From NCBI GenBank assembly GCA_017415485.1, contig JAFQGP010000009.1, positions 9,305-73,304 of the forward strand: DNA of 64,000 nucleotides, written 5' to 3'. The translations under genes and the position numbers were made by a program. This document shows positions 1 through 64,000 of this stretch, piece by piece. Below the pieces are notes generated by a model. It was not told where the DNA came from, did no database searches, and worked only from the letters and a program-made list of their open reading frames with translations. The stretch comes from Clostridia bacterium (GTDB lineage: Bacteria; Bacillota; Clostridia; Oscillospirales; CAG-272). Every line of letters begins with the position of its first letter. Positions within the stretch are counted from its first letter, which is position 1.

Positions 1-840
1 TGGGAGCGAGTAAACGCGGTCAAGCTCGCACCTTTCAAGCGGCGGCATCGGGGGATTTTGTACCAACAGCTTGTCGCCGTAAAGCTCGGTGATGGCTCTG
101 CCGCCGATTGCGTCCTGCTCGCGGTACTGCGCGCCGAAAGCGTCGGCGTAGGCACGACCGCCCTCCTTCAGGCTTTCCCAATCAAGCTCTGCCGCAACGG
201 GGAAGTGAACCTCGGGCTTGTCCGCGGGGCAAAGATAGCATGAGCCGCGCACGTCGCGGATCTTTTTGACGGGAACTCCTTTGTCGAGCAGCTCCGCAAT
301 GCGAAGAAGGATGTTTTCGCCCATTCCGTAGGTGAGAATATCAGCGCGGCTGTCGATGAGGATCGAGCGGCGCATACGGTCTTCCCAATAATCGTAGTGG
401 GCGAATCGACGAAGTGAGGCTTCAAGGCCGCCAAGGATGATCGGCACGTCGCCGTAGGCTTGTCTTATGAGATTCGAGTAAACGATGGTCGCGCGGTCGG
501 GGCGCAAACCGGTCTTTCCGCCGGGCGAATAGTAGTCGTATCCTCTGCGGTGGCGTGTGACCGAGTAGTGCGAAACCATCGAGTCAACATTGCCCGCCGT
601 GACGAGAAAGCCGAGGCGGGGCTTGCCGAAGCGCTTGATGTCGTCAAGAGTCTTCCAGTTCGGCTGTGCCAGAATTGCGACGCGGTAACCCGCTGCCTCA
701 AGCACACGCGATATTATGGCAACGCCAAAAGAGGGATGATCGACATAGGCATCCCCCGTAACGTATACAAAATCGGGTCTGTCCCATCCGCGCGCCTCCA
801 TATCGGCGCGCGAAATGGGAAGAAATTCAGTTCCGAGCAT
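1..840 (-). CDS. ygiQ: YgiQ family radical SAM protein (UPF0313), N-terminal part; the rest lies beyond the window start
   Basis: Hand-translated minus-strand frame, ATG at 840-838 and open to position 1. It is absent from the ORF track because it has no in-window stop. Sequence: MLGTEFLPISRADMEARGWDRPDFVYVTGDAYVDHPSFGVAIISRVLEAAGYRVAILAQPNW..GNVDSM..RPDRATIVY..LGGLEASLRRFAHYDYWEDRMRRS, the conserved YgiQ N-terminal domain. Confidence 0.8.
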   Translation of the reverse strand, partial: MLGTEFLPISRADMEARGWDRPDFVYVTGDAYVDHPSFGVAIISRVLEAAGYRVAILAQPNWKTLDDIKRFGKPRLGFLVTAGNVDSMVSHYSVTRHRRGYDYYSPGGKTGLRPDRATIVYSNLIRQAYGDVPIILGGLEASLRRFAHYDYWEDRMRRSILIDSRADILTYGMGENILLRIAELLDKGVPVKKIRDVRGSCYLCPADKPEVHFPVAAELDWESLKEGGRAYADAFGAQYREQDAIGGRAITELYGDKLLVQNPPMPPLERCELDRVYSLP

Positions 841-914
841 TTTTTATCTCCTGAATTATAATAATTCGAATGTAAATATTTATTTTAATAAGCAAGTGCG
901 AACATATCACACTT

Positions 915-1234
915 GGTGTCCCCTCATCACCCGCTACGTCAGAACCCCAAAAACGCGCAAGCGCGTTTCCGGGAACCCGACGGCGGGAGCTTCTCCCAGG
1001 AGAAGCCGGGGATTGGTTTGCGCAATAATTATGTTTCTACAATAAATATCGTTCAACCTTTTTCTAAGTAAGCGAGCCCAAAGCAATATCAATAAACAAA
1101 TTGCTTTCCTAACGATTGATTCACTTTTTTGATTAGCTATACGAAAAGTTTAGAAAATACCAAACGAAGCTCACAGTAACTCCAAGGCTTCTCCTGGGAG
1201 AAGCTCCCGCCGCAGCGGGTGATGAGGGGACACC
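915..1234. repeat. IR-bounded element F1 (21-bp terminal inverted repeat around an AT-rich core)
   Basis: GGTGTCCCCTCATCACCCGCT at 915-935 is the exact reverse complement of 1214-1234. An inner pair GGCGGGAGCTTCTCCCAGGAGAAGCC (982-1007) and its complement (1186-1211) are also present. The left arm carries a 45-bp insertion, and the core is AT-rich. Confidence 0.85.
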
Positions 1235-1274
1235 CAGAAAGCTTTGTTAGCATTCGCTTTTGACTTTTTACTTA

Positions 1275-1358
1275 TTATTTTTTAGTCTTCTTAATTCCGA
1301 AAAATTTTCGCAAAATGGGTGCCAGAATGGCGGGCGGGCGCATCAGAACGATCCTCAT
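1275..1358 (-). CDS. spoVM: SpoVM-like sporulation micro-protein (27 aa)
   Basis: Hand-found ORF, too short for the track: AGGAGG, 4 nt, then ATG; MRIVLMRPPAILAPILRKFFGIKKTKK. It resembles the 26-aa amphipathic SpoVM (B. subtilis MKFYTIKLPKFLGGIVRAMLGSFRKD). It also sits where spoVM lies in B. subtilis, downstream of thiN/yloS. Confidence 0.55.
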   Translation of the reverse strand: MRIVLMRPPAILAPILRKFFGIKKTKK

Positions 1359-1366
1359 GTTTCCTC

Positions 1367-1519
1367 CTATTTGATGAGCATAAATCCCGCGCAGAGGAGA
1401 ACAGCCGCCTCGATAAAGGCGAGGATCTTACCCGGCAACAAAAAGGCAAGGAGTATCCCCGCGCCGAAAGTCAGCGCAAGCACTCCAACCGTCTGCCGCA
1501 TCTTCCTGCAATCTCTCAT
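1367..1519 (-). CDS. small hydrophobic membrane protein (50 aa), hypothetical
   Basis: ORF 1367..1579 trimmed to the ATG at 1519, which is preceded by GGAGGTGG. Sequence MRDCRKMRQTVGVLALTFGAGILLAFLLPGKILAFIEAAVLLCAGFMLIK is mostly transmembrane. Confidence 0.4.
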   Translation of the reverse strand: MRDCRKMRQTVGVLALTFGAGILLAFLLPGKILAFIEAAVLLCAGFMLIK

Positions 1520-1575
1520 ATTCCACCTCCGCATATCGTCTTCAATGACATTATATGCAGATGTGGGGCAAAAGT

Positions 1576-2208
1576 TCACGCGTCGCGCGATTCTATGAGA
1601 TAAAGTGCGCCTTTTTTGACCGAGATGAGCGCGCAGTTGCCGTCGATCTCGTTCGAGGTCGCAAAACCGCCGTTCTTTCTGGTGAGGCGGGCATTTTTGA
1701 GAGGATATTTCGCTCCCTCGATCGAAACGCCTTTGACTATGTCGGATGCGGGAATGAGCGAGAAATACTTGAACCCGCCGCCCCTGCCGATCAGCGCGGA
1801 GCCTCCCGAAATAAAGTGAACGCGCGAGTAACCGTCGGTTGATATGGCGTAGTAATTGCGCGCGGCAAGGTCCTCGAGGATCGAGAGATTTGCAAGCGTG
1901 TGGTCAAGTCTGCCCGAAAGTCCGCCGATGATGATAAAGGAGTCGGCGCCGCGCTCGATGGCGATCTCGATCGCCGCCTGCGCGTCGGTGATGTCCTTTT
2001 CGGGCTTGAGGCGGATGACCTCGGCGCCCTCGGGGATCTCGGACTCGGGGAAGGAGTCGAAATCGCCAACGGCGACGTCAACCCGATCGCCGAGCGCGAG
2101 CGCGTTGCGAATGCCCGAATCGGCGGCGACGGTGATGTCCTCGCCCTTCGGGTGTTCGGTTATGTAATTTGTGTCGATCTTACCGCCGACATAGATGAAT
2201 GCTTTCAT
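1576..2208 (-). CDS. thiN: thiamine diphosphokinase
   Basis: GDFDS, KDITD and GGLSGRLDH motifs. The ATG at 2208 overlaps the rsgA stop (ATGA), so I prefer it to the TTG at 2223. Confidence 0.85.
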   Translation of the reverse strand: MKAFIYVGGKIDTNYITEHPKGEDITVAADSGIRNALALGDRVDVAVGDFDSFPESEIPEGAEVIRLKPEKDITDAQAAIEIAIERGADSFIIIGGLSGRLDHTLANLSILEDLAARNYYAISTDGYSRVHFISGGSALIGRGGGFKYFSLIPASDIVKGVSIEGAKYPLKNARLTRKNGGFATSNEIDGNCALISVKKGALYLIESRDA

Positions 2209-3215
2209 TGTCTTTTCTCCCAACGGGGCTTCGCCTTGAGCGTTTTATACATCGAAAGATAGCTTTCGTGGCGCGAGGGCGCGATCTCGCCGCGCTCGAT
2301 TGCCTCAAGGATGGCGCAGCCTTCCTCTTTGGTGTGCGAGCAGTCAAGGTATTTGCACTCGCCGTAATGCTCGCGGAACTCGCGCATAGTGTCGGGGAGA
2401 TCGTCAAAGGGGAAAAAATCGAAGTTTTCAAAGTCGATCATTGAAAATCCGGGCGTGTCGGCAAGGAATCCGCCGCCCTCGAGCGGAAAGAGCTCCGCCT
2501 GGCGCGTGGTGTGCTTTCCTCGCGCGATCTTTCGGCTGATCTCGCCCGCCGCAAGCTTCATTTCGGGGAAAAGGGCGTTGATAAGGGTCGATTTTCCAAC
2601 ACCCGATGCGCCCGCAAAAGCGGCAACCTTGCCGCGCAGGCGCTCTTTTATATAGGAAGAAAACTCCGCAATGCCCTCGCCCTTGTAGCAGGAAAGGCGG
2701 AAGGTGGGGTAAAGCGCGGATTTGTACGTTTTCTCGAGCTTTTTGGCAACCTCGCTGTCAAGCTCACATTTGCCGATGACGACCATAGCCTCGATGCCGT
2801 GATATTCGGCAACCGAGAGGAGTTTGTCTATCGTCTCGGTCGCGGGGGCGGGAGCAGCCGCGGCGCAAACGATGACGAGGATATCAAGATTCGAAAGCGG
2901 AGGGCGAATGAGCGAGTTGCGGCGGGGGAGAATTGCCGAAACCGCGCCCTCGGGCAGACCCGAGGAATCGTCCTGCGGAATTCCGCCTTCGGTGAAGGAA
3001 TTGTCGGTATAAATAAATTCGCAAATGTCGCCAACCTTGATCTTTCCGCCGTCGGGCGTGCGAAGCGCACCGCGTGCGCGGGTCAAAAGGGACTTGCCCG
3101 CAAGGGGCGAGGGTGTATCGGGGTAAAGTACGGAATGGCTTTCCGCGTCCGCAAGGCTGACGTAATAAAGTCCGCCGACGCCGCGAAGAATGCGGCATTG
3201 AGTTTTATATTCCAT
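2205..3215 (-). CDS. rsgA: ribosome small-subunit-dependent GTPase A
   Basis: GASGVGKSTLINAL P-loop, DTPGF, and a C-terminal Zn cluster CKYLDCSHTKEEGC. Confidence 0.95.
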   Translation of the reverse strand: MEYKTQCRILRGVGGLYYVSLADAESHSVLYPDTPSPLAGKSLLTRARGALRTPDGGKIKVGDICEFIYTDNSFTEGGIPQDDSSGLPEGAVSAILPRRNSLIRPPLSNLDILVIVCAAAAPAPATETIDKLLSVAEYHGIEAMVVIGKCELDSEVAKKLEKTYKSALYPTFRLSCYKGEGIAEFSSYIKERLRGKVAAFAGASGVGKSTLINALFPEMKLAAGEISRKIARGKHTTRQAELFPLEGGGFLADTPGFSMIDFENFDFFPFDDLPDTMREFREHYGECKYLDCSHTKEEGCAILEAIERGEIAPSRHESYLSMYKTLKAKPRWEKRQ

Positions 3216-3218
3216 TCG

Positions 3219-4673
3219 TCACCTTTCTGTAAGTCCGAATTCAGCGGCGTAAACGTAGGAAAGCGTCGCCTCGGTATAGCCCGCGCGGCGATGTTCGATG
3301 GTCAGCAAGCAGCCTCCGCGCAGGGAATGGTTGTATTCAAATCTTCCTCCGATGCCAAGCTGATCGAATCCGATCGAGCCCGAAAGGGCGATGTGACCCA
3401 CCGCACAGTCTATGAGCGCGGGCGAAGCGGGATCAGCGGCGCAGATGAAGTTGTCCGCGCCCGCAAGGATCAGCGAGTCGCAAATGTCGGAAAGAGCAGA
3501 GGATATGTATTCGGTCGGAATACCCTCCGCCGAGGATGCGAGCTGCTTCGTTACGGCGGGCAGGATCGCGGAGATCGATCTCTTGTGCGACGATGCGCGC
3601 GCATAGAGCTCGGTCTCTTTGTCAATGAGATCGCAAAGGTCATTCGCGGAGGCATAAACGTCAGCAACGTAAATGCTTGCCGTAACGGTGCCCGATGTGT
3701 TGGCAACGGTCAGAGAATATGCCGCGCCGTCCGTGATCTTCTTGATGCATCCGGGGAAGGATGAAATGACCTCGCAGACAGTAACACGCGGGATGTCGCC
3801 CGAAAGCTCACCCGGGGTGAAACACCAGGGAGTGGATGTCTTTGTCAGAACAGCCGAAACGCTCTGCCAGATGGCGGTCAGCTCCTGACGTGTCTTCGCG
3901 CCGCCCTCAACTCCGCCGTTGAAAACGACAAGATTGGGCTTTACCTCGGCAATGATGCCCTCAAGTGCGCGGAGAGTGTAGGAATTCGAGTCGATGTGCG
4001 AGAAGGTCAGAATCTTGAGCTCGCTGTCGGATATGATGTCGGGCGCATAGTCGGTATCGGTCTCGGGACGGAGATCGAAGCGGAAAAGCTCCTCGGAAAT
4101 ATTATATCCGCCAAGATATGAGAATGCTTCGATAAAGGCGAGCGCGCCTTCGCGTACTCTGCCCGCGGAAGCCGCAGAGATATCAATTCGGGTGCCTTTT
4201 CTCGTGATCTCGAGACCTTCCGCACCAATGCGCGATAGATTTTGCAGGTATGAGCCGTCAAGCAGTTCGGTGATCCCAAGGTTGACGGTCAGAGTCGGCT
4301 CTGCGTTGTAAAGCTCGAGCGTTGCCTTGTCAAGAGCAAGGTATTCCTTGTCGGAAATAATGACGAAATGCGCGTGAAAACGCCCTTGAAGCTCTGCTTT
4401 GATATGTACCGCTATCTCTTCTCCCCAGCCTTCGGCTTCGGGATAAACGATGACAAGGTGCGGGAAGAGCTTTGGCACGGCAGTACCGTCAAGCTCGGGC
4501 ATTTTGTCGTCAAAGGAGAACGGGGGAGGCAGTTCGCTCTCGCCCGTGTCGGGCATTGCCGCGGGAAGCATAGTCAAAAGAAGCATTGCGAAAAATGCCG
4601 CGACAGTTATTCTTATTAAGTTCTTTCTGTCCGTCCGCAAAACGGCTTCTTTGATTTTTTGAAAGTTCGGCAT
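3219..4673 (-). CDS. membrane-anchored hypothetical protein (484 aa), possibly a degenerate metallophosphoesterase-like fold
   Basis: One N-terminal TM helix (ITVAAFFAMLLLTMLPAA) followed by a large extracytoplasmic domain. Tightly packed between prkC and rsgA. I recognised no catalytic motif. Confidence 0.7.
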   Translation of the reverse strand: MPNFQKIKEAVLRTDRKNLIRITVAAFFAMLLLTMLPAAMPDTGESELPPPFSFDDKMPELDGTAVPKLFPHLVIVYPEAEGWGEEIAVHIKAELQGRFHAHFVIISDKEYLALDKATLELYNAEPTLTVNLGITELLDGSYLQNLSRIGAEGLEITRKGTRIDISAASAGRVREGALAFIEAFSYLGGYNISEELFRFDLRPETDTDYAPDIISDSELKILTFSHIDSNSYTLRALEGIIAEVKPNLVVFNGGVEGGAKTRQELTAIWQSVSAVLTKTSTPWCFTPGELSGDIPRVTVCEVISSFPGCIKKITDGAAYSLTVANTSGTVTASIYVADVYASANDLCDLIDKETELYARASSHKRSISAILPAVTKQLASSAEGIPTEYISSALSDICDSLILAGADNFICAADPASPALIDCAVGHIALSGSIGFDQLGIGGRFEYNHSLRGGCLLTIEHRRAGYTEATLSYVYAAEFGLTER

Positions 4674-4706
4674 GAAATTGCTTTCCTTTTTATAATATAT
4701 CGGATT

Positions 4707-7046
4707 TTATGGGAATGTGGGTGAGCTGTAGCCCGTGCTGACCACAAGGTCGATGGTGAGCCAGCCCTGGGGACCTGTGAGTACCTGTCCCGCTGTTGCC
4801 GACTGGAAGATGACGTTGCCTGCCGGTGCGTAGCTTTGCGCGTAGCTGATGTTGCTGATCAGAATACCCGCTGCCAGCAGACGCGCTTCCGCCTCGGCAA
4901 GTGTCATTCCCGTGACGTTCGGAACGACAACGCTGACTGTGGGCGGTGTATAAGTGGTTCCGCCGCTGAGAACGAGCGTGATCTCAAGAACGCCCGTGGA
5001 GATCTCAACCTTGCCTTCGCGCGGTATCTGCGAGAGGATGGTGTCCTTTGGCTTGAGGCTCATGGTGTAGGTCACGTTCAGCTTGTATTCGCAAACGCCC
5101 TCGAACATATAGTCAAGGATCGCGCGCGCACCGCTGAGCGACTGTCCCACAAGGCTCATCATATTGACCGTGCGTGTGTATGTAGGACCGCCGCTGACCG
5201 TGAGGGTCATCGAATGTGTATTCGATGCAACGGCGTCCGCGGCACTCGGCGACTGCAAAATGACAGTTCCTGCCGGTGCCTCATCTCTTACCGTGATAAG
5301 ATTGACATCAACGCCGTAGCGTTCAAGCTCCTTTTTCGAAAGCTCGGCGTCCTTTCCGATAACGTCGGGGCAGACCTTAAGCGCGAAATCCTCGCCGCCG
5401 CTGACGACAAAGTCGATGGCGGTGATATAGGCATAAGCACCGATGCCCGCCTCGTGCGACGAATAGATGATCGTGCCCGCCTTCATCGGCGAACGGGTAT
5501 AGGTCACATCGCCGACAAGAAGATAGTTTTCGTCAAGAAAAGTCTTTGCCTCGCGCTCGGTCATCCCCACAAACTGCGGGAGCGTGACAAGCACCTGCTC
5601 GGTGCCCGCGCTGACGTAAACGTTGATCATACTGCCCGGCTCGACCTTTGCGCCCGGCATAGGCTCGGTCGCGTAGACGTATCCCTCGGGGATCGCGGCG
5701 TTTTCCTCACGGATGATGTTCACGCCGTAGCCCTCGGAGCGAAGTTTTGTCTGCGCCACGCGCCAGTTCATCATAAGATAGTCGCCAAAGGTGACAAGCT
5801 CGGGGCCGATGCTGACCGAGATCGTAACGTTGCAGGGAGATTTTCTGCGCGCGCCCGCGGAGGGCTTTTGCGAGATGACTATGCCCTTTTCGACCGTGTT
5901 TGAGGTCAGATATTCAACGGTGACGATATAATCTTCCTCGTTAAAACCGAGTTCGGTAATGATCTCCTCGCTGTATTCCACTCCGACGCTGTCGGGCACT
6001 TTAAGGCTCGCGGTTCCCGGCGCACCGAAATTCAGCGCGTCAAGCCCGTAAAATACCGAAACGAGTCCGACAAAGCAAACGGCGCAGGCAATTCCGAGCA
6101 CGATGGGGAAGAAGGAGCGGCTCGGAGGTCTTTCCGTGCGGTTTCTTCTCGAACGCGCTTCCGCCGCCATTTGCTTGGGGGAGGGTACTGCGGCAAGGGG
6201 ATTGTTGCCCAACCTTCGGATCTGAATAAAGACGTCCTTCGCCGTCTGGTAACGGCGGCGCGGATCCTTTTCCATCATGGTGAGGATCAGACGCTCAAGT
6301 CCGCGGGGAATCTGCTTGCTGATCTTTCTCGGCGGCAGGGGCTTATCGTGTATCTGCATCATAAGGATGGAGATGGGGCGCTCGTCGTCGAATGGGAGTC
6401 TGCCCGTCGCCATTTCATACATCAGAACGCCGCAGGAGTAAAGGTCGGAGCGCGAATCGGTCGATTTGCCCGCCGCCTGCTCGGGGCTGATGTAGTAAAC
6501 CGTTCCGATGGCGTTGTCGGAGATCGTTTTGCCCTTGCTCTTCTCAGGCACCTTTGCGATGCCGAAGTCGGTCACCTTGATAAAGCCGTCCTTGAGAACA
6601 AGAATGTTCTGCGGCTTGATGTCGCGGTGAACGACGCCGCGGCTGTGCGCGTGCTCAAGCGCGGCAAGGATCTGTTCCGAAAAGGAGATGAATTCGTCAA
6701 AATCGAGCGCACCGCGCTTGTCCATATAGGTGCGGAGCGATATGCCGTCGATATACTCCATAACGAGGTATTTTTTCTCGGTCTTGAAGGATACCGCGCG
6801 GATCGAAACGATGTTGGGGTGCGAAAGCATGGAAACGACCTTGGATTCGTTCATAAAGATATTCAGCGATTCCTTGTCGTCCGCAACGTCGTCGCGAAGC
6901 ATTTTTATAGCAACTGCGGAACCGTCGCGGAGGTCGGTCGCCTTGAAGACAACGCTCATTCCGCCCGTTCCCAGGCATTTTTCTATTTTGTATCTCGAGT
7001 CAAGCGTGGTGCCGACGAGATCTTTATATGATAGGTTCTTTTCCAT
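4707..7046 (-). CDS. prkC: PASTA-domain Ser/Thr protein kinase (PrkC/PknB type)
   Basis: HRDIKPQNIL, DFGIA and GTVYYISPEQ kinase motifs, a central TM helix, and about six PASTA-like repeats in the C-terminal 420 aa. Confidence 0.95.
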   Translation of the reverse strand: MEKNLSYKDLVGTTLDSRYKIEKCLGTGGMSVVFKATDLRDGSAVAIKMLRDDVADDKESLNIFMNESKVVSMLSHPNIVSIRAVSFKTEKKYLVMEYIDGISLRTYMDKRGALDFDEFISFSEQILAALEHAHSRGVVHRDIKPQNILVLKDGFIKVTDFGIAKVPEKSKGKTISDNAIGTVYYISPEQAAGKSTDSRSDLYSCGVLMYEMATGRLPFDDERPISILMMQIHDKPLPPRKISKQIPRGLERLILTMMEKDPRRRYQTAKDVFIQIRRLGNNPLAAVPSPKQMAAEARSRRNRTERPPSRSFFPIVLGIACAVCFVGLVSVFYGLDALNFGAPGTASLKVPDSVGVEYSEEIITELGFNEEDYIVTVEYLTSNTVEKGIVISQKPSAGARRKSPCNVTISVSIGPELVTFGDYLMMNWRVAQTKLRSEGYGVNIIREENAAIPEGYVYATEPMPGAKVEPGSMINVYVSAGTEQVLVTLPQFVGMTEREAKTFLDENYLLVGDVTYTRSPMKAGTIIYSSHEAGIGAYAYITAIDFVVSGGEDFALKVCPDVIGKDAELSKKELERYGVDVNLITVRDEAPAGTVILQSPSAADAVASNTHSMTLTVSGGPTYTRTVNMMSLVGQSLSGARAILDYMFEGVCEYKLNVTYTMSLKPKDTILSQIPREGKVEISTGVLEITLVLSGGTTYTPPTVSVVVPNVTGMTLAEAEARLLAAGILISNISYAQSYAPAGNVIFQSATAGQVLTGPQGWLTIDLVVSTGYSSPTFP

Positions 7047-7063
7047 AATATAATTCCGTAATA

Positions 7064-7837
7064 TTAAAGTTCGGCGATAACGACCGTGATGTTATCGGGT
7101 CCTCCCGCTGCATTTGCGGCGGCAACGAGTTTTTCGGTCTTTTCGCGCAATTCGCCATCCGCGCAAACGATCTCGGCGATCTCGTCGTCGCTGATGACAC
7201 CGCAGAGTCCGTCGGTGCAAAGCAGGAGGTATCGGGGTGAGTCCGGAGTGCCGGGGGCGGGATTCAGCGAATGAATATCAGCCGCAACGTCGCCGTCAAT
7301 GCCGACAGCGCGGGTGATGATATTCCTCATAGGGGAATTCTGCGCTTCCTCGTATGTAAGCTCGCCGATGTCAACAAGATGCTGAACGTATGAGTGGTCC
7401 TTCGTCAGCTGCTCAATCTTGCCGCCCGAGATCTCATACATACGGCTGTCACCGATGTTGAGCGAATATGCAAGGGTGTTCTCAACCACCAAAAGGGCAA
7501 CAAGCGTCGTGCCCATATCCTCGAGTTTGCCGTCCGAGTCCTTTGCCTCTTTGTAAACGGCGCGGTTGGCTTCGGATGCCGAAGCCGAAAGCGAAAAACG
7601 CAGACCGACACTGCCGAGATCGGGTTCGTCCTCGGGATTATCGGGCAGAATATGCTCGCGCATAGCTTGCGCAAAGGTATCAAGGGCAAGTCTGGAAGCT
7701 ATCGCGCCTCCTGCCACTCCGCCCATACCGTCACAAACTGCAAGCAGAGTGACCCCGGGGAGGATCTCGTAGATACCGAAGCAATCCTGATTTTCTGTGC
7801 GACGAGTGCCAACGTCGGTCTTTCCGTAAAATTTCAT
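7064..7837 (-). CDS. stp: PP2C-family Ser/Thr phosphatase (Stp/PrpC)
   Basis: RTENQD, VCDGMGG and GGPDNITV motifs. Sits upstream of prkC, as in other Firmicutes. Confidence 0.93.
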   Translation of the reverse strand: MKFYGKTDVGTRRTENQDCFGIYEILPGVTLLAVCDGMGGVAGGAIASRLALDTFAQAMREHILPDNPEDEPDLGSVGLRFSLSASASEANRAVYKEAKDSDGKLEDMGTTLVALLVVENTLAYSLNIGDSRMYEISGGKIEQLTKDHSYVQHLVDIGELTYEEAQNSPMRNIITRAVGIDGDVAADIHSLNPAPGTPDSPRYLLLCTDGLCGVISDDEIAEIVCADGELREKTEKLVAAANAAGGPDNITVVIAEL

Positions 7838-7869
7838 GAGAACACCTTTCTGTGTGTTAAATGATGTTT

Positions 7870-8946
7870 TTAGTTCTTTTCTTCTTCTTTATGCTGTCGT
7901 CTGAGCTGTCCGCAGGATGCGTTGATGTCGGGGCCGAGCTTTCGGCGCACCGTTGCGCGTATGCCCTTTTTCTCAAGAGCCGCGCGGAATGCCTCGATCC
8001 CCGCAGGCGAGGGAGGCATAAGTCCCGTTTCCTTGACGGGATTGACGGGGATGAGATTTACGTGGATAGGAAATTTTTCACCGCGTGAGGGCTTTCCGCG
8101 AAGGGCGGAATTGAGCACGCCCGCAAGGTGAGCGGCATCGGCGGGGGAAGAATTCTGCCCGTCGATAAGGGTGTATTCGAAGGATATGCGCCGTCCCGTC
8201 GCGCGCCACCAGTCAAGGCAGGCGGCAAGAAGCTCTGCGACGTTCCATCGGTGATTGATCGGCATGATCTTGTCCCTCACCTCGTCATCTGCGGCGTGGA
8301 GAGAGATCGAAAGGGTGATGGGCAGATTCTCCTTCATCAACTTGCGGATACCGTCAACGTGACCGCAGGTCGAGAGGGAGATGTGCCGGTAGCCGATGCA
8401 GATGCCTCGCTCGTCGTTTACAAGGTGCAAAAAGCGGAGGACGTTATCGTAATTGTCCATCGGCTCGCCGATTCCCATAAGTACAATGTTTGAAATGCGC
8501 TCGCCCATATCGGCGGATGCCACGATCACCTGACCGAGGATCTCGCCCGCACTCAGGTCGCGCACCTTGCCGCCGATCGTGGAGGCACAGAAGGCGCAGC
8601 CCATTCGGCATCCGACCTGCGAGGAAACGCAGATGGTGTTGCCGTGGTTGTAGCGCATAACGACAGATTCAATGCACTCGCCGTCGTGCAGGCGGAAGAG
8701 GTATTTCACCGTTCCGTCAACCTGCGAGACGAGCTTTTGCTCGATCTCGGGCATACGCGAGGGCAGTGCCGCCTCGAGCTTTTCGGCTGTCGCCTTTGAA
8801 ATATTCGTCATTCGGCTCGGCGCGAGCCCCTTGTGAAGAGCGGGGAAGATCTGTCCCGCGCGGTATTTGGGCTCGCCGAGCGAGATCATCAGCTCCGTCA
8901 GCTCCTCGGGGTAGAGCGAGAGCAGATCTGTCTGTTTTGTTTCCAT
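7870..8946 (-). CDS. rlmN: 23S rRNA/tRNA (adenine-C2)-methyltransferase, radical SAM
   Basis: CRMGCAFCAST radical-SAM cluster motif and overall RlmN-like sequence. Confidence 0.95.
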   Translation of the reverse strand: METKQTDLLSLYPEELTELMISLGEPKYRAGQIFPALHKGLAPSRMTNISKATAEKLEAALPSRMPEIEQKLVSQVDGTVKYLFRLHDGECIESVVMRYNHGNTICVSSQVGCRMGCAFCASTIGGKVRDLSAGEILGQVIVASADMGERISNIVLMGIGEPMDNYDNVLRFLHLVNDERGICIGYRHISLSTCGHVDGIRKLMKENLPITLSISLHAADDEVRDKIMPINHRWNVAELLAACLDWWRATGRRISFEYTLIDGQNSSPADAAHLAGVLNSALRGKPSRGEKFPIHVNLIPVNPVKETGLMPPSPAGIEAFRAALEKKGIRATVRRKLGPDINASCGQLRRQHKEEEKN

Positions 8947-8960
8947 AGTTATGACTTTAG

Positions 8961-10259
8961 TTATGACTTTCTTGTGAGTTTTGATATGAAGAACCCGTCG
9001 TGCTCGGCGCAGGGATAAAGCGTCAGCATACCATCGGGGGCGTCGTGTTCGCCCACCTTGAAGGGGACGGCTTCAAAATCTTTATGTTCGGATAGGAATT
9101 TTTCAACAATATTTTCGTTTTCCTCGGGCAGGATCGTGCAGGTCGAGTAAACGAGCGTGCCGCCGACTTCGAGCGACTCTGAAACCGCGCAGAGGATGGA
9201 GTACTGAAGCGGGGGCAATTCCGCGTTTTTTGCAAGCGGGCGATATTTGATCTCGGTTTTCTTCGCCGCGACTCCAAGCCCCGAGCAGGGCACGTCGCAG
9301 ATGATCTTCGAGAATTTTTCACCGCAAGGCAGAGATGAATCGCGCTCCTCGGTCTTGATTATCGAAATACCCAGTCGCTCCGCGCCCGATGAAATGAGCG
9401 GGAGTTTTGAGGCGTGCAAGTCGCGCGAGGTGATGCTGCCTGTGTTCTTCATCAGCATAGCCGCCGAGAAGGATTTTCCGCCGGGACAAGCGCAAGCGTC
9501 AAGAAGTCTGTCGCCCTCGTGCGGGTCGAGCACGAGTGAGGAGATCTGCGAGGACTCGTCCTGAACGTAGCAAAGACCTTCGGAGATTTCAGCGGGAAGC
9601 CCCGAGCCGACAACTCGGATGCCGTAAGGCGAGGTCGCGGTGGGCGTGCACTTGAATTCCTCGGACTCAAGCCGTTCGATCAGCTCGTCGCGGGTGGTGC
9701 GGAGAGTGTTTACGCGCAAAGTGAGCGCGGGAGTTTCAAGATAGGATGCAAGGATACTTTCAGCTTTCACCACGCCGAAAAGCGAAATGAACTTCTCGCA
9801 AAGCTCGCGTGGAGCCGAATAGGTGACCGAAAGCCGCTCCGCGTCGGGCTCTTCGGGGAATTTGATCGCATCCGCGCGCAGATATGAGCGCAGGATCGCG
9901 TTGATAAAGCCGCGCGAGCGCGATCTCGCAAGGTTCACAGTCTCGTTGACGGCGGCGTGCGAGGGGATGCGGTCGAGGTAGCGAAGCTGATAAACTCCCA
10001 TCCTCAAAAGGCAAAGCGCGTCGCGGTCAAGCTTTGAAAGAGGAGCTTTAGAGAATTTTTGAATTATAAAATCAAGCGTTATGCGCCGCTCGGTCACACC
10101 TGAAACGATCTGCGAAAGAAGCGCGCGGTCGGCGCCCTCAAAGGAGTGCTTCGAGATAGCCGAGTCGATCAGACGGTTTGAGTAGCCCTCGCCCTCATCC
10201 TTTTCCATTCGCATCAGAATGTCAAGCGCGGCGCGGCGGACGTTTTTGTTCTCTGCCAT
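8961..10259 (-). CDS. rsmB: 16S rRNA (cytosine967-C5)-methyltransferase
   Basis: NusB-like N-terminus; DACACPGGKS, CDVPCSGLG and YSTCT motifs. Confidence 0.93.
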   Translation of the reverse strand: MAENKNVRRAALDILMRMEKDEGEGYSNRLIDSAISKHSFEGADRALLSQIVSGVTERRITLDFIIQKFSKAPLSKLDRDALCLLRMGVYQLRYLDRIPSHAAVNETVNLARSRSRGFINAILRSYLRADAIKFPEEPDAERLSVTYSAPRELCEKFISLFGVVKAESILASYLETPALTLRVNTLRTTRDELIERLESEEFKCTPTATSPYGIRVVGSGLPAEISEGLCYVQDESSQISSLVLDPHEGDRLLDACACPGGKSFSAAMLMKNTGSITSRDLHASKLPLISSGAERLGISIIKTEERDSSLPCGEKFSKIICDVPCSGLGVAAKKTEIKYRPLAKNAELPPLQYSILCAVSESLEVGGTLVYSTCTILPEENENIVEKFLSEHKDFEAVPFKVGEHDAPDGMLTLYPCAEHDGFFISKLTRKS

Positions 10260-10975
10260 TATCTTCTTCTGTTGTTAGAGAGAATCACGAGGCGGAGGAT
10301 CTGAAGGAGCGAAACCGCAAGCGCGGCAACGTAGGTCATTGCGGCGGCACGGAGAACTTTGCGCGCACCGGCAAGCTCCTCGTCGGTGTAGTTGCCCGAA
10401 GCCTCAAGAGCCGCCATTGCACGGCGCGAGGCGTTGAATTCAACGGGCAGGGTAACGACCTGGAAGAACACCGCAACCGAAAACGCGATGATCCCCGCCT
10501 GCATCATCAGAAAACCGAATGATGTTTCGGGATTCCAGGAGGAAAAGAGCAGTCCGAGCAGAAACAGCGGCATCGCAAGCGATGATGCAAAATTGCAAAC
10601 GGGTATGATGGACATACGAAGTTTGATGGGACCGTAACCCTCCGCGTGCTGAAGCGCGTGACCCGCCTCGTGCGCCGCAACTCCGATAGCCGCGGCAGTC
10701 GTAGCACCGCAAACGGTCTCGGAAAGGCTGATCGAATTGTCGCGCGGATCGTAATGGTCGGTCATGCTTCCCTTGATGCCCTTGATGGACACGTCATTAA
10801 CTTTGCCGTAAGAAAGCACCTGCCGCGCCGCATCCGCGCCCGTAATACCGCGCGAAATTCTGACTCTTGAATATTTGTTAAACGTCGACTGCACCGAAAT
10901 CTGCGCCCAGACGGAGATTACAAGTCCAATGAGGACGAGAATGTAGGTGGGGTCGAAATAGTAGAAGAAAGGCAT
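10259..10975 (-). CDS. membrane zinc metallopeptidase (putative neutral zinc metallopeptidase family)
   Basis: HEAGHALQH motif flanked by TM segments. Confidence 0.85.
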   Translation of the reverse strand: MPFFYYFDPTYILVLIGLVISVWAQISVQSTFNKYSRVRISRGITGADAARQVLSYGKVNDVSIKGIKGSMTDHYDPRDNSISLSETVCGATTAAAIGVAAHEAGHALQHAEGYGPIKLRMSIIPVCNFASSLAMPLFLLGLLFSSWNPETSFGFLMMQAGIIAFSVAVFFQVVTLPVEFNASRRAMAALEASGNYTDEELAGARKVLRAAAMTYVAALAVSLLQILRLVILSNNRRR

Positions 10976-10990
10976 TTTAACTCCTTGAGT

Positions 10991-11050
10991 AGTGAAAAGA
11001 GGAAAGTGGACAGTGAAAAGTGAAGGAAAATTTTCGCTTTGCGAAAATTC
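10991..11050. repeat. heptamer-arm repeat (solo arm) plus GGAAAATTTTCGC hairpin
   Basis: AGTGAAAAGAGGAAAGTGGACAGTGAAAAGTGAAGG followed by the hairpin AAAATTTTCGC-TTT-GCGAAAATT. Fills the gap between the Zn-peptidase gene and fmt. Confidence 0.85.
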
Positions 11051-11056
11051 ACATTT

Positions 11057-12001
11057 TTAATTCAAAAGATCTCCGACAGAAATCTTTCTTCCACGGAGGA
11101 AGTCCGCGGCGTCCATTCTGCCCTTTCCTTCGGGCAAAACTTTGGTGATCTCGATTCTGCCGCAGCCGTCTTCGCCGCAGGCGATGATGATGGATTTGTC
11201 GGCAGAAACGACCTTGCCGATCTCTTCGGGCTTGCCGCTGTCGGCGACGCGGGATGCTACGAATTTGAGCATCTTGCCGTCGGGCATTCGGGCGTATGAG
11301 AGGGGGAAGGGCGAAAGACCGCGTATCTTGTTATGGATAGTATCTGCATCCTGTGCGAAATTTATGAGGCATTCGCTTTTCTCAATTTTTGCGGCGTAAG
11401 TCGGCTCGATTCCCGTCGAATCCTGCGGGATGCGGACAAGAGTGCCCGCGCGGATGGCGTCGATGGTCTTGAGCATAAGAGAACCGCCAACCGCTGCCAT
11501 TTTGTCGTGAATGGTCTCAAAATTATCCTCGGGGAGAATGTCGACGCGCTCGGTCAAGAGAATGTCGCCCGTGTCGATCCCGTCCGCCATCATCATTGTG
11601 GTGATGCCCGTGAACGCCTTGCCGTCGATGATCGCGCGCTGCATCGGCGCCGCGCCGCGATATTCGGGCAGAAGCGAGCCGTGAATGTTGATGCAACCGT
11701 GCTTGGGATAATCGAGCACGTTTCGCGGAAGAATTTTTCCGTAAGCCGCAACGATTATCAGCTCGGGGTCGATCTCTTCAAGAAAAGCGGCAAATTCCTC
11801 GCCCTTGAGGGTCGTCGGCTGATAAACGGGGATATTTCTTTCAAGCGCGCAGACCTTGACAGCGCTGGGCGTCAGCTTGTAGCCGCGTCCAACGGGTCTG
11901 TCGGGGAGAGTGATGACTCCGATAACGTCCTCGCCCGCGTCGCAGATTGCGGAGAGCGCAACCGCAGCGAAGTCCGGAGTTCCCATAAATAATATTTTCA
12001 T
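11057..12001 (-). CDS. fmt: methionyl-tRNA formyltransferase
   Basis: MKILFMGTPDFA N-terminus and HGSLLPEYRGAAP motif. I prefer the ATG at 12001 (GAGG upstream) to the upstream extension in the track. Confidence 0.93.
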   Translation of the reverse strand: MKILFMGTPDFAAVALSAICDAGEDVIGVITLPDRPVGRGYKLTPSAVKVCALERNIPVYQPTTLKGEEFAAFLEEIDPELIIVAAYGKILPRNVLDYPKHGCINIHGSLLPEYRGAAPMQRAIIDGKAFTGITTMMMADGIDTGDILLTERVDILPEDNFETIHDKMAAVGGSLMLKTIDAIRAGTLVRIPQDSTGIEPTYAAKIEKSECLINFAQDADTIHNKIRGLSPFPLSYARMPDGKMLKFVASRVADSGKPEEIGKVVSADKSIIIACGEDGCGRIEITKVLPEGKGRMDAADFLRGRKISVGDLLN

Positions 12002-12018
12002 TTTGTACCTCACATTTC

Positions 12019-12235
12019 TTGCCTGCACGAAGCAAGCGGAAAGTTTTGGTCCACCTTTTTCAAAAGGTGGCAGAGCTCGAGACGGAGTCTCGAACTAATG
12101 CAAAAGCTTCAGCTTTTGCCACCGTGCTTTAAAATCACGAAGCTTGCTTCGGGATTTTGGACAGAGTCAATACTTCCCGACTGTAGGGAAGTATTGCGCT
12201 CTGTCACCCTGCGCCTGAAGGGCGCAAGTAATAGG
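12019..12235 (+). repeat. concatenated-hairpin repeat D1 (head GCGGAAAGTTTTGGTCCACC..., conserved ~95-nt module at 12118-12210)
   Basis: A chain of at least 6 stem-loops. Positions 12118-12210 are near-identical to 27937-28030. Confidence 0.9.
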
Positions 12236-12301
12236 TAAAAATCCGTGCCAAATTTTTATTTTATAATATTTCGCCTTGGCATTTGTTGTGTGCGAAAAAT
12301 T

Positions 12302-12350
12302 TCGCGCGGCGCTGACTGCCCACCCCAACCCCTCCCGCAAGCGGGAGGGG
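12302..12350 (+). repeat. CCCTCCC-GCAA-GGGAGGG hairpin repeat, copy C1
   Basis: TCGCGCGGCGCTGACTGCCCACCCCAACCCCTCCCGCAAGCGGGAGGGG. Same word and 5' flank as at 21656 and 63199. Confidence 0.9.
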
Positions 12351-12404
12351 CAGAGATAGTAGAAATCTCGTTGTTCGGTGTTCTGAACATAGTTCGTCAG
12401 GTTG

Positions 12405-12507
12405 GCGACCTCTGCGGAGGTCGCGTGATATATTCGCTTCGCGAATACGATATATCTTCGATACTATATGCCTGCGGCACGATATGTTCGCCGTTGGCGA
12501 ACGTGAT
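12405..12507. repeat. mini-hairpin array, GATAT-linker dialect
   Basis: gcgacctc-tgcg-gaggtcgc, then GTGATAT attcgc-ttc-gcgaat, ACGATAT atc-ttc-gat, ACTATAT gcc-tgc-ggc, ACGATAT gttcgcc-gtt-ggcgaac. The array abuts the def stop codon. Confidence 0.8.
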
Positions 12508-13020
12508 TTATTTGTCTTTTCTTCTTGCGTATTTGCGCAAGCGCGGCGACACGCGCTCCTCCTCTTCGGGCTCGTACATATATTCGGCAAAGTCGATGTA
12601 GAGATGACCGTCGAGGTGGTCGGTCTCGTGGCAGATGGCGCGGGCAAGGAGCTCGGTGCCTTCAAGTACGTACTCTTCACCGTTACGGTTAAGTGCCTTG
12701 ACCTTGACGTAATTCGGGCGCTTGACGTGTCCAGAACGGCCGGGAAGGGAAAGACAACCCTCGCTGCCCTCCTGCTCGCCCGAGGTTTCGATGATCTCGG
12801 GGTTGATCAGCTCGTGAACTGTGCCGGGCTCGGTTTCGATGACAACGGCGCGGAGAAGAACTCCGACCTGCGGTGCGGCAAGACCAACGCCGTTCGCGTC
12901 GCGCATCGTTTCGATCATATCGTCAAGAAGGGTGACGATTCGGGGAGTGATGCGGGGCACGGGGCGGCAAACTGTGCGGAGGGTGGGATCGTTATCTGTA
13001 AGAATCTTTCTTTTAGCCAT
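12508..13020 (-). CDS. def: peptide deformylase
   Basis: GVGLAAPQVG, EGCLSLPG and HETDHLDG motifs. Confidence 0.95.
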   Translation of the reverse strand: MAKRKILTDNDPTLRTVCRPVPRITPRIVTLLDDMIETMRDANGVGLAAPQVGVLLRAVVIETEPGTVHELINPEIIETSGEQEGSEGCLSLPGRSGHVKRPNYVKVKALNRNGEEYVLEGTELLARAICHETDHLDGHLYIDFAEYMYEPEEEERVSPRLRKYARRKDK

Positions 13021-13032
13021 GATGAGTTTCCT

Positions 13033-15546
13033 TTATAAATTGGTGGGATTGAAATCTATCGAAAGCGTCGGGGCGGTCGCGCCCTCGGCGGGGAATTCGG
13101 TAAGTAATTGCGCGAAAAGCCTTCTCGTCTGCGCGCCGAGCTTGCATTTGACTACCATTCGCATTCGGTAGCGCGAGTCAACGCGGTAAACGGGCGCCTC
13201 AAAGGGTCCAAAGAGTATGAAGGGCAAGTCGCGGTATTTTTCGGACGACGTCAGCGCGCGGAGGTTTTCGTTCAGCACGTTCGATGCCTTCAGCACGTCG
13301 CTTTCAACCTTGCCCGTCAGCGTCAAAAGAACAATGTCGCAGAAGGGGGGGAAGACAAGCGCGCGGCGCAGTCTTATCGTCCGCTTGTAAAAGGTCTCGT
13401 AATCCTGCATACTTGCAAGCTCGATGACCTCGTGGTCGGGGTTGTTGGTCTGTATGATCGCGCGTCCCGCCTTGTCGCGCCGTCCCGCACGTCCGATGAC
13501 CTGCGTCAGAAGCGCAAAGGTGCGTTCCTCGGCGCGGTAATCGTCGTAGTAAAGCGAGGCGTCGGCAAGAAGCACGCCGACAAGCGTGACGTCGGGGAAG
13601 TCGTGACCCTTCGTGACCATCTGCGTTCCGAGGAGGATATCCGCCTCGTGACGCTTGAATTTGCCTAAAAGCTCGCGGTATGAGTTCTTCGTTTGCGTCG
13701 TATCGGTGTCCATACGGAGAATTTTGGCATCGGGAAGAAGGAGGGAAAGCTCCTGCTCGACCCTCTGCGTGCCGTAGCCCATTCGGATGAGATGCTCGGA
13801 TTTGCATTCGGGGCATTCGGTGGGAAGCGGCATTCGCCTGCCGCACCAATGGCAGACAAGCTCGCCCGCTTCATAATTGCCGCGGCGGGTGTGATAGGTC
13901 ATTGAAACGCTGCAGGATGGGCACTTGATCGCCTCACCGCAAACGGCGCAGGAAACGTAATTGTTGTATCCGCGGCGGTTGAGGAAGAGGATCGATTGCT
14001 CGCCCTTCTCGAAGGTCTCAACAAGTGCGGCTGAAAGCTCGGCGCCGATGGGGGTGAGATTGCCCGTCCGTGCCTCGCCGCGCATATCGGCAACCACGAC
14101 CTCGGGCAGCACCGCGTTTCCGTAGCGCTTCGTCAGCCTGATGAGTGTGTAAGCCCCGTCTTCCGCCTTTTTTCTGCTTTCAAGCGACGGCGTTGCCGAG
14201 GCGAGAAGCATCAGCGCCTTTGAATAGGCACAGCGCAGACGGGCAATGTCCCTCGCGTGGTAGCGCGGGGAGGAGTCGGATTTGTAGGTGTGCTCTTGTT
14301 CTTCGTCAATAATGATCAGCCCAAGATCCTTTGTCGGCGCAAATATTGCGGAGCGCGTCCCGATAACGAGCCTCGCCGCGCCGTTTTTGATTCGGTTGTA
14401 GGAATCCTGCCTCTCTCCCGCCGACATTCCCGAGTGCAAAAGCGCGACCTCTTCGCCGTAGCGGGCGCAGAAGATCGAAAGCGTTTGCGGTGTCAGCGCG
14501 ATTTCGGGGAGAAGAAGGATGACGCCGCGTCCCGATTCAAGAACGCGGTCGATCAGCGCGAGCATAACGCTCGTTTTTCCGCTTCCCGTAACGCCCTCAA
14601 GCAGAGCCGCGCGCGGCTCTCCCGATGAATAAAGCTCGGTGAGCGTTGCAAGCGCTTCGGATTGCTCGTCGCTGAGAACGAGCTCTCTTTTTTGCGCCGC
14701 CGCCTCAGCGTGGGCGTGAATGAGGATGAGATCGCGGTTTACCGATCTCTTTTCCTCCGAAATAAGTCCTTTTTTGAGCAGCGCGGACAAGTGCGCGGTC
14801 GTGATGTTGCCGCCTTCGCGCAGCTCGAGCGATGAAAGTGCCTCTCCGCATTCCATAAGCTTGCGAAGAGCCAGCACCTGACCTTCGGATTTGATCTTCG
14901 CTACCTTTTTGCCCCCGATGATGCCGCCCGAGATGTGAATTTCCGCCGTTTCCTCATCGACAGCGAGCGAATATACCGATTCGCTCTTGCCCGCCGAGGG
15001 ATCGCAGACCTCAAGCTCGCGGCGTATGCATCCCGCTTTGAGCAATTTTTCGACCGATTCCGCGGTCTTCACGCCGAAGCGGTATTTGAGAGCCTCTTCG
15101 CCGATCCGCCCGCGGCTGACGATGAGGTTGAAGATCATCATTGCCTGCGCGTTTTCAAGGATCGCCTTCGTCGGCGCTTTTTCGGTCGGGGAATAGTATT
15201 CCTCGAGCTTCGAGAGCGCGGCTGAGGGGATCATTGCGTGAATGGCGTCCGAGGTGGTGCAAAGAGTAGTCGAGCGCAGAAAGCGCCAGATCTCGAGCAT
15301 CTCACCGTCAAGATGAAGCCCGTCGGCACATTTTGCAAGGATCGGCTTGACCTTCCCTTCGGGCACGTCCGTGGTGTCCTTGATCGAGGTCACAAGCGCG
15401 ATCCGCCTGCGGTTTCCGTTGCCAAATGGCAGACCGACGAAGTCGCCCGGGGTAATATTTATCCCCTCGGGGATCAGATAATCATATTCGCGGTCAAGCG
15501 AGAACGGCGCATCCAGGAGATAAACGCCTGCGTATTTGATTGACAT
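13033..15546 (-). CDS. priA: primosomal replication restart helicase PriA
   Basis: GVTGSGKT Walker A, IIIDEEQEH, and Cys-rich Zn region CAVCGEAIKCPSCS..CHWCG. I prefer the ATG at 15546, because the 30-aa upstream extension in the track reads through a heptamer repeat. Confidence 0.95.
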   Translation of the reverse strand: MSIKYAGVYLLDAPFSLDREYDYLIPEGINITPGDFVGLPFGNGNRRRIALVTSIKDTTDVPEGKVKPILAKCADGLHLDGEMLEIWRFLRSTTLCTTSDAIHAMIPSAALSKLEEYYSPTEKAPTKAILENAQAMMIFNLIVSRGRIGEEALKYRFGVKTAESVEKLLKAGCIRRELEVCDPSAGKSESVYSLAVDEETAEIHISGGIIGGKKVAKIKSEGQVLALRKLMECGEALSSLELREGGNITTAHLSALLKKGLISEEKRSVNRDLILIHAHAEAAAQKRELVLSDEQSEALATLTELYSSGEPRAALLEGVTGSGKTSVMLALIDRVLESGRGVILLLPEIALTPQTLSIFCARYGEEVALLHSGMSAGERQDSYNRIKNGAARLVIGTRSAIFAPTKDLGLIIIDEEQEHTYKSDSSPRYHARDIARLRCAYSKALMLLASATPSLESRKKAEDGAYTLIRLTKRYGNAVLPEVVVADMRGEARTGNLTPIGAELSAALVETFEKGEQSILFLNRRGYNNYVSCAVCGEAIKCPSCSVSMTYHTRRGNYEAGELVCHWCGRRMPLPTECPECKSEHLIRMGYGTQRVEQELSLLLPDAKILRMDTDTTQTKNSYRELLGKFKRHEADILLGTQMVTKGHDFPDVTLVGVLLADASLYYDDYRAEERTFALLTQVIGRAGRRDKAGRAIIQTNNPDHEVIELASMQDYETFYKRTIRLRRALVFPPFCDIVLLTLTGKVESDVLKASNVLNENLRALTSSEKYRDLPFILFGPFEAPVYRVDSRYRMRMVVKCKLGAQTRRLFAQLLTEFPAEGATAPTLSIDFNPTNL

Positions 15547-15570
15547 AGCGTGACCTCCGTTGTGCGGTGC

Positions 15571-15635
15571 AAGTGTAAAGTGAAAAGTGGAAAGTGTAAA
15601 GTTAAGGTGAATTTCCGCCAAAGCGAAAATTTTCA
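15571..15635. repeat. heptamer-arm repeat (solo arm) plus GAATTTCCGCC..GCGAAAATTTTC hairpin
   Basis: AAGTGTAAAGTGAAAAGTGGAAAGTGTAAAGTTAAGG followed by an imperfect hairpin. Confidence 0.85.
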
Positions 15636-15651
15636 ATTAAATCAAACACCT

Positions 15652-15757
15652 ATTTAACTTCGCCGAAGGCGAACATTAACTCGGGCGCAGCCCGATCATA
15701 ACTCGGCGAAGCCGATATTAACTTGCGCGAAGCGCAAAATTAACTCGCCGAAGGCGA
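15652..15757 (-). repeat. mini-hairpin array, 5 units, TTAAC linker (inverse orientation of the GTTAA arrays)
   Basis: TTAAC/ATAAC starts at 15654, 15676, 15698, 15718 and 15740 (periods 22, 22, 20, 22). Units are ttcgcc-gaa-ggcgaa, tcgggc-gca-gcccga, tcggc-gaa-gccga, ttgcgc-gaa-gcgcaa and tcgcc-gaa-ggcga. Confidence 0.9.
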
Positions 15758-15783
15758 TAGCCTCGCTCAGATGGCAAACCACC

Positions 15784-16089
15784 TTACGAATTATTGGGAT
15801 TTCCTTCGAATGTCATTCCTTCTTCGGTCTTTTCGCAAATAACGTATTCGCCGTCGTCGAGCTTGTCGATGGCGATCTTAACAGCCTTTCTGTCGCGGTA
15901 GTCGGCGTTGACCGCGTGCTCCATCATGGGGCGGTCGATGTCCTTGTTGCCGGTGAGCTGCTTTTCGGCGTTCTTGCGCTGGGTGGAGTACTCGTCGGTG
16001 ATGATGCGCGCGCACTTTGCGGTCGCGATAGCGAGCTGATAGCGGTTGTACTTGCCCTGTGTGAGCTTTGCAATGGTGGGATAGATCAT
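15784..16089 (-). CDS. rpoZ: DNA-directed RNA polymerase subunit omega
   Basis: N-terminal NRYQLAIATAKCARIIT core typical of RpoZ, plus conserved position between remA/gmk and priA. Confidence 0.8.
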   Translation of the reverse strand: MIYPTIAKLTQGKYNRYQLAIATAKCARIITDEYSTQRKNAEKQLTGNKDIDRPMMEHAVNADYRDRKAVKIAIDKLDDGEYVICEKTEEGMTFEGNPNNS

Positions 16090-16128
16090 AATGTTCTCCT
16101 TTATTTGTGAAATAATAATTTTTAAAAT

Positions 16129-16389
16129 TTATTCTTCATCGTCATCCGAGGAGGTATCTCCCTCAAGTCGGCGGGCGATCTTTTCGGTTGTGAGCGCGGA
16201 AAGAATGACGTGTTCGGAGTCGGTGACGAGCACCGATCTTGTTTTGCGGCCGCAGGAAACGTCGATAACTCTGCCCATTTCCTTGGCATCTTGTATAAGT
16301 CTTTTGACGGGCGCGGATTCGGGGCTGACCAGAGCGACGATGCGCTCAACGGCAACCGAATTACCATACCCGATGCTGATGAATTTCAT
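16129..16389 (-). CDS. remA: RemA/DUF370 family regulator
   Basis: MKFISIGYGNSVAVERIVALVSPESAPVKRLIQDAKE...VIDVSCGRKTRSVLV is a strong RemA signature. Confidence 0.9.
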   Translation of the reverse strand: MKFISIGYGNSVAVERIVALVSPESAPVKRLIQDAKEMGRVIDVSCGRKTRSVLVTDSEHVILSALTTEKIARRLEGDTSSDDDEE

Positions 16390-16402
16390 TGTTCGGGACC
16401 TC

Positions 16403-17290
16403 TTATTCTATGTTCTGAATTTGCTCGCGAATCTTTTCGGATTCGTTTTTCATTTCAACAACGAGCTTTGCAATGTCCGCGTTCTGGCACTTCGAGCCGA
16501 TGGTGTTGATCTCGCGGCTCGATTCCTGAAGCTGAAAGTCAAATTTGCGTCCAACGGGGATGTCAAGCTCCGCCATGTCCTCAAGCGCGGCAAAGTGCGA
16601 ACGCAGGCGAACGAGCTCCTCGTCAATGGCGATCTTGTCTGCCCAAATTGCGCATTCGGTGAGGATGCGGTTCTCGTCAACCGTGATGCGGTTGTCGGCA
16701 AGAACGGCGATCAGGCGCTGCTTTATGCGGTCGCGAGCCGATTCGATCTCGCCCTTCGAGATCTCCTCGATGCGGTCGGTGAGTGTTCGCAGATGCGCGA
16801 TCTTTGCGAGAATATCGCGGCGAAGGTTTTCACCCTCGCGCAGTCTTTCGGCAACGAATTCGCGGCAAGCCTCGTCGATAACGGGAAGAATGTCAGCCCA
16901 AACGGCGTCAAGATCCTCGCCGACCTCGCGGACGGTGAAGATGTCGCGGTTCTGTGCCACCGTCATGACAGAAATGTCGTCGGTGAGCGAAAATTTGTCG
17001 CGCAGCTCGCGAAGAGCGGCAATGTATCCCTCGGCGTAGGCGCTGTCAAGCGCGAGAGTGTTGCCCGAGGAAGAGGAATTGACGTAATTTATGAAAACGT
17101 CAACGCGCCCGCGGCTGATCGGGTGCGCCGTGACCGCGCTCTTGATCCTCGCCTCGAGTGGCGAAAGCGCGCGCGGAGTCTTGACGCTGAGGTCAAGGAA
17201 CTTGCTGTTGACCGATTTGAGCTCGACCGTGATCTCGCGCTCGTCGGTAAGAAGAGCCGCGCGGCCGTAAGCTGTCATGCTTCTGAACAT
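16403..17290 (-). CDS. yicC: YicC/YloC family endoribonuclease
   Basis: MFRSMTAYGRA N-terminus and C-terminal EINTIGSK..EMKNESEKIREQIQNIE. I prefer the ATG at 17290 (AAGGAG upstream). Confidence 0.88.
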   Translation of the reverse strand: MFRSMTAYGRAALLTDEREITVELKSVNSKFLDLSVKTPRALSPLEARIKSAVTAHPISRGRVDVFINYVNSSSSGNTLALDSAYAEGYIAALRELRDKFSLTDDISVMTVAQNRDIFTVREVGEDLDAVWADILPVIDEACREFVAERLREGENLRRDILAKIAHLRTLTDRIEEISKGEIESARDRIKQRLIAVLADNRITVDENRILTECAIWADKIAIDEELVRLRSHFAALEDMAELDIPVGRKFDFQLQESSREINTIGSKCQNADIAKLVVEMKNESEKIREQIQNIE

Positions 17291-17516
17291 ATTTTTGCTC
17301 CTTTTCGGATGGTTGTAATATATTATATAACTAAATAACACTTATCCATTATGACATATATATTTAATTATACTATATTTTAAGCCAAAAGTCAAGTTAT
17401 TTATTTGTTTAACTCTCCAAGGCGAAAAACTGCCGTAATTGATTTTGTAAAATTTTTGTGAACGACCGCAAAACGAGGATTTTTGCGTCGAAAACATATT
17501 GCTTATGTCGATTGTG

Positions 17517-17966
17517 CAGTACAGATTCCGCCACCCCTCATCCGCCGCTTCGCGACACCTGTCTCGCTGCGGCTCGGTCACGCCGCGGGTCTGACAGTCC
17601 CCCGGACTGTCATTCAATACCGCGCCGCCGCTTCGCTACCCAAGGTCCGGGAGAAGGCATAGTTCGCCTCGCGGCGAACAGTTGGTTAGGTCCCTCAAAC
17701 TTTGCGTTTCAGCGAATACTATTTATAGCGATAATTATGTTTTGGCAAAGAGGAATGCTTGTATTGAGATTATTGTGCGCTTGTTTTGAAGTTTCAGCAA
17801 GTTTTTTCAATAAAATATTCCTATTTAACCAACCGTGGTTTACATTTCAAACAGTGTTCGCTGATAATACAAAATTAGCGAACTAAACACTCAGCCTTCT
17901 CCCGGATCTTGGGAGAAGGTGGCGCCCCTTGGGGGCGTCGGATGAGGGGTGGCGGAGTCTGTACTG
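17517..17966. repeat. IR-bounded element F2 (28-bp terminal inverted repeat, AT-rich core)
   Basis: CAGTACAGATTCCGCCACCCCTCATCCG (17517-17544) against its complement at 17939-17966, 1 mismatch. An inner CCGGGAGAAGGC/GCCTTCTCCCGG pair is present. The core shares GC(A/G)ATAATTATGTTT with F1. Confidence 0.85.
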
Positions 17967-18086
17967 TATTTTATCAAGTGAGTTATCTTAAGGTACTACC
18001 GCAATACGTTTATAGTGCAAAATGTAAATTTTTTTTGAAAGTGTGTAAAAAGTGTGCTTTTTGAGCAATAAAATATCGCAAACCTC

Positions 18087-18115
18087 TTGCAAAATCGCGA
18101 AAAATATTATATAAT
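18087..18115 (+). promoter_or_regulatory. sigma-A type promoter for efp
   Basis: TTGCAA (18087-18092), 17-nt spacer, TATAAT (18110-18115). GGAGG RBS before the ATG at 18157. Confidence 0.6.
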
Positions 18116-18156
18116 ATGGTGTAATTTTATGAAAACAAACCACGGAGGTATTTACA

Positions 18157-18714
18157 ATGGTAACAGCCGGCGATTTCAAAAACGGTGTAACATTCGAAAT
18201 GGAGGGCAACGTATTCCAGGTTGTCGAGTTCCAGCACGTTAAGCCCGGAAAGGGTGCGGCTTTCGTCCGCACAAAGATGAAGAACGTTATTACCGGTGCG
18301 GTAATCGAGCGTTCCTTCTCCCCCACAGACAAATTTGACAGCGCATATATCGAAAGAAGAGATATGCAGTATTCCTACAATGACGGCGATCTTTACTATT
18401 TCATGGACATGGAGTCCTTTGATATGGTTCCCCTCAACAAGGAAGTTCTTCCCGATTCCTTTAAGTTCGTAAAGGAAGAGATGATGTGCAAGCTTTGCTC
18501 CTTCAAGGGCAAGGTATTCAGCGTTGAGCCCCCCACATTCGTTGATCTCGAGATCACCGATACCGACCCCGGCTTCGCTGGCAACACTGCAACCAACACC
18601 CTCAAGCCCGCAACCGTTGAGACCGGCGCTGAGATCAAGGTTCCCCTCTTCATCGAGGTTGGCGAGGTCATCAAGATCGACACCAGAACCGGCGAGTATC
18701 TCTCTCGCGCATAA
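18157..18714 (+). CDS. efp: elongation factor P
   Basis: [16 protein letters not shown] loop and full-length EF-P-like sequence. Confidence 0.97.
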
Positions 18715-18732
18715 TCTCGGAGGACTCTGAAT

Positions 18733-19074
18733 ATGGCACTCAAGGAAAAGGCAGCTTATCTCAAGGGTCTTGCTGACGGTCTTGATTTCGACAAGACCAC
18801 CGCAGAGGGCAAGCTTATTGCCGCTATGCTTGAGCTTCTCGGCGAAATGACCGAGGCTATCGAGGAGATCGGCGAGAATATGGAATATCTCGGCGATTAC
18901 ATCGAAGAAGTGGACAAGGATCTCGGCGAGCTCGAGGAGTATTGCTACGAGGATGACTGCGACTGCTGCGATTGCGACGATTGTGATTGCGATTGCGACG
19001 ATTGCACTTGTCTTGCTTGCCTCGACGAAGAATTCGACTTCGACGACGAGGAAGAGGAAGAAGAGAACGAGTAA
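18733..19074 (+). CDS. highly acidic protein with Cys/Asp repeat tail (CD1247 N-terminal-domain-like)
   Basis: N-terminus AYLKGLADGLDFDKTTAEGKLIAAMLELLGEM resembles the conserved efp-linked clostridial family. The C-terminus is CYEDDCDCCDCDDCDCDCDDCTCLACLDEEFDFDDEEEEEENE. The gene lies 18 nt after efp. Confidence 0.75.
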   Translation: MALKEKAAYLKGLADGLDFDKTTAEGKLIAAMLELLGEMTEAIEEIGENMEYLGDYIEEVDKDLGELEEYCYEDDCDCCDCDDCDCDCDDCTCLACLDEEFDFDDEEEEEENE

Positions 19075-19086
19075 TTCTCGCATTAT

Positions 19087-19122
19087 AACGGGGCTGTGTT
19101 AACAAAAACGGCCCCGTTTTTG
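19087..19122 (+). terminator. intrinsic terminator of the efp operon
   Basis: AACGGGGC, 16-nt loop, GCCCCGTT, then TTTT. Confidence 0.7.
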
Positions 19123-19272
19123 TTAAGTGTAAAGTGAAAAGTGGAAAGTGAAAAGTTGTGGTAACTTTTTTCGCTGCGCTCAAAAAGTATTTTTATAAAA
19201 ATGGAAATTCCCGAGCGTCCGCGAGGAAATTGTCCTTAACTTTACACTTTACGCTTTTCACTTTACACTTAC
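19122..19272. repeat. heptamer inverted-repeat element HIR-3 (both arms)
   Basis: Left arm GTTAAGTGTAAAGTGAAAAGTGGAAAGTGAAAAGTT (19122-19157). Right arm AACTTTACACTTTACGCTTTTCACTTTACACTTAC (19238-19272). The arms have a 7-bp periodicity. Confidence 0.9.
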
Positions 19273-19323
19273 TTTAGTCAATCATCCGAATTTCATTTTT
19301 CCACCAAACAAAGGAGAAAGAAC

Positions 19324-20796
19324 ATGTCAAAGCCCAATATAATCTTAATAATGACCGATCAGCAGAGGTTTGATACTATCTCGGCACTCGGTAATGATAA
19401 GTACATAACGCCGAATCTCGACCGCTTGGCGCGGGAGGGTATGATCTTTGATAACTGTTTTTGCGTGTCGCCAACTTGTATGCCTTCGCGTGCGGCGCTG
19501 TTCAACTGCAAGTACCCGGGCAGAACGGGAGTTTACAGCAACAGCGACAGTTGGGAGCATTCCTGGGTCGAACAGCTTGCGGACGCGGGATATCATTGCA
19601 TAAACGTCGGAAAAATGCATACGTATCCTTATGATGCTCCTTGCGGATTCCATCAGAGATATGTTGTTGAGAACAAGGACCGCCGCTGCGATCAAATGGG
19701 ACTTGACAACAAATGCGGCCGCTTTGAGGACGAGCTTGACAAGTTCTTTTATTGGTCGGGGATGAAAAAGCCCGACAGAAAGTTCTTTGTTGAAAACTTC
19801 CCCGATTATCAGGACGCTGTCGGGTGCTTCACCTGGCCTTTTGAGGAAAAATTCCACCACGATGTCTTTGTCGGAGATATGGCTTTGCGCGTGATCGAGC
19901 ACAGAAAGACGGATGAACCCCTCTTTTTGCAGATCGGATTCCCCGGTCCGCACCCGCCCTTTGATCCGCCTCAGAGATTTATCGATATGTATGACGGCGT
20001 CGAATTTTCGGGCGAGATCATCAGCGCGGAGGAGGCAGACCGTCAGCCGAAGGCGCAGAGAATGTTCCGCGAAAGAGGAATGAAGCGCGGAATGGACGGC
20101 GTTGTCTGGCCTGCCGAGCCGACACCCGAGCAGATCAAGCGTATGCGCAAAAATTATGCCGCAAACGTGACGATGATCGACGAAAAGATCGGTCAGATAA
20201 TGGATTCGCTTCGTGAAAAAGGATACCTTGAGGACGCGATCGTCGTCTTCACCTCGGATCACGGCGAATGTCTCGGCGACCACAGACTTTTTGAAAAATG
20301 GTGTATGTATGATTGCATCACCCGCATCCCCGCGATCGTCTGGGGAAGCGAAAAGTACGTAAAATCTGGAGCACGAAGCGCGGAGCTTGTCGAGCAGTTC
20401 GACGTTATGCACACGGTGCTCGAAATGGCGGGGATCAAGCTCCCCGACGATTGCCAATCGATCTCTCTCGGTGCGTTCGACTCGGATATCAAGGGACGCG
20501 ACTGCGTTTTTGCCGAGCACGCCGTCGACCACGTCATGCGCGGCTGCGAGTTTATGACTATGGCAAGAACGAAGGACTACAAATTCGTTCACTACCAGAA
20601 CGAGGAGAGCGAGGACGAGCTTTACGACCTCGCAAGCGACCCCGAGGAGAGAGTCAACCTTTATCATAACGACCGCTACCACGCCGTCCGCGACAAGATG
20701 ATAATGCGAATGCTTGATTTCAAGTGTATGCACCATTATGGCGTTCCGGAGATCTATAAGGAATGCCTCAAGAACGAGCCGCCGGTGAAATTATAA
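19324..20796 (+). CDS. formylglycine-dependent sulfatase family protein
   Basis: IILIMTDQQR and SPTCMPSRAALF (C-x-P-x-R formylglycine motif). By eye the GC and codon usage are lower than in neighbouring genes. Confidence 0.9.
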   Translation: MSKPNIILIMTDQQRFDTISALGNDKYITPNLDRLAREGMIFDNCFCVSPTCMPSRAALFNCKYPGRTGVYSNSDSWEHSWVEQLADAGYHCINVGKMHTYPYDAPCGFHQRYVVENKDRRCDQMGLDNKCGRFEDELDKFFYWSGMKKPDRKFFVENFPDYQDAVGCFTWPFEEKFHHDVFVGDMALRVIEHRKTDEPLFLQIGFPGPHPPFDPPQRFIDMYDGVEFSGEIISAEEADRQPKAQRMFRERGMKRGMDGVVWPAEPTPEQIKRMRKNYAANVTMIDEKIGQIMDSLREKGYLEDAIVVFTSDHGECLGDHRLFEKWCMYDCITRIPAIVWGSEKYVKSGARSAELVEQFDVMHTVLEMAGIKLPDDCQSISLGAFDSDIKGRDCVFAEHAVDHVMRGCEFMTMARTKDYKFVHYQNEESEDELYDLASDPEERVNLYHNDRYHAVRDKMIMRMLDFKCMHHYGVPEIYKECLKNEPPVKL

Positions 20797-20936
20797 GTGT
20801 AGAGTGTAAAGTGAAAAGTGTAAAGTGGAGGAAACTTTTCGGCAAGCCGAAAAGTATAAATAATAAATGAAAATTTCCGAGCATAGCGAGGAAATTATCC
20901 TTAACTTTTCACTTTTCACTGTTCACTTTCCACTTC
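20795..20936. repeat. heptamer inverted-repeat element HIR-4 (both arms)
   Basis: Left arm 20795-20831 starts inside the sulfatase stop codon. Right arm CCTTAACTTTTCACTTTTCACTGTTCACTTTCCACTTC (20899-20936). Inner hairpins are ACTTTTCGG-CAAG-CCGAAAAGT and AATTTCC..GGAAATT. Confidence 0.9.
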
Positions 20937-20967
20937 TCAGACAAATATCTGTTTAAGGAGAAAGCAA

Positions 20968-21477
20968 ATGAACAACAATCCCTTCGACAATTACAAAGGC
21001 ACGTCGGATTCCGCGGTACGCGGAGGTATGCGCGAGCTGCCGATGAATTGGTATAAGTTCCTTATCTACGTCGCGCTGTGGTTTTCGGCGGCGGTGAACA
21101 TTCTCGGTGCGATCCCGTATTTTACGGGCACGTCTCAGACCGAGGAAGTGCTCGCGCAGTTCCCGATCCTCTCGACGATCGACCTCTTTTACGGTATTCT
21201 GACGCTCGGAATGGGCGCTTTGGCGATCTATACCCGCTTTGCGCTTGCGGGATATAAAAATACCGCCCCCCGCCTCATCGTTGGGCTCTATGCGTATGGC
21301 CTTGTCATTTCGCTTGCCTATAACGCCCTCGTGCTGTCGATCACCTCGTCGCTCTACGCCCCCGTCGATCTCATCATCACGGGTATGTCGGTCGGCACAT
21401 CGATGATCATCAACGTCGCAATGGTGATCTGCAACCATATTTATTTTAAGAAGAGGAAAAGACTTTTTAATAAGTGA
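20968..21477 (+). CDS. hypothetical multi-pass membrane protein
   Basis: 169 aa with about 4 predicted TM helices, AAGGAG RBS, and a clean terminator downstream. Confidence 0.65.
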   Translation: MNNNPFDNYKGTSDSAVRGGMRELPMNWYKFLIYVALWFSAAVNILGAIPYFTGTSQTEEVLAQFPILSTIDLFYGILTLGMGALAIYTRFALAGYKNTAPRLIVGLYAYGLVISLAYNALVLSITSSLYAPVDLIITGMSVGTSMIINVAMVICNHIYFKKRKRLFNK

Positions 21478-21484
21478 ATGTAAA

Positions 21485-21513
21485 GAAAATCCGCCGAGCG
21501 GCGGATTTTCTTT
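21485..21513 (+). terminator. intrinsic terminator
   Basis: GAAAATCCGCC-GAGC-GGCGGATTTTC followed by TTT. Confidence 0.75.
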
Positions 21514-21616
21514 AGTTAATGTCGGGCTTCGCCCGAGTTAAGATTGCCTGCGGCAAGTTAAGGTTCGCCTGCGGCGAAGTTGAAGGAGAATTTCCATCGC
21601 TTCGCTCGGAAATTTT
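21514..21616 (+). repeat. mini-hairpin array, GTTAA linker (3 units) plus GGAAATTT hairpin
   Basis: AGTTAAT gtcgggc-ttc-gcccgag, TTAAGA ttgcc-tgc-ggcaa, GTTAAGG ttcgcc-tgc-ggcgaa, GTTGAAG, then gagaatttcc..tcggaaattttc. Confidence 0.88.
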
Positions 21617-21655
21617 CGATTAAATTTCGCACTTGGTTACGTTTGGGCGAAAGAA

Positions 21656-21703
21656 CCTCGCGCGGCGCTCTATACCCTCCCAACCCTCCCGCAAGCGGGA
21701 GGG
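21656..21703 (+). repeat. CCCTCCC-GCAA-GGGAGGG hairpin repeat, copy C2
   Basis: CCTCGCGCGGCGCTCTATACCCTCCCAACCCTCCCGCAAGCGGGAGGG. Confidence 0.9.
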
Positions 21704-21753
21704 CAATTTTTATTATTCGATACCCCTAAATACTGCAAAAAATCCGCAAGCTA

Positions 21754-21782
21754 TTGACTGATTCGCGGTTATGCGATATAAT
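21754..21782 (+). promoter_or_regulatory. near-consensus sigma-A type promoter, about 280 nt upstream of the ECF sigma gene
   Basis: TTGACT (21754-21759), 17-nt spacer, TATAAT (21777-21782). A transcript from here would contain the whole B1 repeat. Confidence 0.55.
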
Positions 21783-21850
21783 TGATAAATAATTTGAAAA
21801 AACATAAAAAATGTTGTAAGATTTCCTTTTTCTCGGAGTCTTATGTTTAG

Positions 21851-22036
21851 CAATTGCATAATACAATAAAAATCGTTTTTTCGGCGGCTTTGCCGACCGA
21901 AAAAACACCGCTAAGACGAGCAAAGCGAGTTCGCGCGCCGAGGGGAGCTGTCAAAATCGAAGATTTTGACAAGCGGCGATAAGCGCGCGTATCCCCGCCG
22001 AGCGGGTCTCAATTGTAAAACGCAGTTTTACAATTG
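21851..22036 (+). repeat. composite repeat B1 ending in the 27-bp perfect palindrome CAATTGTAAAACGCAGTTTTACAATTG
   Basis: Shares modules in the same order with 29073-29266, 49534-49709 and, inverted, 44385-44552: GTTTTTTCGGCGGCTTTGCCGACCGAAAAAAC, CCGAGGGGAGC, TCAAAATCGAAGATTTTGA, GGCGATAAGCGCGCG. The palindrome is at 22010-22036. Confidence 0.92.
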
Positions 22037-22061
22037 TTTATTCGAAGGGAGGTGGAAAGTA

Positions 22062-22562
22062 ATGGAGTTCGAGGACATCTACAAAACGTATTTTAAGTCG
22101 GTCTACCTATACATAATGCAGCTTTCGGGGAACGAGCACGTCGCCGAGGAGATCACAAGCGAAACCTTTTTCAAAGCGATAAAGTCAATAAACGATTTCC
22201 GCGGCGACTGCGATATGCGTGTCTGGCTTTGCCAGATCGCGAAAAATACCTATTATTCGTACATAAAAAAGAACAAAAAGGTGATAAGCCTTGAGGAGTC
22301 GGGGCTTGCGAGCATATCCGATCCCGATGACCTTGTTGATTCGCGGCTCGGCGACCGCGAGGACGCGCGGCAGATACGCAAGATAATGCATTCGCTGCCC
22401 GATCCGTATAAAGAGGTCTTTATGTGGCGCGTTTTCGGGGAGCTTTCGTTTAAGGATATCGGCGATATTTACGGAAAAACCGATAACTGGGCTTGCGTTA
22501 CCTACCACCGTGCGGTAAAAATGATTCAAAAGAGAATGGAGGAGATCAAAAATGAAAAATGA
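22062..22562 (+). CDS. ECF-type RNA polymerase sigma-70 family factor
   Basis: Region 2 (AEEITSETFFKA..VWLCQIAKNTYYSY) and region 4 (FMWRVFGELSFKDIGDIYGKTDNWACVTYHRA). The ATG at 22062 follows GGGAGGTGG. The upstream extension in the track runs through repeat B1. Confidence 0.88.
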   Translation: MEFEDIYKTYFKSVYLYIMQLSGNEHVAEEITSETFFKAIKSINDFRGDCDMRVWLCQIAKNTYYSYIKKNKKVISLEESGLASISDPDDLVDSRLGDREDARQIRKIMHSLPDPYKEVFMWRVFGELSFKDIGDIYGKTDNWACVTYHRAVKMIQKRMEEIKNEK

Positions 22563-23295
22563 GTGCAGTGTTGTACGCGATATTTTGCCCCTGTACCTTG
22601 AAAATATGGTCAGCGAAGAAACCGCGGAGTCGATCAAGGAGCATATTGAAAATTGCCCCGATTGTGCCGCGGAATTTGAAGCTATGAGATCGGGCAAGAC
22701 GGTTGAAAAGATCGGGGAAGAGGCGCAAAGCGATATTGAAGCCGAGGTGTTGAGATCGATAAAAAATATACGCAAAAAATTCCGAAAAAAGGTTTTGCGC
22801 GTCGGGTCTTTGATCGCGGCTGTTATTGCGACCGTTCTGATCGCGGGAGGGCTTTTGCTCCACTTTTTCCCCGTATATCGGATTGCACAGATCAGTCTTA
22901 ACGATTATTACAGCAAAGATCAGATGAAAATGGTGCTTTATATTGGTTCGGCATCCGACCGCAGAGAAGCGCAGTCGGTGCTTCGCTTGGCTGACAAGGC
23001 ATTTAACGATACTCGCCACACGAGAGAAGAAAACGAGGCGGAATACGGCTTGCTTGCAAGATATGCAACCCCCACCGACAGCTACGAGGATGCGGCGTAC
23101 AACCTGCACACGCTCGAGCTGTGGAGTGCTCATCTTGAAGAAAACGAGGGCTGGATATGGGTCTACTATTCGTCGGAGACCTACGCGCACCTTGGAAACG
23201 TGATCTGCGGAAGTTGGCGTATTCCGTCGCTTTGGAAGGTGGAAAAGAACGAATCGGGCGAATGGGTGGTGGTTGATATCCGCGAGCATCCCTGA
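22552..23295 (+). CDS. zf-HC2 anti-sigma factor, single-pass membrane protein
   Basis: HIENCPDC H-x3-C-x2-C motif, a TM helix (VGSLIAAVIATVLIAGGLLLHFF), and an 11-nt overlap with the sigma gene. Confidence 0.8.
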   Translation: MKNECSVVRDILPLYLENMVSEETAESIKEHIENCPDCAAEFEAMRSGKTVEKIGEEAQSDIEAEVLRSIKNIRKKFRKKVLRVGSLIAAVIATVLIAGGLLLHFFPVYRIAQISLNDYYSKDQMKMVLYIGSASDRREAQSVLRLADKAFNDTRHTREENEAEYGLLARYATPTDSYEDAAYNLHTLELWSAHLEENEGWIWVYYSSETYAHLGNVICGSWRIPSLWKVEKNESGEWVVVDIREHP

Positions 23296-23313
23296 CGCAA
23301 AGAGGTACACAAA

Positions 23314-23892
23314 ATGTATTTCCCGGAAGATATGAATTTTCAATATTTCTTTTTTGACACTTATATCGGCTACTTCCTGCAAGCACTGCCGATCGCGTTG
23401 CTGGTGAGTGCGGTATACGGTTTTATCAGGTTCAAAAAAGATAAGGAAACACCGATTTTCAGAAAAGTGTTCTCTTGCGTGTTTGTTTGCTATATGACGG
23501 GACTTGCGTGCTTGGTCATAGGACTTGATTTAATGAATATGTTTTGGTATAAACTGCTTTACCGTATGGATCCGGGTTTTACGATAAATTGGTTTGGCGG
23601 GTATTTCGACTTTGTTCCCGATCTCTTTAACAATATCAGCGCGGAAACTATCGGAAATGTTTTGATGTTTATGCCATTTGGTATTCTGTATCCGTTAACA
23701 CAGAAAGACCCTGCGTGGAAGAAATGTGTTATCAAGGGACTGATCACAATTGCCGCTATTGAAGTCCTTCAACCGATTTTCGGAAGGGCGTTTGATATGA
23801 ACGATATTATTTTGGACTCGATCGGTATTGTTGTTTCGGTATCGGTTTTTGTGGGCGTAAAAAGAATGTTGAAAAAGAAAAAAGCTAAATAA
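23314..23892 (+). CDS. VanZ family membrane protein
   Basis: GNVLMFMPFGILYP and NDIILDSIGIVVS motifs with 4-5 TM helices. Visibly lower GC. Confidence 0.8.
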   Translation: MYFPEDMNFQYFFFDTYIGYFLQALPIALLVSAVYGFIRFKKDKETPIFRKVFSCVFVCYMTGLACLVIGLDLMNMFWYKLLYRMDPGFTINWFGGYFDFVPDLFNNISAETIGNVLMFMPFGILYPLTQKDPAWKKCVIKGLITIAAIEVLQPIFGRAFDMNDIILDSIGIVVSVSVFVGVKRMLKKKKAK

Positions 23893-23904
23893 AATACTGC
23901 AAAA

Positions 23905-23943
23905 GGCTGTCTGGTTAAGTAACACGAGACAGCCATTTGTTTG
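23905..23943 (+). terminator. intrinsic terminator after the VanZ gene
   Basis: GGCTGTCT, 14-nt loop, AGACAGCC, then ATTTGTTTG. Confidence 0.65.
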
Positions 23944-24001
23944 ATTGTTATTCTAATAAATAACGAGATTTATTTTTATTTTCCGGCTTTGTCAAATAAC
24001 G

Positions 24002-24153
24002 AGCTTGTAGGGGAGGGCGCCCTCGACCTCCCGAGCCCAACGAAATTATATCTGTTGTATTAAATCAATATAATTTAACTTTAGTTACTCGATTTTATCA
24101 ACGCTGTAATTTTGTGCGGTTCGGGAGGTCGAGGACGCCCTCCCCTACAAGCT
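24002..24153. repeat. IR-bounded element E (36-bp terminal inverted repeats, 80-bp AT-rich core)
   Basis: AGCTTGTAGGGGAGGGCGCCCTCGACCTCCCGAGCC (24002-24037) against the complement at 24118-24153, 2 mismatches. Confidence 0.9.
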
Positions 24154-24199
24154 ATTATATTGATTTTTGCCTGTTTTTGATAAAGGTGGACGAAAACTT

Positions 24200-24958
24200 T
24201 CAAGCTTTAATAAATGTGGTTTTTGCGTTTTCGGGCTTTTCGACGAGGTCGAAAAAGTCGGCGTCGGAGATTACGTAATCGACGTCTCCGATGTTGCACA
24301 GCTCAAGCAGGTAGGTCTTGCCGATCTTTGAGCTATCGCAGAGGTATACCTTTGTTGTCGAGCGTGTGAGAGCCTTGGCGACGACGTTGTGCTCGGGCTC
24401 GATGGCGGCAAGGAGTCTGCCGTCGGTCGAAACGCCCGTGGTCGAGAAAAAGCATTTGTCGATATGCAGGCGCGAGAGGTTGTCGATGGCGAATTGTCCC
24501 GTCAGAGCCATCGAATTGTTCATTCGCAGGCCGCCGAGGGAGTAGACGGTGAGGTTTGAAAGGTCCTCGAGCTGCTCGAGCGTATGTATTCCGTTTGTGA
24601 CGACGGTGAGGTGGTTGAATTTCGCAAGGTGCGCGACCATACAGAGCGCGGTCGATGAGGCGTCGATGAAGATGATGTCGCCGTCGCGGATCAGCTCCGC
24701 CGCGCGCTGACCGATGTTCAGCTTCGCCTCGGGCATATTTTTGCGTCGCAAAAGGATGGGAAGCCCCGCTTCCTCGCCGTAATTGAGCGTCGCTTTGCCA
24801 TAAGCGCGATGCAAAAGCCCGCGGCTCTCGAGTACCTGATAATCGCGGCGTATCGTCGATGGGCTGACGAAAAGCTTTTTCGCCAAATATCCCACCGAAA
24901 CATCGCCCCTCGCGCGTAATATCTCAAGTATCTGCTCATATCTTTCTTCTCTTGACAT
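24200..24958 (-). CDS. DeoR/GlpR family transcriptional regulator
   Basis: N-terminal HTH (ILEILRARGDVSVGYLAKKLFVSPSTIRRDYQVLESRGLLHRAYG) plus a DeoR C-terminal sensor domain. I prefer the ATG at 24958, because the track extension reads through repeat D3. Confidence 0.9.
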   Translation of the reverse strand: MSREERYEQILEILRARGDVSVGYLAKKLFVSPSTIRRDYQVLESRGLLHRAYGKATLNYGEEAGLPILLRRKNMPEAKLNIGQRAAELIRDGDIIFIDASSTALCMVAHLAKFNHLTVVTNGIHTLEQLEDLSNLTVYSLGGLRMNNSMALTGQFAIDNLSRLHIDKCFFSTTGVSTDGRLLAAIEPEHNVVAKALTRSTTKVYLCDSSKIGKTYLLELCNIGDVDYVISDADFFDLVEKPENAKTTFIKA

Positions 24959-24980
24959 AGTTCCCCTCCCAATCAAAATA

Positions 24981-25141
24981 GCGGAAAGTTTTCGTCCACC
25001 TTTTTCAAAAGGTGGCGCCGTCAAGGGCGCGTAGCCCTTGCCGTCCTCCGCAGAGGACGGAACTCCCTTTTGCGCTTCGAAACGGAGGCGGGACGCCTCC
25101 GTTTCGGAAGGAGTAAAAACTCCCCCTTCGGGGAGTTTTTT
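24981..25141 (+). repeat. concatenated-hairpin repeat D3
   Basis: Head GCGGAAAGTTTTCGTCCACCTTTTTCAAAAGGTGG, then these hairpins: CAAGGGC..GCCCTTG, CCGTCCTC-CGCA-GAGGACGG, CGAAACGGAGGCG-GGA-CGCCTCCGTTTCG and AAAAACTCCCC-CTTC-GGGGAGTTTTT. Confidence 0.88.
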
Positions 25142-25212
25142 GCTCCTTCGCTCTCTTTTTTACATCAAAATTATACCACAAATCGCGCATTCGGTCAAGG
25201 TCGAATCGAGCA

Positions 25213-25233
25213 AATACGCAAAGAATACGCAAA
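25213..25233. promoter_or_regulatory. 10-bp direct repeat AATACGCAAA x2 with 11-bp phasing (candidate DeoR operator)
   Basis: Copies at 25213-25222 and 25224-25233, about 55 nt upstream of the -35 of the divergent dehydrogenase promoter. Confidence 0.3.
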
Positions 25234-25287
25234 AATTGCGCGTTTTGAGCAAAAAAATGATTTTTTCATAAAAGATTGCACCCCTAC

Positions 25288-25316
25288 TTGCATAATCGGG
25301 GTTTATATGATATAAT
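25288..25316 (+). promoter_or_regulatory. sigma-A type promoter with extended -10 for the dehydrogenase-aldolase operon
   Basis: TTGCAT (25288-25293), 17-nt spacer, TGaTATAAT (TATAAT at 25311-25316). Confidence 0.65.
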
Positions 25317-25348
25317 CAAGATAATATAAATATATACGGAGGCTGAAA

Positions 25349-26407
25349 ATGAAATTTACAGCAGTTGCAGACGTGTTTCTGCCCGAAGAGTATTATAAGA
25401 ATGCGCTCGAAAAATATCCGGGCTACGAATGTCTCGGCATTCCCTATTTTGGCGTGCCCGACCGCACCGTGATGCGTGAGATCGTTCACGGCATCGAAAA
25501 GAAGGGCTCGGAGGCTTGCGATCCGCCCGCAGAGCTTTGGGATCTCATCGAGGAGACCGAGGTCCTCATGGTCCACCTTTGCCCCGTCAGCCGCAAGCTT
25601 CTCGAAAAGGCAAAGAATCTCAAGCTCATCCTCGTCAATCGCGGCGGCACGGAGAACGTCAACGTTGAGGCGGCTACCGAGCTCGGTATCCCCGTCCTCT
25701 CGAACCCCGCTCACAACGCAAACGCGGTTGCGGAGTTCACCATCGGACTTATGATCGCGGAGACGAGAAATATCGCCCGCGGCCACGGCGCGCTGATGAA
25801 CGGCACTTGGAGAGAAAGATTCGCCAACAGCGGCGTGATCTTTGAGCTCGTCAATCAGACCATCGGTCTTATCGGCTTCGGCACCATCGCCCGCCTTGTT
25901 GTCAAGAAGCTTCAGGGCTGGGACGTAAACGTCATCGTTTATGACCCCTACGTTTCCGAAAACGATCCCGATCTCGTCAAGTACGGCTGCAAGAAGGTCG
26001 AACTTCACGAGCTGCTTTCGACCGCGGATATCGTTTCGCTCCATGCTCGTTCGTCCGGCGACAAGCCCCTGCTTGGCGCAGAAGAGCTTGCACTTCTCAA
26101 GCCCTCTGCATACCTTGTTAACACCGCGCGTTCCTATCTCGTTGACTATGACGCGCTTTACCAGATCCTTCGTGACGGCAAGATCCGCGGCGCGGCGCTC
26201 GACGTTTTCGAGTCCGAGCCCATCAAGCCCGATCACAAGATGCTCACCCTTGATAACGTAACACTCACCAACCACCGCGGCGGCGACACCGTCAATTCCT
26301 ATTCCGACAGCCCCGCAATGCTTCTCTGCGAAGCGAAAAAGTTCCACGAGGGCGACTTCGATTCGGTCCGCTTCTGGAAGAACAAAAAAGATACTATTAA
26401 GAAATAA
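25349..26407 (+). CDS. D-isomer-specific 2-hydroxyacid dehydrogenase family protein (NAD-binding)
   Basis: GLIGFGTIARLV Rossmann motif; NTARSYLVD and LDVFESEP motifs. Confidence 0.88.
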   Translation: MKFTAVADVFLPEEYYKNALEKYPGYECLGIPYFGVPDRTVMREIVHGIEKKGSEACDPPAELWDLIEETEVLMVHLCPVSRKLLEKAKNLKLILVNRGGTENVNVEAATELGIPVLSNPAHNANAVAEFTIGLMIAETRNIARGHGALMNGTWRERFANSGVIFELVNQTIGLIGFGTIARLVVKKLQGWDVNVIVYDPYVSENDPDLVKYGCKKVELHELLSTADIVSLHARSSGDKPLLGAEELALLKPSAYLVNTARSYLVDYDALYQILRDGKIRGAALDVFESEPIKPDHKMLTLDNVTLTNHRGGDTVNSYSDSPAMLLCEAKKFHEGDFDSVRFWKNKKDTIKK

Positions 26408-26419
26408 GGAGAAAAATCA

Positions 26420-27694
26420 ATGAAACTGATTAATATGACCTCGGCTGAAAAGATAGCCTACATAATGACCAGACTTTACACAAACAAGCTGACCACCACC
26501 TCGGGCGGCAACCTTTCGATAATGGATGACGACGGTGTGATGTGGATCTCTCCCTCGGGCGTTGACAAGGCGCATCTGACCGCTGACGACATCATGTGGG
26601 TCACCCCCGACGGAGTCGTTCACGGCAAGCACCGCCCCTCGACCGAGTACCCCTTCCACCTTGCAGTTCTGCGCTCCCGCCCCGACCTCAAGGCGGTCTT
26701 CCACGCTCATCCCGCCGCTCTCGTCGCATACAGCCTTGAGAGAAAGCTCCCCAAGCTCGACGTTATGCCCGGCGTTTCGAAGCTTTGCGGCAAGATCGCT
26801 ATCGCAAAGTACGCGCTCCCTGGCTCGAAGCAGCTCGGTGACCTCATTGCGGAGAAGTTCGCAGAGGGTTGCGATACCGTTCTGCTTGAAAACCACGGCG
26901 TAGTTCTCGGCGCTGATAGCCTTGAAAGAGCATTTATGATGTTCGAGGCACTCGATTATGCCGCAAGAACCGGCGTTGCTGCCGCTATGCTCAAGAAGGA
27001 AGCAAAGGAGCTGACCGCAGAGGAGCTCGCAGTCAAGAATTCGCCCAAGGTATATGAGGCAGTTCTCGGTTCTGACAACGAAACCGCTATCCGCGAGGAA
27101 ATGACCGCAATGTGCGCTCGCTGCTGCCGCAACCGCATCTTCACAATGGGCGTCGGCGCGTTTGCAAAGAAGATCGAGGGTGGCTTCATCATCACTCCCG
27201 ATGACGAAGACCTTCTTGAACTCACCCCCGATATGCACGTCCGCGTTGAGGGTGATAAGTGCGAGGCGGGCAAGGTTCCTTCTCCCTTCGCAAAGATCGC
27301 GGGCGAGATCTTCGCCGCTCACGATGATATCGACAGCATCGCGTTTGCTCGCGCACCCTATATCATGGCGTTCGCCGTTACCGATGCGGAGTTCAACTCC
27401 CACCTCATCCCCGAGGGCTACATCTGCCTGCGCAACACCAACCGCCATCCTTACGGCACCATCGAGAACGCGCCCGAAAAGATCGTCGATTCGATCAGCA
27501 TCAAGGCTCCCATCGCGATCGTTGAAAACGACTGCGTGATCGTCGGCGGTACCTCGCTTCTCAATGCTTATGACCGCCTCGAAGTTCTCGAGTTCGGCGC
27601 AGAATCCCTCTGCGACATCGCGGCGATGAACGGAACGATTGTGCCGATCAGTCCGGAAGAGATCAGAGAGATTGAGGTTGCATTTAATCTGTAA
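26420..27694 (+). CDS. class II aldolase/adducin family protein, tandem two-domain form
   Basis: The first half carries GGNLS, SPSGV and FHAHP motifs. The second half (about aa 215-424) repeats the fold but lacks the His cluster. Confidence 0.82.
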   Translation: MKLINMTSAEKIAYIMTRLYTNKLTTTSGGNLSIMDDDGVMWISPSGVDKAHLTADDIMWVTPDGVVHGKHRPSTEYPFHLAVLRSRPDLKAVFHAHPAALVAYSLERKLPKLDVMPGVSKLCGKIAIAKYALPGSKQLGDLIAEKFAEGCDTVLLENHGVVLGADSLERAFMMFEALDYAARTGVAAAMLKKEAKELTAEELAVKNSPKVYEAVLGSDNETAIREEMTAMCARCCRNRIFTMGVGAFAKKIEGGFIITPDDEDLLELTPDMHVRVEGDKCEAGKVPSPFAKIAGEIFAAHDDIDSIAFARAPYIMAFAVTDAEFNSHLIPEGYICLRNTNRHPYGTIENAPEKIVDSISIKAPIAIVENDCVIVGGTSLLNAYDRLEVLEFGAESLCDIAAMNGTIVPISPEEIREIEVAFNL

Positions 27695-27806
27695 TTATCT
27701 CGCTTCGCGAGAGTTAAGATTGCGCTTCGCGCAAGTTAAGGTCGGCTTGCGCCGAGTTAATATCGCGCTTTGCGCGAGTTAAAATTCGCCTGCGGCGAAG
27801 TTAAAT
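27695..27806 (+). repeat. mini-hairpin array, 5 units, GTTAA linker
   Basis: Starts immediately after the stop codon. TTAA(G/T/A) at 27714, 27736, 27757, 27779 and 27801 (periods 22, 21, 22, 22). Units are tctcgc-ttc-gcgaga, ttgcgc-ttc-gcgcaa, tcggc-ttgc-gccga, tcgcgc-ttt-gcgcga and ttcgcc-tgc-ggcgaa. Confidence 0.92.
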
Positions 27807-27834
27807 ATGTATTTATTTTTATTAAAACATAATA

Positions 27835-28050
27835 GCGGAAAGTTTTGATCAAACTTTTTCAGAAAAGTATGTTTGCCTTCGGCAAACGGCGGAGTTTGAG
27901 GCGGAGCCTCATTTCAATGCGAGACCTTCAGGTCTCGCCACTGCGCTTCAAAATCACGAAGCTCCGCTTCGGGATTTTGGACAGAGTCAATACTTCCCGA
28001 TTGTAGGGAAGTATTGCGCTCTGTCACCCTCCGCGCGCAAGCGCGGATCG
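27835..28050 (+). repeat. concatenated-hairpin repeat D2 (conserved module 27937-28030)
   Basis: Head GCGGAAAGTTTTGATCAAACTTTTTC. The module GCCACTGCGCTTCAAAATCACGAAGC..GGACAGAGTCAATACTTCCCGATTGTAGGGAAGTATTGCGCTCTGTCACCCT matches 12118-12210. Confidence 0.9.
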
Positions 28051-28051
28051 C

Positions 28052-28082
28052 AAAAAGAAAAGCCGCCGCAAATGCGGCAGCT
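28052..28082 (-). terminator. intrinsic terminator of the flavin-reductase operon
   Basis: On the minus strand: AGCTGCCGC-ATTT-GCGGCGGCT followed by TTTCTTTTT. Confidence 0.6.
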
Positions 28083-28090
28083 TATTCCGA

Positions 28091-28600
28091 TTATTCCTTG
28101 ATATACGCTTTCTCAACCTCGCACACATAAACCGTATGATAATCCTTCGCGGGATAGCACGCGGCGTCAACTTCTTTGTCGAGGAAGTTTTCTTCCTTGA
28201 TCAGGTCGGTATACATCTTACGGCAAACAAGGACAAGCTTTGCCTCCTCGAATGCGGGAACGCCGTCGAGGTAGGTGTAGTGGAAGCCGGCTTCTGCGGC
28301 TTTGTCGCCGTCGCGGCCGCTCTTTCTGCCGAAGATCTTGCCGAGTTCCTGGCGGTAATCATCGCCAAAGAAGCAAAGGCTGACGCGGTCTGCCTTTTCG
28401 GTCAGCGTGTGGGTGAATCTCTGCGGGCGAACGAAGCAGACTGCTGCGTCGCGGTTCCAGAGATTGCCGAGAAAGCCCCAGGATGCCGTCATGGCGTTGC
28501 GGATTCCGTCCGCCTCGGCTGTGATGAGAAACCATTCCTTGCCAACGGCGCGGAAGGCGTTCATACTTTCAAGTTCGGTGGGTCTGATTTCTTTGAACAT
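28091..28600 (-). CDS. flavin reductase-like domain protein
   Basis: 169 aa. AFRAVGKEWFLITAE..NAMTASWG resembles the flavin-reductase-like FMN-binding split barrel family. Confidence 0.7.
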   Translation of the reverse strand: MFKEIRPTELESMNAFRAVGKEWFLITAEADGIRNAMTASWGFLGNLWNRDAAVCFVRPQRFTHTLTEKADRVSLCFFGDDYRQELGKIFGRKSGRDGDKAAEAGFHYTYLDGVPAFEEAKLVLVCRKMYTDLIKEENFLDKEVDAACYPAKDYHTVYVCEVEKAYIKE

Positions 28601-28602
28601 AA

Positions 28603-29010
28603 TTATTCCTCCGTAAATTCCGTGATATGTTCGCCGTCAAAGGCAAGCCCCTCGTCGGTCAGAATGACCGAAAGGACTCCGAATCGCTTGTGTATCGCGC
28701 GAAGTATCTCCTCGGGGTCGAAGGTCGGCTCCTTGAGAAAGATCTCCGCGGTGTTCGAGTCGGTGAAGATGAAGCTGACGTAAGAAAGCGCCTCGCAAAG
28801 GGCGTCGTATTCGGCGGGCATCAGCGAGCCGTCGAAGCCCTTGACTATTGCCGTGATCGGCACATCTCTGCGAAGTGCGTCGATCAGCACGCTTCTATGG
28901 GCAGCGCGGCAGGGAAGAAGCGATTCCTCCGTCGGCACAAAGCAGATCATATCCGCATCCGCCGCGCCCTCAAGATTCATTATATTCGCATCAAGCGTAA
29001 AAGTTTTCAT
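28603..29010 (-). CDS. hypothetical protein, ribokinase/PfkB-like central fragment?
   Basis: ATG at 29010 after GGAGG. YVSFIFTDSNTAEIFL..GVLSVILTDEGLAFDGE resembles the middle of PfkB kinases, but the substrate lid and the C-terminal ATP motif are absent. Confidence 0.45.
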   Translation of the reverse strand: MKTFTLDANIMNLEGAADADMICFVPTEESLLPCRAAHRSVLIDALRRDVPITAIVKGFDGSLMPAEYDALCEALSYVSFIFTDSNTAEIFLKEPTFDPEEILRAIHKRFGVLSVILTDEGLAFDGEHITEFTEE

Positions 29011-29072
29011 TTCCGCCTCCAAATTTTACTGTTATTATTTTACCATAAATTTTTAAGAATTACAAGTTGGCT

Positions 29073-29266
29073 GATTGTAAAAGTTTGAAATTACAATAAA
29101 TTTCGTTTTTTCGGCGGCTTTGCCGACCGAAAAAACACCTCTTTGACGAGCAAAGCGAGTCCGCGCGCCGAGGGGAGCCGTCAAAATCGCAGATTTTGGC
29201 GAGCGGCGATAAGCGCGCGTATCCCCGCCGCGCGGATCTCAATTGTAAAACGCAGTTTTACAATTG
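29073..29266 (+). repeat. composite repeat B2 (palindrome at 29240-29266)
   Basis: Same module order as B1. The palindrome ends 25 nt before the GDPD ATG. Confidence 0.92.
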
Positions 29267-29291
29267 CCAAAATTAGAAAGGAAAAATTAAA

Positions 29292-30074
29292 ATGGCTATC
29301 AGATGGGAAGACGCAACAAGACAAAATATTCAGATCACCGCGCACAGAGGTATCAAGGATCTGATTCCCGAAAATACACTCCAGTCCTTCAAGGCGGCTC
29401 TCGACGCTCGCTGTGACGTTCTTGAATACGACGTTCACCTCAGCCGCGACAACGTGCCCGTAATTATGCACGACCAGACCGTCGAGCGCACCACCGACGG
29501 CTTTGGCGCGATCAGCTTTATGACCCTCGAAGAGATCAAAAAGCTCGACGCGGGTATCAAATTCGGCGAAGAATTCAAGGGCTACCGCGTGCCCACGCTC
29601 GAGGAAACTCTCGATCTTTTCGTCAGCTACGATTATAAGCCCCTGCACATCGTAGAGATCAAGGATTTCCGCCCCCAGTGCGTTGATATCATTGTCGAAA
29701 TGCTCCGCAAATACGACCTCGTCGAGCGCACCGTCATCGAGGCAGGCGACTGCCCCACGCTGAAATATCTTCAGGACTATTATCCCGAATTCAAGACTCT
29801 TTCCTTTATGCCCTATTCGATGAAGCGCCTTGACGAGTCGATCTACGACCGCCTCTACGGCGTTTCCCTTCCCGGCTCAAAGACCGACCCCGAAAGCGTC
29901 AAAAAGGTGCTCGACGGCGCCGATTTCGTTGAAGGCAAGGGACTCGTCCTCTTCCTTTCGGGCACGACCGAGGAGCAGATGGACAACGCCATCAACGCCC
30001 GCTGCGTAAACCTCACCACGAATAACCTTTATAAAGCGCAGGAGTATCTTGCGAAAAAGGGACTTAGAAAATAA
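29292..30074 (+). CDS. glycerophosphodiester phosphodiesterase family protein
   Basis: ITAHRG, ENTLQSF and EYDVHLSRDNVPVIMHD motifs. Confidence 0.88.
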   Translation: MAIRWEDATRQNIQITAHRGIKDLIPENTLQSFKAALDARCDVLEYDVHLSRDNVPVIMHDQTVERTTDGFGAISFMTLEEIKKLDAGIKFGEEFKGYRVPTLEETLDLFVSYDYKPLHIVEIKDFRPQCVDIIVEMLRKYDLVERTVIEAGDCPTLKYLQDYYPEFKTLSFMPYSMKRLDESIYDRLYGVSLPGSKTDPESVKKVLDGADFVEGKGLVLFLSGTTEEQMDNAINARCVNLTTNNLYKAQEYLAKKGLRK

Positions 30075-30379
30075 GTGATAAGTGGAAAGTGAAAAGTGTA
30101 AAGTTAAGGAAAATTTCCTCGCTTTGCTCGGAAATTAAAAATGATAATTTAATTCGGTATTGATGATCCATTATTAGGTGCGTCAATTCAATGCCTAAAC
30201 TAAAAAACTCGGATATTACGAAGATTTTTGCTTCATAATACTCGAGTTTTTCATTTACTTGTTATAGATTTGCATAGCACAAAGTTTTATCAACCCAGCA
30301 CAAAGTTATCGATATGAAATTTTCGCTTCAGAGAAAATTTTCCTTAACTTTCCACTTTTCACTTTCCACTTTTCACTTA
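30073..30379. repeat. heptamer inverted-repeat element HIR-5 (both arms, 230-bp core)
   Basis: The left arm (30073-30109) begins in the GDPD stop codon. The right arm (30342-30379) ends in the stop codon of the convergent isomerase gene. The core holds GGAAAATTTCC hairpins and a bidirectional terminator. Confidence 0.92.
30202..30251. terminator. bidirectional terminator-like hairpin (CTCGGATAT family)
   Basis: AAAAAACTCGGATATTA..TAATACTCGAGTTTTT, an imperfect stem with an A-run and a T-run on either side, between convergent genes. Confidence 0.55.
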
Positions 30380-31288
30380 TGCTTTAGCATACAGATCCAT
30401 AAGATACATACCGACCTTATATCCCAACTTTCCTGCTTCGATTCGCAGGTCGTCGGGGATCTTGGAGTAGAAGCCGTGGACTTCGTAGGTGAAGTCGCCG
30501 TCGTAGCCGATCTCTTTGAGAAGGGGCATGATCTCTTCCCAATTCGTGTTTCCGCGGACGAAGGGGAGGTAGTGATCGTCCTCGCGGCCGTCGCATTCCT
30601 GAACGTGAGTCGCGGCAAGACGGTGACCGAGCTTGCGCAGGGGCTTGACTTGATCGCGGTAAACGAGCTCTGCGTGGCCGAAGTCCCAGCAAGCGCGGCA
30701 GGAAACGGGGTCTCCCATCGCGTCGATGATGGCGATCTGCTCCTCAAGCGCGGCGGTAAAGCGGTGCTTCGTCTTTCCGGGGTTGAACTCTGCCATATTC
30801 TCGATGGCAATGCCGGTGCCCTCACGCTTGGCAAGCTCAAGAAGGGGAGTGTAGTAGTGGATATTCGCGCGCATATTTTCCTCGAAGCACATCTCATCGT
30901 TTTCGGTCGCCGTTTGCGCGTGGGTGACTATCCAGCGGACGCCGAGCCTGCCCGACGCGATGATGCAGCGGCGGCTTGCCTCGGCAAACCACACGCGGTA
31001 TTCGTCCGAAAGCTTCTGCTCGGGGCGGTAGAGATTCGAGTCAAAGGGCATGTGCGACTGCGAAAACTCAACGCCGAGCTTTGCCGCAAGGTTGCCGATC
31101 GAGTCGATGTTTCGCTCCCAATCGTCGCCCGCAAGCTCACTCTTTGCGCCAAGTCCGCCCGCGCCGCCCCAGTTGAGGTCGATCACGCGGAAGCCGCATT
31201 CGTGGCACATTTTGATGGATTCTTCAAGCGGTGTGCGCCCGCCCTGACGGTGAGCGGGGAAGATACAGGTTGAAGTAGCAAGCCTCAT
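30377..31288 (-). CDS. sugar phosphate isomerase/epimerase (xylose isomerase-like TIM barrel)
   Basis: 303 aa with a TIM-barrel family pattern (..IDLNWGG.., ..WIVTHA.., IAIENM, DFGHA). Confidence 0.78.
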   Translation of the reverse strand: MRLATSTCIFPAHRQGGRTPLEESIKMCHECGFRVIDLNWGGAGGLGAKSELAGDDWERNIDSIGNLAAKLGVEFSQSHMPFDSNLYRPEQKLSDEYRVWFAEASRRCIIASGRLGVRWIVTHAQTATENDEMCFEENMRANIHYYTPLLELAKREGTGIAIENMAEFNPGKTKHRFTAALEEQIAIIDAMGDPVSCRACWDFGHAELVYRDQVKPLRKLGHRLAATHVQECDGREDDHYLPFVRGNTNWEEIMPLLKEIGYDGDFTYEVHGFYSKIPDDLRIEAGKLGYKVGMYLMDLYAKA

Positions 31289-31360
31289 TTTTATATCTCC
31301 TTATACTTTAATGACCGCGCACCGCTCATAAGCGGGCGCGGTCTGAAAAAATTGTCTTAA

Positions 31361-32917
31361 TTAGTTGTCAAGAACAGCGTCAAGATCCTTGTTGAGGTCG
31401 GACATCGATCTCTTGAGAGTTCTGTCATACTGTGCCTTCATGGATGCCCAGCTGGTGGAAATAGCTGCAGCCTTGGAGGGCATTTCGCTCATAAAGCTGA
31501 GGATGTCGGAGAAGATACGGCCAAGGTCGAATGCGATGGACTCACGAACAATATCGAACATACGCGCGGAAGCACCCTTACCTGCGGTGTCGGGAGTGTA
31601 GCGGTACTTCATGTTGTTTTCGAAGATCATGGGCGAGGTCTTGCGGTAAGCCTCGGAAGCCATGCACTCGATAACTGCGGTGCTCATCTGGGGATTCTTT
31701 GCACCCTGCATTACACACCAAAGGGTAAAGGGATTGCCCACAACAGTGATGTACTCGGTCTGGTTCTCATCGTACATAGGAACGGGGAGAATACCGTATT
31801 CCCAATCGGCATTACGGAGGGGAGCTGCGCCGCCGCCGTACTGGGTATCAGCCATATATACACGGTTGAGGCAGAAGAGTGCGGTGCCTTCCTCAAAGGG
31901 AGCGTCGTAGTCAAGGCTGCCGCCGTGGGGGTTAACGTATGTATCGCCGGTCTTGAACCAAGTTCCAAGCTTATCAACAAGGTCGATGGTCTTCTGACCG
32001 AAGAAGTCTTCGGAAATGGCAAGGTTGGTGCCGTTGCCGGGAACGATGAGCATCATATCCGAACCGGTATAGAATGCGTCAAGGTGGAAGTAGGTGCTGC
32101 AGAATCCGTACTGGTCGCCGACGGAGGCGCCGCCGTCCTGGTCAAGGTCAACGTAAAGATCCTTGGTGTAATTGATAAGAGCGTCCAAGGTCCACTTCTT
32201 ATTGTCTACAAGATCAACGGGATCCTGAAGGTTCAGGTCCTCAAGAAGATCCATATTGTAGTAAACTGCATACATAAAGTGAAGCACGTTTGTGGAAATG
32301 TCGCCCGAAACGAAGAAGAGAGAATCCTTGATCGAACAGGTCTCGAGCATCGACTTGGGCCACCAGGGCTGCTCTACATTGATGTAGCTGTCCTCAATAG
32401 CATTGAGGTCCTGAATGAAGCCGTTGGTAAGAAGCATACCTGCGGTTCTGGAGTATGTAGCGATGATGTCATAGAATGTGCCGCCCGAGTAAGCGTTGCG
32501 GACGTAGTTTGTGAAGTTGGCGCGGTCGCCGGAGTCACCGGGGGTTCCGACCCACTCGAAGGTCACGCCCATGCGCTCTTCGGTTGCAAGGTTACGGCGG
32601 TAGATAGCGTCCTTGACCATATCTCCGTCAGCCTCGTCCTGGGTGATCTCGAATTCGGGACGTTCAACGTCATCCCAATAAAGAATGGTAACAGTCTCGC
32701 CCTTGAAGTCGATCTCATCTGCGAGGTCGTCCTTCCAGAAACCTTCGTCGTCATATCTGGGGTCTTTTTCGGGTGTTGTGTCCTCGGGTGTAGCCTGGGT
32801 CTGAGCGTTGTTTGCGGTGGTCTCTTCGCTTCCCTGAGTGTTTGCACAAGCAGCAAAGCAAGGAACCAGCATAAGAATCGCACAAACAAGCGCAATGATT
32901 CTTGCGTAAATTTTCAT
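31361..32917 (-). CDS. SBP-like lipoprotein, paralogue 1 (ABC-type extracellular solute-binding, LplA-like size class)
   Basis: Lipobox LVPCFAAC, Thr/Glu-rich linker, 518 aa. Clearly paralogous to 33262..34818 and 35010..36569 (shared blocks such as SGDISTN, YYNMDL, NRVY(M/V)ADAQYGG and ENNMKYRYTPD). Confidence 0.8.
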   Translation of the reverse strand: MKIYARIIALVCAILMLVPCFAACANTQGSEETTANNAQTQATPEDTTPEKDPRYDDEGFWKDDLADEIDFKGETVTILYWDDVERPEFEITQDEADGDMVKDAIYRRNLATEERMGVTFEWVGTPGDSGDRANFTNYVRNAYSGGTFYDIIATYSRTAGMLLTNGFIQDLNAIEDSYINVEQPWWPKSMLETCSIKDSLFFVSGDISTNVLHFMYAVYYNMDLLEDLNLQDPVDLVDNKKWTLDALINYTKDLYVDLDQDGGASVGDQYGFCSTYFHLDAFYTGSDMMLIVPGNGTNLAISEDFFGQKTIDLVDKLGTWFKTGDTYVNPHGGSLDYDAPFEEGTALFCLNRVYMADTQYGGGAAPLRNADWEYGILPVPMYDENQTEYITVVGNPFTLWCVMQGAKNPQMSTAVIECMASEAYRKTSPMIFENNMKYRYTPDTAGKGASARMFDIVRESIAFDLGRIFSDILSFMSEMPSKAAAISTSWASMKAQYDRTLKRSMSDLNKDLDAVLDN

Positions 32918-32997
32918 AATACCCTCCTTAAGGCATATTTTTAACTATTTTACCATAATAATTGTTAAAAGTCAAGCGGAATTTGGTAAATTTTATA

Positions 32998-33265
32998 GAA
33001 GTGGACAGTGGATGTAAAAGTGAACAGTGGTCAGTGGACAGTGAACAGAAAGATGCGGCTGATAATTTTGCTTGGTGCAAAGTGGGTTTGGGATTGCATA
33101 TAACTTAATTAATAAAGAAACCTCGGATATCAAGAAGCGTTAACTTCAAAATATCCGAGATTCCTGTAATTAAATTATCAGTCAATGCAATGGTTCAGTG
33201 ATGCAAATTAAATTATCAATTCGCATCTTTCTGTTCACTGTCCACTGACCACTGTTCACTTTTAC
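32998..33265. repeat. heptamer inverted-repeat element HIR-6 (GTGGACA/GTGAACA dialect, both arms)
   Basis: Left arm 32998-33057. Right arm 33222-33265, ending in the stop codon of SBP paralogue 2. The core carries the CTCGGATAT terminator. Confidence 0.9.
33112..33162 (-). terminator. intrinsic terminator of SBP paralogue 2 (CTCGGATAT family)
   Basis: Minus strand: TCTCGGATAT..ATATCCGAGG followed by TTTCTTT. Confidence 0.7.
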
Positions 33266-34818
33266 TCTCCCAGCGCATTCGCAAGACCCTTGTTGAGGTC
33301 TGCAAGGTTCTTCTTGAGCGCGTTGGTCTGCTGCTTGCCGGCGGTGGACCAGGATGCGCCGTCGAGGGCTGCGCGGAGAGGCTTTTCGCTGATGTAGTTC
33401 ATTTCGGCAGCGAAGAATCTGCCGAGGTCGAAGGAGATGTTTTCGCGGATGATGTCAAACATACGCGCGCCGTCGCCCTTGTTGGAGGAGTCGGGGGTGT
33501 ATCTGTACTTCATGTTGTTCTCAAAGAGAGCGGGAGAGGTCTTGCGGTAGCCCTCGGAGCCCATAACTTCCATAACCGCGGTGCTCATAGAAGCGTTGCG
33601 CGCGCCTCTCATAACACACCAAAGTGTGAAGGGGTTACCGATAAGGGTGATGTAATCCTCCTGATCTGCATCGTAGAGGGGATTGGGGATGATTCCGTAT
33701 TCCCAGTCTGCATTGCGGAGCTTGCCGCCGCCGTACTGTGCATCCGCAACGTAAACGCGGTTCTGGGTGAAGAGTGCGCGACCCTCAGCAAATACAAGGT
33801 CGTTGGGGAGCTTGCCGCCGGGAGGGTTGATGAAGGTGTCGCCAAGTTTGAACCAGGAGCCGAGCTTGTCAACAAGGTCGATGGTCTTCTGGCTGAGGTA
33901 GTCGTCGGAGATCTTGAGCACCTTTCCGTCAGTTGCGGGCTCAAGGAGCTTCATGCCGGAGCCGGAGTAGAATGCCTCAAGGTGGAAGTAGTTGGAGCAG
34001 AAGCCGTAACGGTCGTTGTCGCTTCTGTCCTGGGAGGAGTCAAGGTCGAGGTAGACGTCGGTGGTCATCTTGATGAGCGCGTCGATCGTCCAGGTCTTTT
34101 CGTCAACCATCTTCACGGGATCATCAAGACCGAGATCCTTGAGCATATCCATGTTGTAATAGATAGCGTACATCATGTGGAGAAGGTTGGTCGAGATGTC
34201 GCCCGAAACGAAGAAGAGGGAATCCTTGATCGAGCAGGTCTCAAGCATAGCCTCGGGCCACCAGGGCATATCGAGGTCGAGATGGCTGTCCTCAACGTCA
34301 TTGAGGTCCTCGAGAAGTCCGCTTGCGGAAAGCGATGCCGCTGTTCTCGAGTAGGTCGCGATGATGTCATAGTAGGTTCCTGCGTTGAAGGCGTTCTGAA
34401 CGTAGTTTACGAATGCCTTGAGGTCATTCGAATCGCCAGCCTGTTCGGTCCACTCAAGGGTCACGCCAAGGCGCGCCTCGGTTGCGATGTTGCGCTCGTA
34501 GATAGCGTCCTTGACAAGGTCAAGTCCGGTCTCGCTTTCAAGAACTTCAAATTCGGGGCGCTCAACGTCCTCCCAGCAGAGGATGCTGATCTTTTCGCCG
34601 GTGTATTTAACGTCATCGGGGAGCTTGGATTTAAGGTATCCGTCGTCATCATAATTAGGGTCTTTTGTAACCTCGGGCTCGGTCTCAACTATGGGAGCCT
34701 CGGTTCCCGCGATAGCTTCTGTGGTTTCCGCTTCGGTTCCCGTTTCAGCACAAGACGCAAAGAGGGAAAGAACCATAACGAGAGCACAGAAAAGAGAAAT
34801 GATCTTTGTGATCTTCAT
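33262..34818 (-). CDS. SBP-like lipoprotein, paralogue 2
   Basis: I prefer the ATG at 34818 (MKITKIISLFCALVMVLSLFASC lipobox). Homologous to paralogues 1 and 3 throughout. Confidence 0.8.
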   Translation of the reverse strand: MKITKIISLFCALVMVLSLFASCAETGTEAETTEAIAGTEAPIVETEPEVTKDPNYDDDGYLKSKLPDDVKYTGEKISILCWEDVERPEFEVLESETGLDLVKDAIYERNIATEARLGVTLEWTEQAGDSNDLKAFVNYVQNAFNAGTYYDIIATYSRTAASLSASGLLEDLNDVEDSHLDLDMPWWPEAMLETCSIKDSLFFVSGDISTNLLHMMYAIYYNMDMLKDLGLDDPVKMVDEKTWTIDALIKMTTDVYLDLDSSQDRSDNDRYGFCSNYFHLEAFYSGSGMKLLEPATDGKVLKISDDYLSQKTIDLVDKLGSWFKLGDTFINPPGGKLPNDLVFAEGRALFTQNRVYVADAQYGGGKLRNADWEYGIIPNPLYDADQEDYITLIGNPFTLWCVMRGARNASMSTAVMEVMGSEGYRKTSPALFENNMKYRYTPDSSNKGDGARMFDIIRENISFDLGRFFAAEMNYISEKPLRAALDGASWSTAGKQQTNALKKNLADLNKGLANALGE

Positions 34819-34891
34819 CTTGAAATTCTCCTTCAAAAATTTTATTTCATCATATTTTACCATATTTTGCGTAATAATTCAAGACGAAAAT

Positions 34892-34938
34892 GAAAAAATC
34901 TCGGATATTAAGAAGCGCACTTCAAAATATCCGAGATT
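34892..34938 (-). terminator. intrinsic terminator of SBP paralogue 3 (CTCGGATAT family)
   Basis: Minus strand: ATCTCGGATATT, 16-nt loop, AATATCCGAGAT, then TTTTTT. Confidence 0.75.
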
Positions 34939-34984
34939 ACATTTAATCGTTATTATTCAGATCTGAACAAAATTACCGGTCGCG

Positions 34985-35007
34985 CCTTTCTGTTCACTAA
35001 TCACTGA
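34985..35007. repeat. partial heptamer arm (remnant)
   Basis: CCTTTCTGTTCACTAATCACTGA resembles the HIR-6 right arm CATCTTTCTGTTCACTGTCCACTGA. No partner arm is present. Confidence 0.6.
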
Positions 35008-35009
35008 AA

Positions 35010-36569
35010 TCAGTCAACGATCTTCTCAAGCGACTTATTGAGCGAGTTCATAGCTCTGGTGAGAGCTACCTTCTGCTGTTTCATGATGGTTGCCCAGCTG
35101 GAGCCGTTTGCTGCAGCGTCGGAGGGCATCTCGCTCATGTAGGAAAGGCTGTTGGAGAAGAGACGGCCAAGGTCAAAGTTGATGTTTTCGCGGATGATGT
35201 CGAACATACGCGCGGAGTCACCCTTACCTGCGGAGTCGGGAGTGTATCTGTACTTCATATTGTTCTCAAAGAGAGCGGGCGAGGTCTTGCGGTAAGCCTC
35301 GGAAGCGAAGCATTCGATAACAGCGGTGCTCATCTTGGGATCCTTTGCGCCGTTCATAACCGACCAAAGAGAAATGGGGTTGCCGAGAAGGGTGATGTAC
35401 TCTTCCTGTTCGGAGGTGTAAAGGGGAGTGGGAAGGATGCCGAATTCCCAGTCAACGTCACGAAGGGGACCTGTGCCGCCCGCATACTGTGCGTCTGCCA
35501 TGTAAACACGATTCTGGATGAATACACATTTGCCTTCCTGGAAGGGAATATCCTCGTCGAAGCTGTCGCCGCGGCGGGAAACGTAGCAGTCGCCCTGCTT
35601 GAACCAAGCACCGAGCTTGTCTGCAAGGTCGATAGCCTTCTGGCTGTAGAAGTCGTCGGAGATCTTGAGGATTCCCTCGGGATCGTCATCAACAAGGCGG
35701 AGACCCGAGCCGGAGTAGAATGCGTCGAGGTGGAAGTAGGAGGAAGAGAAGCCGTACTGGTCGCCCTCGGACTTGTCGCCCGACTGATCGGCATCAACGT
35801 AAAGACCGCTGCTCAATTCGATGAGCTTGTCAACGGTCCAGGTCTTGTTGTCAACAAGAGCAACGGGATCCTCGAGATTGAGATTCTTGAGAAGGTCCAT
35901 ATTGTAATAGATCGCGTACATGAAGTGAAGGATGTTGGTCGAGATGTCGCCCGAGATGAAGAAGAGCGAATCGTCGATCGAACAGGTGTCCACCATGCAC
36001 TTGGGCCACCAGGGCTGCTCAAAGTTGAGGTAGCTGTCTTCGATGGTGTTAAGGTCCTGAAGGTGTCCGTTTACGCAAAGCATAGCGGATGTTCTGGAGT
36101 ATGTAGAGATGATGTCATAGAAGGTGCCGCCGGAGTAGCAGTTGGTAACGTAGTTTGCAAAGTTTGCGCGCTGTCCGTTGTCGCCCTCAACGCCGGTCCA
36201 CTCAAGGGTAACGCCCATGCGGTCCTCAACTGCGAGGTTACGGTTGTAGATAGCGTCCTTGACCATATCGGTGCCGGTCTCTTCTTCAAGGATCTCGTAT
36301 TCGGGACGCTCAACGTCGGACCAGTAAAGAATGGAAACAACTTCGCCCTTGTAGTCGATCTCGTCTGCAAGGTCGTCCTTCCAGAAGCCGTCCTTGTCGT
36401 ATTTATCTGCATTGGGATCAACAACTACGGTGTCGTTGGGTGTAGCCTGGGTCTGAGCATTGTTCGCCGTGGTCTCCTCACCGCCCTGCGTATTTGCGCA
36501 AGAAGCAAAAGCGGGAACCAACAGAAGAACAGCACAGATCAGAGAAATGATTCTTGCAAATTTTTTCAT
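35010..36569 (-). CDS. SBP-like lipoprotein, paralogue 3
   Basis: Lipobox LVPAFASC. The post-lipobox segment CANTQGGEETTANNAQTQATP is almost the same as in paralogue 1. Confidence 0.8.
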   Translation of the reverse strand: MKKFARIISLICAVLLLVPAFASCANTQGGEETTANNAQTQATPNDTVVVDPNADKYDKDGFWKDDLADEIDYKGEVVSILYWSDVERPEYEILEEETGTDMVKDAIYNRNLAVEDRMGVTLEWTGVEGDNGQRANFANYVTNCYSGGTFYDIISTYSRTSAMLCVNGHLQDLNTIEDSYLNFEQPWWPKCMVDTCSIDDSLFFISGDISTNILHFMYAIYYNMDLLKNLNLEDPVALVDNKTWTVDKLIELSSGLYVDADQSGDKSEGDQYGFSSSYFHLDAFYSGSGLRLVDDDPEGILKISDDFYSQKAIDLADKLGAWFKQGDCYVSRRGDSFDEDIPFQEGKCVFIQNRVYMADAQYAGGTGPLRDVDWEFGILPTPLYTSEQEEYITLLGNPISLWSVMNGAKDPKMSTAVIECFASEAYRKTSPALFENNMKYRYTPDSAGKGDSARMFDIIRENINFDLGRLFSNSLSYMSEMPSDAAANGSSWATIMKQQKVALTRAMNSLNKSLEKIVD

Positions 36570-36755
36570 GGTTTGCTCCTTTATATTTTATTTCACTCTA
36601 TATTTTATCACAATCGGATATATTTGTCAATCGCATTATAAACAAAACTGATTTGGCTAAAGTGTGCATTCTGCACAAAAGCCGGAAACTCAATTATAAT
36701 ATTATAATAAAAGATAAAAAATTGTGAACGGATTCTAAAACTTCGGGGAAAAGCC

Positions 36756-36784
36756 TTTACTTTTTTAAGTAATTGTGGTATAAT
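36756..36784 (+). promoter_or_regulatory. promoter with extended -10 for rpsO
   Basis: TTTACT (36756-36761), 17-nt spacer, TGgTATAAT (TATAAT at 36779-36784). Predicts a leader of about 100 nt. Confidence 0.55.
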
Positions 36785-36890
36785 TCTATTCGAATGACGC
36801 CGGCTCGGTTTTCGGACAAAGGCACCAAGTGCACTTCACCCACCGATCGCTGTGCCCGCGCATAATATTATTTCATATGAGGTGAAAATT

Positions 36891-37154
36891 ATGACCAAAG
36901 CTGAAAAGCAGGCAATCATCGCCGAGTACGCAACTTGCGAAGGCGATACCGGATCCCCCGAGGTACAGATCGCGATTCTTACCCACAGAATCAACTCGCT
37001 CAACGAGCACCTTAAGGTTAACACCCACGACAACCACAGCCGTCGCGGACTCCTTAAGATGGTTGGACGCAGAAGAAATCTCCTCAAGTATCTGATGAAC
37101 GTTGATATCGAGCGCTACCGTTCGATCATCGCAAGACTCGACATCAGAAAGTAA
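36891..37154 (+). CDS. rpsO: 30S ribosomal protein S15
   Basis: [62 protein letters not shown]. The ATG at 36891 follows GAGGTGA. Confidence 0.96.
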
Positions 37155-37160
37155 TACGGA

Positions 37161-37206
37161 TGGGGCAAGGAGGACGGTCGCGATTTTCGTGCCGCCCCTT
37201 GCCCCA
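37161..37206 (+). terminator. GC-rich stem-loop after rpsO (attenuator or processing hairpin; no U-tract)
   Basis: TGGGGCAAGG..CCTTGCCCCA with a 26-nt loop, followed by AATG rather than a T-run. Confidence 0.35.
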
Positions 37207-37218
37207 AATGTATTCTAC

Positions 37219-37368
37219 AAGTGAAAAGTGAAAAGTGAAGAGTGAAAAGTGAAAAGTTGAGGTGAACGGCTCTGACGGTTTTCCTTGGAAAACGGCGGTG
37301 TTCAGCCGCCGAGACAGAGTCGAAATTTGCCGAAGGCAAATACTTCCTCGCGGAGCTCGGAAATTTTC
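37219..37368. repeat. heptamer arm (GTGAAAA x5, solo) plus hairpin chain
   Basis: GTGAAAA GTGAAAA GTGAAGA GTGAAAA GTGAAAA GTTGAGG (37221-37262), then GGTTTTCC-TTGG-AAAACGG, GGCGGTGTTCAGCCGCC, TTTGCC-GAA-GGCAAA and CTCGGAAATTTTC. Confidence 0.88.
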
Positions 37369-37499
37369 ATTTTATTTTTAAACTAACGTCCGCAAAAGGA
37401 TTAGCAGTTAACATCGCGCACAAGATGGGATTGCGCGTAATGTTAAGTGCTAAACCGTGAGCGGATGATGAATATTAAATTTTTTGGAGGTACAAAATT

Positions 37500-39611
37500 A
37501 TGTACGAGATCAAAAGTTCCGCTAAGGTATTTGACCAGCACAGAGTGTTCCATTACACACTCGCAGGCCGTCCCCTTGTCGTTGAGACCGGCAAGCTTGC
37601 AGGCCTTGCAAACGGCGCGTGCCTTGTAAGATACGGTGAGACATCCGTTCTCTGCACCGCGACCGCATCCGAAAAGCCCCGCGAGGGCATCGACTTCCTT
37701 CCCCTCTCGGTAGACCTTGAGGAAAGAATGTATTCCGCAGGTAAGATCCCCGGCGGTTATCTCAAGAGAGAAGGCAAGCCCAGCGAAAAGGCAGTTCTCA
37801 CTTCCCGCGTTATCGACCGTCCCGTTCGTCCTCTCTTCCCGAAGGACCTTCGCAACGACGTTGCCCTCACCCTCACCGTTATGTCCGTTGACTATGACTG
37901 TGAGCCCGAGGTAGTTGCTATGATCGGCGCGTCCATCGCTCTTTCCATCTCCGACATTCCGTGGAACGGTCCTCTCGGCGGTCTCCACATCGGTCTTTGC
38001 GATGGCAAGCTCGTGATCAACCCCACCGAGGCACAGAGAAAGGTCTCCGACCTTGAGCTCACCGTTGCCGCTTCCCGCGAAAAGGTCGTTATGATCGAGG
38101 CAGGAGCAAACGAGGTTCCCGATGACGTTATGTACGATGCAATCATGCTTGCACACGAGGAGATCAAGCGCTTCCTCGACTTCGTTGACGCTATCGTCGA
38201 CGAGATCGGCAAGCCCAAGTTCGAGTATCCTTCGGGCGAGCTCGATCACGATATGTTCGACAAGATCTTCGCATTCTGCGAGAAGGATCTTATGAACGCA
38301 CTTGACACCGATGACAAGAACGTTCGCGATGCAAGAATGGTTCCGATCACCGATGCTATCCTTGAGAAGTTCTCCGAGGAGTATCCCGATCTTCCCGTTC
38401 AGATGCCCGAGCTCGTTTACAAGATGCAGAAGAAGGTCGTTCGCCGCTGGCTCCTCGAGGACGGCAAGCGTGTTGACGGCCGTGCAATGAACGAGATCAG
38501 GCCTCTCGCTGCAGAGGTTGGTATGTTCCCCAGAGTTCACGGTTCGGGTATGTTCACCAGAGGCCAGACTCAGGTCATCACTTTCGCAACTCTCGGCACT
38601 CTCGCTGAGGTTCAGATGCTCGACGGTATCGATAACGAGACCGAAAAGAGATATATGCACCACTACAATATGCCCGGCTTCTCCACCGGTGAGGCAAAGG
38701 CATCCCGTACTCCCGGTCGTCGTGAGATCGGTCACGGTGCACTCGCAGAGCGTTCGCTCGTTCCCGTTCTTCCTTCCGCTGAGGAATTCCCCTATGCTAT
38801 CCGTCTTGTTTCCGAGGTGGTTTCCTCCAACGGTTCGACCTCTCAGGCATCCGTTTGCGGTTCTACTCTTGCTCTTATGGACGCAGGCGTTCCGATCAAG
38901 GCTCCCGTTGCAGGTATCTCCTGCGGTCTTATCACCGAGGGTGAGCGTTGGATGACCATGATCGACATCCAGGGTGTTGAGGACTTCTACGGCGATATGG
39001 ACTTCAAAGTTGCAGGTACTCACAAGGGTATCACCTCCATTCAGATGGACCTCAAGATCGACGGTCTTACTCCCGCGATCATCAAGGAAGCTCTCGAGTC
39101 CACTCACGCAGGCCGTGACTACATCATCGACAACGTAATTCTCAAGGCTATCGACGCTCCTCGCGCCGAGGTCAACGAGTATGCTCCCAAGATGATGACC
39201 GTCAAGATCGATCCCGACAAGATCCGCGAAGTTATCGGTAAGGGCGGCTCCGTAATCCAGAAGATCACCGCTGACACCGGCGCAAAGATCGATATCGAGG
39301 ATGACGGCACCGTTTACATCGCAGCAGTTAACCGCGCATCCGCTGACGCAGCCAAGGCTGTTATCGACGCTATCTGCTTCGAACCCGAGGTTGGCGCTGT
39401 TTACACCGGTAAGGTAACCGGCATCAAGGAGTTCGGCTGCTTCGTTGAGTATGCTCCCGGCAAGGAGGGCATGGTTCACATCTCCAAGATCGCTGACAAG
39501 CGTATCGACAAGGTAGAGGACGTTCTCTCCCTCGGCGACACCGTTAAGGTCAAGTATATCGGCCTTGACAAGAAGGGCAGAATGGACTTCTCCATTAAGG
39601 ACGCAAAATAA
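37500..39611 (+). CDS. pnp: polyribonucleotide nucleotidyltransferase (PNPase)
   Basis: Two RNase PH domains, a KH domain (IGKGGSVIQKI) and an S1 domain (GKVTGIKEFGCFVEY). Confidence 0.97.
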   Translation: MYEIKSSAKVFDQHRVFHYTLAGRPLVVETGKLAGLANGACLVRYGETSVLCTATASEKPREGIDFLPLSVDLEERMYSAGKIPGGYLKREGKPSEKAVLTSRVIDRPVRPLFPKDLRNDVALTLTVMSVDYDCEPEVVAMIGASIALSISDIPWNGPLGGLHIGLCDGKLVINPTEAQRKVSDLELTVAASREKVVMIEAGANEVPDDVMYDAIMLAHEEIKRFLDFVDAIVDEIGKPKFEYPSGELDHDMFDKIFAFCEKDLMNALDTDDKNVRDARMVPITDAILEKFSEEYPDLPVQMPELVYKMQKKVVRRWLLEDGKRVDGRAMNEIRPLAAEVGMFPRVHGSGMFTRGQTQVITFATLGTLAEVQMLDGIDNETEKRYMHHYNMPGFSTGEAKASRTPGRREIGHGALAERSLVPVLPSAEEFPYAIRLVSEVVSSNGSTSQASVCGSTLALMDAGVPIKAPVAGISCGLITEGERWMTMIDIQGVEDFYGDMDFKVAGTHKGITSIQMDLKIDGLTPAIIKEALESTHAGRDYIIDNVILKAIDAPRAEVNEYAPKMMTVKIDPDKIREVIGKGGSVIQKITADTGAKIDIEDDGTVYIAAVNRASADAAKAVIDAICFEPEVGAVYTGKVTGIKEFGCFVEYAPGKEGMVHISKIADKRIDKVEDVLSLGDTVKVKYIGLDKKGRMDFSIKDAK

Positions 39612-39736
39612 TTAGCGCAAGTTAATATTCACTTCGAGAGAAGGGGAAAGAGTCTTTGCAATCGATAAATGAAAGTTTTCGGGCGCACCCTGAGGACATC
39701 CCCTTCTCTTTGCTTATCTCTCGAAAGGAGACCGCA

Positions 39737-41275
39737 ATGAACAACAACACCAATCAGAAATCGAATACCAAACAGTATTCAACGACAAGATACACTCCCC
39801 GCCGCGACCGCGGAAGAAGACACAATCAGAACAAGATGGTCTTTTTCGTTCTTCTGGCGCTGCTCATCATAGCTCTTATCGTGGCGATCTCGCTTGTCAT
39901 TGCCGATCTTATCGGCTCTGCGGGCGCAGATACGACCGAGGGCTCCGAGGGCGAGGGCACCCGTGCTCCCGGCTTCGTCTCGGAGGGTCACGCAATGTCG
40001 AATGCATACGATGGCAAGTCCGATACCTATATGCTTTCGGTGACCAATCAGAGTGCCGGCTCCTTCTTCAGCTGTGAATTTGAAAATCAGGCGGACGTCG
40101 GACAGATCGTTTTCGCATCCACAGAGGAGGAATACTATATCCGAGGCTGTGAGATCCAGCTCAAGGTTGACGGCGAATGGAAGTCCGTGGCTCAGCATTC
40201 GAGCACGGAGGAGAAGACCTACGCCATCAGCGCGGCTACCTTCAACGCAACCGCGGTAAGGATCCTTCTGACCGCAGACGCAGATGCTCTTTGGGCGATC
40301 AACGAGCTCAGCCTTGCCGATAAGGCCGGCAACCCCATCGTTCTCCGCTCCCCCTCCGCAGGCACCAATACTACACCTGTTAATCCCGACGTGACCACCA
40401 ATCAAGCGGAAGTCACAACCACTCCCGGCGGAGTTGAAACGACCGCTCCATCCGGAAGCACCACCATCCCTCAGGTTACCGGCTACACCACGATTCAGAT
40501 AAGCAACGAAAGCCTCTACACGGGCTCGCTCATCCTTGTAAATTCGCAGTATGCCTACCGCTTCCCCGCTTCGACGGCAAGCCTGCTCAACGTGTATAAC
40601 GAGTATTACGCAAACGATTACCATTGCAACTACTTTGTTGACAGCGCGGTTCAGCTCGAGGCTGTTGCGGCTCGTGCGGTTCTTCAGATGGCAAACGCCC
40701 TCTTCACCGAAACGGGGCTCAACAACCTCCAGGTCGGAACCGGCTACCGCACCTATGAGACCCAGCAGGATCTTTCGTCCCGCTACCCCGCAACTGCGGC
40801 TCTTCCCGGCTACAGCGAGCACCACACCGGTCTCGGCATCGACCTTCAGGTATGGGATAAGGATAAGAAGGTGACCTACGTCCTCGACGACGCAAATCAG
40901 ACCTGCATGTCCATCCTTGCCTGGATGAATTCGAATGCTTACAAGCACGGCTTCGTCCGCCGCTTCGCACCCGATAAGGATGCGATCACGGGTATCGCCT
41001 CCGACCGTTGGCATTACAGATACGTTGGCGTGCCCCACGCTTACTATATGATGACCAACAACCTCTGCCTTGAGGAATATCTTGCGGCGCTTGAAAATTG
41101 CACCTACGAGGGCAACCATCTCCTTTTCGACGTCGACGGCAAGAGCTACGAGATCTATTTCGTAGCGGCTGAAAACGGCGCGACGACCACACTCCCCGTG
41201 CCGAACGATCCCACCATTTATACAGTTTCGGGTAACAATTACAGCGGTTATATCGTAACCATCACCCGCGGCTGA
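39737..41275 (+). CDS. M15B (VanY-type) D-Ala-D-Ala carboxypeptidase with N-terminal TM anchor and a discoidin/F5-8-type-C-like domain
   Basis: SEHHTGLGIDL and DRWHYRYVG motifs, a TM helix (VFFVLLALLIIALIVAISLVIADLI), and a beta-sandwich-like insert (IVFAS..IRGCEIQLKVDGEWKSV..AVRILL). The ATG at 39737 follows AAAGGAG. Confidence 0.82.
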   Translation: MNNNTNQKSNTKQYSTTRYTPRRDRGRRHNQNKMVFFVLLALLIIALIVAISLVIADLIGSAGADTTEGSEGEGTRAPGFVSEGHAMSNAYDGKSDTYMLSVTNQSAGSFFSCEFENQADVGQIVFASTEEEYYIRGCEIQLKVDGEWKSVAQHSSTEEKTYAISAATFNATAVRILLTADADALWAINELSLADKAGNPIVLRSPSAGTNTTPVNPDVTTNQAEVTTTPGGVETTAPSGSTTIPQVTGYTTIQISNESLYTGSLILVNSQYAYRFPASTASLLNVYNEYYANDYHCNYFVDSAVQLEAVAARAVLQMANALFTETGLNNLQVGTGYRTYETQQDLSSRYPATAALPGYSEHHTGLGIDLQVWDKDKKVTYVLDDANQTCMSILAWMNSNAYKHGFVRRFAPDKDAITGIASDRWHYRYVGVPHAYYMMTNNLCLEEYLAALENCTYEGNHLLFDVDGKSYEIYFVAAENGATTTLPVPNDPTIYTVSGNNYSGYIVTITRG

Positions 41276-41298
41276 TCGCAAAGAACAACTATATTCCA

Positions 41299-42831
41299 AT
41301 GAAATTGAAATTTATATCCCGCTCCGCAAGGAGTGCGGCGCTCTTGATCGTCCTTGCTTTGATGATCTCGGCGCTCTCCTCCTGCGGAATAATAATCATC
41401 AACAAACCCGAGACCGAGCCGCCCGCCACCACGGTGACGCCCGATTCCGAGCAGTCGCCCGAGCAAAGCGGAGTTGCCACCGAGTCTCCGGAAACCACGG
41501 AGGAGCCCCTCGAGACCGAGGCCCCCGACGTGGAGACCGAGCCTCCCAAGCAGATCGACTTTCCCTCAAGGATCGAGGAGGCAGAGCAAAGACTCGATGG
41601 GCTCGGCGAATCGATCAAGATCTCTGATTTCCATCTGATCTACGCTGCGGCGGATAATACCGTGGACGTCATCTTCTCGGAGGAGGATTCCCCGCTTTAC
41701 GCGGCAAGGGTCAAGAGAAACGCAATGGTAGAGGAAAAATATTCCTCGATCGTGCGTACAATATATGAGGGCAAGGTCACAAGCGACAAGCTTTATGAGG
41801 ACGTCCGCGTGGCGGTATCATCGGGTAACGCGACCGACTATTATCTCGATCTGCTCGTTCTCACCGCCGCCGATGCCTGCAAGTTCCTTTCAAAGGGACT
41901 TCTCAAGGATATGCGTTCGCTTCCTTTTTATGATGTGAACCTCGGCCCGAGAGGCGGAAACGTCGGTCAGACACGTTATTTTGACCTCGGCGCGGGCGCG
42001 GATGCCCCCGAGGAGCTTTGCGCGATCTATTTCAACCGCACTCTTGTCGGCGCAGAGAACGAAAAAATGCTTTTTGAAGCCTCTCTTGAAGGCAAAATGA
42101 GCTGGGAGCTGCTTTGCACGGTTTCCGCTTCAATCTCTGATCGCGCCGCGGATATGGCGGTAAAGAATGGGGAAAACACCCTCCCCGGTGAGCTTGCCGC
42201 ATACCTTTCTGGCATCGAATATGTTTCGCAGAGTGCCGCGGGTGTGCCCAAGATCACGGTTTCCGACAGCACCGCGCTTGAGATCGATGCGCTGATCGAA
42301 TCTATCTCGAAGCTCAGCTTTTATACCCCCGCGGAGGGCGGCGCTTCGTCCCGCGATAAATTCCTCGAGGGCAAGATCCCCTTCTACCTCGGAACACTCT
42401 CGGAAATGAGCGAGTTTTACGATGATCCCGTCGAATGGGGACTTCTCACGCTCCCGTCCGATAAGGATCTCGGCGCATTCTCCGAAAACCGTCCCGTGCT
42501 CTGCATTCCCGCAACCAATACCCGCCTTGAACAGACCAGCATCTGGCTTACCGCGCTGAATGCCGCTTCGGGCGATTGGATCAGGGATCAGTACCTGCTG
42601 ATCTCGCTTGAAAACCACATCCGCGACAACAATTCCTGCCTCGTTCTGAATAAGATCCTCTCGCAGAAAGCGGAATCCGCCTTCGAGCGCGTATTTGCAG
42701 GATATTATGAAGGACTTAAGGACGCCACCTACGGTGCTGCGGGCAAGGCTCTCACCGGCGGAGATAAATTTTCCGCAGTCCTTGCAAAAAATATCACGTC
42801 TATAAACAAAAAGCTTGCGAAGCTCCCATAA
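41299..42831 (+). CDS. divergent SBP-like lipoprotein (paralogue 4)
   Basis: Lipobox ISALSSC and a Pro/Glu/Thr linker. Has weak but colinear similarity to the SBP-like family (ARVKRNAMVEEKY.., YYLDLLVLT..). Confidence 0.65.
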   Translation: MKLKFISRSARSAALLIVLALMISALSSCGIIIINKPETEPPATTVTPDSEQSPEQSGVATESPETTEEPLETEAPDVETEPPKQIDFPSRIEEAEQRLDGLGESIKISDFHLIYAAADNTVDVIFSEEDSPLYAARVKRNAMVEEKYSSIVRTIYEGKVTSDKLYEDVRVAVSSGNATDYYLDLLVLTAADACKFLSKGLLKDMRSLPFYDVNLGPRGGNVGQTRYFDLGAGADAPEELCAIYFNRTLVGAENEKMLFEASLEGKMSWELLCTVSASISDRAADMAVKNGENTLPGELAAYLSGIEYVSQSAAGVPKITVSDSTALEIDALIESISKLSFYTPAEGGASSRDKFLEGKIPFYLGTLSEMSEFYDDPVEWGLLTLPSDKDLGAFSENRPVLCIPATNTRLEQTSIWLTALNAASGDWIRDQYLLISLENHIRDNNSCLVLNKILSQKAESAFERVFAGYYEGLKDATYGAAGKALTGGDKFSAVLAKNITSINKKLAKLP

Positions 42832-42858
42832 AATAACATTTTGAAAGGAATCAACATC

Positions 42859-44379
42859 ATGGCAAAGAAAGCTTTAGCGTTGATACTCGCACTTCTCACG
42901 ATCCTTCCTTTGGCAGTAGCCTGCGCAGAAACAAACGTCGGCACCGATGACACCACCGCCCCCGAAGCAACTATTGCTCCTTCCGGCACCGATGCCGTCA
43001 CCGAGCCCGTCGAAACCGAGCTCAAGAGCGCAACCCTTCCCGATGATCTCGACTTCAAGGGCGAGACCGTGACCATCCTCAGCCGCGATGCCGCGTTCGT
43101 CAGCGATGAGCTGTGGGTCGATGACCAAAACGGTTCAATGGTCAACGACGCGATCTACAAAAGAAACGAAAAAGTAATGCAGCAACTCGGCGTCAACCTT
43201 GAAAGCATCAAGCTCACGGGCGATGCTTACCTTGTTTCCACCGAACTCCGCAACGCTGCTTCGAGCGGCGAGACCTATTTTGATATTGCCGCGAACAGTA
43301 CGTACTCCACAATTATGTACACAAGCGAAAATATCTTCCTTGATCTCACCGATTGCGAATATCTTGATCTCGATGCGATCTATTGGTCGCAGGGCTACAA
43401 CGAAAGCGCATCCATCGGCAATTCGCAGTATCTTGCAACCGGTGCCATCGCACTTTCGCTCTACCGCCTTATGTTCATTACCTTCTATAATAAGAATCTG
43501 CTTCAGGCGGCTCAGTATGAAAATCTTTATACCGTCGTTGACGAGGGCAGATGGACTCTTGACTATCAGATCCAGCTTGCGAAGGACCTTTATAAGGACG
43601 CCGACGGCTCGGGCACCGTTTCCGAGGGTGATACCGTAGGCTTTGCAAGCTCGAGCCTCAGCTACATCGACCCCTATTGGTCGAGCTGTGATCTTACGAT
43701 CCTCGGCAAGGATGCAGACAATCTGCTGGTATTCAGCCTTGATATCGAAAAAATGAGCAACGTAGTCGATAAGCTGATCGTTCTCTTCAACGAATCCAAC
43801 GCTTGGTTCGATACTTCCTCGGGCGATGACGGCAAGCAGACCGCTATGTCGAACCTCTTCACCTCCGGTACCGTCGGCACCGCAACGATGCGTCTTGGCT
43901 CCGTTGAGACAGAGCAGTTCGTTACTATGCAGGATGAATACGGCATTATTCCTATGCCGAAGTATGACGAGAATCAGGAAAATTACCACACCTTCCTGCA
44001 CGACCAGTTCACCTCCATCGGTATTACCTCCGTTCTCGCAAAGGATACGGAAAGAGTGCAGATGCTCGGTGCAGTTCTTGAGGCAATGGCTCTCGAAAGC
44101 TACAAGTCGGTTGTTCCTACATATTATGAGGTTGCTCTCAAGGGCAGATACCTCGAGGACAGCGATTCCTGGAGAATGCTCGATATGATCTATGAGAACG
44201 TCAAGGTCGATGCGGGCGTGCTTTACACCAAGAATATCGAATCGGTGCATCAGTCTCCCAGAGATATGGTACTCAACGGCAGAAACACCGTTGCATCAAT
44301 GATGAAAAAGATCTCGACAAGAGTGCAAAATGTGCTTCTCCCGAAGCTCCTTGATAATCTCTTGGCACTTGAAAAATAA
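42859..44379 (+). CDS. SBP-like lipoprotein (paralogue 5)
   Basis: ATG at 42859 after GAAAGGAA; lipobox LPLAVAC. LPDDLDFKGETVTILSRD and VNDAIYKRNEKVMQQLGV align with paralogues 1-3. Confidence 0.75.
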   Translation: MAKKALALILALLTILPLAVACAETNVGTDDTTAPEATIAPSGTDAVTEPVETELKSATLPDDLDFKGETVTILSRDAAFVSDELWVDDQNGSMVNDAIYKRNEKVMQQLGVNLESIKLTGDAYLVSTELRNAASSGETYFDIAANSTYSTIMYTSENIFLDLTDCEYLDLDAIYWSQGYNESASIGNSQYLATGAIALSLYRLMFITFYNKNLLQAAQYENLYTVVDEGRWTLDYQIQLAKDLYKDADGSGTVSEGDTVGFASSSLSYIDPYWSSCDLTILGKDADNLLVFSLDIEKMSNVVDKLIVLFNESNAWFDTSSGDDGKQTAMSNLFTSGTVGTATMRLGSVETEQFVTMQDEYGIIPMPKYDENQENYHTFLHDQFTSIGITSVLAKDTERVQMLGAVLEAMALESYKSVVPTYYEVALKGRYLEDSDSWRMLDMIYENVKVDAGVLYTKNIESVHQSPRDMVLNGRNTVASMMKKISTRVQNVLLPKLLDNLLALEK

Positions 44380-44384
44380 TTATC

Positions 44385-44552
44385 CAATTGTAAAACTTCG
44401 TTTTACAATTGCCCCGCTCTGCGGGGATGCGCGCCATTATCGCCGCCGCCAAAATCGAAGATTTTGACGGCTCCCCTCGGCGCGCGGGCTCGCCTTGCTC
44501 GCCTAAAAGGTGTTTTTTCGGTCGGCAAAGCCGCCGAAAAAACTGATTTTCA
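44385..44552 (-). repeat. composite repeat B3 (inverted copy; palindrome CAATTGTAAAACTTCGTTTTACAATTG at 44385-44411)
   Basis: Reverse-complement module order of B1, B2 and B4. Starts 6 nt after the stop of paralogue 5. Confidence 0.9.
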
Positions 44553-44699
44553 GAAATATATAAAAATCAGTTACTTGAAGAATAATAAGAATTTTCGCCG
44601 TTCTCGAAAGGGAGCGGCGAAAATTTTGTTACATTTTAGTAAAACGCAGATATTATTGGTATACTATAATATAGGTAGCAAATCGAGAAGGAGCGCGGA

Positions 44700-45614
44700 A
44701 TGAAAAGGATCGTGCGCGCGGAGGAGGACGGCATCAGCCTGCTTGCTCTGCTGAAGAATAAATTAAAGCTTTCAACAAGAACAATAAAAGTGCTGAAATA
44801 CCGCTCGGGCGGGCTCAAGGTCAACGGCGAGGAGGTCACGGTGCGCCGTGTGCTTCGCGCTGGCGACACGGTCGAGCTTGCTGTTGAGGACAGGGAAGAG
44901 GAGCGCGCGGAATCCGTCGTTCCCCGCAAGCTTCCGATAAAGATACTCTACCGCGACGCGAGCATTACCGTCTGCAACAAGCCGCCCAAAATGCCGACTC
45001 ACCCTTCACACGGGCATCTTGACGACACCCTTGCCAATGCGCTTGCCTTCTTGGCGGCGGCAAAGGGTATTCCATTTGTCTTCCGCCCCGTCAACCGCCT
45101 TGACAGCGACACAAGCGGCATCGTTCTCACCGCCAACGACCGCATTTCTGCGGGCAGAATGTTCACGGCGATGAAGAACGGGGAGATCAAGAAGACATAT
45201 ATCGCCATCGTCTGCGGAGTTCCCGAGCCGATGCGCGGTGTGGTTGACGCACCGATAGCGCGCGCCGACGTCGGCATTCTTATGCGAACCGTTTCCGCCG
45301 AGGGCAGAGAGGCGCGGACGGAATATAACACCGCCGCGGTTTCTCCGGACGGCAAGTATTCGATGGTCGTCCTGCGCCCGCTGACGGGAAGAACGCATCA
45401 GATCCGCGTACATATGTCATATATCGGCTGCCCCCTCGTCGGTGATTTCCTCTATGGCGAGCGAAGCGAGCTGATCGACCGCCACGCCCTTCACGCCGCA
45501 AGGATGACTTTTTCGCATCCCGAGGACGGCAGAAGCATAACCGTCAGTGCCCCACTGCCCGACGATATGCTCGCACTTTACGAAAAACTGATACGGAGTT
45601 CGGATGATGAATAA
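44700..45614 (+). CDS. RluA family pseudouridine synthase
   Basis: S4-like N-terminus, VNRLDSDTSGIVL catalytic Asp motif, and GRTHQIRVH. Confidence 0.9.
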   Translation: MKRIVRAEEDGISLLALLKNKLKLSTRTIKVLKYRSGGLKVNGEEVTVRRVLRAGDTVELAVEDREEERAESVVPRKLPIKILYRDASITVCNKPPKMPTHPSHGHLDDTLANALAFLAAAKGIPFVFRPVNRLDSDTSGIVLTANDRISAGRMFTAMKNGEIKKTYIAIVCGVPEPMRGVVDAPIARADVGILMRTVSAEGREARTEYNTAAVSPDGKYSMVVLRPLTGRTHQIRVHMSYIGCPLVGDFLYGERSELIDRHALHAARMTFSHPEDGRSITVSAPLPDDMLALYEKLIRSSDDE

Positions 45615-46737
45615 TAACGAAAATATCGAGATCAAAAACGAGCGAAAAAAGCGAACGCTTTGGGGACTTCCCATCTTTTCGTGGGTGCTTTTCGGCATCG
45701 CGGCGTTTTCTGTCATTATTATGATAACCTACAGCCTGTGGGAGGGCTTCGCCGATTTCTACAATCGCTACCCTGCCGCATTTTTGCGCGGAGTTTTTGC
45801 GCAGATCTCGGGCATCCTGCCCTGCTCGATAGCCGAGGCTTTCATCATTTTCAGCCCGATCTTGCTCGTCACGATAATTGTTTATGCAAACAAGCACTTC
45901 GTTGAAAGCTGGCGCACGGTCGGAAGGTTCCTGATAATCACCGTTTCGGTCGCGTCGCTCTTCTTCTCGACCTTTGTGCTCAATTTCGGCGCGGGTTATC
46001 ATACGAGCAGCGTCGATAAGCTCCTCGGACTCGACCGCCGCGACGTCAGCGCGGAAGAGTTGCGCGAAACCGCGGAGATCCTTGTTGAGGAGATCAATAA
46101 ATACACCGACAGCCTCGCCGTCAGATCGTCGGGTTCAAGCGTGATGCCCTATGGCTACGGCAAACTCAGCGAAAAGCTTGTCGAGGCTTATGACAAGGTC
46201 TGCGATGAGCACGCTTTCGTTTCGCGTTTCCCTTCCCGCGTCAAGCCCGTAATGCTTTCCGAGCCCTGGACTTACACCCATATTTCGGGCGTTTATACCT
46301 ATTTCACGGGCGAGGCAAATATCAACGTCAATTTCCCCGATTACACACTTCCCTATACCGCCGCGCACGAAATGGCGCATCAGCGAGGCATCGCGCGCGA
46401 GGACGAGGCAAATTTTGTTGCATTTCTGGTCTGCGCGGCATCGGATGATGAATATATTCGATACAGCGGCTATCTCAATCTCTATGAATACGTCGCAAAC
46501 GCGCTCTATTCGGCGGATAAAGAGGCATATTCCGAGGTCCGCGCCAAGCTTGAGCCCGCGGCAAGAAAGGAAATGAGCGCATACAGCGCCTTTTTCGATA
46601 AATACCGCGAAAACGTCGCCGCGAACGTCACGGGCGCGGTGAATAACGCCTATCTGACCATTCAGGGCACGCCCGGAACAAAGAGCTACGGCATGGTCGT
46701 TGATCTTGCGGTCGCGTATTTGAGGAACGCAAAATAA
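45604..46737 (+). CDS. DUF3810-type membrane protein with HExxH motif
   Basis: N-terminal TM helices and the AAHEMAHQRG motif. Overlaps the upstream gene by 11 nt. Confidence 0.78.
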   Translation: MMNNNENIEIKNERKKRTLWGLPIFSWVLFGIAAFSVIIMITYSLWEGFADFYNRYPAAFLRGVFAQISGILPCSIAEAFIIFSPILLVTIIVYANKHFVESWRTVGRFLIITVSVASLFFSTFVLNFGAGYHTSSVDKLLGLDRRDVSAEELRETAEILVEEINKYTDSLAVRSSGSSVMPYGYGKLSEKLVEAYDKVCDEHAFVSRFPSRVKPVMLSEPWTYTHISGVYTYFTGEANINVNFPDYTLPYTAAHEMAHQRGIAREDEANFVAFLVCAASDDEYIRYSGYLNLYEYVANALYSADKEAYSEVRAKLEPAARKEMSAYSAFFDKYRENVAANVTGAVNNAYLTIQGTPGTKSYGMVVDLAVAYLRNAK

Positions 46738-46832
46738 TTTACAATTTTCTTGAAAAATTACTTCCATTTTTCGTCCTGATATGATATAATATATTATGTG
46801 TGACTTTATACTTCGCAAGGGGCTTTTAATAT

Positions 46833-48095
46833 ATGAAAAAGATCTTGGTGCGCGGCGGAAAGCCGCTGTACGGTAATATAAATATCAGCGGTATGAAAAA
46901 TGCCGCACTTCCCATAATTTTCGCAAGCATCCTCGTCGGCGACCGCTGTGTTGTCGAGAATCTCCCTCCCGTCAGCGACGTTGAGCTTTCGCTCAAGATC
47001 CTTGAAACAATGGGTGCGACGATCGAGCGTCTCGGCAACAACACCGTGGCGATCGACACAAAGAATTTCGTCAACGGAACTTCGCCCGTCGAGATGGTCT
47101 CAAAGCTCAGAGGCTCGACCTATCTTCTCGGCTCCGAGCTTGGAAGATTCGGCGAGGCGCGCGTTGGTTCCTCGGGCGGATGCGATTTCGGATCGCGTCC
47201 CATTGATCAGCACATAAAGGGTTTTTCCGCTCTTGGCGCAAAGTTTGAATCCTGCGATACATATAACTACGTCAAGGCAGGTCCCGGCGGGCTTTTCGGT
47301 GCACCGGTGTATCTTGATATCGCCTCTGTCGGCGCAACGGTGAACGTAATGCTCGCGGCAACTCTTGCCAAGGGCAAAACCACCATCGAAAATGCCGCGC
47401 GCGAGCCGCATATCGTCGACGTGGCAAACTTCCTGAATATGTGCGGTGCGCGCATCACGGGCGCGGGTACCTCGGTCATCAAGGTCATCGGTGTCGAGGA
47501 GCTTCACGGCTGTAACTACACCATCCTCCCCGATATGATCGAGGCGGGAACATATATGGCTGCCGTTGCGGCAAGCGGCGGACGCGTCAGCATCCGCGGT
47601 GTCATCCCGAAGCACATGGAGACCGTCACCGCAAAACTGCTCGAAATGGGCGTTGACGTTGAGATCTACGAGGATATCATCACGGTCTCGCGCTATGTCA
47701 GACCGGGTCCCGCAAATGTCAAGACCTATTTCTATCCCGGTTTCCCGACCGATATGCAGCCGCAGTTCTCTGCGCTCCTTTCCGTGGCTAACGGAACCTC
47801 CGTGGTCACCGAAAGCGTATGGGAAAGCCGCTTCCAATATGTTGAAGAGCTCAAAAAGATGGGCGCGGACATCACGGTCGAGGGCAATCGCGCGACGATA
47901 AACGGCGTCGCAAGGCTCAAGGCGGCAGATGTTTCCGCCACCGACCTCCGAGCAGGCGCGGCACTCATCATCGCCGGCCTCAACGCCGAGGGAGAGACCA
48001 AGGTTGCAGGGGTCGAAAAGATCGAACGCGGCTACGACGACATCGTCGGCAAGCTCAAATCCATCGGAGCTGAAGTTGAATTGATTGAAGAATAA
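46833..48095 (+). CDS. murA: UDP-N-acetylglucosamine 1-carboxyvinyltransferase
   Basis: Full-length MurA-like sequence (GMKNAALPI, catalytic Cys in GGCDFGSRPIDQH). Confidence 0.96.
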   Translation: MKKILVRGGKPLYGNINISGMKNAALPIIFASILVGDRCVVENLPPVSDVELSLKILETMGATIERLGNNTVAIDTKNFVNGTSPVEMVSKLRGSTYLLGSELGRFGEARVGSSGGCDFGSRPIDQHIKGFSALGAKFESCDTYNYVKAGPGGLFGAPVYLDIASVGATVNVMLAATLAKGKTTIENAAREPHIVDVANFLNMCGARITGAGTSVIKVIGVEELHGCNYTILPDMIEAGTYMAAVAASGGRVSIRGVIPKHMETVTAKLLEMGVDVEIYEDIITVSRYVRPGPANVKTYFYPGFPTDMQPQFSALLSVANGTSVVTESVWESRFQYVEELKKMGADITVEGNRATINGVARLKAADVSATDLRAGAALIIAGLNAEGETKVAGVEKIERGYDDIVGKLKSIGAEVELIEE

Positions 48096-48140
48096 AGAAG
48101 TACGCTTGTCACGTATGCGACAAGCGTACTTCTTTATATT
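48094..48140. terminator. bidirectional intrinsic terminator between murA and the convergent membrane-protein gene
   Basis: AAAGAAGTACGCTTGTC-ACGTATGC-GACAAGCGTACTTCTTT, a 17-bp stem with A/T runs. Confidence 0.7.
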
Positions 48141-48236
48141 AATTAGTAATTTTCGCCTTGGCGAAAATTTTCCTTCATTTTGCCGAAGGCAAACTATCAT
48201 TCTCGCGCAGCGAGATTATCATTCTCGCTTAGCGCG
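48141..48236 (-). repeat. mini-hairpin array, ATCATT linker (inverse of the AATGAT dialect), overlapping a CDS 3' end
   Basis: TTCATT/ATCATT at 48174, 48196 and 48218 (period 22). Units are attttcgcc-ttg-gcgaaaat, ttgcc-gaa-ggcaa, ctcgc-gca-gcgag and ctcgc-tta-gcg. Confidence 0.85.
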
Positions 48237-48661
48237 ACAGCAGTCTTTTGAGTAAGACTGTGCACAAGCATAATCGCCGTTACCGATTCCGCAATCGTCC
48301 GTGCGGCAAGATTGAGTGACACGGTAAGTGCTCCGCTTGAGTCGATTATTATCCACATTCCGCAGATCAGAAATACTGCGCAAGCCGCAAGAACCGAATA
48401 TCCCCAAAGCTTTGAAAGCGCGTGCGACCACAAAAGATTGAGAAGCAACGCCGTGAAAAGCAAAAGGCAGATGGTCAGGGACATCGAAAAATAGTCGAAG
48501 ATCAGGTAAATACCGCCCGAAAAGCCGCCGAGCATTTCTGTGTATTCGGGATCAGCTATCGTTCGCGCGACCTCGAAAAGGTGGTAGACGGCAAGTGCCG
48601 AGCCGAGCGCGGCGGGGATGACCGTCAGCCAGAATGCGAGGTGCGGATGCTTTTTTTGCAT
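48197..48661 (-). CDS. hypothetical multi-pass membrane protein
   Basis: About 4 TM helices. Its start shares one nt with the stop of the upstream hydrolase gene (TAATG). The last 12 codons (ALSENDNLAARE) are encoded by the hairpin array. Confidence 0.6.
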   Translation of the reverse strand: MQKKHPHLAFWLTVIPAALGSALAVYHLFEVARTIADPEYTEMLGGFSGGIYLIFDYFSMSLTICLLLFTALLLNLLWSHALSKLWGYSVLAACAVFLICGMWIIIDSSGALTVSLNLAARTIAESVTAIMLVHSLTQKTAVALSENDNLAARE

Positions 48662-49491
48662 TATTTAAGCTCCATCGCCCACTTGATCGCAAGGTTTATC
48701 CAATCCTCGCAATGGGGAACGATGCTGTCGGGATTCTGCGAGCAGGTGAACTCGTTGCAAAGCGCCAAGCCGTGCTTTCCTTCGGGGTAGATGTGAAGCT
48801 CGAAGGGAACCTTGTGCTCGGTCAGCGCCGAAGCGTAGAGAAGGGCGTTCTCAACGGGAACAGTCTTGTCGGTGAAGGTGTGCCAGATGAAGGCGGGCGA
48901 GGTGGTCTCGTCAACGTGAAGCTCAAGCGAGAACTCGGCAATAGCCTCGTCGGTCAGCGGGTCGCAGCCCGAAACATTCTTGATCGAGCCCTTGTGCGCC
49001 TTGTCGCCGCCGGTGATAACGGGATAGGAAAGGATGGTGCCCGTGGGACGGTTGATCCCCTCGGGGGCTTCGCCCGATTCGATGCCAAGCGCCTCGCGGA
49101 CGGGCTTTACGTTCCAAAGAGTACCCGCACTTGCGGCAAGGTGTCCGCCTGCGGAGAAGCCGCTGATGAAGACGTAATTCGGGTCGGAATTGTACTTTTC
49201 AGCGTTTTCGCGGATATATTTGATCGCCATTCCCGCTTCGATCAGGGGAGCGTAGTCCTTTGCGTTGGGTCCTATGCTGTAACGGAGAAGGAAAACGTTG
49301 AATCCTGCGGAGAGAAATTTGAAAACTATCGGCTCAGCCTCGCGGTCGGAAAGAAAGTGGTATCCTCCGCCGGGGCAAACAACAACGGTGCGGCGGGGAG
49401 GGAGCTTGAGCTCGGGGGTGCTTGTAATGCAATAGGAAGTGAGAGTAGCCTCGGGATGCTTGTCCCAAAGGGCGATCGTTTCGTGGATCAT
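48661..49491 (-). CDS. alpha/beta hydrolase (esterase, BD-FAE/acetyl-esterase-like)
   Basis: PGGGY oxyanion region and GFSAGGHLA nucleophile elbow. Confidence 0.85.
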   Translation of the reverse strand: MIHETIALWDKHPEATLTSYCITSTPELKLPPRRTVVVCPGGGYHFLSDREAEPIVFKFLSAGFNVFLLRYSIGPNAKDYAPLIEAGMAIKYIRENAEKYNSDPNYVFISGFSAGGHLAASAGTLWNVKPVREALGIESGEAPEGINRPTGTILSYPVITGGDKAHKGSIKNVSGCDPLTDEAIAEFSLELHVDETTSPAFIWHTFTDKTVPVENALLYASALTEHKVPFELHIYPEGKHGLALCNEFTCSQNPDSIVPHCEDWINLAIKWAMELK

Positions 49492-49533
49492 GGTCGAAAC
49501 CTCCGTTTTTTAATATATATTATTAATTATTAG

Positions 49534-49709
49534 CCGATTGTAAAAGCAAGCGAATATAATAAAATCCGTTTTTTCGGCGGCTTTGCTGACCGAAAAAACA
49601 CCTTTGGGGCGAGCAGGGCGAGCCCGCGCGCCGAGGGGAGCCGTAAAAATCGAAGATTTTTGCGGCGGCGATAAGCGCGCGTATCAATTGTAAAACGCAG
49701 TTTTACAAT
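49534..49709 (+). repeat. composite repeat B4 (palindrome at 49683-49709; CCCCGCC..GGG module deleted)
   Basis: Same order of modules as B1 and B2. Confidence 0.9.
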
Positions 49710-49787
49710 TGGCTTATTAATATGTAATAATTGTACCACTTTTCCGCGCCCTCTTCAAGGGGAAAAGCGAAATTTTTCAATAATCAC

Positions 49788-49816
49788 TTGACTTTTTGCG
49801 AAAATAATTGTAAAAT
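49788..49816 (+). promoter_or_regulatory. sigma-A type promoter for the 610-aa lipoprotein gene
   Basis: TTGACT (49788-49793), 17-nt spacer, TAAAAT (49811-49816). Confidence 0.55.
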
Positions 49817-49840
49817 GATATGGTATGGAGGATTTTATCA

Positions 49841-51652
49841 ATGAAAAAACGACTCTTAACTTTCCTTATTTGTGCAATGCTTTTGCTTTCGTCATGCTCG
49901 GGTGACGTGCTTGACCCGATCATCACGAATGCTCCCGAAGAATTTCCGACTTCCGAGTTGACCGAGGCACCCACCAGCGTGTCGCTCGCGGGATACAAGG
50001 TCGTTCGCCCTTCGCTGGCTTCAAATCAGGTGGTTGATGCGGCAGTCGAACTTAAAAAAGCACTTGACAAAACTATAGAGAATATAACGATCGGCGACGA
50101 TTGGCACAGAGAATCCGAAGAGCTTCCCGCAGAGGCGCTTGAGATCCTTGTCGGTGAAACAAACCGTGCCGAGAGCGTTGAGATGAAAAACGGGCTCCTT
50201 GAAGACGATTTCGCAGTTAAATATTATCCCGAAAGCCGCCGCATCGTCATTCTCGGCGGCAGTGACGAGGCTACGCTCAAGGCGGTCTCATATTTTCTTG
50301 AATTCTGCTTCAAAAACGGTGAGATCGAAAGCTCACTTTCCTTCCTCTCCGCGGGACAGTATGCCGTAACGGAATGTCTCCTCAACGGCACACCTATCGC
50401 GGAGTATTCCCTCGTTCTTCCCGATATTTCTGATGACGACGAGGATTACGCGGCTGAGCTTATCAGTTACACGGTCGCGGAAAAGACGGGCATCAGGCTT
50501 GAAACCGTAAAGAAAGCGGATGCCTCGGGCAAGCAGATACTTATCGGAACTGCCGCGCAGAAGACTCTTGCGGCGTCCGAATATAGCTATGGAACCGACG
50601 GAGGAAGCGTGATCCTTTGCGGCGAGGGCGGACTTGTCGTAAAGGCGGCTCGCACGCTGCTTGACGAGCTCTTCCCGAAGGGAAAGGCAGAGGTCTCGCT
50701 GACTCTCGGCGAGCCCAAAGTGCTGAAATTCGAGCGCGCGACATATCCTGCGCTGACCGACTTCGGCACAAAGCCCATCGCGCTTGCCGATCAGCTTAAT
50801 GCAAGTATCGCGGTCTATGATCTTGCCTCGGGCGAGCCCGTGCTCAAATATGAATTCAAACCGCAGGCATCGAAAGGTTTCTCGCTCAAGGGCTACGGCA
50901 ACCGCGTTGACGAGGCGCGCCTGCGTTACAGTGAAAAATGGGGTACATATATCATACTCTTCACCTCGTCCTCGGGCTATTGCGGGGTCGCATCCTATCC
51001 CGCAGAGGAATGCCTGTGGCAGGCGGAGCTTGGCGGCACCTCTCCCCACTCGATCGAGTATCTGCCTAACGGTATGGTCGCGATCGCTTCGTCGGGAGGC
51101 AACAATATAGAAAACGGATTCATCCGCATTTACTCTGCCGAAAAGAAAAACGACGCAAAATATGCAGAAGCACAGCTGACAAGCGCTCACGCGGTCCTTT
51201 GGGACGAAACGCGCGACGTTCTTTGGGCAATGGGAAACACCGCAGTCGTTGCTTACGAGGTCGGCAATGATCCCTCCGTCCCCTCACTCCGAAAGATCGC
51301 GTCCTACGGCTGCAACGATATGAAGAGCGGCCACGATCTTTCCGCAATTAACGGAAATGAGGATCAGGTATGGGTCGGCGGAAGCTTTGTGCGCATCTTT
51401 GATAAGGCGAAAGGAACGATCACCTCAAATTATCCCGGTTCGGCGCAGATAAGCGCGGGAAGTGTCAAGTGCATCTGTTCCTTCCCTGACGGCGATGCAG
51501 CTTTGACCGTTGCGACGGGCGTATACGCTTCTCACAACACCGACCGCTTCAAGCTGTTCAAATTTGATGGAAATAACGTCACCGAGACCTCTTACGTCTT
51601 CGACGGCAGAGCCTTTTATAAGGCGAGAGCGTGGTTTGCAAATTACAATTAA
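49841..51652 (+). CDS. hypothetical lipoprotein (603 aa), C-terminal beta-propeller-like region
   Basis: ATG at 49841. Lipobox LLLSSCSG. I recognised no enzymatic motif. Confidence 0.7.
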   Translation: MKKRLLTFLICAMLLLSSCSGDVLDPIITNAPEEFPTSELTEAPTSVSLAGYKVVRPSLASNQVVDAAVELKKALDKTIENITIGDDWHRESEELPAEALEILVGETNRAESVEMKNGLLEDDFAVKYYPESRRIVILGGSDEATLKAVSYFLEFCFKNGEIESSLSFLSAGQYAVTECLLNGTPIAEYSLVLPDISDDDEDYAAELISYTVAEKTGIRLETVKKADASGKQILIGTAAQKTLAASEYSYGTDGGSVILCGEGGLVVKAARTLLDELFPKGKAEVSLTLGEPKVLKFERATYPALTDFGTKPIALADQLNASIAVYDLASGEPVLKYEFKPQASKGFSLKGYGNRVDEARLRYSEKWGTYIILFTSSSGYCGVASYPAEECLWQAELGGTSPHSIEYLPNGMVAIASSGGNNIENGFIRIYSAEKKNDAKYAEAQLTSAHAVLWDETRDVLWAMGNTAVVAYEVGNDPSVPSLRKIASYGCNDMKSGHDLSAINGNEDQVWVGGSFVRIFDKAKGTITSNYPGSAQISAGSVKCICSFPDGDAALTVATGVYASHNTDRFKLFKFDGNNVTETSYVFDGRAFYKARAWFANYN

Positions 51653-51654
51653 AA

Positions 51655-51678
51655 AAGCAGCAGCCGAGGCTGCTGCTT
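51655..51678. terminator. bidirectional terminator between the lipoprotein gene and yoeB
   Basis: AAGCAGCAGCC-GAG-GCTGCTGCTT, flanked by AAAA upstream. Confidence 0.6.
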
Positions 51679-51682
51679 GAGA

Positions 51683-51943
51683 CTATTCGTAATGTCCTTT
51701 GCATTGGATGATCTCTATGCCGCTGTCTGAATATCTGTATACGATCCTGTTGCACTCGTCAATGCGGCGGCTCCAATATCCGCTGAGATCTCCCTTTAAT
51801 GGCTCGGGCTTCCCAAGACCCTCGTGTCCCGAACGGGATATATCCTGCAACAAGAGATTTATCCGTTTCAATGTCTTTTTGTCTTGCGATTGCCAATAAA
51901 GATAATCATTCCACGCATCTTCCGAAAAGATGAAATTACTCAC
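51683..51943 (-). CDS. yoeB: Txe/YoeB family type II toxin (mRNA interferase)
   Basis: FSEDAWNDYLYWQSQDKKTLKRINLLLQDISR..GKPEPLKGDLSGYWSRRIDECNRIVY..GHYE closely parallels E. coli YoeB. Confidence 0.93.
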   Translation of the reverse strand: MSNFIFSEDAWNDYLYWQSQDKKTLKRINLLLQDISRSGHEGLGKPEPLKGDLSGYWSRRIDECNRIVYRYSDSGIEIIQCKGHYE

Positions 51944-52208
51944 TCGCCATTTCCTCGAGTTCCTTCAGCGATCGAACAACAACTTTTCCTTCCTCGATCT
52001 GTTTTGCAGATCTTTGCAATGCTTCTGTGTTGCTTTTTGCATAAAAAGGATCGACGGAAACTTCAAACGGGATTCTTTCCTCGCGGATCATTTTTTTGGC
52101 TAAAATATTGATAGCGATAGACATATTGATTCCAAGCTCGTTGCAAACACGGTCAAATTCTCTTTTAATGTCTTCATCCATTCTGATGTTAACTGTAGAT
52201 TGTGCCAT
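51936..52208 (-). CDS. RelB/DinJ family antitoxin
   Basis: N-terminal ribbon-helix-helix VNIRMDEDIKREFDRVCNELGINMSIAINILAKKM. Overlaps yoeB by 8 nt. Confidence 0.88.
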   Translation of the reverse strand: MAQSTVNIRMDEDIKREFDRVCNELGINMSIAINILAKKMIREERIPFEVSVDPFYAKSNTEALQRSAKQIEEGKVVVRSLKELEEMASE

Positions 52209-52231
52209 TATGCCACCTCCTTGTATTATAT

Positions 52232-52260
52232 ATTATATCACATTGTGGGTACAATGTCAA
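52232..52260 (-). promoter_or_regulatory. consensus promoter of the antitoxin-toxin operon with embedded inverted-repeat operator
   Basis: Minus strand: TTGACA (52260-52255), 17-nt spacer, TGaTATAAT (-10 at 52237-52232). The inverted repeat ACATTGT-GGGT-ACAATGT (52240-52257) overlaps the -35 and the spacer. Confidence 0.7.
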
Positions 52261-52314
52261 TACAAAACGTATAATTCTCAATAACAATATTTCCCTTTTT
52301 GAATAGGTAACAAA

Positions 52315-53013
52315 ATGAACATTCAAGGATTCAATAAACTCACACTTCTCGATTACCCTGGGCTGACTGCCTGCACGGTCTTTACGGGCGGATGCGACCT
52401 TCGCTGTCCCTTCTGCCACAATTCGCCGCTCGTTCTCGATCCCCGCGGGACCGAGGGCTACAGCGTCGATGAGGTCCTCGCGCATCTCCGCAAACGCAAG
52501 GGCATCCTTGACGGAATCGCCGTCAGCGGCGGCGAGCCTCTTTTGCAGCCCGATATTGAGGATTTCCTTCGCCGTGTGCGCGACATCGGCGACTATAAGA
52601 TCAAACTTGACACCAACGGCACTCACCCGGAGCGCCTTGCGAGCATCATTTCCGAAGGGCTTTGCGACAAGGTTGCGATGGATATCAAAAACTCGCCCGA
52701 AAAATACTCGCAGACCGTCGGTATCCGTAATTTTGACGTTGAGCTGATCCGCGCATCACTTTCCTTCATTATGCTTTCGGGCATCGACTACGAGCTCCGC
52801 ACCACCCTTGTCCGTGAGCTTCACGACGAGGAATCGATGTACGGAATTGCCGATTTCATCCGCGGCGCAAAGGCTTATTATCTCCAGAATTTTGTCGATT
52901 CGGGCGCGGTCATGTACGGAGGTCTTCACGGATTCGATAGACATGAAATTGAACGTTTCAGGGATATCGTAAAACGTTCCGTCGAGCTCGTCGAGATCCG
53001 AGGAGTTGACTGA
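52315..53013 (+). CDS. nrdG: anaerobic ribonucleoside-triphosphate reductase activating protein
   Basis: GGCDLRCPFCHN radical-SAM motif and GIAVSGGEPL. Confidence 0.92.
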   Translation: MNIQGFNKLTLLDYPGLTACTVFTGGCDLRCPFCHNSPLVLDPRGTEGYSVDEVLAHLRKRKGILDGIAVSGGEPLLQPDIEDFLRRVRDIGDYKIKLDTNGTHPERLASIISEGLCDKVAMDIKNSPEKYSQTVGIRNFDVELIRASLSFIMLSGIDYELRTTLVRELHDEESMYGIADFIRGAKAYYLQNFVDSGAVMYGGLHGFDRHEIERFRDIVKRSVELVEIRGVD

Positions 53014-53047
53014 TCTATTGGTGAAAGTGACCAAAAAATCAATTTAA

Positions 53048-53095
53048 TAACTATATATTGTGCTGATTTTTTAAAATCAGCACAATATCTTGTTA
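53048..53095. promoter_or_regulatory. two NrdR-box-like palindromes, centres 32 bp apart
   Basis: TAACTATATATTGTGC (53048-53063, 13/16 to ACACWATATATWGTGT) and GCACAATATCTTGTTA (53080-53095, 12/16). Confidence 0.5.
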
Positions 53096-53102
53096 TAAGG
53101 TA

Positions 53103-53131
53103 TTGACAAATACTACAAGATGTAGTATAAT
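53103..53131 (+). promoter_or_regulatory. consensus sigma-A promoter for nrdD
   Basis: TTGACA (53103-53108), 17-nt spacer, TATAAT (53126-53131). The spacer holds the palindrome TACTACA-AGA-TGTAGTA. Confidence 0.7.
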
Positions 53132-53193
53132 ATAACTCGCCAGCGCATTACCCGTACTATATATAGATAAATTTTTGAAAGGGAAGAAAAAGA

Positions 53194-55587
53194 ATGTATC
53201 AGGTAGTAAAAAGAAACGGCAAGACCGTCGAATTCGACATATCTAAAATTTCCAAGGCGATAACGCTTGCATTCGAGGCATGCGACAGAAAATACAACTC
53301 TGACGTGATCGACCTTATCGCTCTTCGCGTCACCTCTCACTTCGAGCCCAAGGTTAAGGGCGACAAGATCGCTGTCGAGGATATCCAGGACAGTGTTGAG
53401 ACTGTTCTCGCACAGGCGGGCTATGAGGACGTTGCAAAGGCATACATCCTCTACCGCCGTCAGCGCGAGAAGCTCCGTAACATGAAGTCCACCATTCTTG
53501 ACTACAAGGCACTCGTTGACTCTTACGTTAAGAGCACCGACTGGCGAGTCAAGGAGAACTCGACCGTAACCTATTCGGTCGGCGGACTCATTCTCTCCAA
53601 CTCGGGCGCCATCACCGCAAACTATTGGCTCTCCGAAATTTATGACGACGAGATCGCTCAGGCGCATCAGAACGCAGATCTCCATCTGCACGACCTCTCG
53701 ATGCTCACCGGATACTGTGCAGGTTGGTCTCTCCGTCAGCTCATCGAGGACGGACTCGGCGGAATCACGGGCAAGATCTCGTCCGCTCCCGCAAAGCATC
53801 TGGCAACCCTCTGCAACCAGATGGTCAACTTCCTCGGTATTATGCAGAACGAATGGGCAGGCGCGCAGGCGTTCTCCTCCTTCGATACCTATCTCGCTCC
53901 CTTCGTAAAGACCGATAACCTCAGCTACGATCAGGTCAAGAAGTGCATCGAGTCCTTTGTTTACGGCGTAAACACCCCCTCCCGTTGGGGTACTCAGGCT
54001 CCCTTCTCGAACATCACCCTTGACTGGGTATGTCCTCCCGATATGATCGACAAGCCCGCGATCGTCGGCGGCAAGGAGCAGGACTTCACCTACGGTGACT
54101 GCAAGAAGGAAATGGATATGGTCAATAAGGCGTTCATCGAGATCATGATCGAGGGCGACGTCAACGGTCGCGGATTCCAGTATCCCATCCCCACCTATTC
54201 GATCACCCGCGATTTTGACTGGTCGGATACCGAAAACAACCGCCTCCTCTTCGAGATGACCTCGAAGTACGGCATTCCCTATTTCTCGAACTATATCAAC
54301 AGCGATATGGAGCCCAGCGACGTTCGTTCGATGTGCTGCCGTCTGCGTCTTGACCTCCGTGAGCTTCGCAAGAAGTCGGGCGGTTACTTCGGAAGCGGCG
54401 AGTCGACAGGTTCCGTCGGCGTTGTTACCATCAATATGCCCCGCCTCGGCTACACCGCCGAGAACGAGGAGGACTTCTACCGTAAGCTCGACAGACTTAT
54501 GGACATCGCCGCTCGTTCGCTCAAGATCAAGCGCGACGTTATCACCAAGCTCCTCAATGAGGGCCTCTATCCCTACACAAAGCGCTACCTCGGCACCTTC
54601 AACAACCACTTCTCCACAATCGGTCTTGTCGGCATGAACGAGGCTTGCCTCAACGCAAGCTGGATCAAGAAGGACCTCACCGATAAGAAGGCGCAGAAGT
54701 TCACTCAGGATGTTCTCAACCATATGCGCGAGCGCCTTTCCGACTATCAGGAAATGTACGGCGACCTCTACAACCTCGAGGCTACCCCCGCAGAGTCGAC
54801 CTCTTACCGTCTTGCAAAGCACGACAAGAAGAGATATCCCGACATCATCACCGCTTCGCAGGGTGAAACTCCTTACTACACCAACTCCTCCCACCTCCCC
54901 GTAAGCTACACCGACGACGTATTCACCGCCCTCGATATTCAGGACGAGCTCCAGACTCTCTATACCTCGGGCACGGTATTCCACACCTTCCTTGGTGAAA
55001 AGCTTCCCGACTGGAAAGCTGCAGCAGCTCTCATCCGCAAGATCGCGGAAAACTATAAGCTTCCTTATTACACTCTTTCTCCCACCTATTCGGTATGCTC
55101 CGAGCACGGATATATCGCAGGCGAGCACTTCTCCTGCCCCAAGTGCGGCAAGGTTACCGAGGTTTACAGCCGTATCACCGGCTACTACCGTCCCGTTCAG
55201 AACTGGAACGACGGTAAGTCGCAGGAGTATAAGGAAAGAGTTGAATACGATCCCGAACAGTCGATGCTTCACTTCGAAGACAGAGGCCACGGAAACGTTA
55301 AAAAGGAGTGCGAGTGTGCTCACGCATCTACCGACGCCGTATACGAGGACGGTCGCGTAGTTCTCTTCGCAACCAAGACCTGCCCCAAGTGCAAGATCGC
55401 AGCTTCTCTCCTTGAAAAGGCGGGCATCGAGTTCGAAAAGGTCTATTTCGAGGATGATCCCGACTTCGCAAAGAAGTATGGAACCCGTCAGGCTCCCACT
55501 CTGCTTTATATCGTAGGCGAGGACTTCACCGCGTTTGCCGATATCGCGGGTGTTAAGGAGTTCATCAAGACCACCGCTCAGGCATAA
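53194..55587 (+). CDS. nrdD: anaerobic (class III) ribonucleoside-triphosphate reductase with a C-terminal thioredoxin/glutaredoxin-like domain
   Basis: ATP-cone N-terminus, Zn ribbon CSEHGY..CPKCG, and glycyl-radical motif SRITGYYRP (Gly codon at 55180-55182). A further ~134 aa follow, including VVLFATKTCPKCKIAASLLEKAGIEFEKV (CPKC at 55381-55392). Confidence 0.95.
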   Translation: MYQVVKRNGKTVEFDISKISKAITLAFEACDRKYNSDVIDLIALRVTSHFEPKVKGDKIAVEDIQDSVETVLAQAGYEDVAKAYILYRRQREKLRNMKSTILDYKALVDSYVKSTDWRVKENSTVTYSVGGLILSNSGAITANYWLSEIYDDEIAQAHQNADLHLHDLSMLTGYCAGWSLRQLIEDGLGGITGKISSAPAKHLATLCNQMVNFLGIMQNEWAGAQAFSSFDTYLAPFVKTDNLSYDQVKKCIESFVYGVNTPSRWGTQAPFSNITLDWVCPPDMIDKPAIVGGKEQDFTYGDCKKEMDMVNKAFIEIMIEGDVNGRGFQYPIPTYSITRDFDWSDTENNRLLFEMTSKYGIPYFSNYINSDMEPSDVRSMCCRLRLDLRELRKKSGGYFGSGESTGSVGVVTINMPRLGYTAENEEDFYRKLDRLMDIAARSLKIKRDVITKLLNEGLYPYTKRYLGTFNNHFSTIGLVGMNEACLNASWIKKDLTDKKAQKFTQDVLNHMRERLSDYQEMYGDLYNLEATPAESTSYRLAKHDKKRYPDIITASQGETPYYTNSSHLPVSYTDDVFTALDIQDELQTLYTSGTVFHTFLGEKLPDWKAAAALIRKIAENYKLPYYTLSPTYSVCSEHGYIAGEHFSCPKCGKVTEVYSRITGYYRPVQNWNDGKSQEYKERVEYDPEQSMLHFEDRGHGNVKKECECAHASTDAVYEDGRVVLFATKTCPKCKIAASLLEKAGIEFEKVYFEDDPDFAKKYGTRQAPTLLYIVGEDFTAFADIAGVKEFIKTTAQA

Positions 55588-55596
55588 ATCAATAAA

Positions 55597-55626
55597 AAGA
55601 TCGGCTGCTTTTGGCAGCCGATCTTC
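55597..55626 (+). terminator. stem-loop between nrdD and trxB (weak terminator or attenuator)
   Basis: GATCGGCTGC-TTTTG-GCAGCCGATC followed by TTCGTT. Confidence 0.4.
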
Positions 55627-55641
55627 GTTAAGAGGAAAATT

Positions 55642-56559
55642 ATGAAAGATATTATTATAATCGGAGCGGGTCCTGCGGGACTTACCGCGGCAATTTACGC
55701 AGTTCGCGCGGGCAAGAGCGTCACCGTTATTGAAAAGTCCACCTTCGGCGGACAGATGACGTTTTCACCCAAGATCGAAAACTATCCCGGTTTTTCCGAG
55801 ATCTCGGGCAACGAGCTTGCCGATAAGATGGTCGAGCAGGCGCTCGGACTCGGCGCGGAGATCGAATGCGCAGAGGTAACCGCTATCGCGTATAACAAAA
55901 AGGAAAAATTCTATACCCTCACCACGCCCGACGGCGATTTCGAGGCAAAGAGCGTCATCATCGCGGTTGGCTCGCACCACCGCAGACTCGGTCTTGAGGG
56001 CGAAGAGGAGCTTGTCGGTCACGGAATTTCCTTCTGCGCCGTTTGCGACGGCGCGTTCTACACGGGCGGCGAGATCGCTGTCATCGGCGGCGGCAACAGC
56101 GCGGCTGTCGAGGCACTCCTGCTTGCAAAGATCGCAAAAAAGCTGACCATCGTGCAGAACCTTCCCGATCTGACCTGCGAGGCGAACACAGCCGCGGAGC
56201 TCAAGTCGATGGAGAATGTCGAGATCATCTATAACACCGTTGTTGAGGAATACGTTTCCGAGGGCGGCGAGCTTACCGGCATCGTCGTCAAGAACACCGA
56301 AACCGGCGATCTCAGCAAGCTCAAGGTTGACGGCATTTTCCTTGCAGTCGGAATGGCTCCCGCAACCGATATTTTCAAGGACATCGCGCCCATCGACCCC
56401 TATGGCTACCTTATCGCGTCGGATGACGGCGATATGGGCTGCGAAGGCGTCTTCGCAGCAGGCGACTGCCGCAAGAAGGGCGTTCGCCAGATCTCAACCG
56501 CAACCTCCGACGGCGCTTGCGCGGCGCTGGCGGCTTGTAAATACGTGGATTCTCTATAA
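55642..56559 (+). CDS. trxB: thioredoxin-disulfide reductase
   Basis: GAGPAGLTAAIYA, redox-active CAVCDG, and GGGNSAVEEA-like NADPH motif. Confidence 0.94.
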   Translation: MKDIIIIGAGPAGLTAAIYAVRAGKSVTVIEKSTFGGQMTFSPKIENYPGFSEISGNELADKMVEQALGLGAEIECAEVTAIAYNKKEKFYTLTTPDGDFEAKSVIIAVGSHHRRLGLEGEEELVGHGISFCAVCDGAFYTGGEIAVIGGGNSAAVEALLLAKIAKKLTIVQNLPDLTCEANTAAELKSMENVEIIYNTVVEEYVSEGGELTGIVVKNTETGDLSKLKVDGIFLAVGMAPATDIFKDIAPIDPYGYLIASDDGDMGCEGVFAAGDCRKKGVRQISTATSDGACAALAACKYVDSL

Positions 56560-56564
56560 GTGAT

Positions 56565-56608
56565 AACATAAAACAGCTCCCATTCAAAAATGGGAGCTGT
56601 TTTATGTT
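56565..56608 (+). terminator. intrinsic terminator after trxB
   Basis: AACATAAAACAGCTCCCA-TTCAAAAA-TGGGAGCTGTTTTATGTT. Confidence 0.75.
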
Positions 56609-56737
56609 CGGAATGTCGGCGGGGCGCCGCCATTCCGAAGCACAAGGGAGGTTTCGCCCTCTGCGGAGGGCGACTTAAGGCGCTGCCTTAAGAATCTGCA
56701 AACTTTTGAAAAAGTTTGATCAAAACTTTGATCTGCC
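56609..56737 (-). repeat. concatenated-hairpin repeat D4 (inverted head module)
   Basis: Hairpins GGAATG..CATTCC, TCGCCCTC-TGCG-GAGGGCGA, TTAAGGC-GCTG-CCTTAA, CAAACTTT..AAAGTTTG and GATCAAA..TTTGATC. The last part is the reverse complement of the GCGGAAAGTTTTGATCAAACTTTTTC head. Confidence 0.8.
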
Positions 56738-56748
56738 GGAGGATCTGA

Positions 56749-57354
56749 TTAGAACCACTTGTCAATAACTTCGGCTTCAGCCTTGGCAAGCTTCGCAAGA
56801 CATTCGGAATCCTGCAAAAACGCCGAATCTTCGGGGTTGGTGTGGAAACCGTGCTCGATAAGGAAGGCGCGCTTGCAGCCAGATGCGGCGGCGGAACGGA
56901 GGACGCCGTAGTAGTCGACGGATTCGTTATCGGGGTAGCGGCGGGTCTTGATGCCGCGATCTTCGGTTCCCATAGTGCGGACGACGGCGTCGGTCAGGTC
57001 GCGCGCGATTGGAGCGTTACCCTCGCAGTCGCTGACGGAATAGAAGGTTTCAGCGCCGCGAACCTTGGGGTATCTCTCTTCAGAGGGATTTCCGCCGGGC
57101 GCGTTCGAGTGGATCGAAAGGAACATAACTGCGCCAAGATCACCAGACATCGAGCCGCGCTCTGCAAGTCCGGGGTCATCCTCGACCTTGTTTCTGGTCA
57201 TTCGGATGTCAAATCCGAGTGCTTCAAGCTCTGCCTTGAGGAAGGAAGCAAGAATGAAGTTCTGCGTGCCCTCATAGAAGCCTGCGCGAGTGGTGTGGGG
57301 GTTGCCAAACTGTCCGTGGCCGGGGTCAAGAATGATGATTCCGCGATTATTCAT
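56749..57354 (-). CDS. N-acetylmuramoyl-L-alanine amidase (Amidase_3 family), no signal peptide seen
   Basis: IIILDPGHG, FLSIHSNA and FLIEHGFHTN motifs. Confidence 0.85.
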   Translation of the reverse strand: MNNRGIIILDPGHGQFGNPHTTRAGFYEGTQNFILASFLKAELEALGFDIRMTRNKVEDDPGLAERGSMSGDLGAVMFLSIHSNAPGGNPSEERYPKVRGAETFYSVSDCEGNAPIARDLTDAVVRTMGTEDRGIKTRRYPDNESVDYYGVLRSAAASGCKRAFLIEHGFHTNPEDSAFLQDSECLAKLAKAEAEVIDKWF

Positions 57355-57366
57355 TATATTTACCTC

Positions 57367-59517
57367 TCAATCTGTATTTGTTGCCGCGCCGAGTTTTGAA
57401 AGAGATTCTCGGAGCGCGGGATATTCTTCGAGTGTGGGGGATGCGGCGAGGAGCGAATGCGCGTCCTCGGTTGCCGATGTGAGGAGGGATGCGTCGCCGC
57501 AAAGATCTGCGAATTTGAAGCGGAGCCCGCCGCTTTGCCTGATCTCGTTTGAGTTTGAAGCAAGGAAGTCGCCGGGTCCGCGCGCCGCAAGGTCGGCTTC
57601 CGCGATCGAAAAGCCGTCGTAATTGTCGCGCATAACTGTGAGACGCTTGCGAGCAGTCTCGGAGCCGTCGTCGGAAACAAGAATGCAATATGATTTCCGC
57701 TTCCCGCGGCCAACTCGTCCGCGAAGCTGATGGAGCTGTGAAAGACCGAATCGCTCTGCATTTTCAACGATCATAAGCGAAGCGTTCGGAACGTTGACGC
57801 CGACTTCTATAACGGTGGTCGAAACAAGAACGTCTATCTCGCCGCATTCAAATGATGTCATTATTGCTTCCTTTTGCTCGCTCTTGAGCTTGCCGTGCAG
57901 GAAGGCAACAGAAAGCTCGGGCAGAGCCGCGCTGAGCTCGTCGGCATACTTGATCGCCGCCTTCAGTGGCGGTCTTTTGTATATTCCGCTGTCGCCGATG
58001 TCATAAAGATCGACTTCGCCGCTGTCGCGGTCGGGGTTTTCTTCGATCGAAGGACAAACAACGTATACTTGTCCGCCCTCGGAAGCGGTCTTTTTGATAA
58101 AGGCAATGAGGCGGCTGCGGTAATTTTCGTCAACAACAAAGGTATCAACGCGCTGTCTGCCGGGGGGCATCTCGTTTATGCGCGAGATGTCAATGTCACC
58201 GTACATCACGAGGGCGAGCGAACGCGGGATGGGTGTCGCAGACATCGAAAGCAGATGTGTACCCTTTGATTTTTCTGTCAATGCCGCGCGCTGATTGACG
58301 CCGAAGCGGTGTTGCTCGTCGGTTACAACGAGCGAAAGGGCGGAGAATTGCACACCCTCGGAAAGAAGCGCGTGCGTGCCGATGACGATCGGCGTTCTGA
58401 TCTCGGGATCCTCTGCAGACAGCGTCGAATAAATTCTGCGCTTTTCTTTCGCGGTAGTCGCGCCGATGAGAAGCTCGCATCTGATCCCTATCTTGCCGAA
58501 CAGCTCGGAAAGATCCTCATAATGCTGTCGCGCAAGGATCTCGGTCGGTGCCATAAGAGCAGCTTGGCGTCCGCTTAAAACTGCGATCAGCATCGCCGCC
58601 GCTGCAACAACGGTTTTTCCGCATCCAACGTCGCCGATCAGCATACGCCGCATTGGCGTTTCGGATTTCATATCTGCCGCAATTTCGGTGATCGCGCGTT
58701 TCTGTGCGCCCGTCAGCTCATAAGGCAGCTCGGCGAGGAGCGGAGAGATGTTCTGCTTTTTGCAGGAAAAGGCATGTCCCTCGCGCTTCTTCTTGCCCTG
58801 CATCGACATTGAAAGCGAGAAAAGGAAAAATTCATCATAGATCAGTCGCTTTTTTGCCGCCGCGAGTGCAACATAGCTTTCGGGATTGTGAATGTTTCGG
58901 ACGGCAAAGGGGAGCGTGCAAAGCTCGCGCCTTCGTCTGATCTCGTCGGGGAGAACATCCACGGGTGAGCCGCAAAGTCGAAGCGCCTCGGCAACGTGCG
59001 CCGCGAGATTTTTCTGCGTCAAACCTTCCGAAAGCGGATAAACTGCTGTGAAATCGGGGAGCGCGCCTTCCGTGTATGGCTCATAAGCGGGGGAGGAGAT
59101 CTTATATTTCATTCCGCCGCGGATCGGGGTTCTTTCAACAACGCCGAAAAAGCGCCACTCGGATCCCACTGTAAAGACCTGGCGCAGGTATGGCATATTG
59201 AAGAAGACGATCTCGGCGCTTCCGCTTTCGTCAAAGGCGCGGAATTTCACGATAGTGAGCCGCCCTTTGAGCTTTGCCGCTTGCGGTGTTGTTGCAACGG
59301 TCAGAACAACCGCAGTTTTGCCGCCGTCGGCACGCGATTCGGAAAGAAGCCTGATATCGCCTCGGTTTTCATAGGCGCGCGGAATGTGCAACAGCAGATC
59401 TTCGAGCGTTTCGATACCCGCTTTTGCATAAGCCGCCGCCTTCGCGGGACCGACTCCCGAAAGCACGGTGACGGGAGAGGTAAGGTTAACCCCTCCCGAT
59501 TTTGTTGTTTTAGGCAT
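57367..59517 (-). CDS. recG: ATP-dependent DNA helicase RecG
   Basis: Wedge domain; GDVGCGKT, VTDEQHRFG and QLHQLRGRVGRG motifs. Confidence 0.95.
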   Translation of the reverse strand: MPKTTKSGGVNLTSPVTVLSGVGPAKAAAYAKAGIETLEDLLLHIPRAYENRGDIRLLSESRADGGKTAVVLTVATTPQAAKLKGRLTIVKFRAFDESGSAEIVFFNMPYLRQVFTVGSEWRFFGVVERTPIRGGMKYKISSPAYEPYTEGALPDFTAVYPLSEGLTQKNLAAHVAEALRLCGSPVDVLPDEIRRRRELCTLPFAVRNIHNPESYVALAAAKKRLIYDEFFLFSLSMSMQGKKKREGHAFSCKKQNISPLLAELPYELTGAQKRAITEIAADMKSETPMRRMLIGDVGCGKTVVAAAAMLIAVLSGRQAALMAPTEILARQHYEDLSELFGKIGIRCELLIGATTAKEKRRIYSTLSAEDPEIRTPIVIGTHALLSEGVQFSALSLVVTDEQHRFGVNQRAALTEKSKGTHLLSMSATPIPRSLALVMYGDIDISRINEMPPGRQRVDTFVVDENYRSRLIAFIKKTASEGGQVYVVCPSIEENPDRDSGEVDLYDIGDSGIYKRPPLKAAIKYADELSAALPELSVAFLHGKLKSEQKEAIMTSFECGEIDVLVSTTVIEVGVNVPNASLMIVENAERFGLSQLHQLRGRVGRGKRKSYCILVSDDGSETARKRLTVMRDNYDGFSIAEADLAARGPGDFLASNSNEIRQSGGLRFKFADLCGDASLLTSATEDAHSLLAASPTLEEYPALRESLSKLGAATNTD

Positions 59518-59535
59518 AATATTTCACCGGATGCG

Positions 59536-60150
59536 TCAGTTCTCGAATGCTTTTTTTATCTCGTTGTATGAAAATCCCTGACGCAAAAGATAATCAATAC
59601 ATTTCTTTTTAATATCGAAATCGGTTGGCACGCCGCCGTATTTCTTCTCGATCGCCCTGCGGCATATCGGGATGAAATCGACTTCTGCAAGGTATTCCTT
59701 GACACCCTCGAGCGCTTCATCCGAGTAACCGCGCCCGCGAAGGTAGGAAAGAATCCTGCGTGCGCCGATATTTTTGGCTATCTGAAGCTCGCAAAGCCTG
59801 AGCGCGTCGCCGGATTCGTTGAGCCCCGCCTCGTTGCTGAGAATTTCAACAGCTTCGTCGGCGTATTCGGGTTTGACGCCCTTGCCGATCAGCTTCATTC
59901 GAAGCGCGGATCGCGAATTTGCCCCGTAACCGAGTATTCTTCTGCCCGAGCTCACCGCGCGGCAAATGCCGTCAAGGCGGCAGAGCACGGTGTAAGCCTC
60001 GTCGGGGTAATCGCCCGTGACAAATTCGCATTCCCTTTGATGGACGGTGAGAATATACAGACTTTCGCTCTTTTTTTCGCCCTCGCGCTTCAGATCGATC
60101 CTTACCGCTCCGCCGCCGTCGGAGGCGCGGAGGGAGGTGATCTTAAACAT
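59536..60150 (-). CDS. recX: RecX family regulator
   Basis: Helical-repeat protein of 204 aa immediately downstream of recA, with overlapping stop and start. Confidence 0.78.
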   Translation of the reverse strand: MFKITSLRASDGGGAVRIDLKREGEKKSESLYILTVHQRECEFVTGDYPDEAYTVLCRLDGICRAVSSGRRILGYGANSRSALRMKLIGKGVKPEYADEAVEILSNEAGLNESGDALRLCELQIAKNIGARRILSYLRGRGYSDEALEGVKEYLAEVDFIPICRRAIEKKYGGVPTDFDIKKKCIDYLLRQGFSYNEIKKAFEN

Positions 60151-61244
60151 TAAAGATCTCCGAGAAGATCGATGTCGAGATCGTCGTCGTCAAGCTCGAA
60201 ATCGCCGCCGTCTTCCTCGGCAAGCTTGTCGCTGAGGGAACGGATCTTGGCTTCGATCTCGGCAAAGAGCGCGGGATCACTTTCGATCGTCTTTCTTGCG
60301 TTGTCGCGTCCCTGACCGATGCGCTCGCCGTTATAGGAGAACCACGAGCCGCTCTTCTGGATGACTTCGAGAGTCACACCCATATCAACGATCTCGCTCG
60401 CGCGGGAAATTCCCTTGCCGTAGAGAATGTCAAATTCCGCGGTGCGGAAGGGGGGAGCGACCTTGTTCTTTACGACCTTGCACTTGACGCGGTTGCCGTA
60501 AATGTCGTTGCCCGTCTTGAGCTGCTCGGACTTGCGAACGTCGATTCTGACGGATGCGTAGAATTTAAGCGCGCGGCCGCCCGTGGTAACCTCGGGGTTG
60601 CCGTACATAACTCCGACCTTTTCGCGGAGCTGGTTGATGAAGATAACAAGGCAATTCGACTTCGAAATAGCCGCGGAAAGCTTACGCATTGCCTGCGACA
60701 TAAGTCTTGCCTGAACGCCGACCTGCGAGGAACCCATATCGCCCTCAAGCTCCTGGCGGGGAACAAGTGCGGCTACCGAGTCGATGACTACGATATCGAC
60801 CGCGCCCGAACGAACGAGCGATTCGGTGATCTCAAGCGCGTCCTCACCGCAGTCGGGCTGGGAAACGAGAAGATTATCGATGTCAACGCCGAGAGCCTTG
60901 GCGTAAACGGGGTCAAGCGCGTGCTCCGCGTCGATGAAGGCAGCCTCGCCGCCCGTCTTCTGAACCTCTGCAACAACGTGCAGAGCAACGGTGGTCTTAC
61001 CCGAGGATTCGGGACCGTAGATCTCAACGATCCTTCCGCGGGGGAGTCCGCCGATTCCGAGAGCCATATCAAGCGAGATCGAACCTGTGTGGATCGCCTG
61101 AACTTCCATGTGTGTATTTTCACCAAGGCGCATTACAGCACCCGCGCCAAAATCGCGCTCGATCTGCGAGATCGCAGTCTGCAGAGCCTTCTTTTTTGCG
61201 TCGCCGTCAGCGGGCATAGCCGCCGCATTTTTCTTTGTTGCCAT
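60150..61244 (-). CDS. recA: recombinase RecA
   Basis: GPESSGKTT Walker [10 protein letters not shown] and [18 protein letters not shown]. Confidence 0.98.
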
Positions 61245-61288
61245 TATAACTACCTCATAAAAAACGAAATTTGGAATTCTTTTATTAC

Positions 61289-61317
61289 ATTATACACCCT
61301 GGGCGCGCGTTTGTCAA
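61289..61317 (-). promoter_or_regulatory. consensus sigma-A promoter for recA
   Basis: Minus strand: TTGACA (61317-61312), 17-nt spacer, TATAAT (61294-61289). Confidence 0.65.
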
Positions 61318-61346
61318 GTACTTTTGCGAAGAAAAATTCCAAAATC

Positions 61347-61392
61347 GGAAAAATAAATGTACTCACCAATTAAAACAAATGGTGAGTACATT
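61347..61392 (-). terminator. intrinsic terminator of rbfA-nrnA
   Basis: Minus strand: AATGTACTCACC, 13-nt loop, GGTGAGTACATT, then TATTTTT. Flanked by 19-bp direct repeats. Confidence 0.7.
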
Positions 61393-61457
61393 AAAAATTC
61401 CAAAATCGGAACTAATATTAAGTATATTCTTGCTATGTGAGCGGATATGTTTCAAGA

Positions 61458-62462
61458 TCAGGAAATCAGTCGCTCGGCACGCTCGACGATGAGGGATCTT
61501 GCTTTTTCGAGTGTGGGAGCGCTGACGGTACATCCTGCCGCCTTGACGTGTCCGCCGCCGCCGAAATAGGCGCAGAGAGAGGAAACGTCTATGTTCGAGT
61601 TCGAGCGAGCCGAAACGCGGTAGCTCTTCTCGGCTTCCTCGCGGATCGAGAATGCGACCTCGACGCCCGCGACCGAGCGCGCGATGTCAATGAGGGCGTC
61701 AAGGTCCTCGCTTGCAAGGTTGTGCGCCGAGATCTGTTCAAGCGAGATCGAGCAGACGGCGATCTTGCCGCCACCTGCGAAACTGAGCAGATCGAGAGCC
61801 GCCTTTTCCGCCGCGAGTCTGCCGGGAGTCTTGGTTTCGAAAAGAAGACGGTCGATGTCGGAGTGCGAGGGGATGAGCGCGATCAGCTGTGCCGCGGTGC
61901 GGTGGGTGGCGGGGGTTACGTTCGAGTAACGGAAGCAACCCGTGTCCGAGCTGATAGCGGCGTAAATTGCGGGCGCGACACGTTCGGGGATCGCGTCGAT
62001 GTAGCCCATTCTGATCCATTCGCGCGCGATGCGCCAAACGATCTCGCCTGTTGCCGATGCCTCGGGGGAGAGATAGCGGTCGCAGAAGGGAGTCGAGCGC
62101 GCGTGATGGTCGAAGGAGAGTGCAATGTCGTATTTGCCCTCAAGCTGACCGAGCTGTGTTGCCGCCGCGATGTCGAGAGCGACAGCGGTGACCTTACCGG
62201 GAGCAAAATCCGAGGGGATCTTATCGAGCGTGATGTCGCCGTCGAGCCCCGCGCTTTCGGCAATGAAGCGAAGACGTGCGGGCAGGGGATCGGCGCAGAC
62301 CACGTGTGCGTTGCATCCGACCGCCGCAAGCAGGACTGCGGTGGCGTAAGCCGAGCCGATGCAGTCGCCGTCGGGGCGGGCGTGAACGAGGAGCGCAAGC
62401 TTGCCCTTGCGCGAAAGCTCATAGAGGTTTCGGCAGGCAGCCTTAAAGGTGAGATTGCGCAT
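61458..62462 (-). CDS. nrnA: DHH/DHHA1 phosphoesterase (NrnA-type oligoribonuclease/pAp phosphatase)
   Basis: HARPDGDCIGS, DHH (FDHHA) and GGGGH motifs, plus conserved position after rbfA. Confidence 0.85.
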   Translation of the reverse strand: MRNLTFKAACRNLYELSRKGKLALLVHARPDGDCIGSAYATAVLLAAVGCNAHVVCADPLPARLRFIAESAGLDGDITLDKIPSDFAPGKVTAVALDIAAATQLGQLEGKYDIALSFDHHARSTPFCDRYLSPEASATGEIVWRIAREWIRMGYIDAIPERVAPAIYAAISSDTGCFRYSNVTPATHRTAAQLIALIPSHSDIDRLLFETKTPGRLAAEKAALDLLSFAGGGKIAVCSISLEQISAHNLASEDLDALIDIARSVAGVEVAFSIREEAEKSYRVSARSNSNIDVSSLCAYFGGGGHVKAAGCTVSAPTLEKARSLIVERAERLIS

Positions 62463-62881
62463 TATTCGTCACCTTCTTCGCTCTTTTTTTCGGTGGTGAT
62501 ACCGAGCCTTGCGGCTCTTTCTGCGCTGTCGGTTTCAACTTTGTGGAGGAGGGAGGAGATATAAGCTCCGTTTGCACCCGATCGGTCAAGGATGAATGTG
62601 AGCTCTGGGGTCTGGCGGAGATCGACCGCGCGTGCAAGCGCACGGCGGATGTAGCCGTTGCTGGATCTGAGTCCTTCAGCGACCTTCTTTTCCTTTTCCT
62701 TATCGCCGTCGGCGCCAAGGAGGGAGTAGTATATCTTTGCGAATTTAAGATCGGGCGTAACGTCTGCACCCGTAATGCTTATAAAGGCGGAGCTGACTCT
62801 GGGGTCCTTGACCTCTCGGAGAATCTCCGAAAGCGCCTTTTGGACCTCATCGTTGATCCTGCCGCGTCTGTAGTTTGCCAT
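62462..62881 (-). CDS. rbfA: 30S ribosome-binding factor RbfA
   Basis: RRGRINDEVQKALSEILREVKDPRV..ITGADVTPDLKFAKIYYS. Confidence 0.92.
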   Translation of the reverse strand: MANYRRGRINDEVQKALSEILREVKDPRVSSAFISITGADVTPDLKFAKIYYSLLGADGDKEKEKKVAEGLRSSNGYIRRALARAVDLRQTPELTFILDRSGANGAYISSLLHKVETDSAERAARLGITTEKKSEEGDE

Positions 62882-63007
62882 TTCTTTTTCCTTCTATATA
62901 AAACTAATTTAATAACTAATAAAAGAGCATATTATTACTATTATAATATAACATAAATTAAGGAAAAAGTCAAGGGAAAAATATGAAATTTAGGTTACAT
63001 TGGGAAA

Positions 63008-63125
63008 AATGATTGTCTGCCTGCGGCAGAATGATGGTCACGCTGCGCGTGAATGATATCTGCCTGCGGCAGAATGATAATCACGCTTCGCGTGAATGAT
63101 AGTTCGCCCGATGGGCGAAATGAAG
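63008..63125 (+). repeat. mini-hairpin array, 5-6 units, AATGAT linker
   Basis: AATGAT at 63008, 63030, 63052, 63073 and 63095, and AATGAA at 63119 (periods 22, 22, 21, 22, 24). Units are tctgcc-tgc-ggcaga, tcacgc-tgc-gcgtga, tctgcc-tgc-ggcaga, tcacgc-ttc-gcgtga and ttcgccc-gat-gggcgaa. Confidence 0.92.
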
Positions 63126-63126
63126 G

Positions 63127-63152
63127 AAAAAATCCGCCGGCGGCGGATTTTC
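63127..63152 (-). terminator. intrinsic terminator (minus-strand sense) downstream of the 155-aa membrane-protein gene
   Basis: AAAAATCCGCC-GGC-GGCGGATTTT. On the minus strand it is followed by TTTTTT. Confidence 0.6.
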
Positions 63153-63198
63153 TCGGATTTATTATATTACGCTTTTGATGTTGTTTTGCAAAAGTATT

Positions 63199-63244
63199 TC
63201 GCGAAGCGCTGACTACCCTCCCAACCCTCCCGCAAGCGGGAGGG
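63199..63244 (+). repeat. CCCTCCC-GCAA-GGGAGGG hairpin repeat, copy C3
   Basis: TCGCGAAGCGCTGACTACCCTCCCAACCCTCCCGCAAGCGGGAGGG. Confidence 0.9.
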
Positions 63245-63252
63245 CTTTGTGG

Positions 63253-63720
63253 TTAATGAACGTGCGAGTTTTTTGCCCACGACCAATGAAGATAGAGATT
63301 TACTGCAAGATTGAAAACGAAATACAGAGGAATATTAAGGAATATCCAAGGGAACACATAGTTAAACAGCCAATATACTACGGTTATGACCGAAACAAAG
63401 ATCAATTCTGCCCAAAAATCTTTGGATTTTATTAAATTCTTAAAGTCATTTTTCGCGTCGTAGGGTTCTTCTCTTAACTTGGCAACAAACGTGATCTTTT
63501 CTTCGCTGCCGTTCTTCTTGTAGAAGAAGATGATAATAAATGCGATTGTCGGCCACAGTAATCGCATAATTGTTTGTGTTGCCGCCAAACCGGCTTTTTC
63601 CGAGCCTGCGATTGAATTGCATATCGGCAACAAGAGGAAGTTGCCTAACAAAAATGATGCAACTATCGCCATTATGTACGCCAATAAGACAAATAAGTGC
63701 TGCTTGAGTTTCGAATTCAT
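63253..63720 (-). CDS. hypothetical multi-pass membrane protein (AT-rich gene)
   Basis: 155 aa, about 4 TM helices, GGAGGAAAAAG RBS. GC is much lower than in neighbours. Confidence 0.55.
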   Translation of the reverse strand: MNSKLKQHLFVLLAYIMAIVASFLLGNFLLLPICNSIAGSEKAGLAATQTIMRLLWPTIAFIIIFFYKKNGSEEKITFVAKLREEPYDAKNDFKNLIKSKDFWAELIFVSVITVVYWLFNYVFPWIFLNIPLYFVFNLAVNLYLHWSWAKNSHVH

Positions 63721-63737
63721 AGCTTTTTCCTCCGTTA

Positions 63738-64000
63738 TTAAAATATCGATGTGTGAAGTTTGCCTTTCAAGCCTTTTTTCAAATGACTTAAAGAATAGTA
63801 AGTAAAATCACCGATCGTCTGACCGTTTGACAGTGGCACAACGACGTTATTGACCACACAATTTGCTTCCGAAGGCATATTGGGTATCAGCAAAACATGC
63901 TTTCTTTTGTCACCGTATTCAATTTCCGGCAGACTCTTTGTTTTATCGTGGTTCTTGTTCAGTGCATACTGAGTCGATCTGATGAGAGCATTGCGATTGC
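63738..64000 (-). CDS. hypothetical protein, C-terminal part (gene starts beyond the window end)
   Basis: Hand-translated frame open to the window edge: ..NRNALIRSTQYALNKNHDKTKSLPEIEYGDKRKHVLLIPNMPSEANCVVNNVVVPLSNGQTIGDFTYYSLSHLKKGLKGKLHTSIF, stop at 63740-63738. AT-rich, and I recognised no family. Confidence 0.35.
   Translation of the reverse strand, partial: NRNALIRSTQYALNKNHDKTKSLPEIEYGDKRKHVLLIPNMPSEANCVVNNVVVPLSNGQTIGDFTYYSLSHLKKGLKGKLHTSIF

Follow-up and report, generated by a model that had tools for sequence, protein, structure and literature searches.

A mini-hairpin array upstream of rbfA in an uncultured gut clostridium and its apparent relationship to a dispersed, Gut-1-related family of intergenic repeats

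The studied array lies within a 64-kb stretch of DNA that was analysed as a whole (hereafter the window), between the terminator of an upstream gene and the promoter of rbfA. Read along the minus strand, the locus begins with a gene for a 155-aa protein of an unassigned family (63720-63253), which is followed by a G-rich repeat, the terminator (63154-63126) and the leader TTCCTTCAT. Five hairpin units come next, and after them a 35-nt spacer, a promoter-like site, rbfA, a DHH phosphoesterase gene, recA and recX (Table 1).

The array at 63008-63125 consists of five perfect hairpins with 6-7 bp stems and 3-nt loops, spaced at ~22 bp. Two stem sequences alternate, and the hairpins are linked by AATGAT words, the joining word being fixed and 7 letters long. 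The first-pass annotation had placed AATGAT at 63008, 63030, 63052, 63073 and 63095 and AATGAA at 63119, and these positions proved exact. The stems it had read were also correct, namely tctgcc-tgc-ggcaga (63016-63030 and 63059-63073), tcacgc-tgc-gcgtga (63038-63052), tcacgc-ttc-gcgtga (63081-63095) and ttcgccc-gat-gggcgaa (63103-63119). On the minus strand, units 1-2 with their linkers read TTCGCCC.ATC.GGGCGAA ctatcat TCACGC.GAA.GCGTGA ttatcat, and units 3-5 read TCTGCC.GCA.GGCAGA tatcat TCACGC.GCA.GCGTGA ccatcat TCTGCC.GCA.GGCAGA caatcatt. The leader preceding them resembles a Shine-Dalgarno or anti-Shine-Dalgarno sequence, and the word "ccttcat" was found at the head of 26 arrays.

Tandem Repeats Finder reported a period of 22 (3.3-3.8 copies) as well as a period of 43 (2.2 copies, 90% matches). 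The latter arises because unit 5 has been converted to the sequence of unit 3. The two-unit pattern gave 5 matches in the window vs 0 in 100 shuffles, and folding of the array region, compared with shuffled sequences, yielded z = -8.4 as DNA and z = -5.2 as RNA. The array is a real feature, and a chance pattern is excluded. Coding repeats were rejected as well, since 22 is not a multiple of 3.

Table 1. Positions of the array, its neighbours and the related arrays and arms of the window
Feature	Position	Strand	Remarks
Hairpin array	63008..63119	-	minus is the G-free, GNA-loop strand; fold and sub-threshold Gut-1 match
Leader TTCCTTCAT (plus strand ATGAAGGAA)	63120..63128	-	CCTTCAT-type word; heads most arrays
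Centre hairpin GAGAAAATCCGCC-GCC-GGCGGATTTTTTC	63126..63154	-	terminator-like on both strands
Promoter-like TTGACT-17-TATATT (with TG) for rbfA	62945..62973	-	35 nt past the outer end of the array; kept in L013 and L022
rbfA (ribosome-binding factor A)	62462..62881	-	PF02033; gene towards which the arm points
Sister array	48148..48236	+	ATCAT word and leader TTCCTTCAT as in the 63008 array
Partly degenerate ATATCGT/ATATCAC array	12405..12507	-	between def and fmt
TTAAC-word array, 5 units	15659..15757	+	opposite arm 15571-15602 consists of AAGTGNA heptamers
TTAAC-word array, 3 units	21522..21578	-	
TTAAC-word array, 5 units	27698..27799	-	begins 3 nt past the stop codon of the aldolase gene (26420-27694)
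Hairpin-less example	19125..19270	.	mirrored arms: (AAGTGAA)n, hairpins, CCTTAAC(TTTACAC)n
Other hairpin-less arms	10991-11024, 20795-20939 (20795/20904), 30073-30378 (30073/30347), 37219-37257		

In total, the window carries at least six hairpin arrays and about nine heptamer arms. Two relatives had been named in the first-pass annotation, and both were found to be real: the inverse-orientation counterpart (given there as 48141-48236), which has the ATCAT word on the opposite strand, and the "third dialect" at 12405-12507. Three arrays with TTAAC linkers and the related heptamer repeats were absent from that annotation. A convergent ORF (48197-48661) runs into the sister array, and its stop codon is a linker TGA. 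The spacer between def and fmt (12029-12507), which is normally short within an operon, extends over ~480 bp and is filled by an array, a G-rich repeat and several long hairpins.

The heptamers (AAGTGAA)n and (ACTTTCC)n form mirrored pairs around terminator-like hairpins and reach from stop codons to ribosome-binding sites (RBSs). Overall, we collected 38 heptamer arms. Like hairpin arms, they adjoin stop codons or RBSs; they are G-free on the outward strand and are preceded by the same hairpin-plus-CACCTTA leader as the hairpin arrays. In other MAGs, heptamer words (atttcac, acttcac) serve as linkers between hairpins. Because leader, placement and words are shared, an arm can be described as successive 7-nt words, any of which may or may not carry a mini-palindrome, and we interpret the (AAGTGAA)n repeats as the hairpin-less form of the same arms.

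The comparison of arrays revealed a common module composed of a terminator-like hairpin, a leader of the CACCTTCAT type and an arm of 7-nt G-free words, each of which optionally carries a GC-rich perfect palindrome of 13-17 nt with a C(GNA)G loop. The arms extend outward from the hairpin and the CACCTTCAT leader to a gene boundary, so that the 3' end of the G-free strand adjoins the boundary. At the 5' end of the arrays we found the leader together with a terminator-like hairpin, AATTTCCGC..GCGGAAATT or AAAATCCGCC..GGCGGATTTT. According to our own codon-score gene calls, 66 of 95 arrays adjoin a convergent gene's stop codon (median distance 21 bp, many at 0-7 bp), and some ORFs extend 15-21 nt into the array and stop at a linker TGA. 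In the other 29 arrays, the boundary belongs to a co-directional gene and the array ends just upstream of the -35 box or directly before the RBS. Arrays paired across a centre hairpin were head-to-head in 11 cases and tail-to-tail in none; the genes on either side of such pairs may be convergent, co-directional or divergent. In the divergent case, some arrays precede the promoters of both genes (L087 and L015, for example). An orientation rule based on the replication strand was rejected, as the mirrored pairs contradict it.

The two strands of an arm follow different rules. The inward strand is C-free, and TGA or TAA closes all three of its frames in 79 of 109 arrays vs 17 of 109 when the outward strand is read. 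Per 100 nt, there are 6.5 start triplets inward and 1.8 outward. Being G-free, the outward strand would be unable to hold a start codon or a Shine-Dalgarno site in its linkers.

On the strand with the GNA loops, the linkers contain 14 G in 2313 nt (0.6%), and 284 of 329 are exactly 7 nt long. Their words include NNATCAT, NTTAAC and ATATCAC, and their orientation is locked to that of the loops. Across 109 arrays, the loops read on the G-free strand and closed by C-G were GAA (191), GCA (97), GTA (27), GCAA (22) and GGA (2). Stems start with T(C/T), end with (G/A)A and are drawn from a small vocabulary (TCTCGC, TCCGCC, TCGCGC, TCGGC, TCTGCC, TCACGC and a few more). The first unit of an array is mostly TTTGCC or TTCGCC and stands after a leader (C/T)ACCTTCAT or CCTTAAC. 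Units of 20-24 bp are also common in the family.

For the pairing test, units were chosen solely by their identical flanking linkers, and pairing was not a criterion. Even so, 283 of 344 linker-defined units were perfect palindromes. The 145 distinct units of 15 nt had 98.3% of their cells paired vs 67% in shuffles, with 285 two-sided changes and G.U pairs in 4 of 870 cells. These statistics indicate that intrastrand pairing is strongly constrained and strictly Watson-Crick. A wobble test for the transcribed strand counted G.T 12 times vs A.C 7 times in 28 one-mismatch units and so showed no asymmetry, although such a test is weak for a family that is used both ways.

At its gathering thresholds, Rfam gave no match in the window. 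In a permissive search, positions 63029-63107 of the plus strand aligned to Gut-1 (RF01706) with 29 bits, the gathering threshold being 50 (E = 0.00056 when the 251-nt stretch was searched and 0.14 with the complete window); none of the other window arrays was listed in that search. The alignment is full-length (model positions 1-77) with three hairpins in register, and the word is AUGAUnn, not GUGAAAU. The 63008 array contains the three tandem hairpins and the repeated single-stranded purine-rich word by which Gut-1 is recognised. In 18 related loci, arrays with GTGAAAT or GTGATAT words gave 12 above-threshold matches of 50-69 bits, and MAGs with above-threshold Gut-1 arrays also hold ATCAT or ATCAC arrays. 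Continuity between the two is provided by these sister loci and by the linker words, which form a one-step series (tcatcat, tcatcac, tcataac, tcttaac). Moreover, Gut-1 seed sequences have the same mirrored arms and heptamer arms. The array is a diverged dialect or relative of the Gut-1 family and for this reason not new in kind.

An exact-pattern scan of one genome per species, for which our composition estimate predicted ~0.1 chance matches, returned at least 107 further stretches; its pattern restricted linkers to WTMRY, so the dialect counts and frequencies are biased. Among the matches listed, all come from uncultured MAGs of Clostridia, Eubacteriales, Ruminococcaceae, Oscillospiraceae or Acutalibacteraceae, most of them from the gut of yak, cattle, sheep, goat or deer and one from a Hadza human gut. 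Viral contigs gave 0 matches. The closest genome is MAG JAZSOQ01, with 93-96% identity.

At the rbfA locus itself, the array with its leader is 96.7% identical in MAG JAZSEA01, in which rbfA is only 85.3% and the next gene 83.0% identical. Together with the strong polarity towards gene boundaries, this difference points to selection and hence to some function, and the conservation of this particular copy argues that the array is more than junk. Stem variants leave the hairpins intact: JAZSOQ01 has TCGCGC/GCGCGA in place of TCACGC/GCGTGA, and TCTGCC.GCA.GGCAGA alternates with TCTGC.GCA.GCAGA among variants of the locus. The first-pass annotation had proposed looking for gain or loss of whole units at orthologous loci, and such an event was indeed found, as strains L005 and L008 are without a 44-bp two-unit block between identical TCACGC units. 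Contigs with the same rbfA (L003, L004, L007 and L010) stop 35-91 nt upstream of the gene, short of the array. Contigs that end beside arrays suggest that these repeats break short-read assemblies.

The same annotation held that every array uses a single linker word of its own and that a unit had been amplified locally on a shared structural template. The shared template was borne out. A single 5-nt core is indeed present in 75 of 109 arrays, but the words are shared across arrays: ATCAT, ATCAC, TTAAC and ATAAC turn up again in numerous arrays and genomes, so the words cannot be called array-specific. The similarity test it had proposed for units within arrays turned out as expected for linkers, whose cores are identical in 75% of within-array pairs vs 56% of pairs between arrays of the same genome, but not for stems, which are identical in 4.7% of pairs within vs 7.6% between arrays. 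Inside arrays, stem identity is 2.1% for adjacent units and 9.5% for units two apart. Since stems are less alike within arrays than between them, the arrays are not the result of local amplification of one unit; the gain and loss of 44-bp blocks does fit that proposal. Arrays also share the order of units, the conserved first unit (TTCGCC or TTTGCC) and the leader, which points to dispersal or conversion of whole arms.

Turnover at orthologous sites is fast. Past the aldolase gene, four genomes have alignable arrays in which the linkers have changed in concert (GTTAAGA in the window, ATGATGA in JAZSOQ01 and GTGATAA in RGIG402). The array upstream of priA has TTAAC words in the window, whereas JAZSOQ01 and JAZSMP01 have ATCAT arrays with other units. 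In general, genomes that are 93-95% identical may carry different arrays or linker words at orthologous sites. Preferred words also differ by genome: JAZQJB01 uses ATCAT throughout, RGIG402 mostly ATCAC, and the window, JAZSLM01 and JAZSEA01 mix ATCAT with TTAAC.

Several other repeats were noticed in the intergenic regions. A ~55-nt repeat, tttcgcg..gcgctgac..CCCTCCCAACCCTCCCGCAAGCGGGAGGG, has three copies in the window (12296-12352, 21655-21703 and 63198-63247), each near a hairpin array. Its hairpin has an 8-bp stem and a CAAG/CUUG loop; its opposite strand, GGGAGGGTTGGGAGGG, has four G3 tracts and is a G-quadruplex-like motif. Many metatranscriptome contigs match only this piece. A conserved element of ~130 nt is present in four copies (21900-22036, 29130-29266, 44385-44520 on the minus strand and 49600-49711). 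It contains CAAAATC-GNA-GATTTTG and a terminal hairpin with a 12-bp stem, CAATTGTAAAAC-GCA-GTTTTACAATTG; an RBS-like sequence follows within about 20 nt of at least two copies (22036 and 29266), and the copy at 21900-22036 overlaps the called start of a Sigma70_r2 gene (21966). It had no Rfam match and could be a leader RNA or another repeat.

A MITE-like element (33000-33260 in the window, 2380-2870 in L041) has inverted heptamer arms, (AGTGGAC)n and (GTCCACT)n, around a core of 180-420 bp; in JAZSOQ01, a copy of it lies between def and fmt in place of the array that the window carries at 12405-12507. Finally, a module starting with AGCGGAAAGTTTT follows the terminator at many loci and lies at 12036-12120, 24981-25060 and 27835-27870 of the window. 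It continues as CCACCTTTT-TC-AAAAGGTGG in two of the window copies and as GATCAAACTTTTTC in the third; at many related loci it is followed by a CTTAAGGC..GCCTTAAG hairpin. In this Clostridia clade, several repeat families together make a mosaic of the intergenic DNA.

We propose, with a probability of roughly 0.5, that the array belongs, as one arm, to a dispersed and fast-evolving family of intergenic repeats that is related to Gut-1, resembles REP/BIME and BOX elements and is confined to a lineage of uncultured, Oscillospirales-like gut Clostridia. Spread and homogenisation of such a family would take place at the level of DNA. Blocks of 22 or 44 bp would be gained or lost when identical units slip or exchange unequally, conversion or replacement by other copies would shift the linker words in concert, and hairpin-templated correction could keep the palindromes perfect. 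At gene boundaries, an arm may persist because its inward strand shuts all three frames, its outward strand would not start translation, and the module brings its own terminator. At the rbfA locus, the arm would fill the space between terminator and promoter, probably as a passive insulator or spacer under local purifying selection. Several points speak against the DNA-level reading. No mobilising enzyme was seen among 10 flanking proteins scanned, and neither a target-site duplication nor an empty site was found. The signs of selection at the rbfA locus, the near absence of GGA loops, the rating of Gut-1 as certainly RNA by its describers (PMC2864571) and the restricted linker words of the scan pattern also weigh against it. 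It should be stressed that strict Watson-Crick pairing would also result from selection on RNA if the arrays are transcribed both ways, as they appear to be (69% vs 31%).

Selection on RNA is central to the explanation that we consider possible yet clearly less probable than the dispersed repeat family, namely that the arrays are cis-acting modules of untranslated regions (UTRs). As part of the neighbouring mRNA, a string of hairpins joined by unstructured linkers would guard the end of the transcript from exonucleases, inward arms acting in 3' UTRs and outward ones in 5' UTRs. Such a string could also keep the ribosome at a distance from the terminator, or hide or expose the Shine-Dalgarno-like leader (AAGGUG / CACCUU). 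This would agree with the position of most arrays, which have a stop codon on one side and a terminator-like hairpin on the other or else immediately precede an RBS, with the strong covariation, with the conservation of the rbfA locus array and with the presence of array units from other loci in metatranscriptome contigs, and Gut-1 has been rated a genuine RNA (PMC2864571). A UTR role is harder to reconcile with arrays that stand upstream of both divergent promoters, and the 63008 array itself is located between a terminator and a promoter. RNA contigs, undirected and possibly with some DNA among them, extend over both rbfA and the gene upstream but leave 62892-63059 uncovered. Furthermore, G.U pairs are nearly absent, arrays are replaced at orthologous sites of near-identical genomes, and hairpin-less heptamer arms occupy the same positions. 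A cis-acting RNA role may nonetheless coexist with propagation at the DNA level, as for REP elements.

A bolder idea, which we regard as unlikely, is that the 7-nt word with its mini-palindrome is a self-contained unit written or recognised by a hypothetical hairpin-specific enzyme or RNA-binding factor whose specificity co-evolves with the word and would thus give rise to genome-wide dialects. If this were true, Gut-1-type arrays would be the product of a new DNA-mobility or RNA-marking system that defines gene boundaries in a lineage of gut Clostridia.

Somewhat more doubtful still is the 22-nt unit as a minimal mobile element, inserted next to its own word by a hypothetical enzyme that acts on single-stranded DNA hairpins (HUH or Y1-transposase-like) in the manner of REP/RAYT. 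Arrays would then grow unit by unit, and co-evolution of word and enzyme would produce genome-specific dialects. Such growth could account for conserved linkers combined with stems that vary within a small vocabulary common to arrays, for neighbouring units that are rarely identical and for dialects that differ by genome in a one-step series. In addition, the first linker-like word often contains the stop codon, there are heptamer arms that lack hairpins, and the loops are of the GNA type known from stable DNA mini-hairpins. On the other hand, no candidate enzyme was seen among the 10 flanking proteins scanned, all of which are housekeeping proteins (fmt, def, priA, a sigma factor, aldolase, flavin reductase and murA among them). 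Position-specific first and last units and the shared unit order fit movement of whole arms better, and in convergent pairs the arrays are mirrored about the centre hairpin irrespective of how replication proceeds.

An independent small RNA gene on the plus strand, ended by the hairpin within 63126-63154 (63129-63151), seems very improbable. Rfam types Gut-1 as an sRNA, the locus is conserved, and a terminator-like hairpin does follow the array on the plus strand; yet upstream of the array we found no convincing plus-strand promoter, and most family members begin 0-7 nt past a stop codon, which leaves no room for one. The many copies per genome, their variable numbers of units and the lack of RNA contig cover on the 63008 array also oppose an sRNA gene. 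Iteron-like binding sites for a dimeric protein on duplex DNA, two helical turns apart, would suit the ~22 bp period, the palindromic units and the promoter-adjacent position, but are scarcely credible, as the inner stem positions vary freely and always complementarily, which is the signature of intrastrand pairing and not of conserved half-sites, and units of 20-24 bp and hairpin-less arms are common.

Two classes of known arrays were also rejected. CRISPR arrays have repeats of 23-50 bp, unique spacers of similar length and cas genes; here, only 7 nt are constant, and what varies is a self-complementary 13-17-mer from a small vocabulary. The ToxI-like arrays of type III toxin-antitoxin systems are single arrays with 34-48-nt repeats that immediately precede a gene for an endoribonuclease toxin, and the present family has 22-nt units, many loci and housekeeping neighbours.

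Gut-1, listed in Rfam as an orphan "sRNA" from 2010 onwards, thereby gains hosts: uncultured, Oscillospirales-like Clostridia that live in the guts of ruminants and humans. It also gains a much wider family with many dialects and hairpin-less heptamers, an architecture and strand rules (outward strand G-free, inward strand C-free and stop-rich). The breadth of the family, its hosts, architecture and strand rules appear to be previously undescribed. They raise a question that can be tested: by what means is a repeat with strictly Watson-Crick pairing, locked orientation and concerted evolution kept at most gene boundaries of a genome? In practical terms, pipelines that use Rfam thresholds will overlook most of the arrays, which also seem to break metagenome assemblies.

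Among the known systems, BOX elements of Streptococcus pneumoniae consist of a fixed head, variable tandem middle units and a fixed tail and are intergenic and strongly folded. The array family is similarly modular, intergenic and strongly folded. BOX units, however, are 45-59 bp long and conserved in sequence, without the grammar of a heptamer plus a mini-palindrome. The heptamer arms can be compared with the STRR repeats of cyanobacteria, tandem 7-nt intergenic words often found just upstream of start codons, which differ in having no inserted palindromes and no described mirrored, hairpin-centred layout. The TAACTGA repeats (PMC4679880) are like the heptamer arms as tandem 7-nt intergenic words, often just upstream of start codons, and differ from them in the same two respects.

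The C(GNA)G triloop of d(GCGNAGC) DNA mini-hairpins (PMC13037366) is the loop of almost all array units on one strand. These mini-hairpins are extraordinarily stable, in the order A > G > C > T, which puts d(GCGGAGC) in second place according to the physical chemistry of isolated hairpins (PMC13037366). With GGA in 2 of about 400 loops, loop choice in the arrays is not simply set by DNA hairpin stability.

REP, BIME and REPIN elements are likewise high-copy short extragenic palindromes at gene ends, genome-specific and arranged in variable clusters, and roles in termination and mRNA stability have been proposed for REP elements (PMC2817692, PMC3733652, PMC3116915). The counts in the window and the 66 of 95 arrays next to stop codons show high-copy extragenic palindromes at gene ends in our family, too. 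REP elements have a GTAG or CGTC tag, a mostly alternating orientation, a conserved stem and a link to RAYT transposases (PMC3733652, PMC2817692), whereas the arrays have a 7-nt G-free tag, direct-repeat units and stems that vary with compensation, and are not known to be linked to a RAYT. No GTAG or CGTC tag (PMC3733652) flanks the palindromes, the words being NNATCAT, NNATCAC or NTTAAC.

The closest likeness is with Gut-1. In the literature on tandem hairpin repeats, REP elements in Clostridia and mini-hairpins, we found the grammar of the array described only for this motif, which is known from 43 examples, exclusively in human gut metagenomes, and was filed as a non-coding RNA without organism or function (PMC2864571). 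Its describers (Weinberg et al. 2010) considered it certainly RNA (PMC2864571). Like the array, Gut-1 has three or more tandem short GC-rich hairpins and a fixed C-free word, which in Gut-1 is (G)UGAAAU. Both are gut-derived, and the Gut-1 grammar is the array grammar read on the C-free strand. The array differs in its word, AUGAU(A/G)(A/G), and in scoring below the Gut-1 cut-off, and Gut-1 has been described as an sRNA of three hairpins, not as a multi-dialect repeat of variable length tied to gene boundaries.
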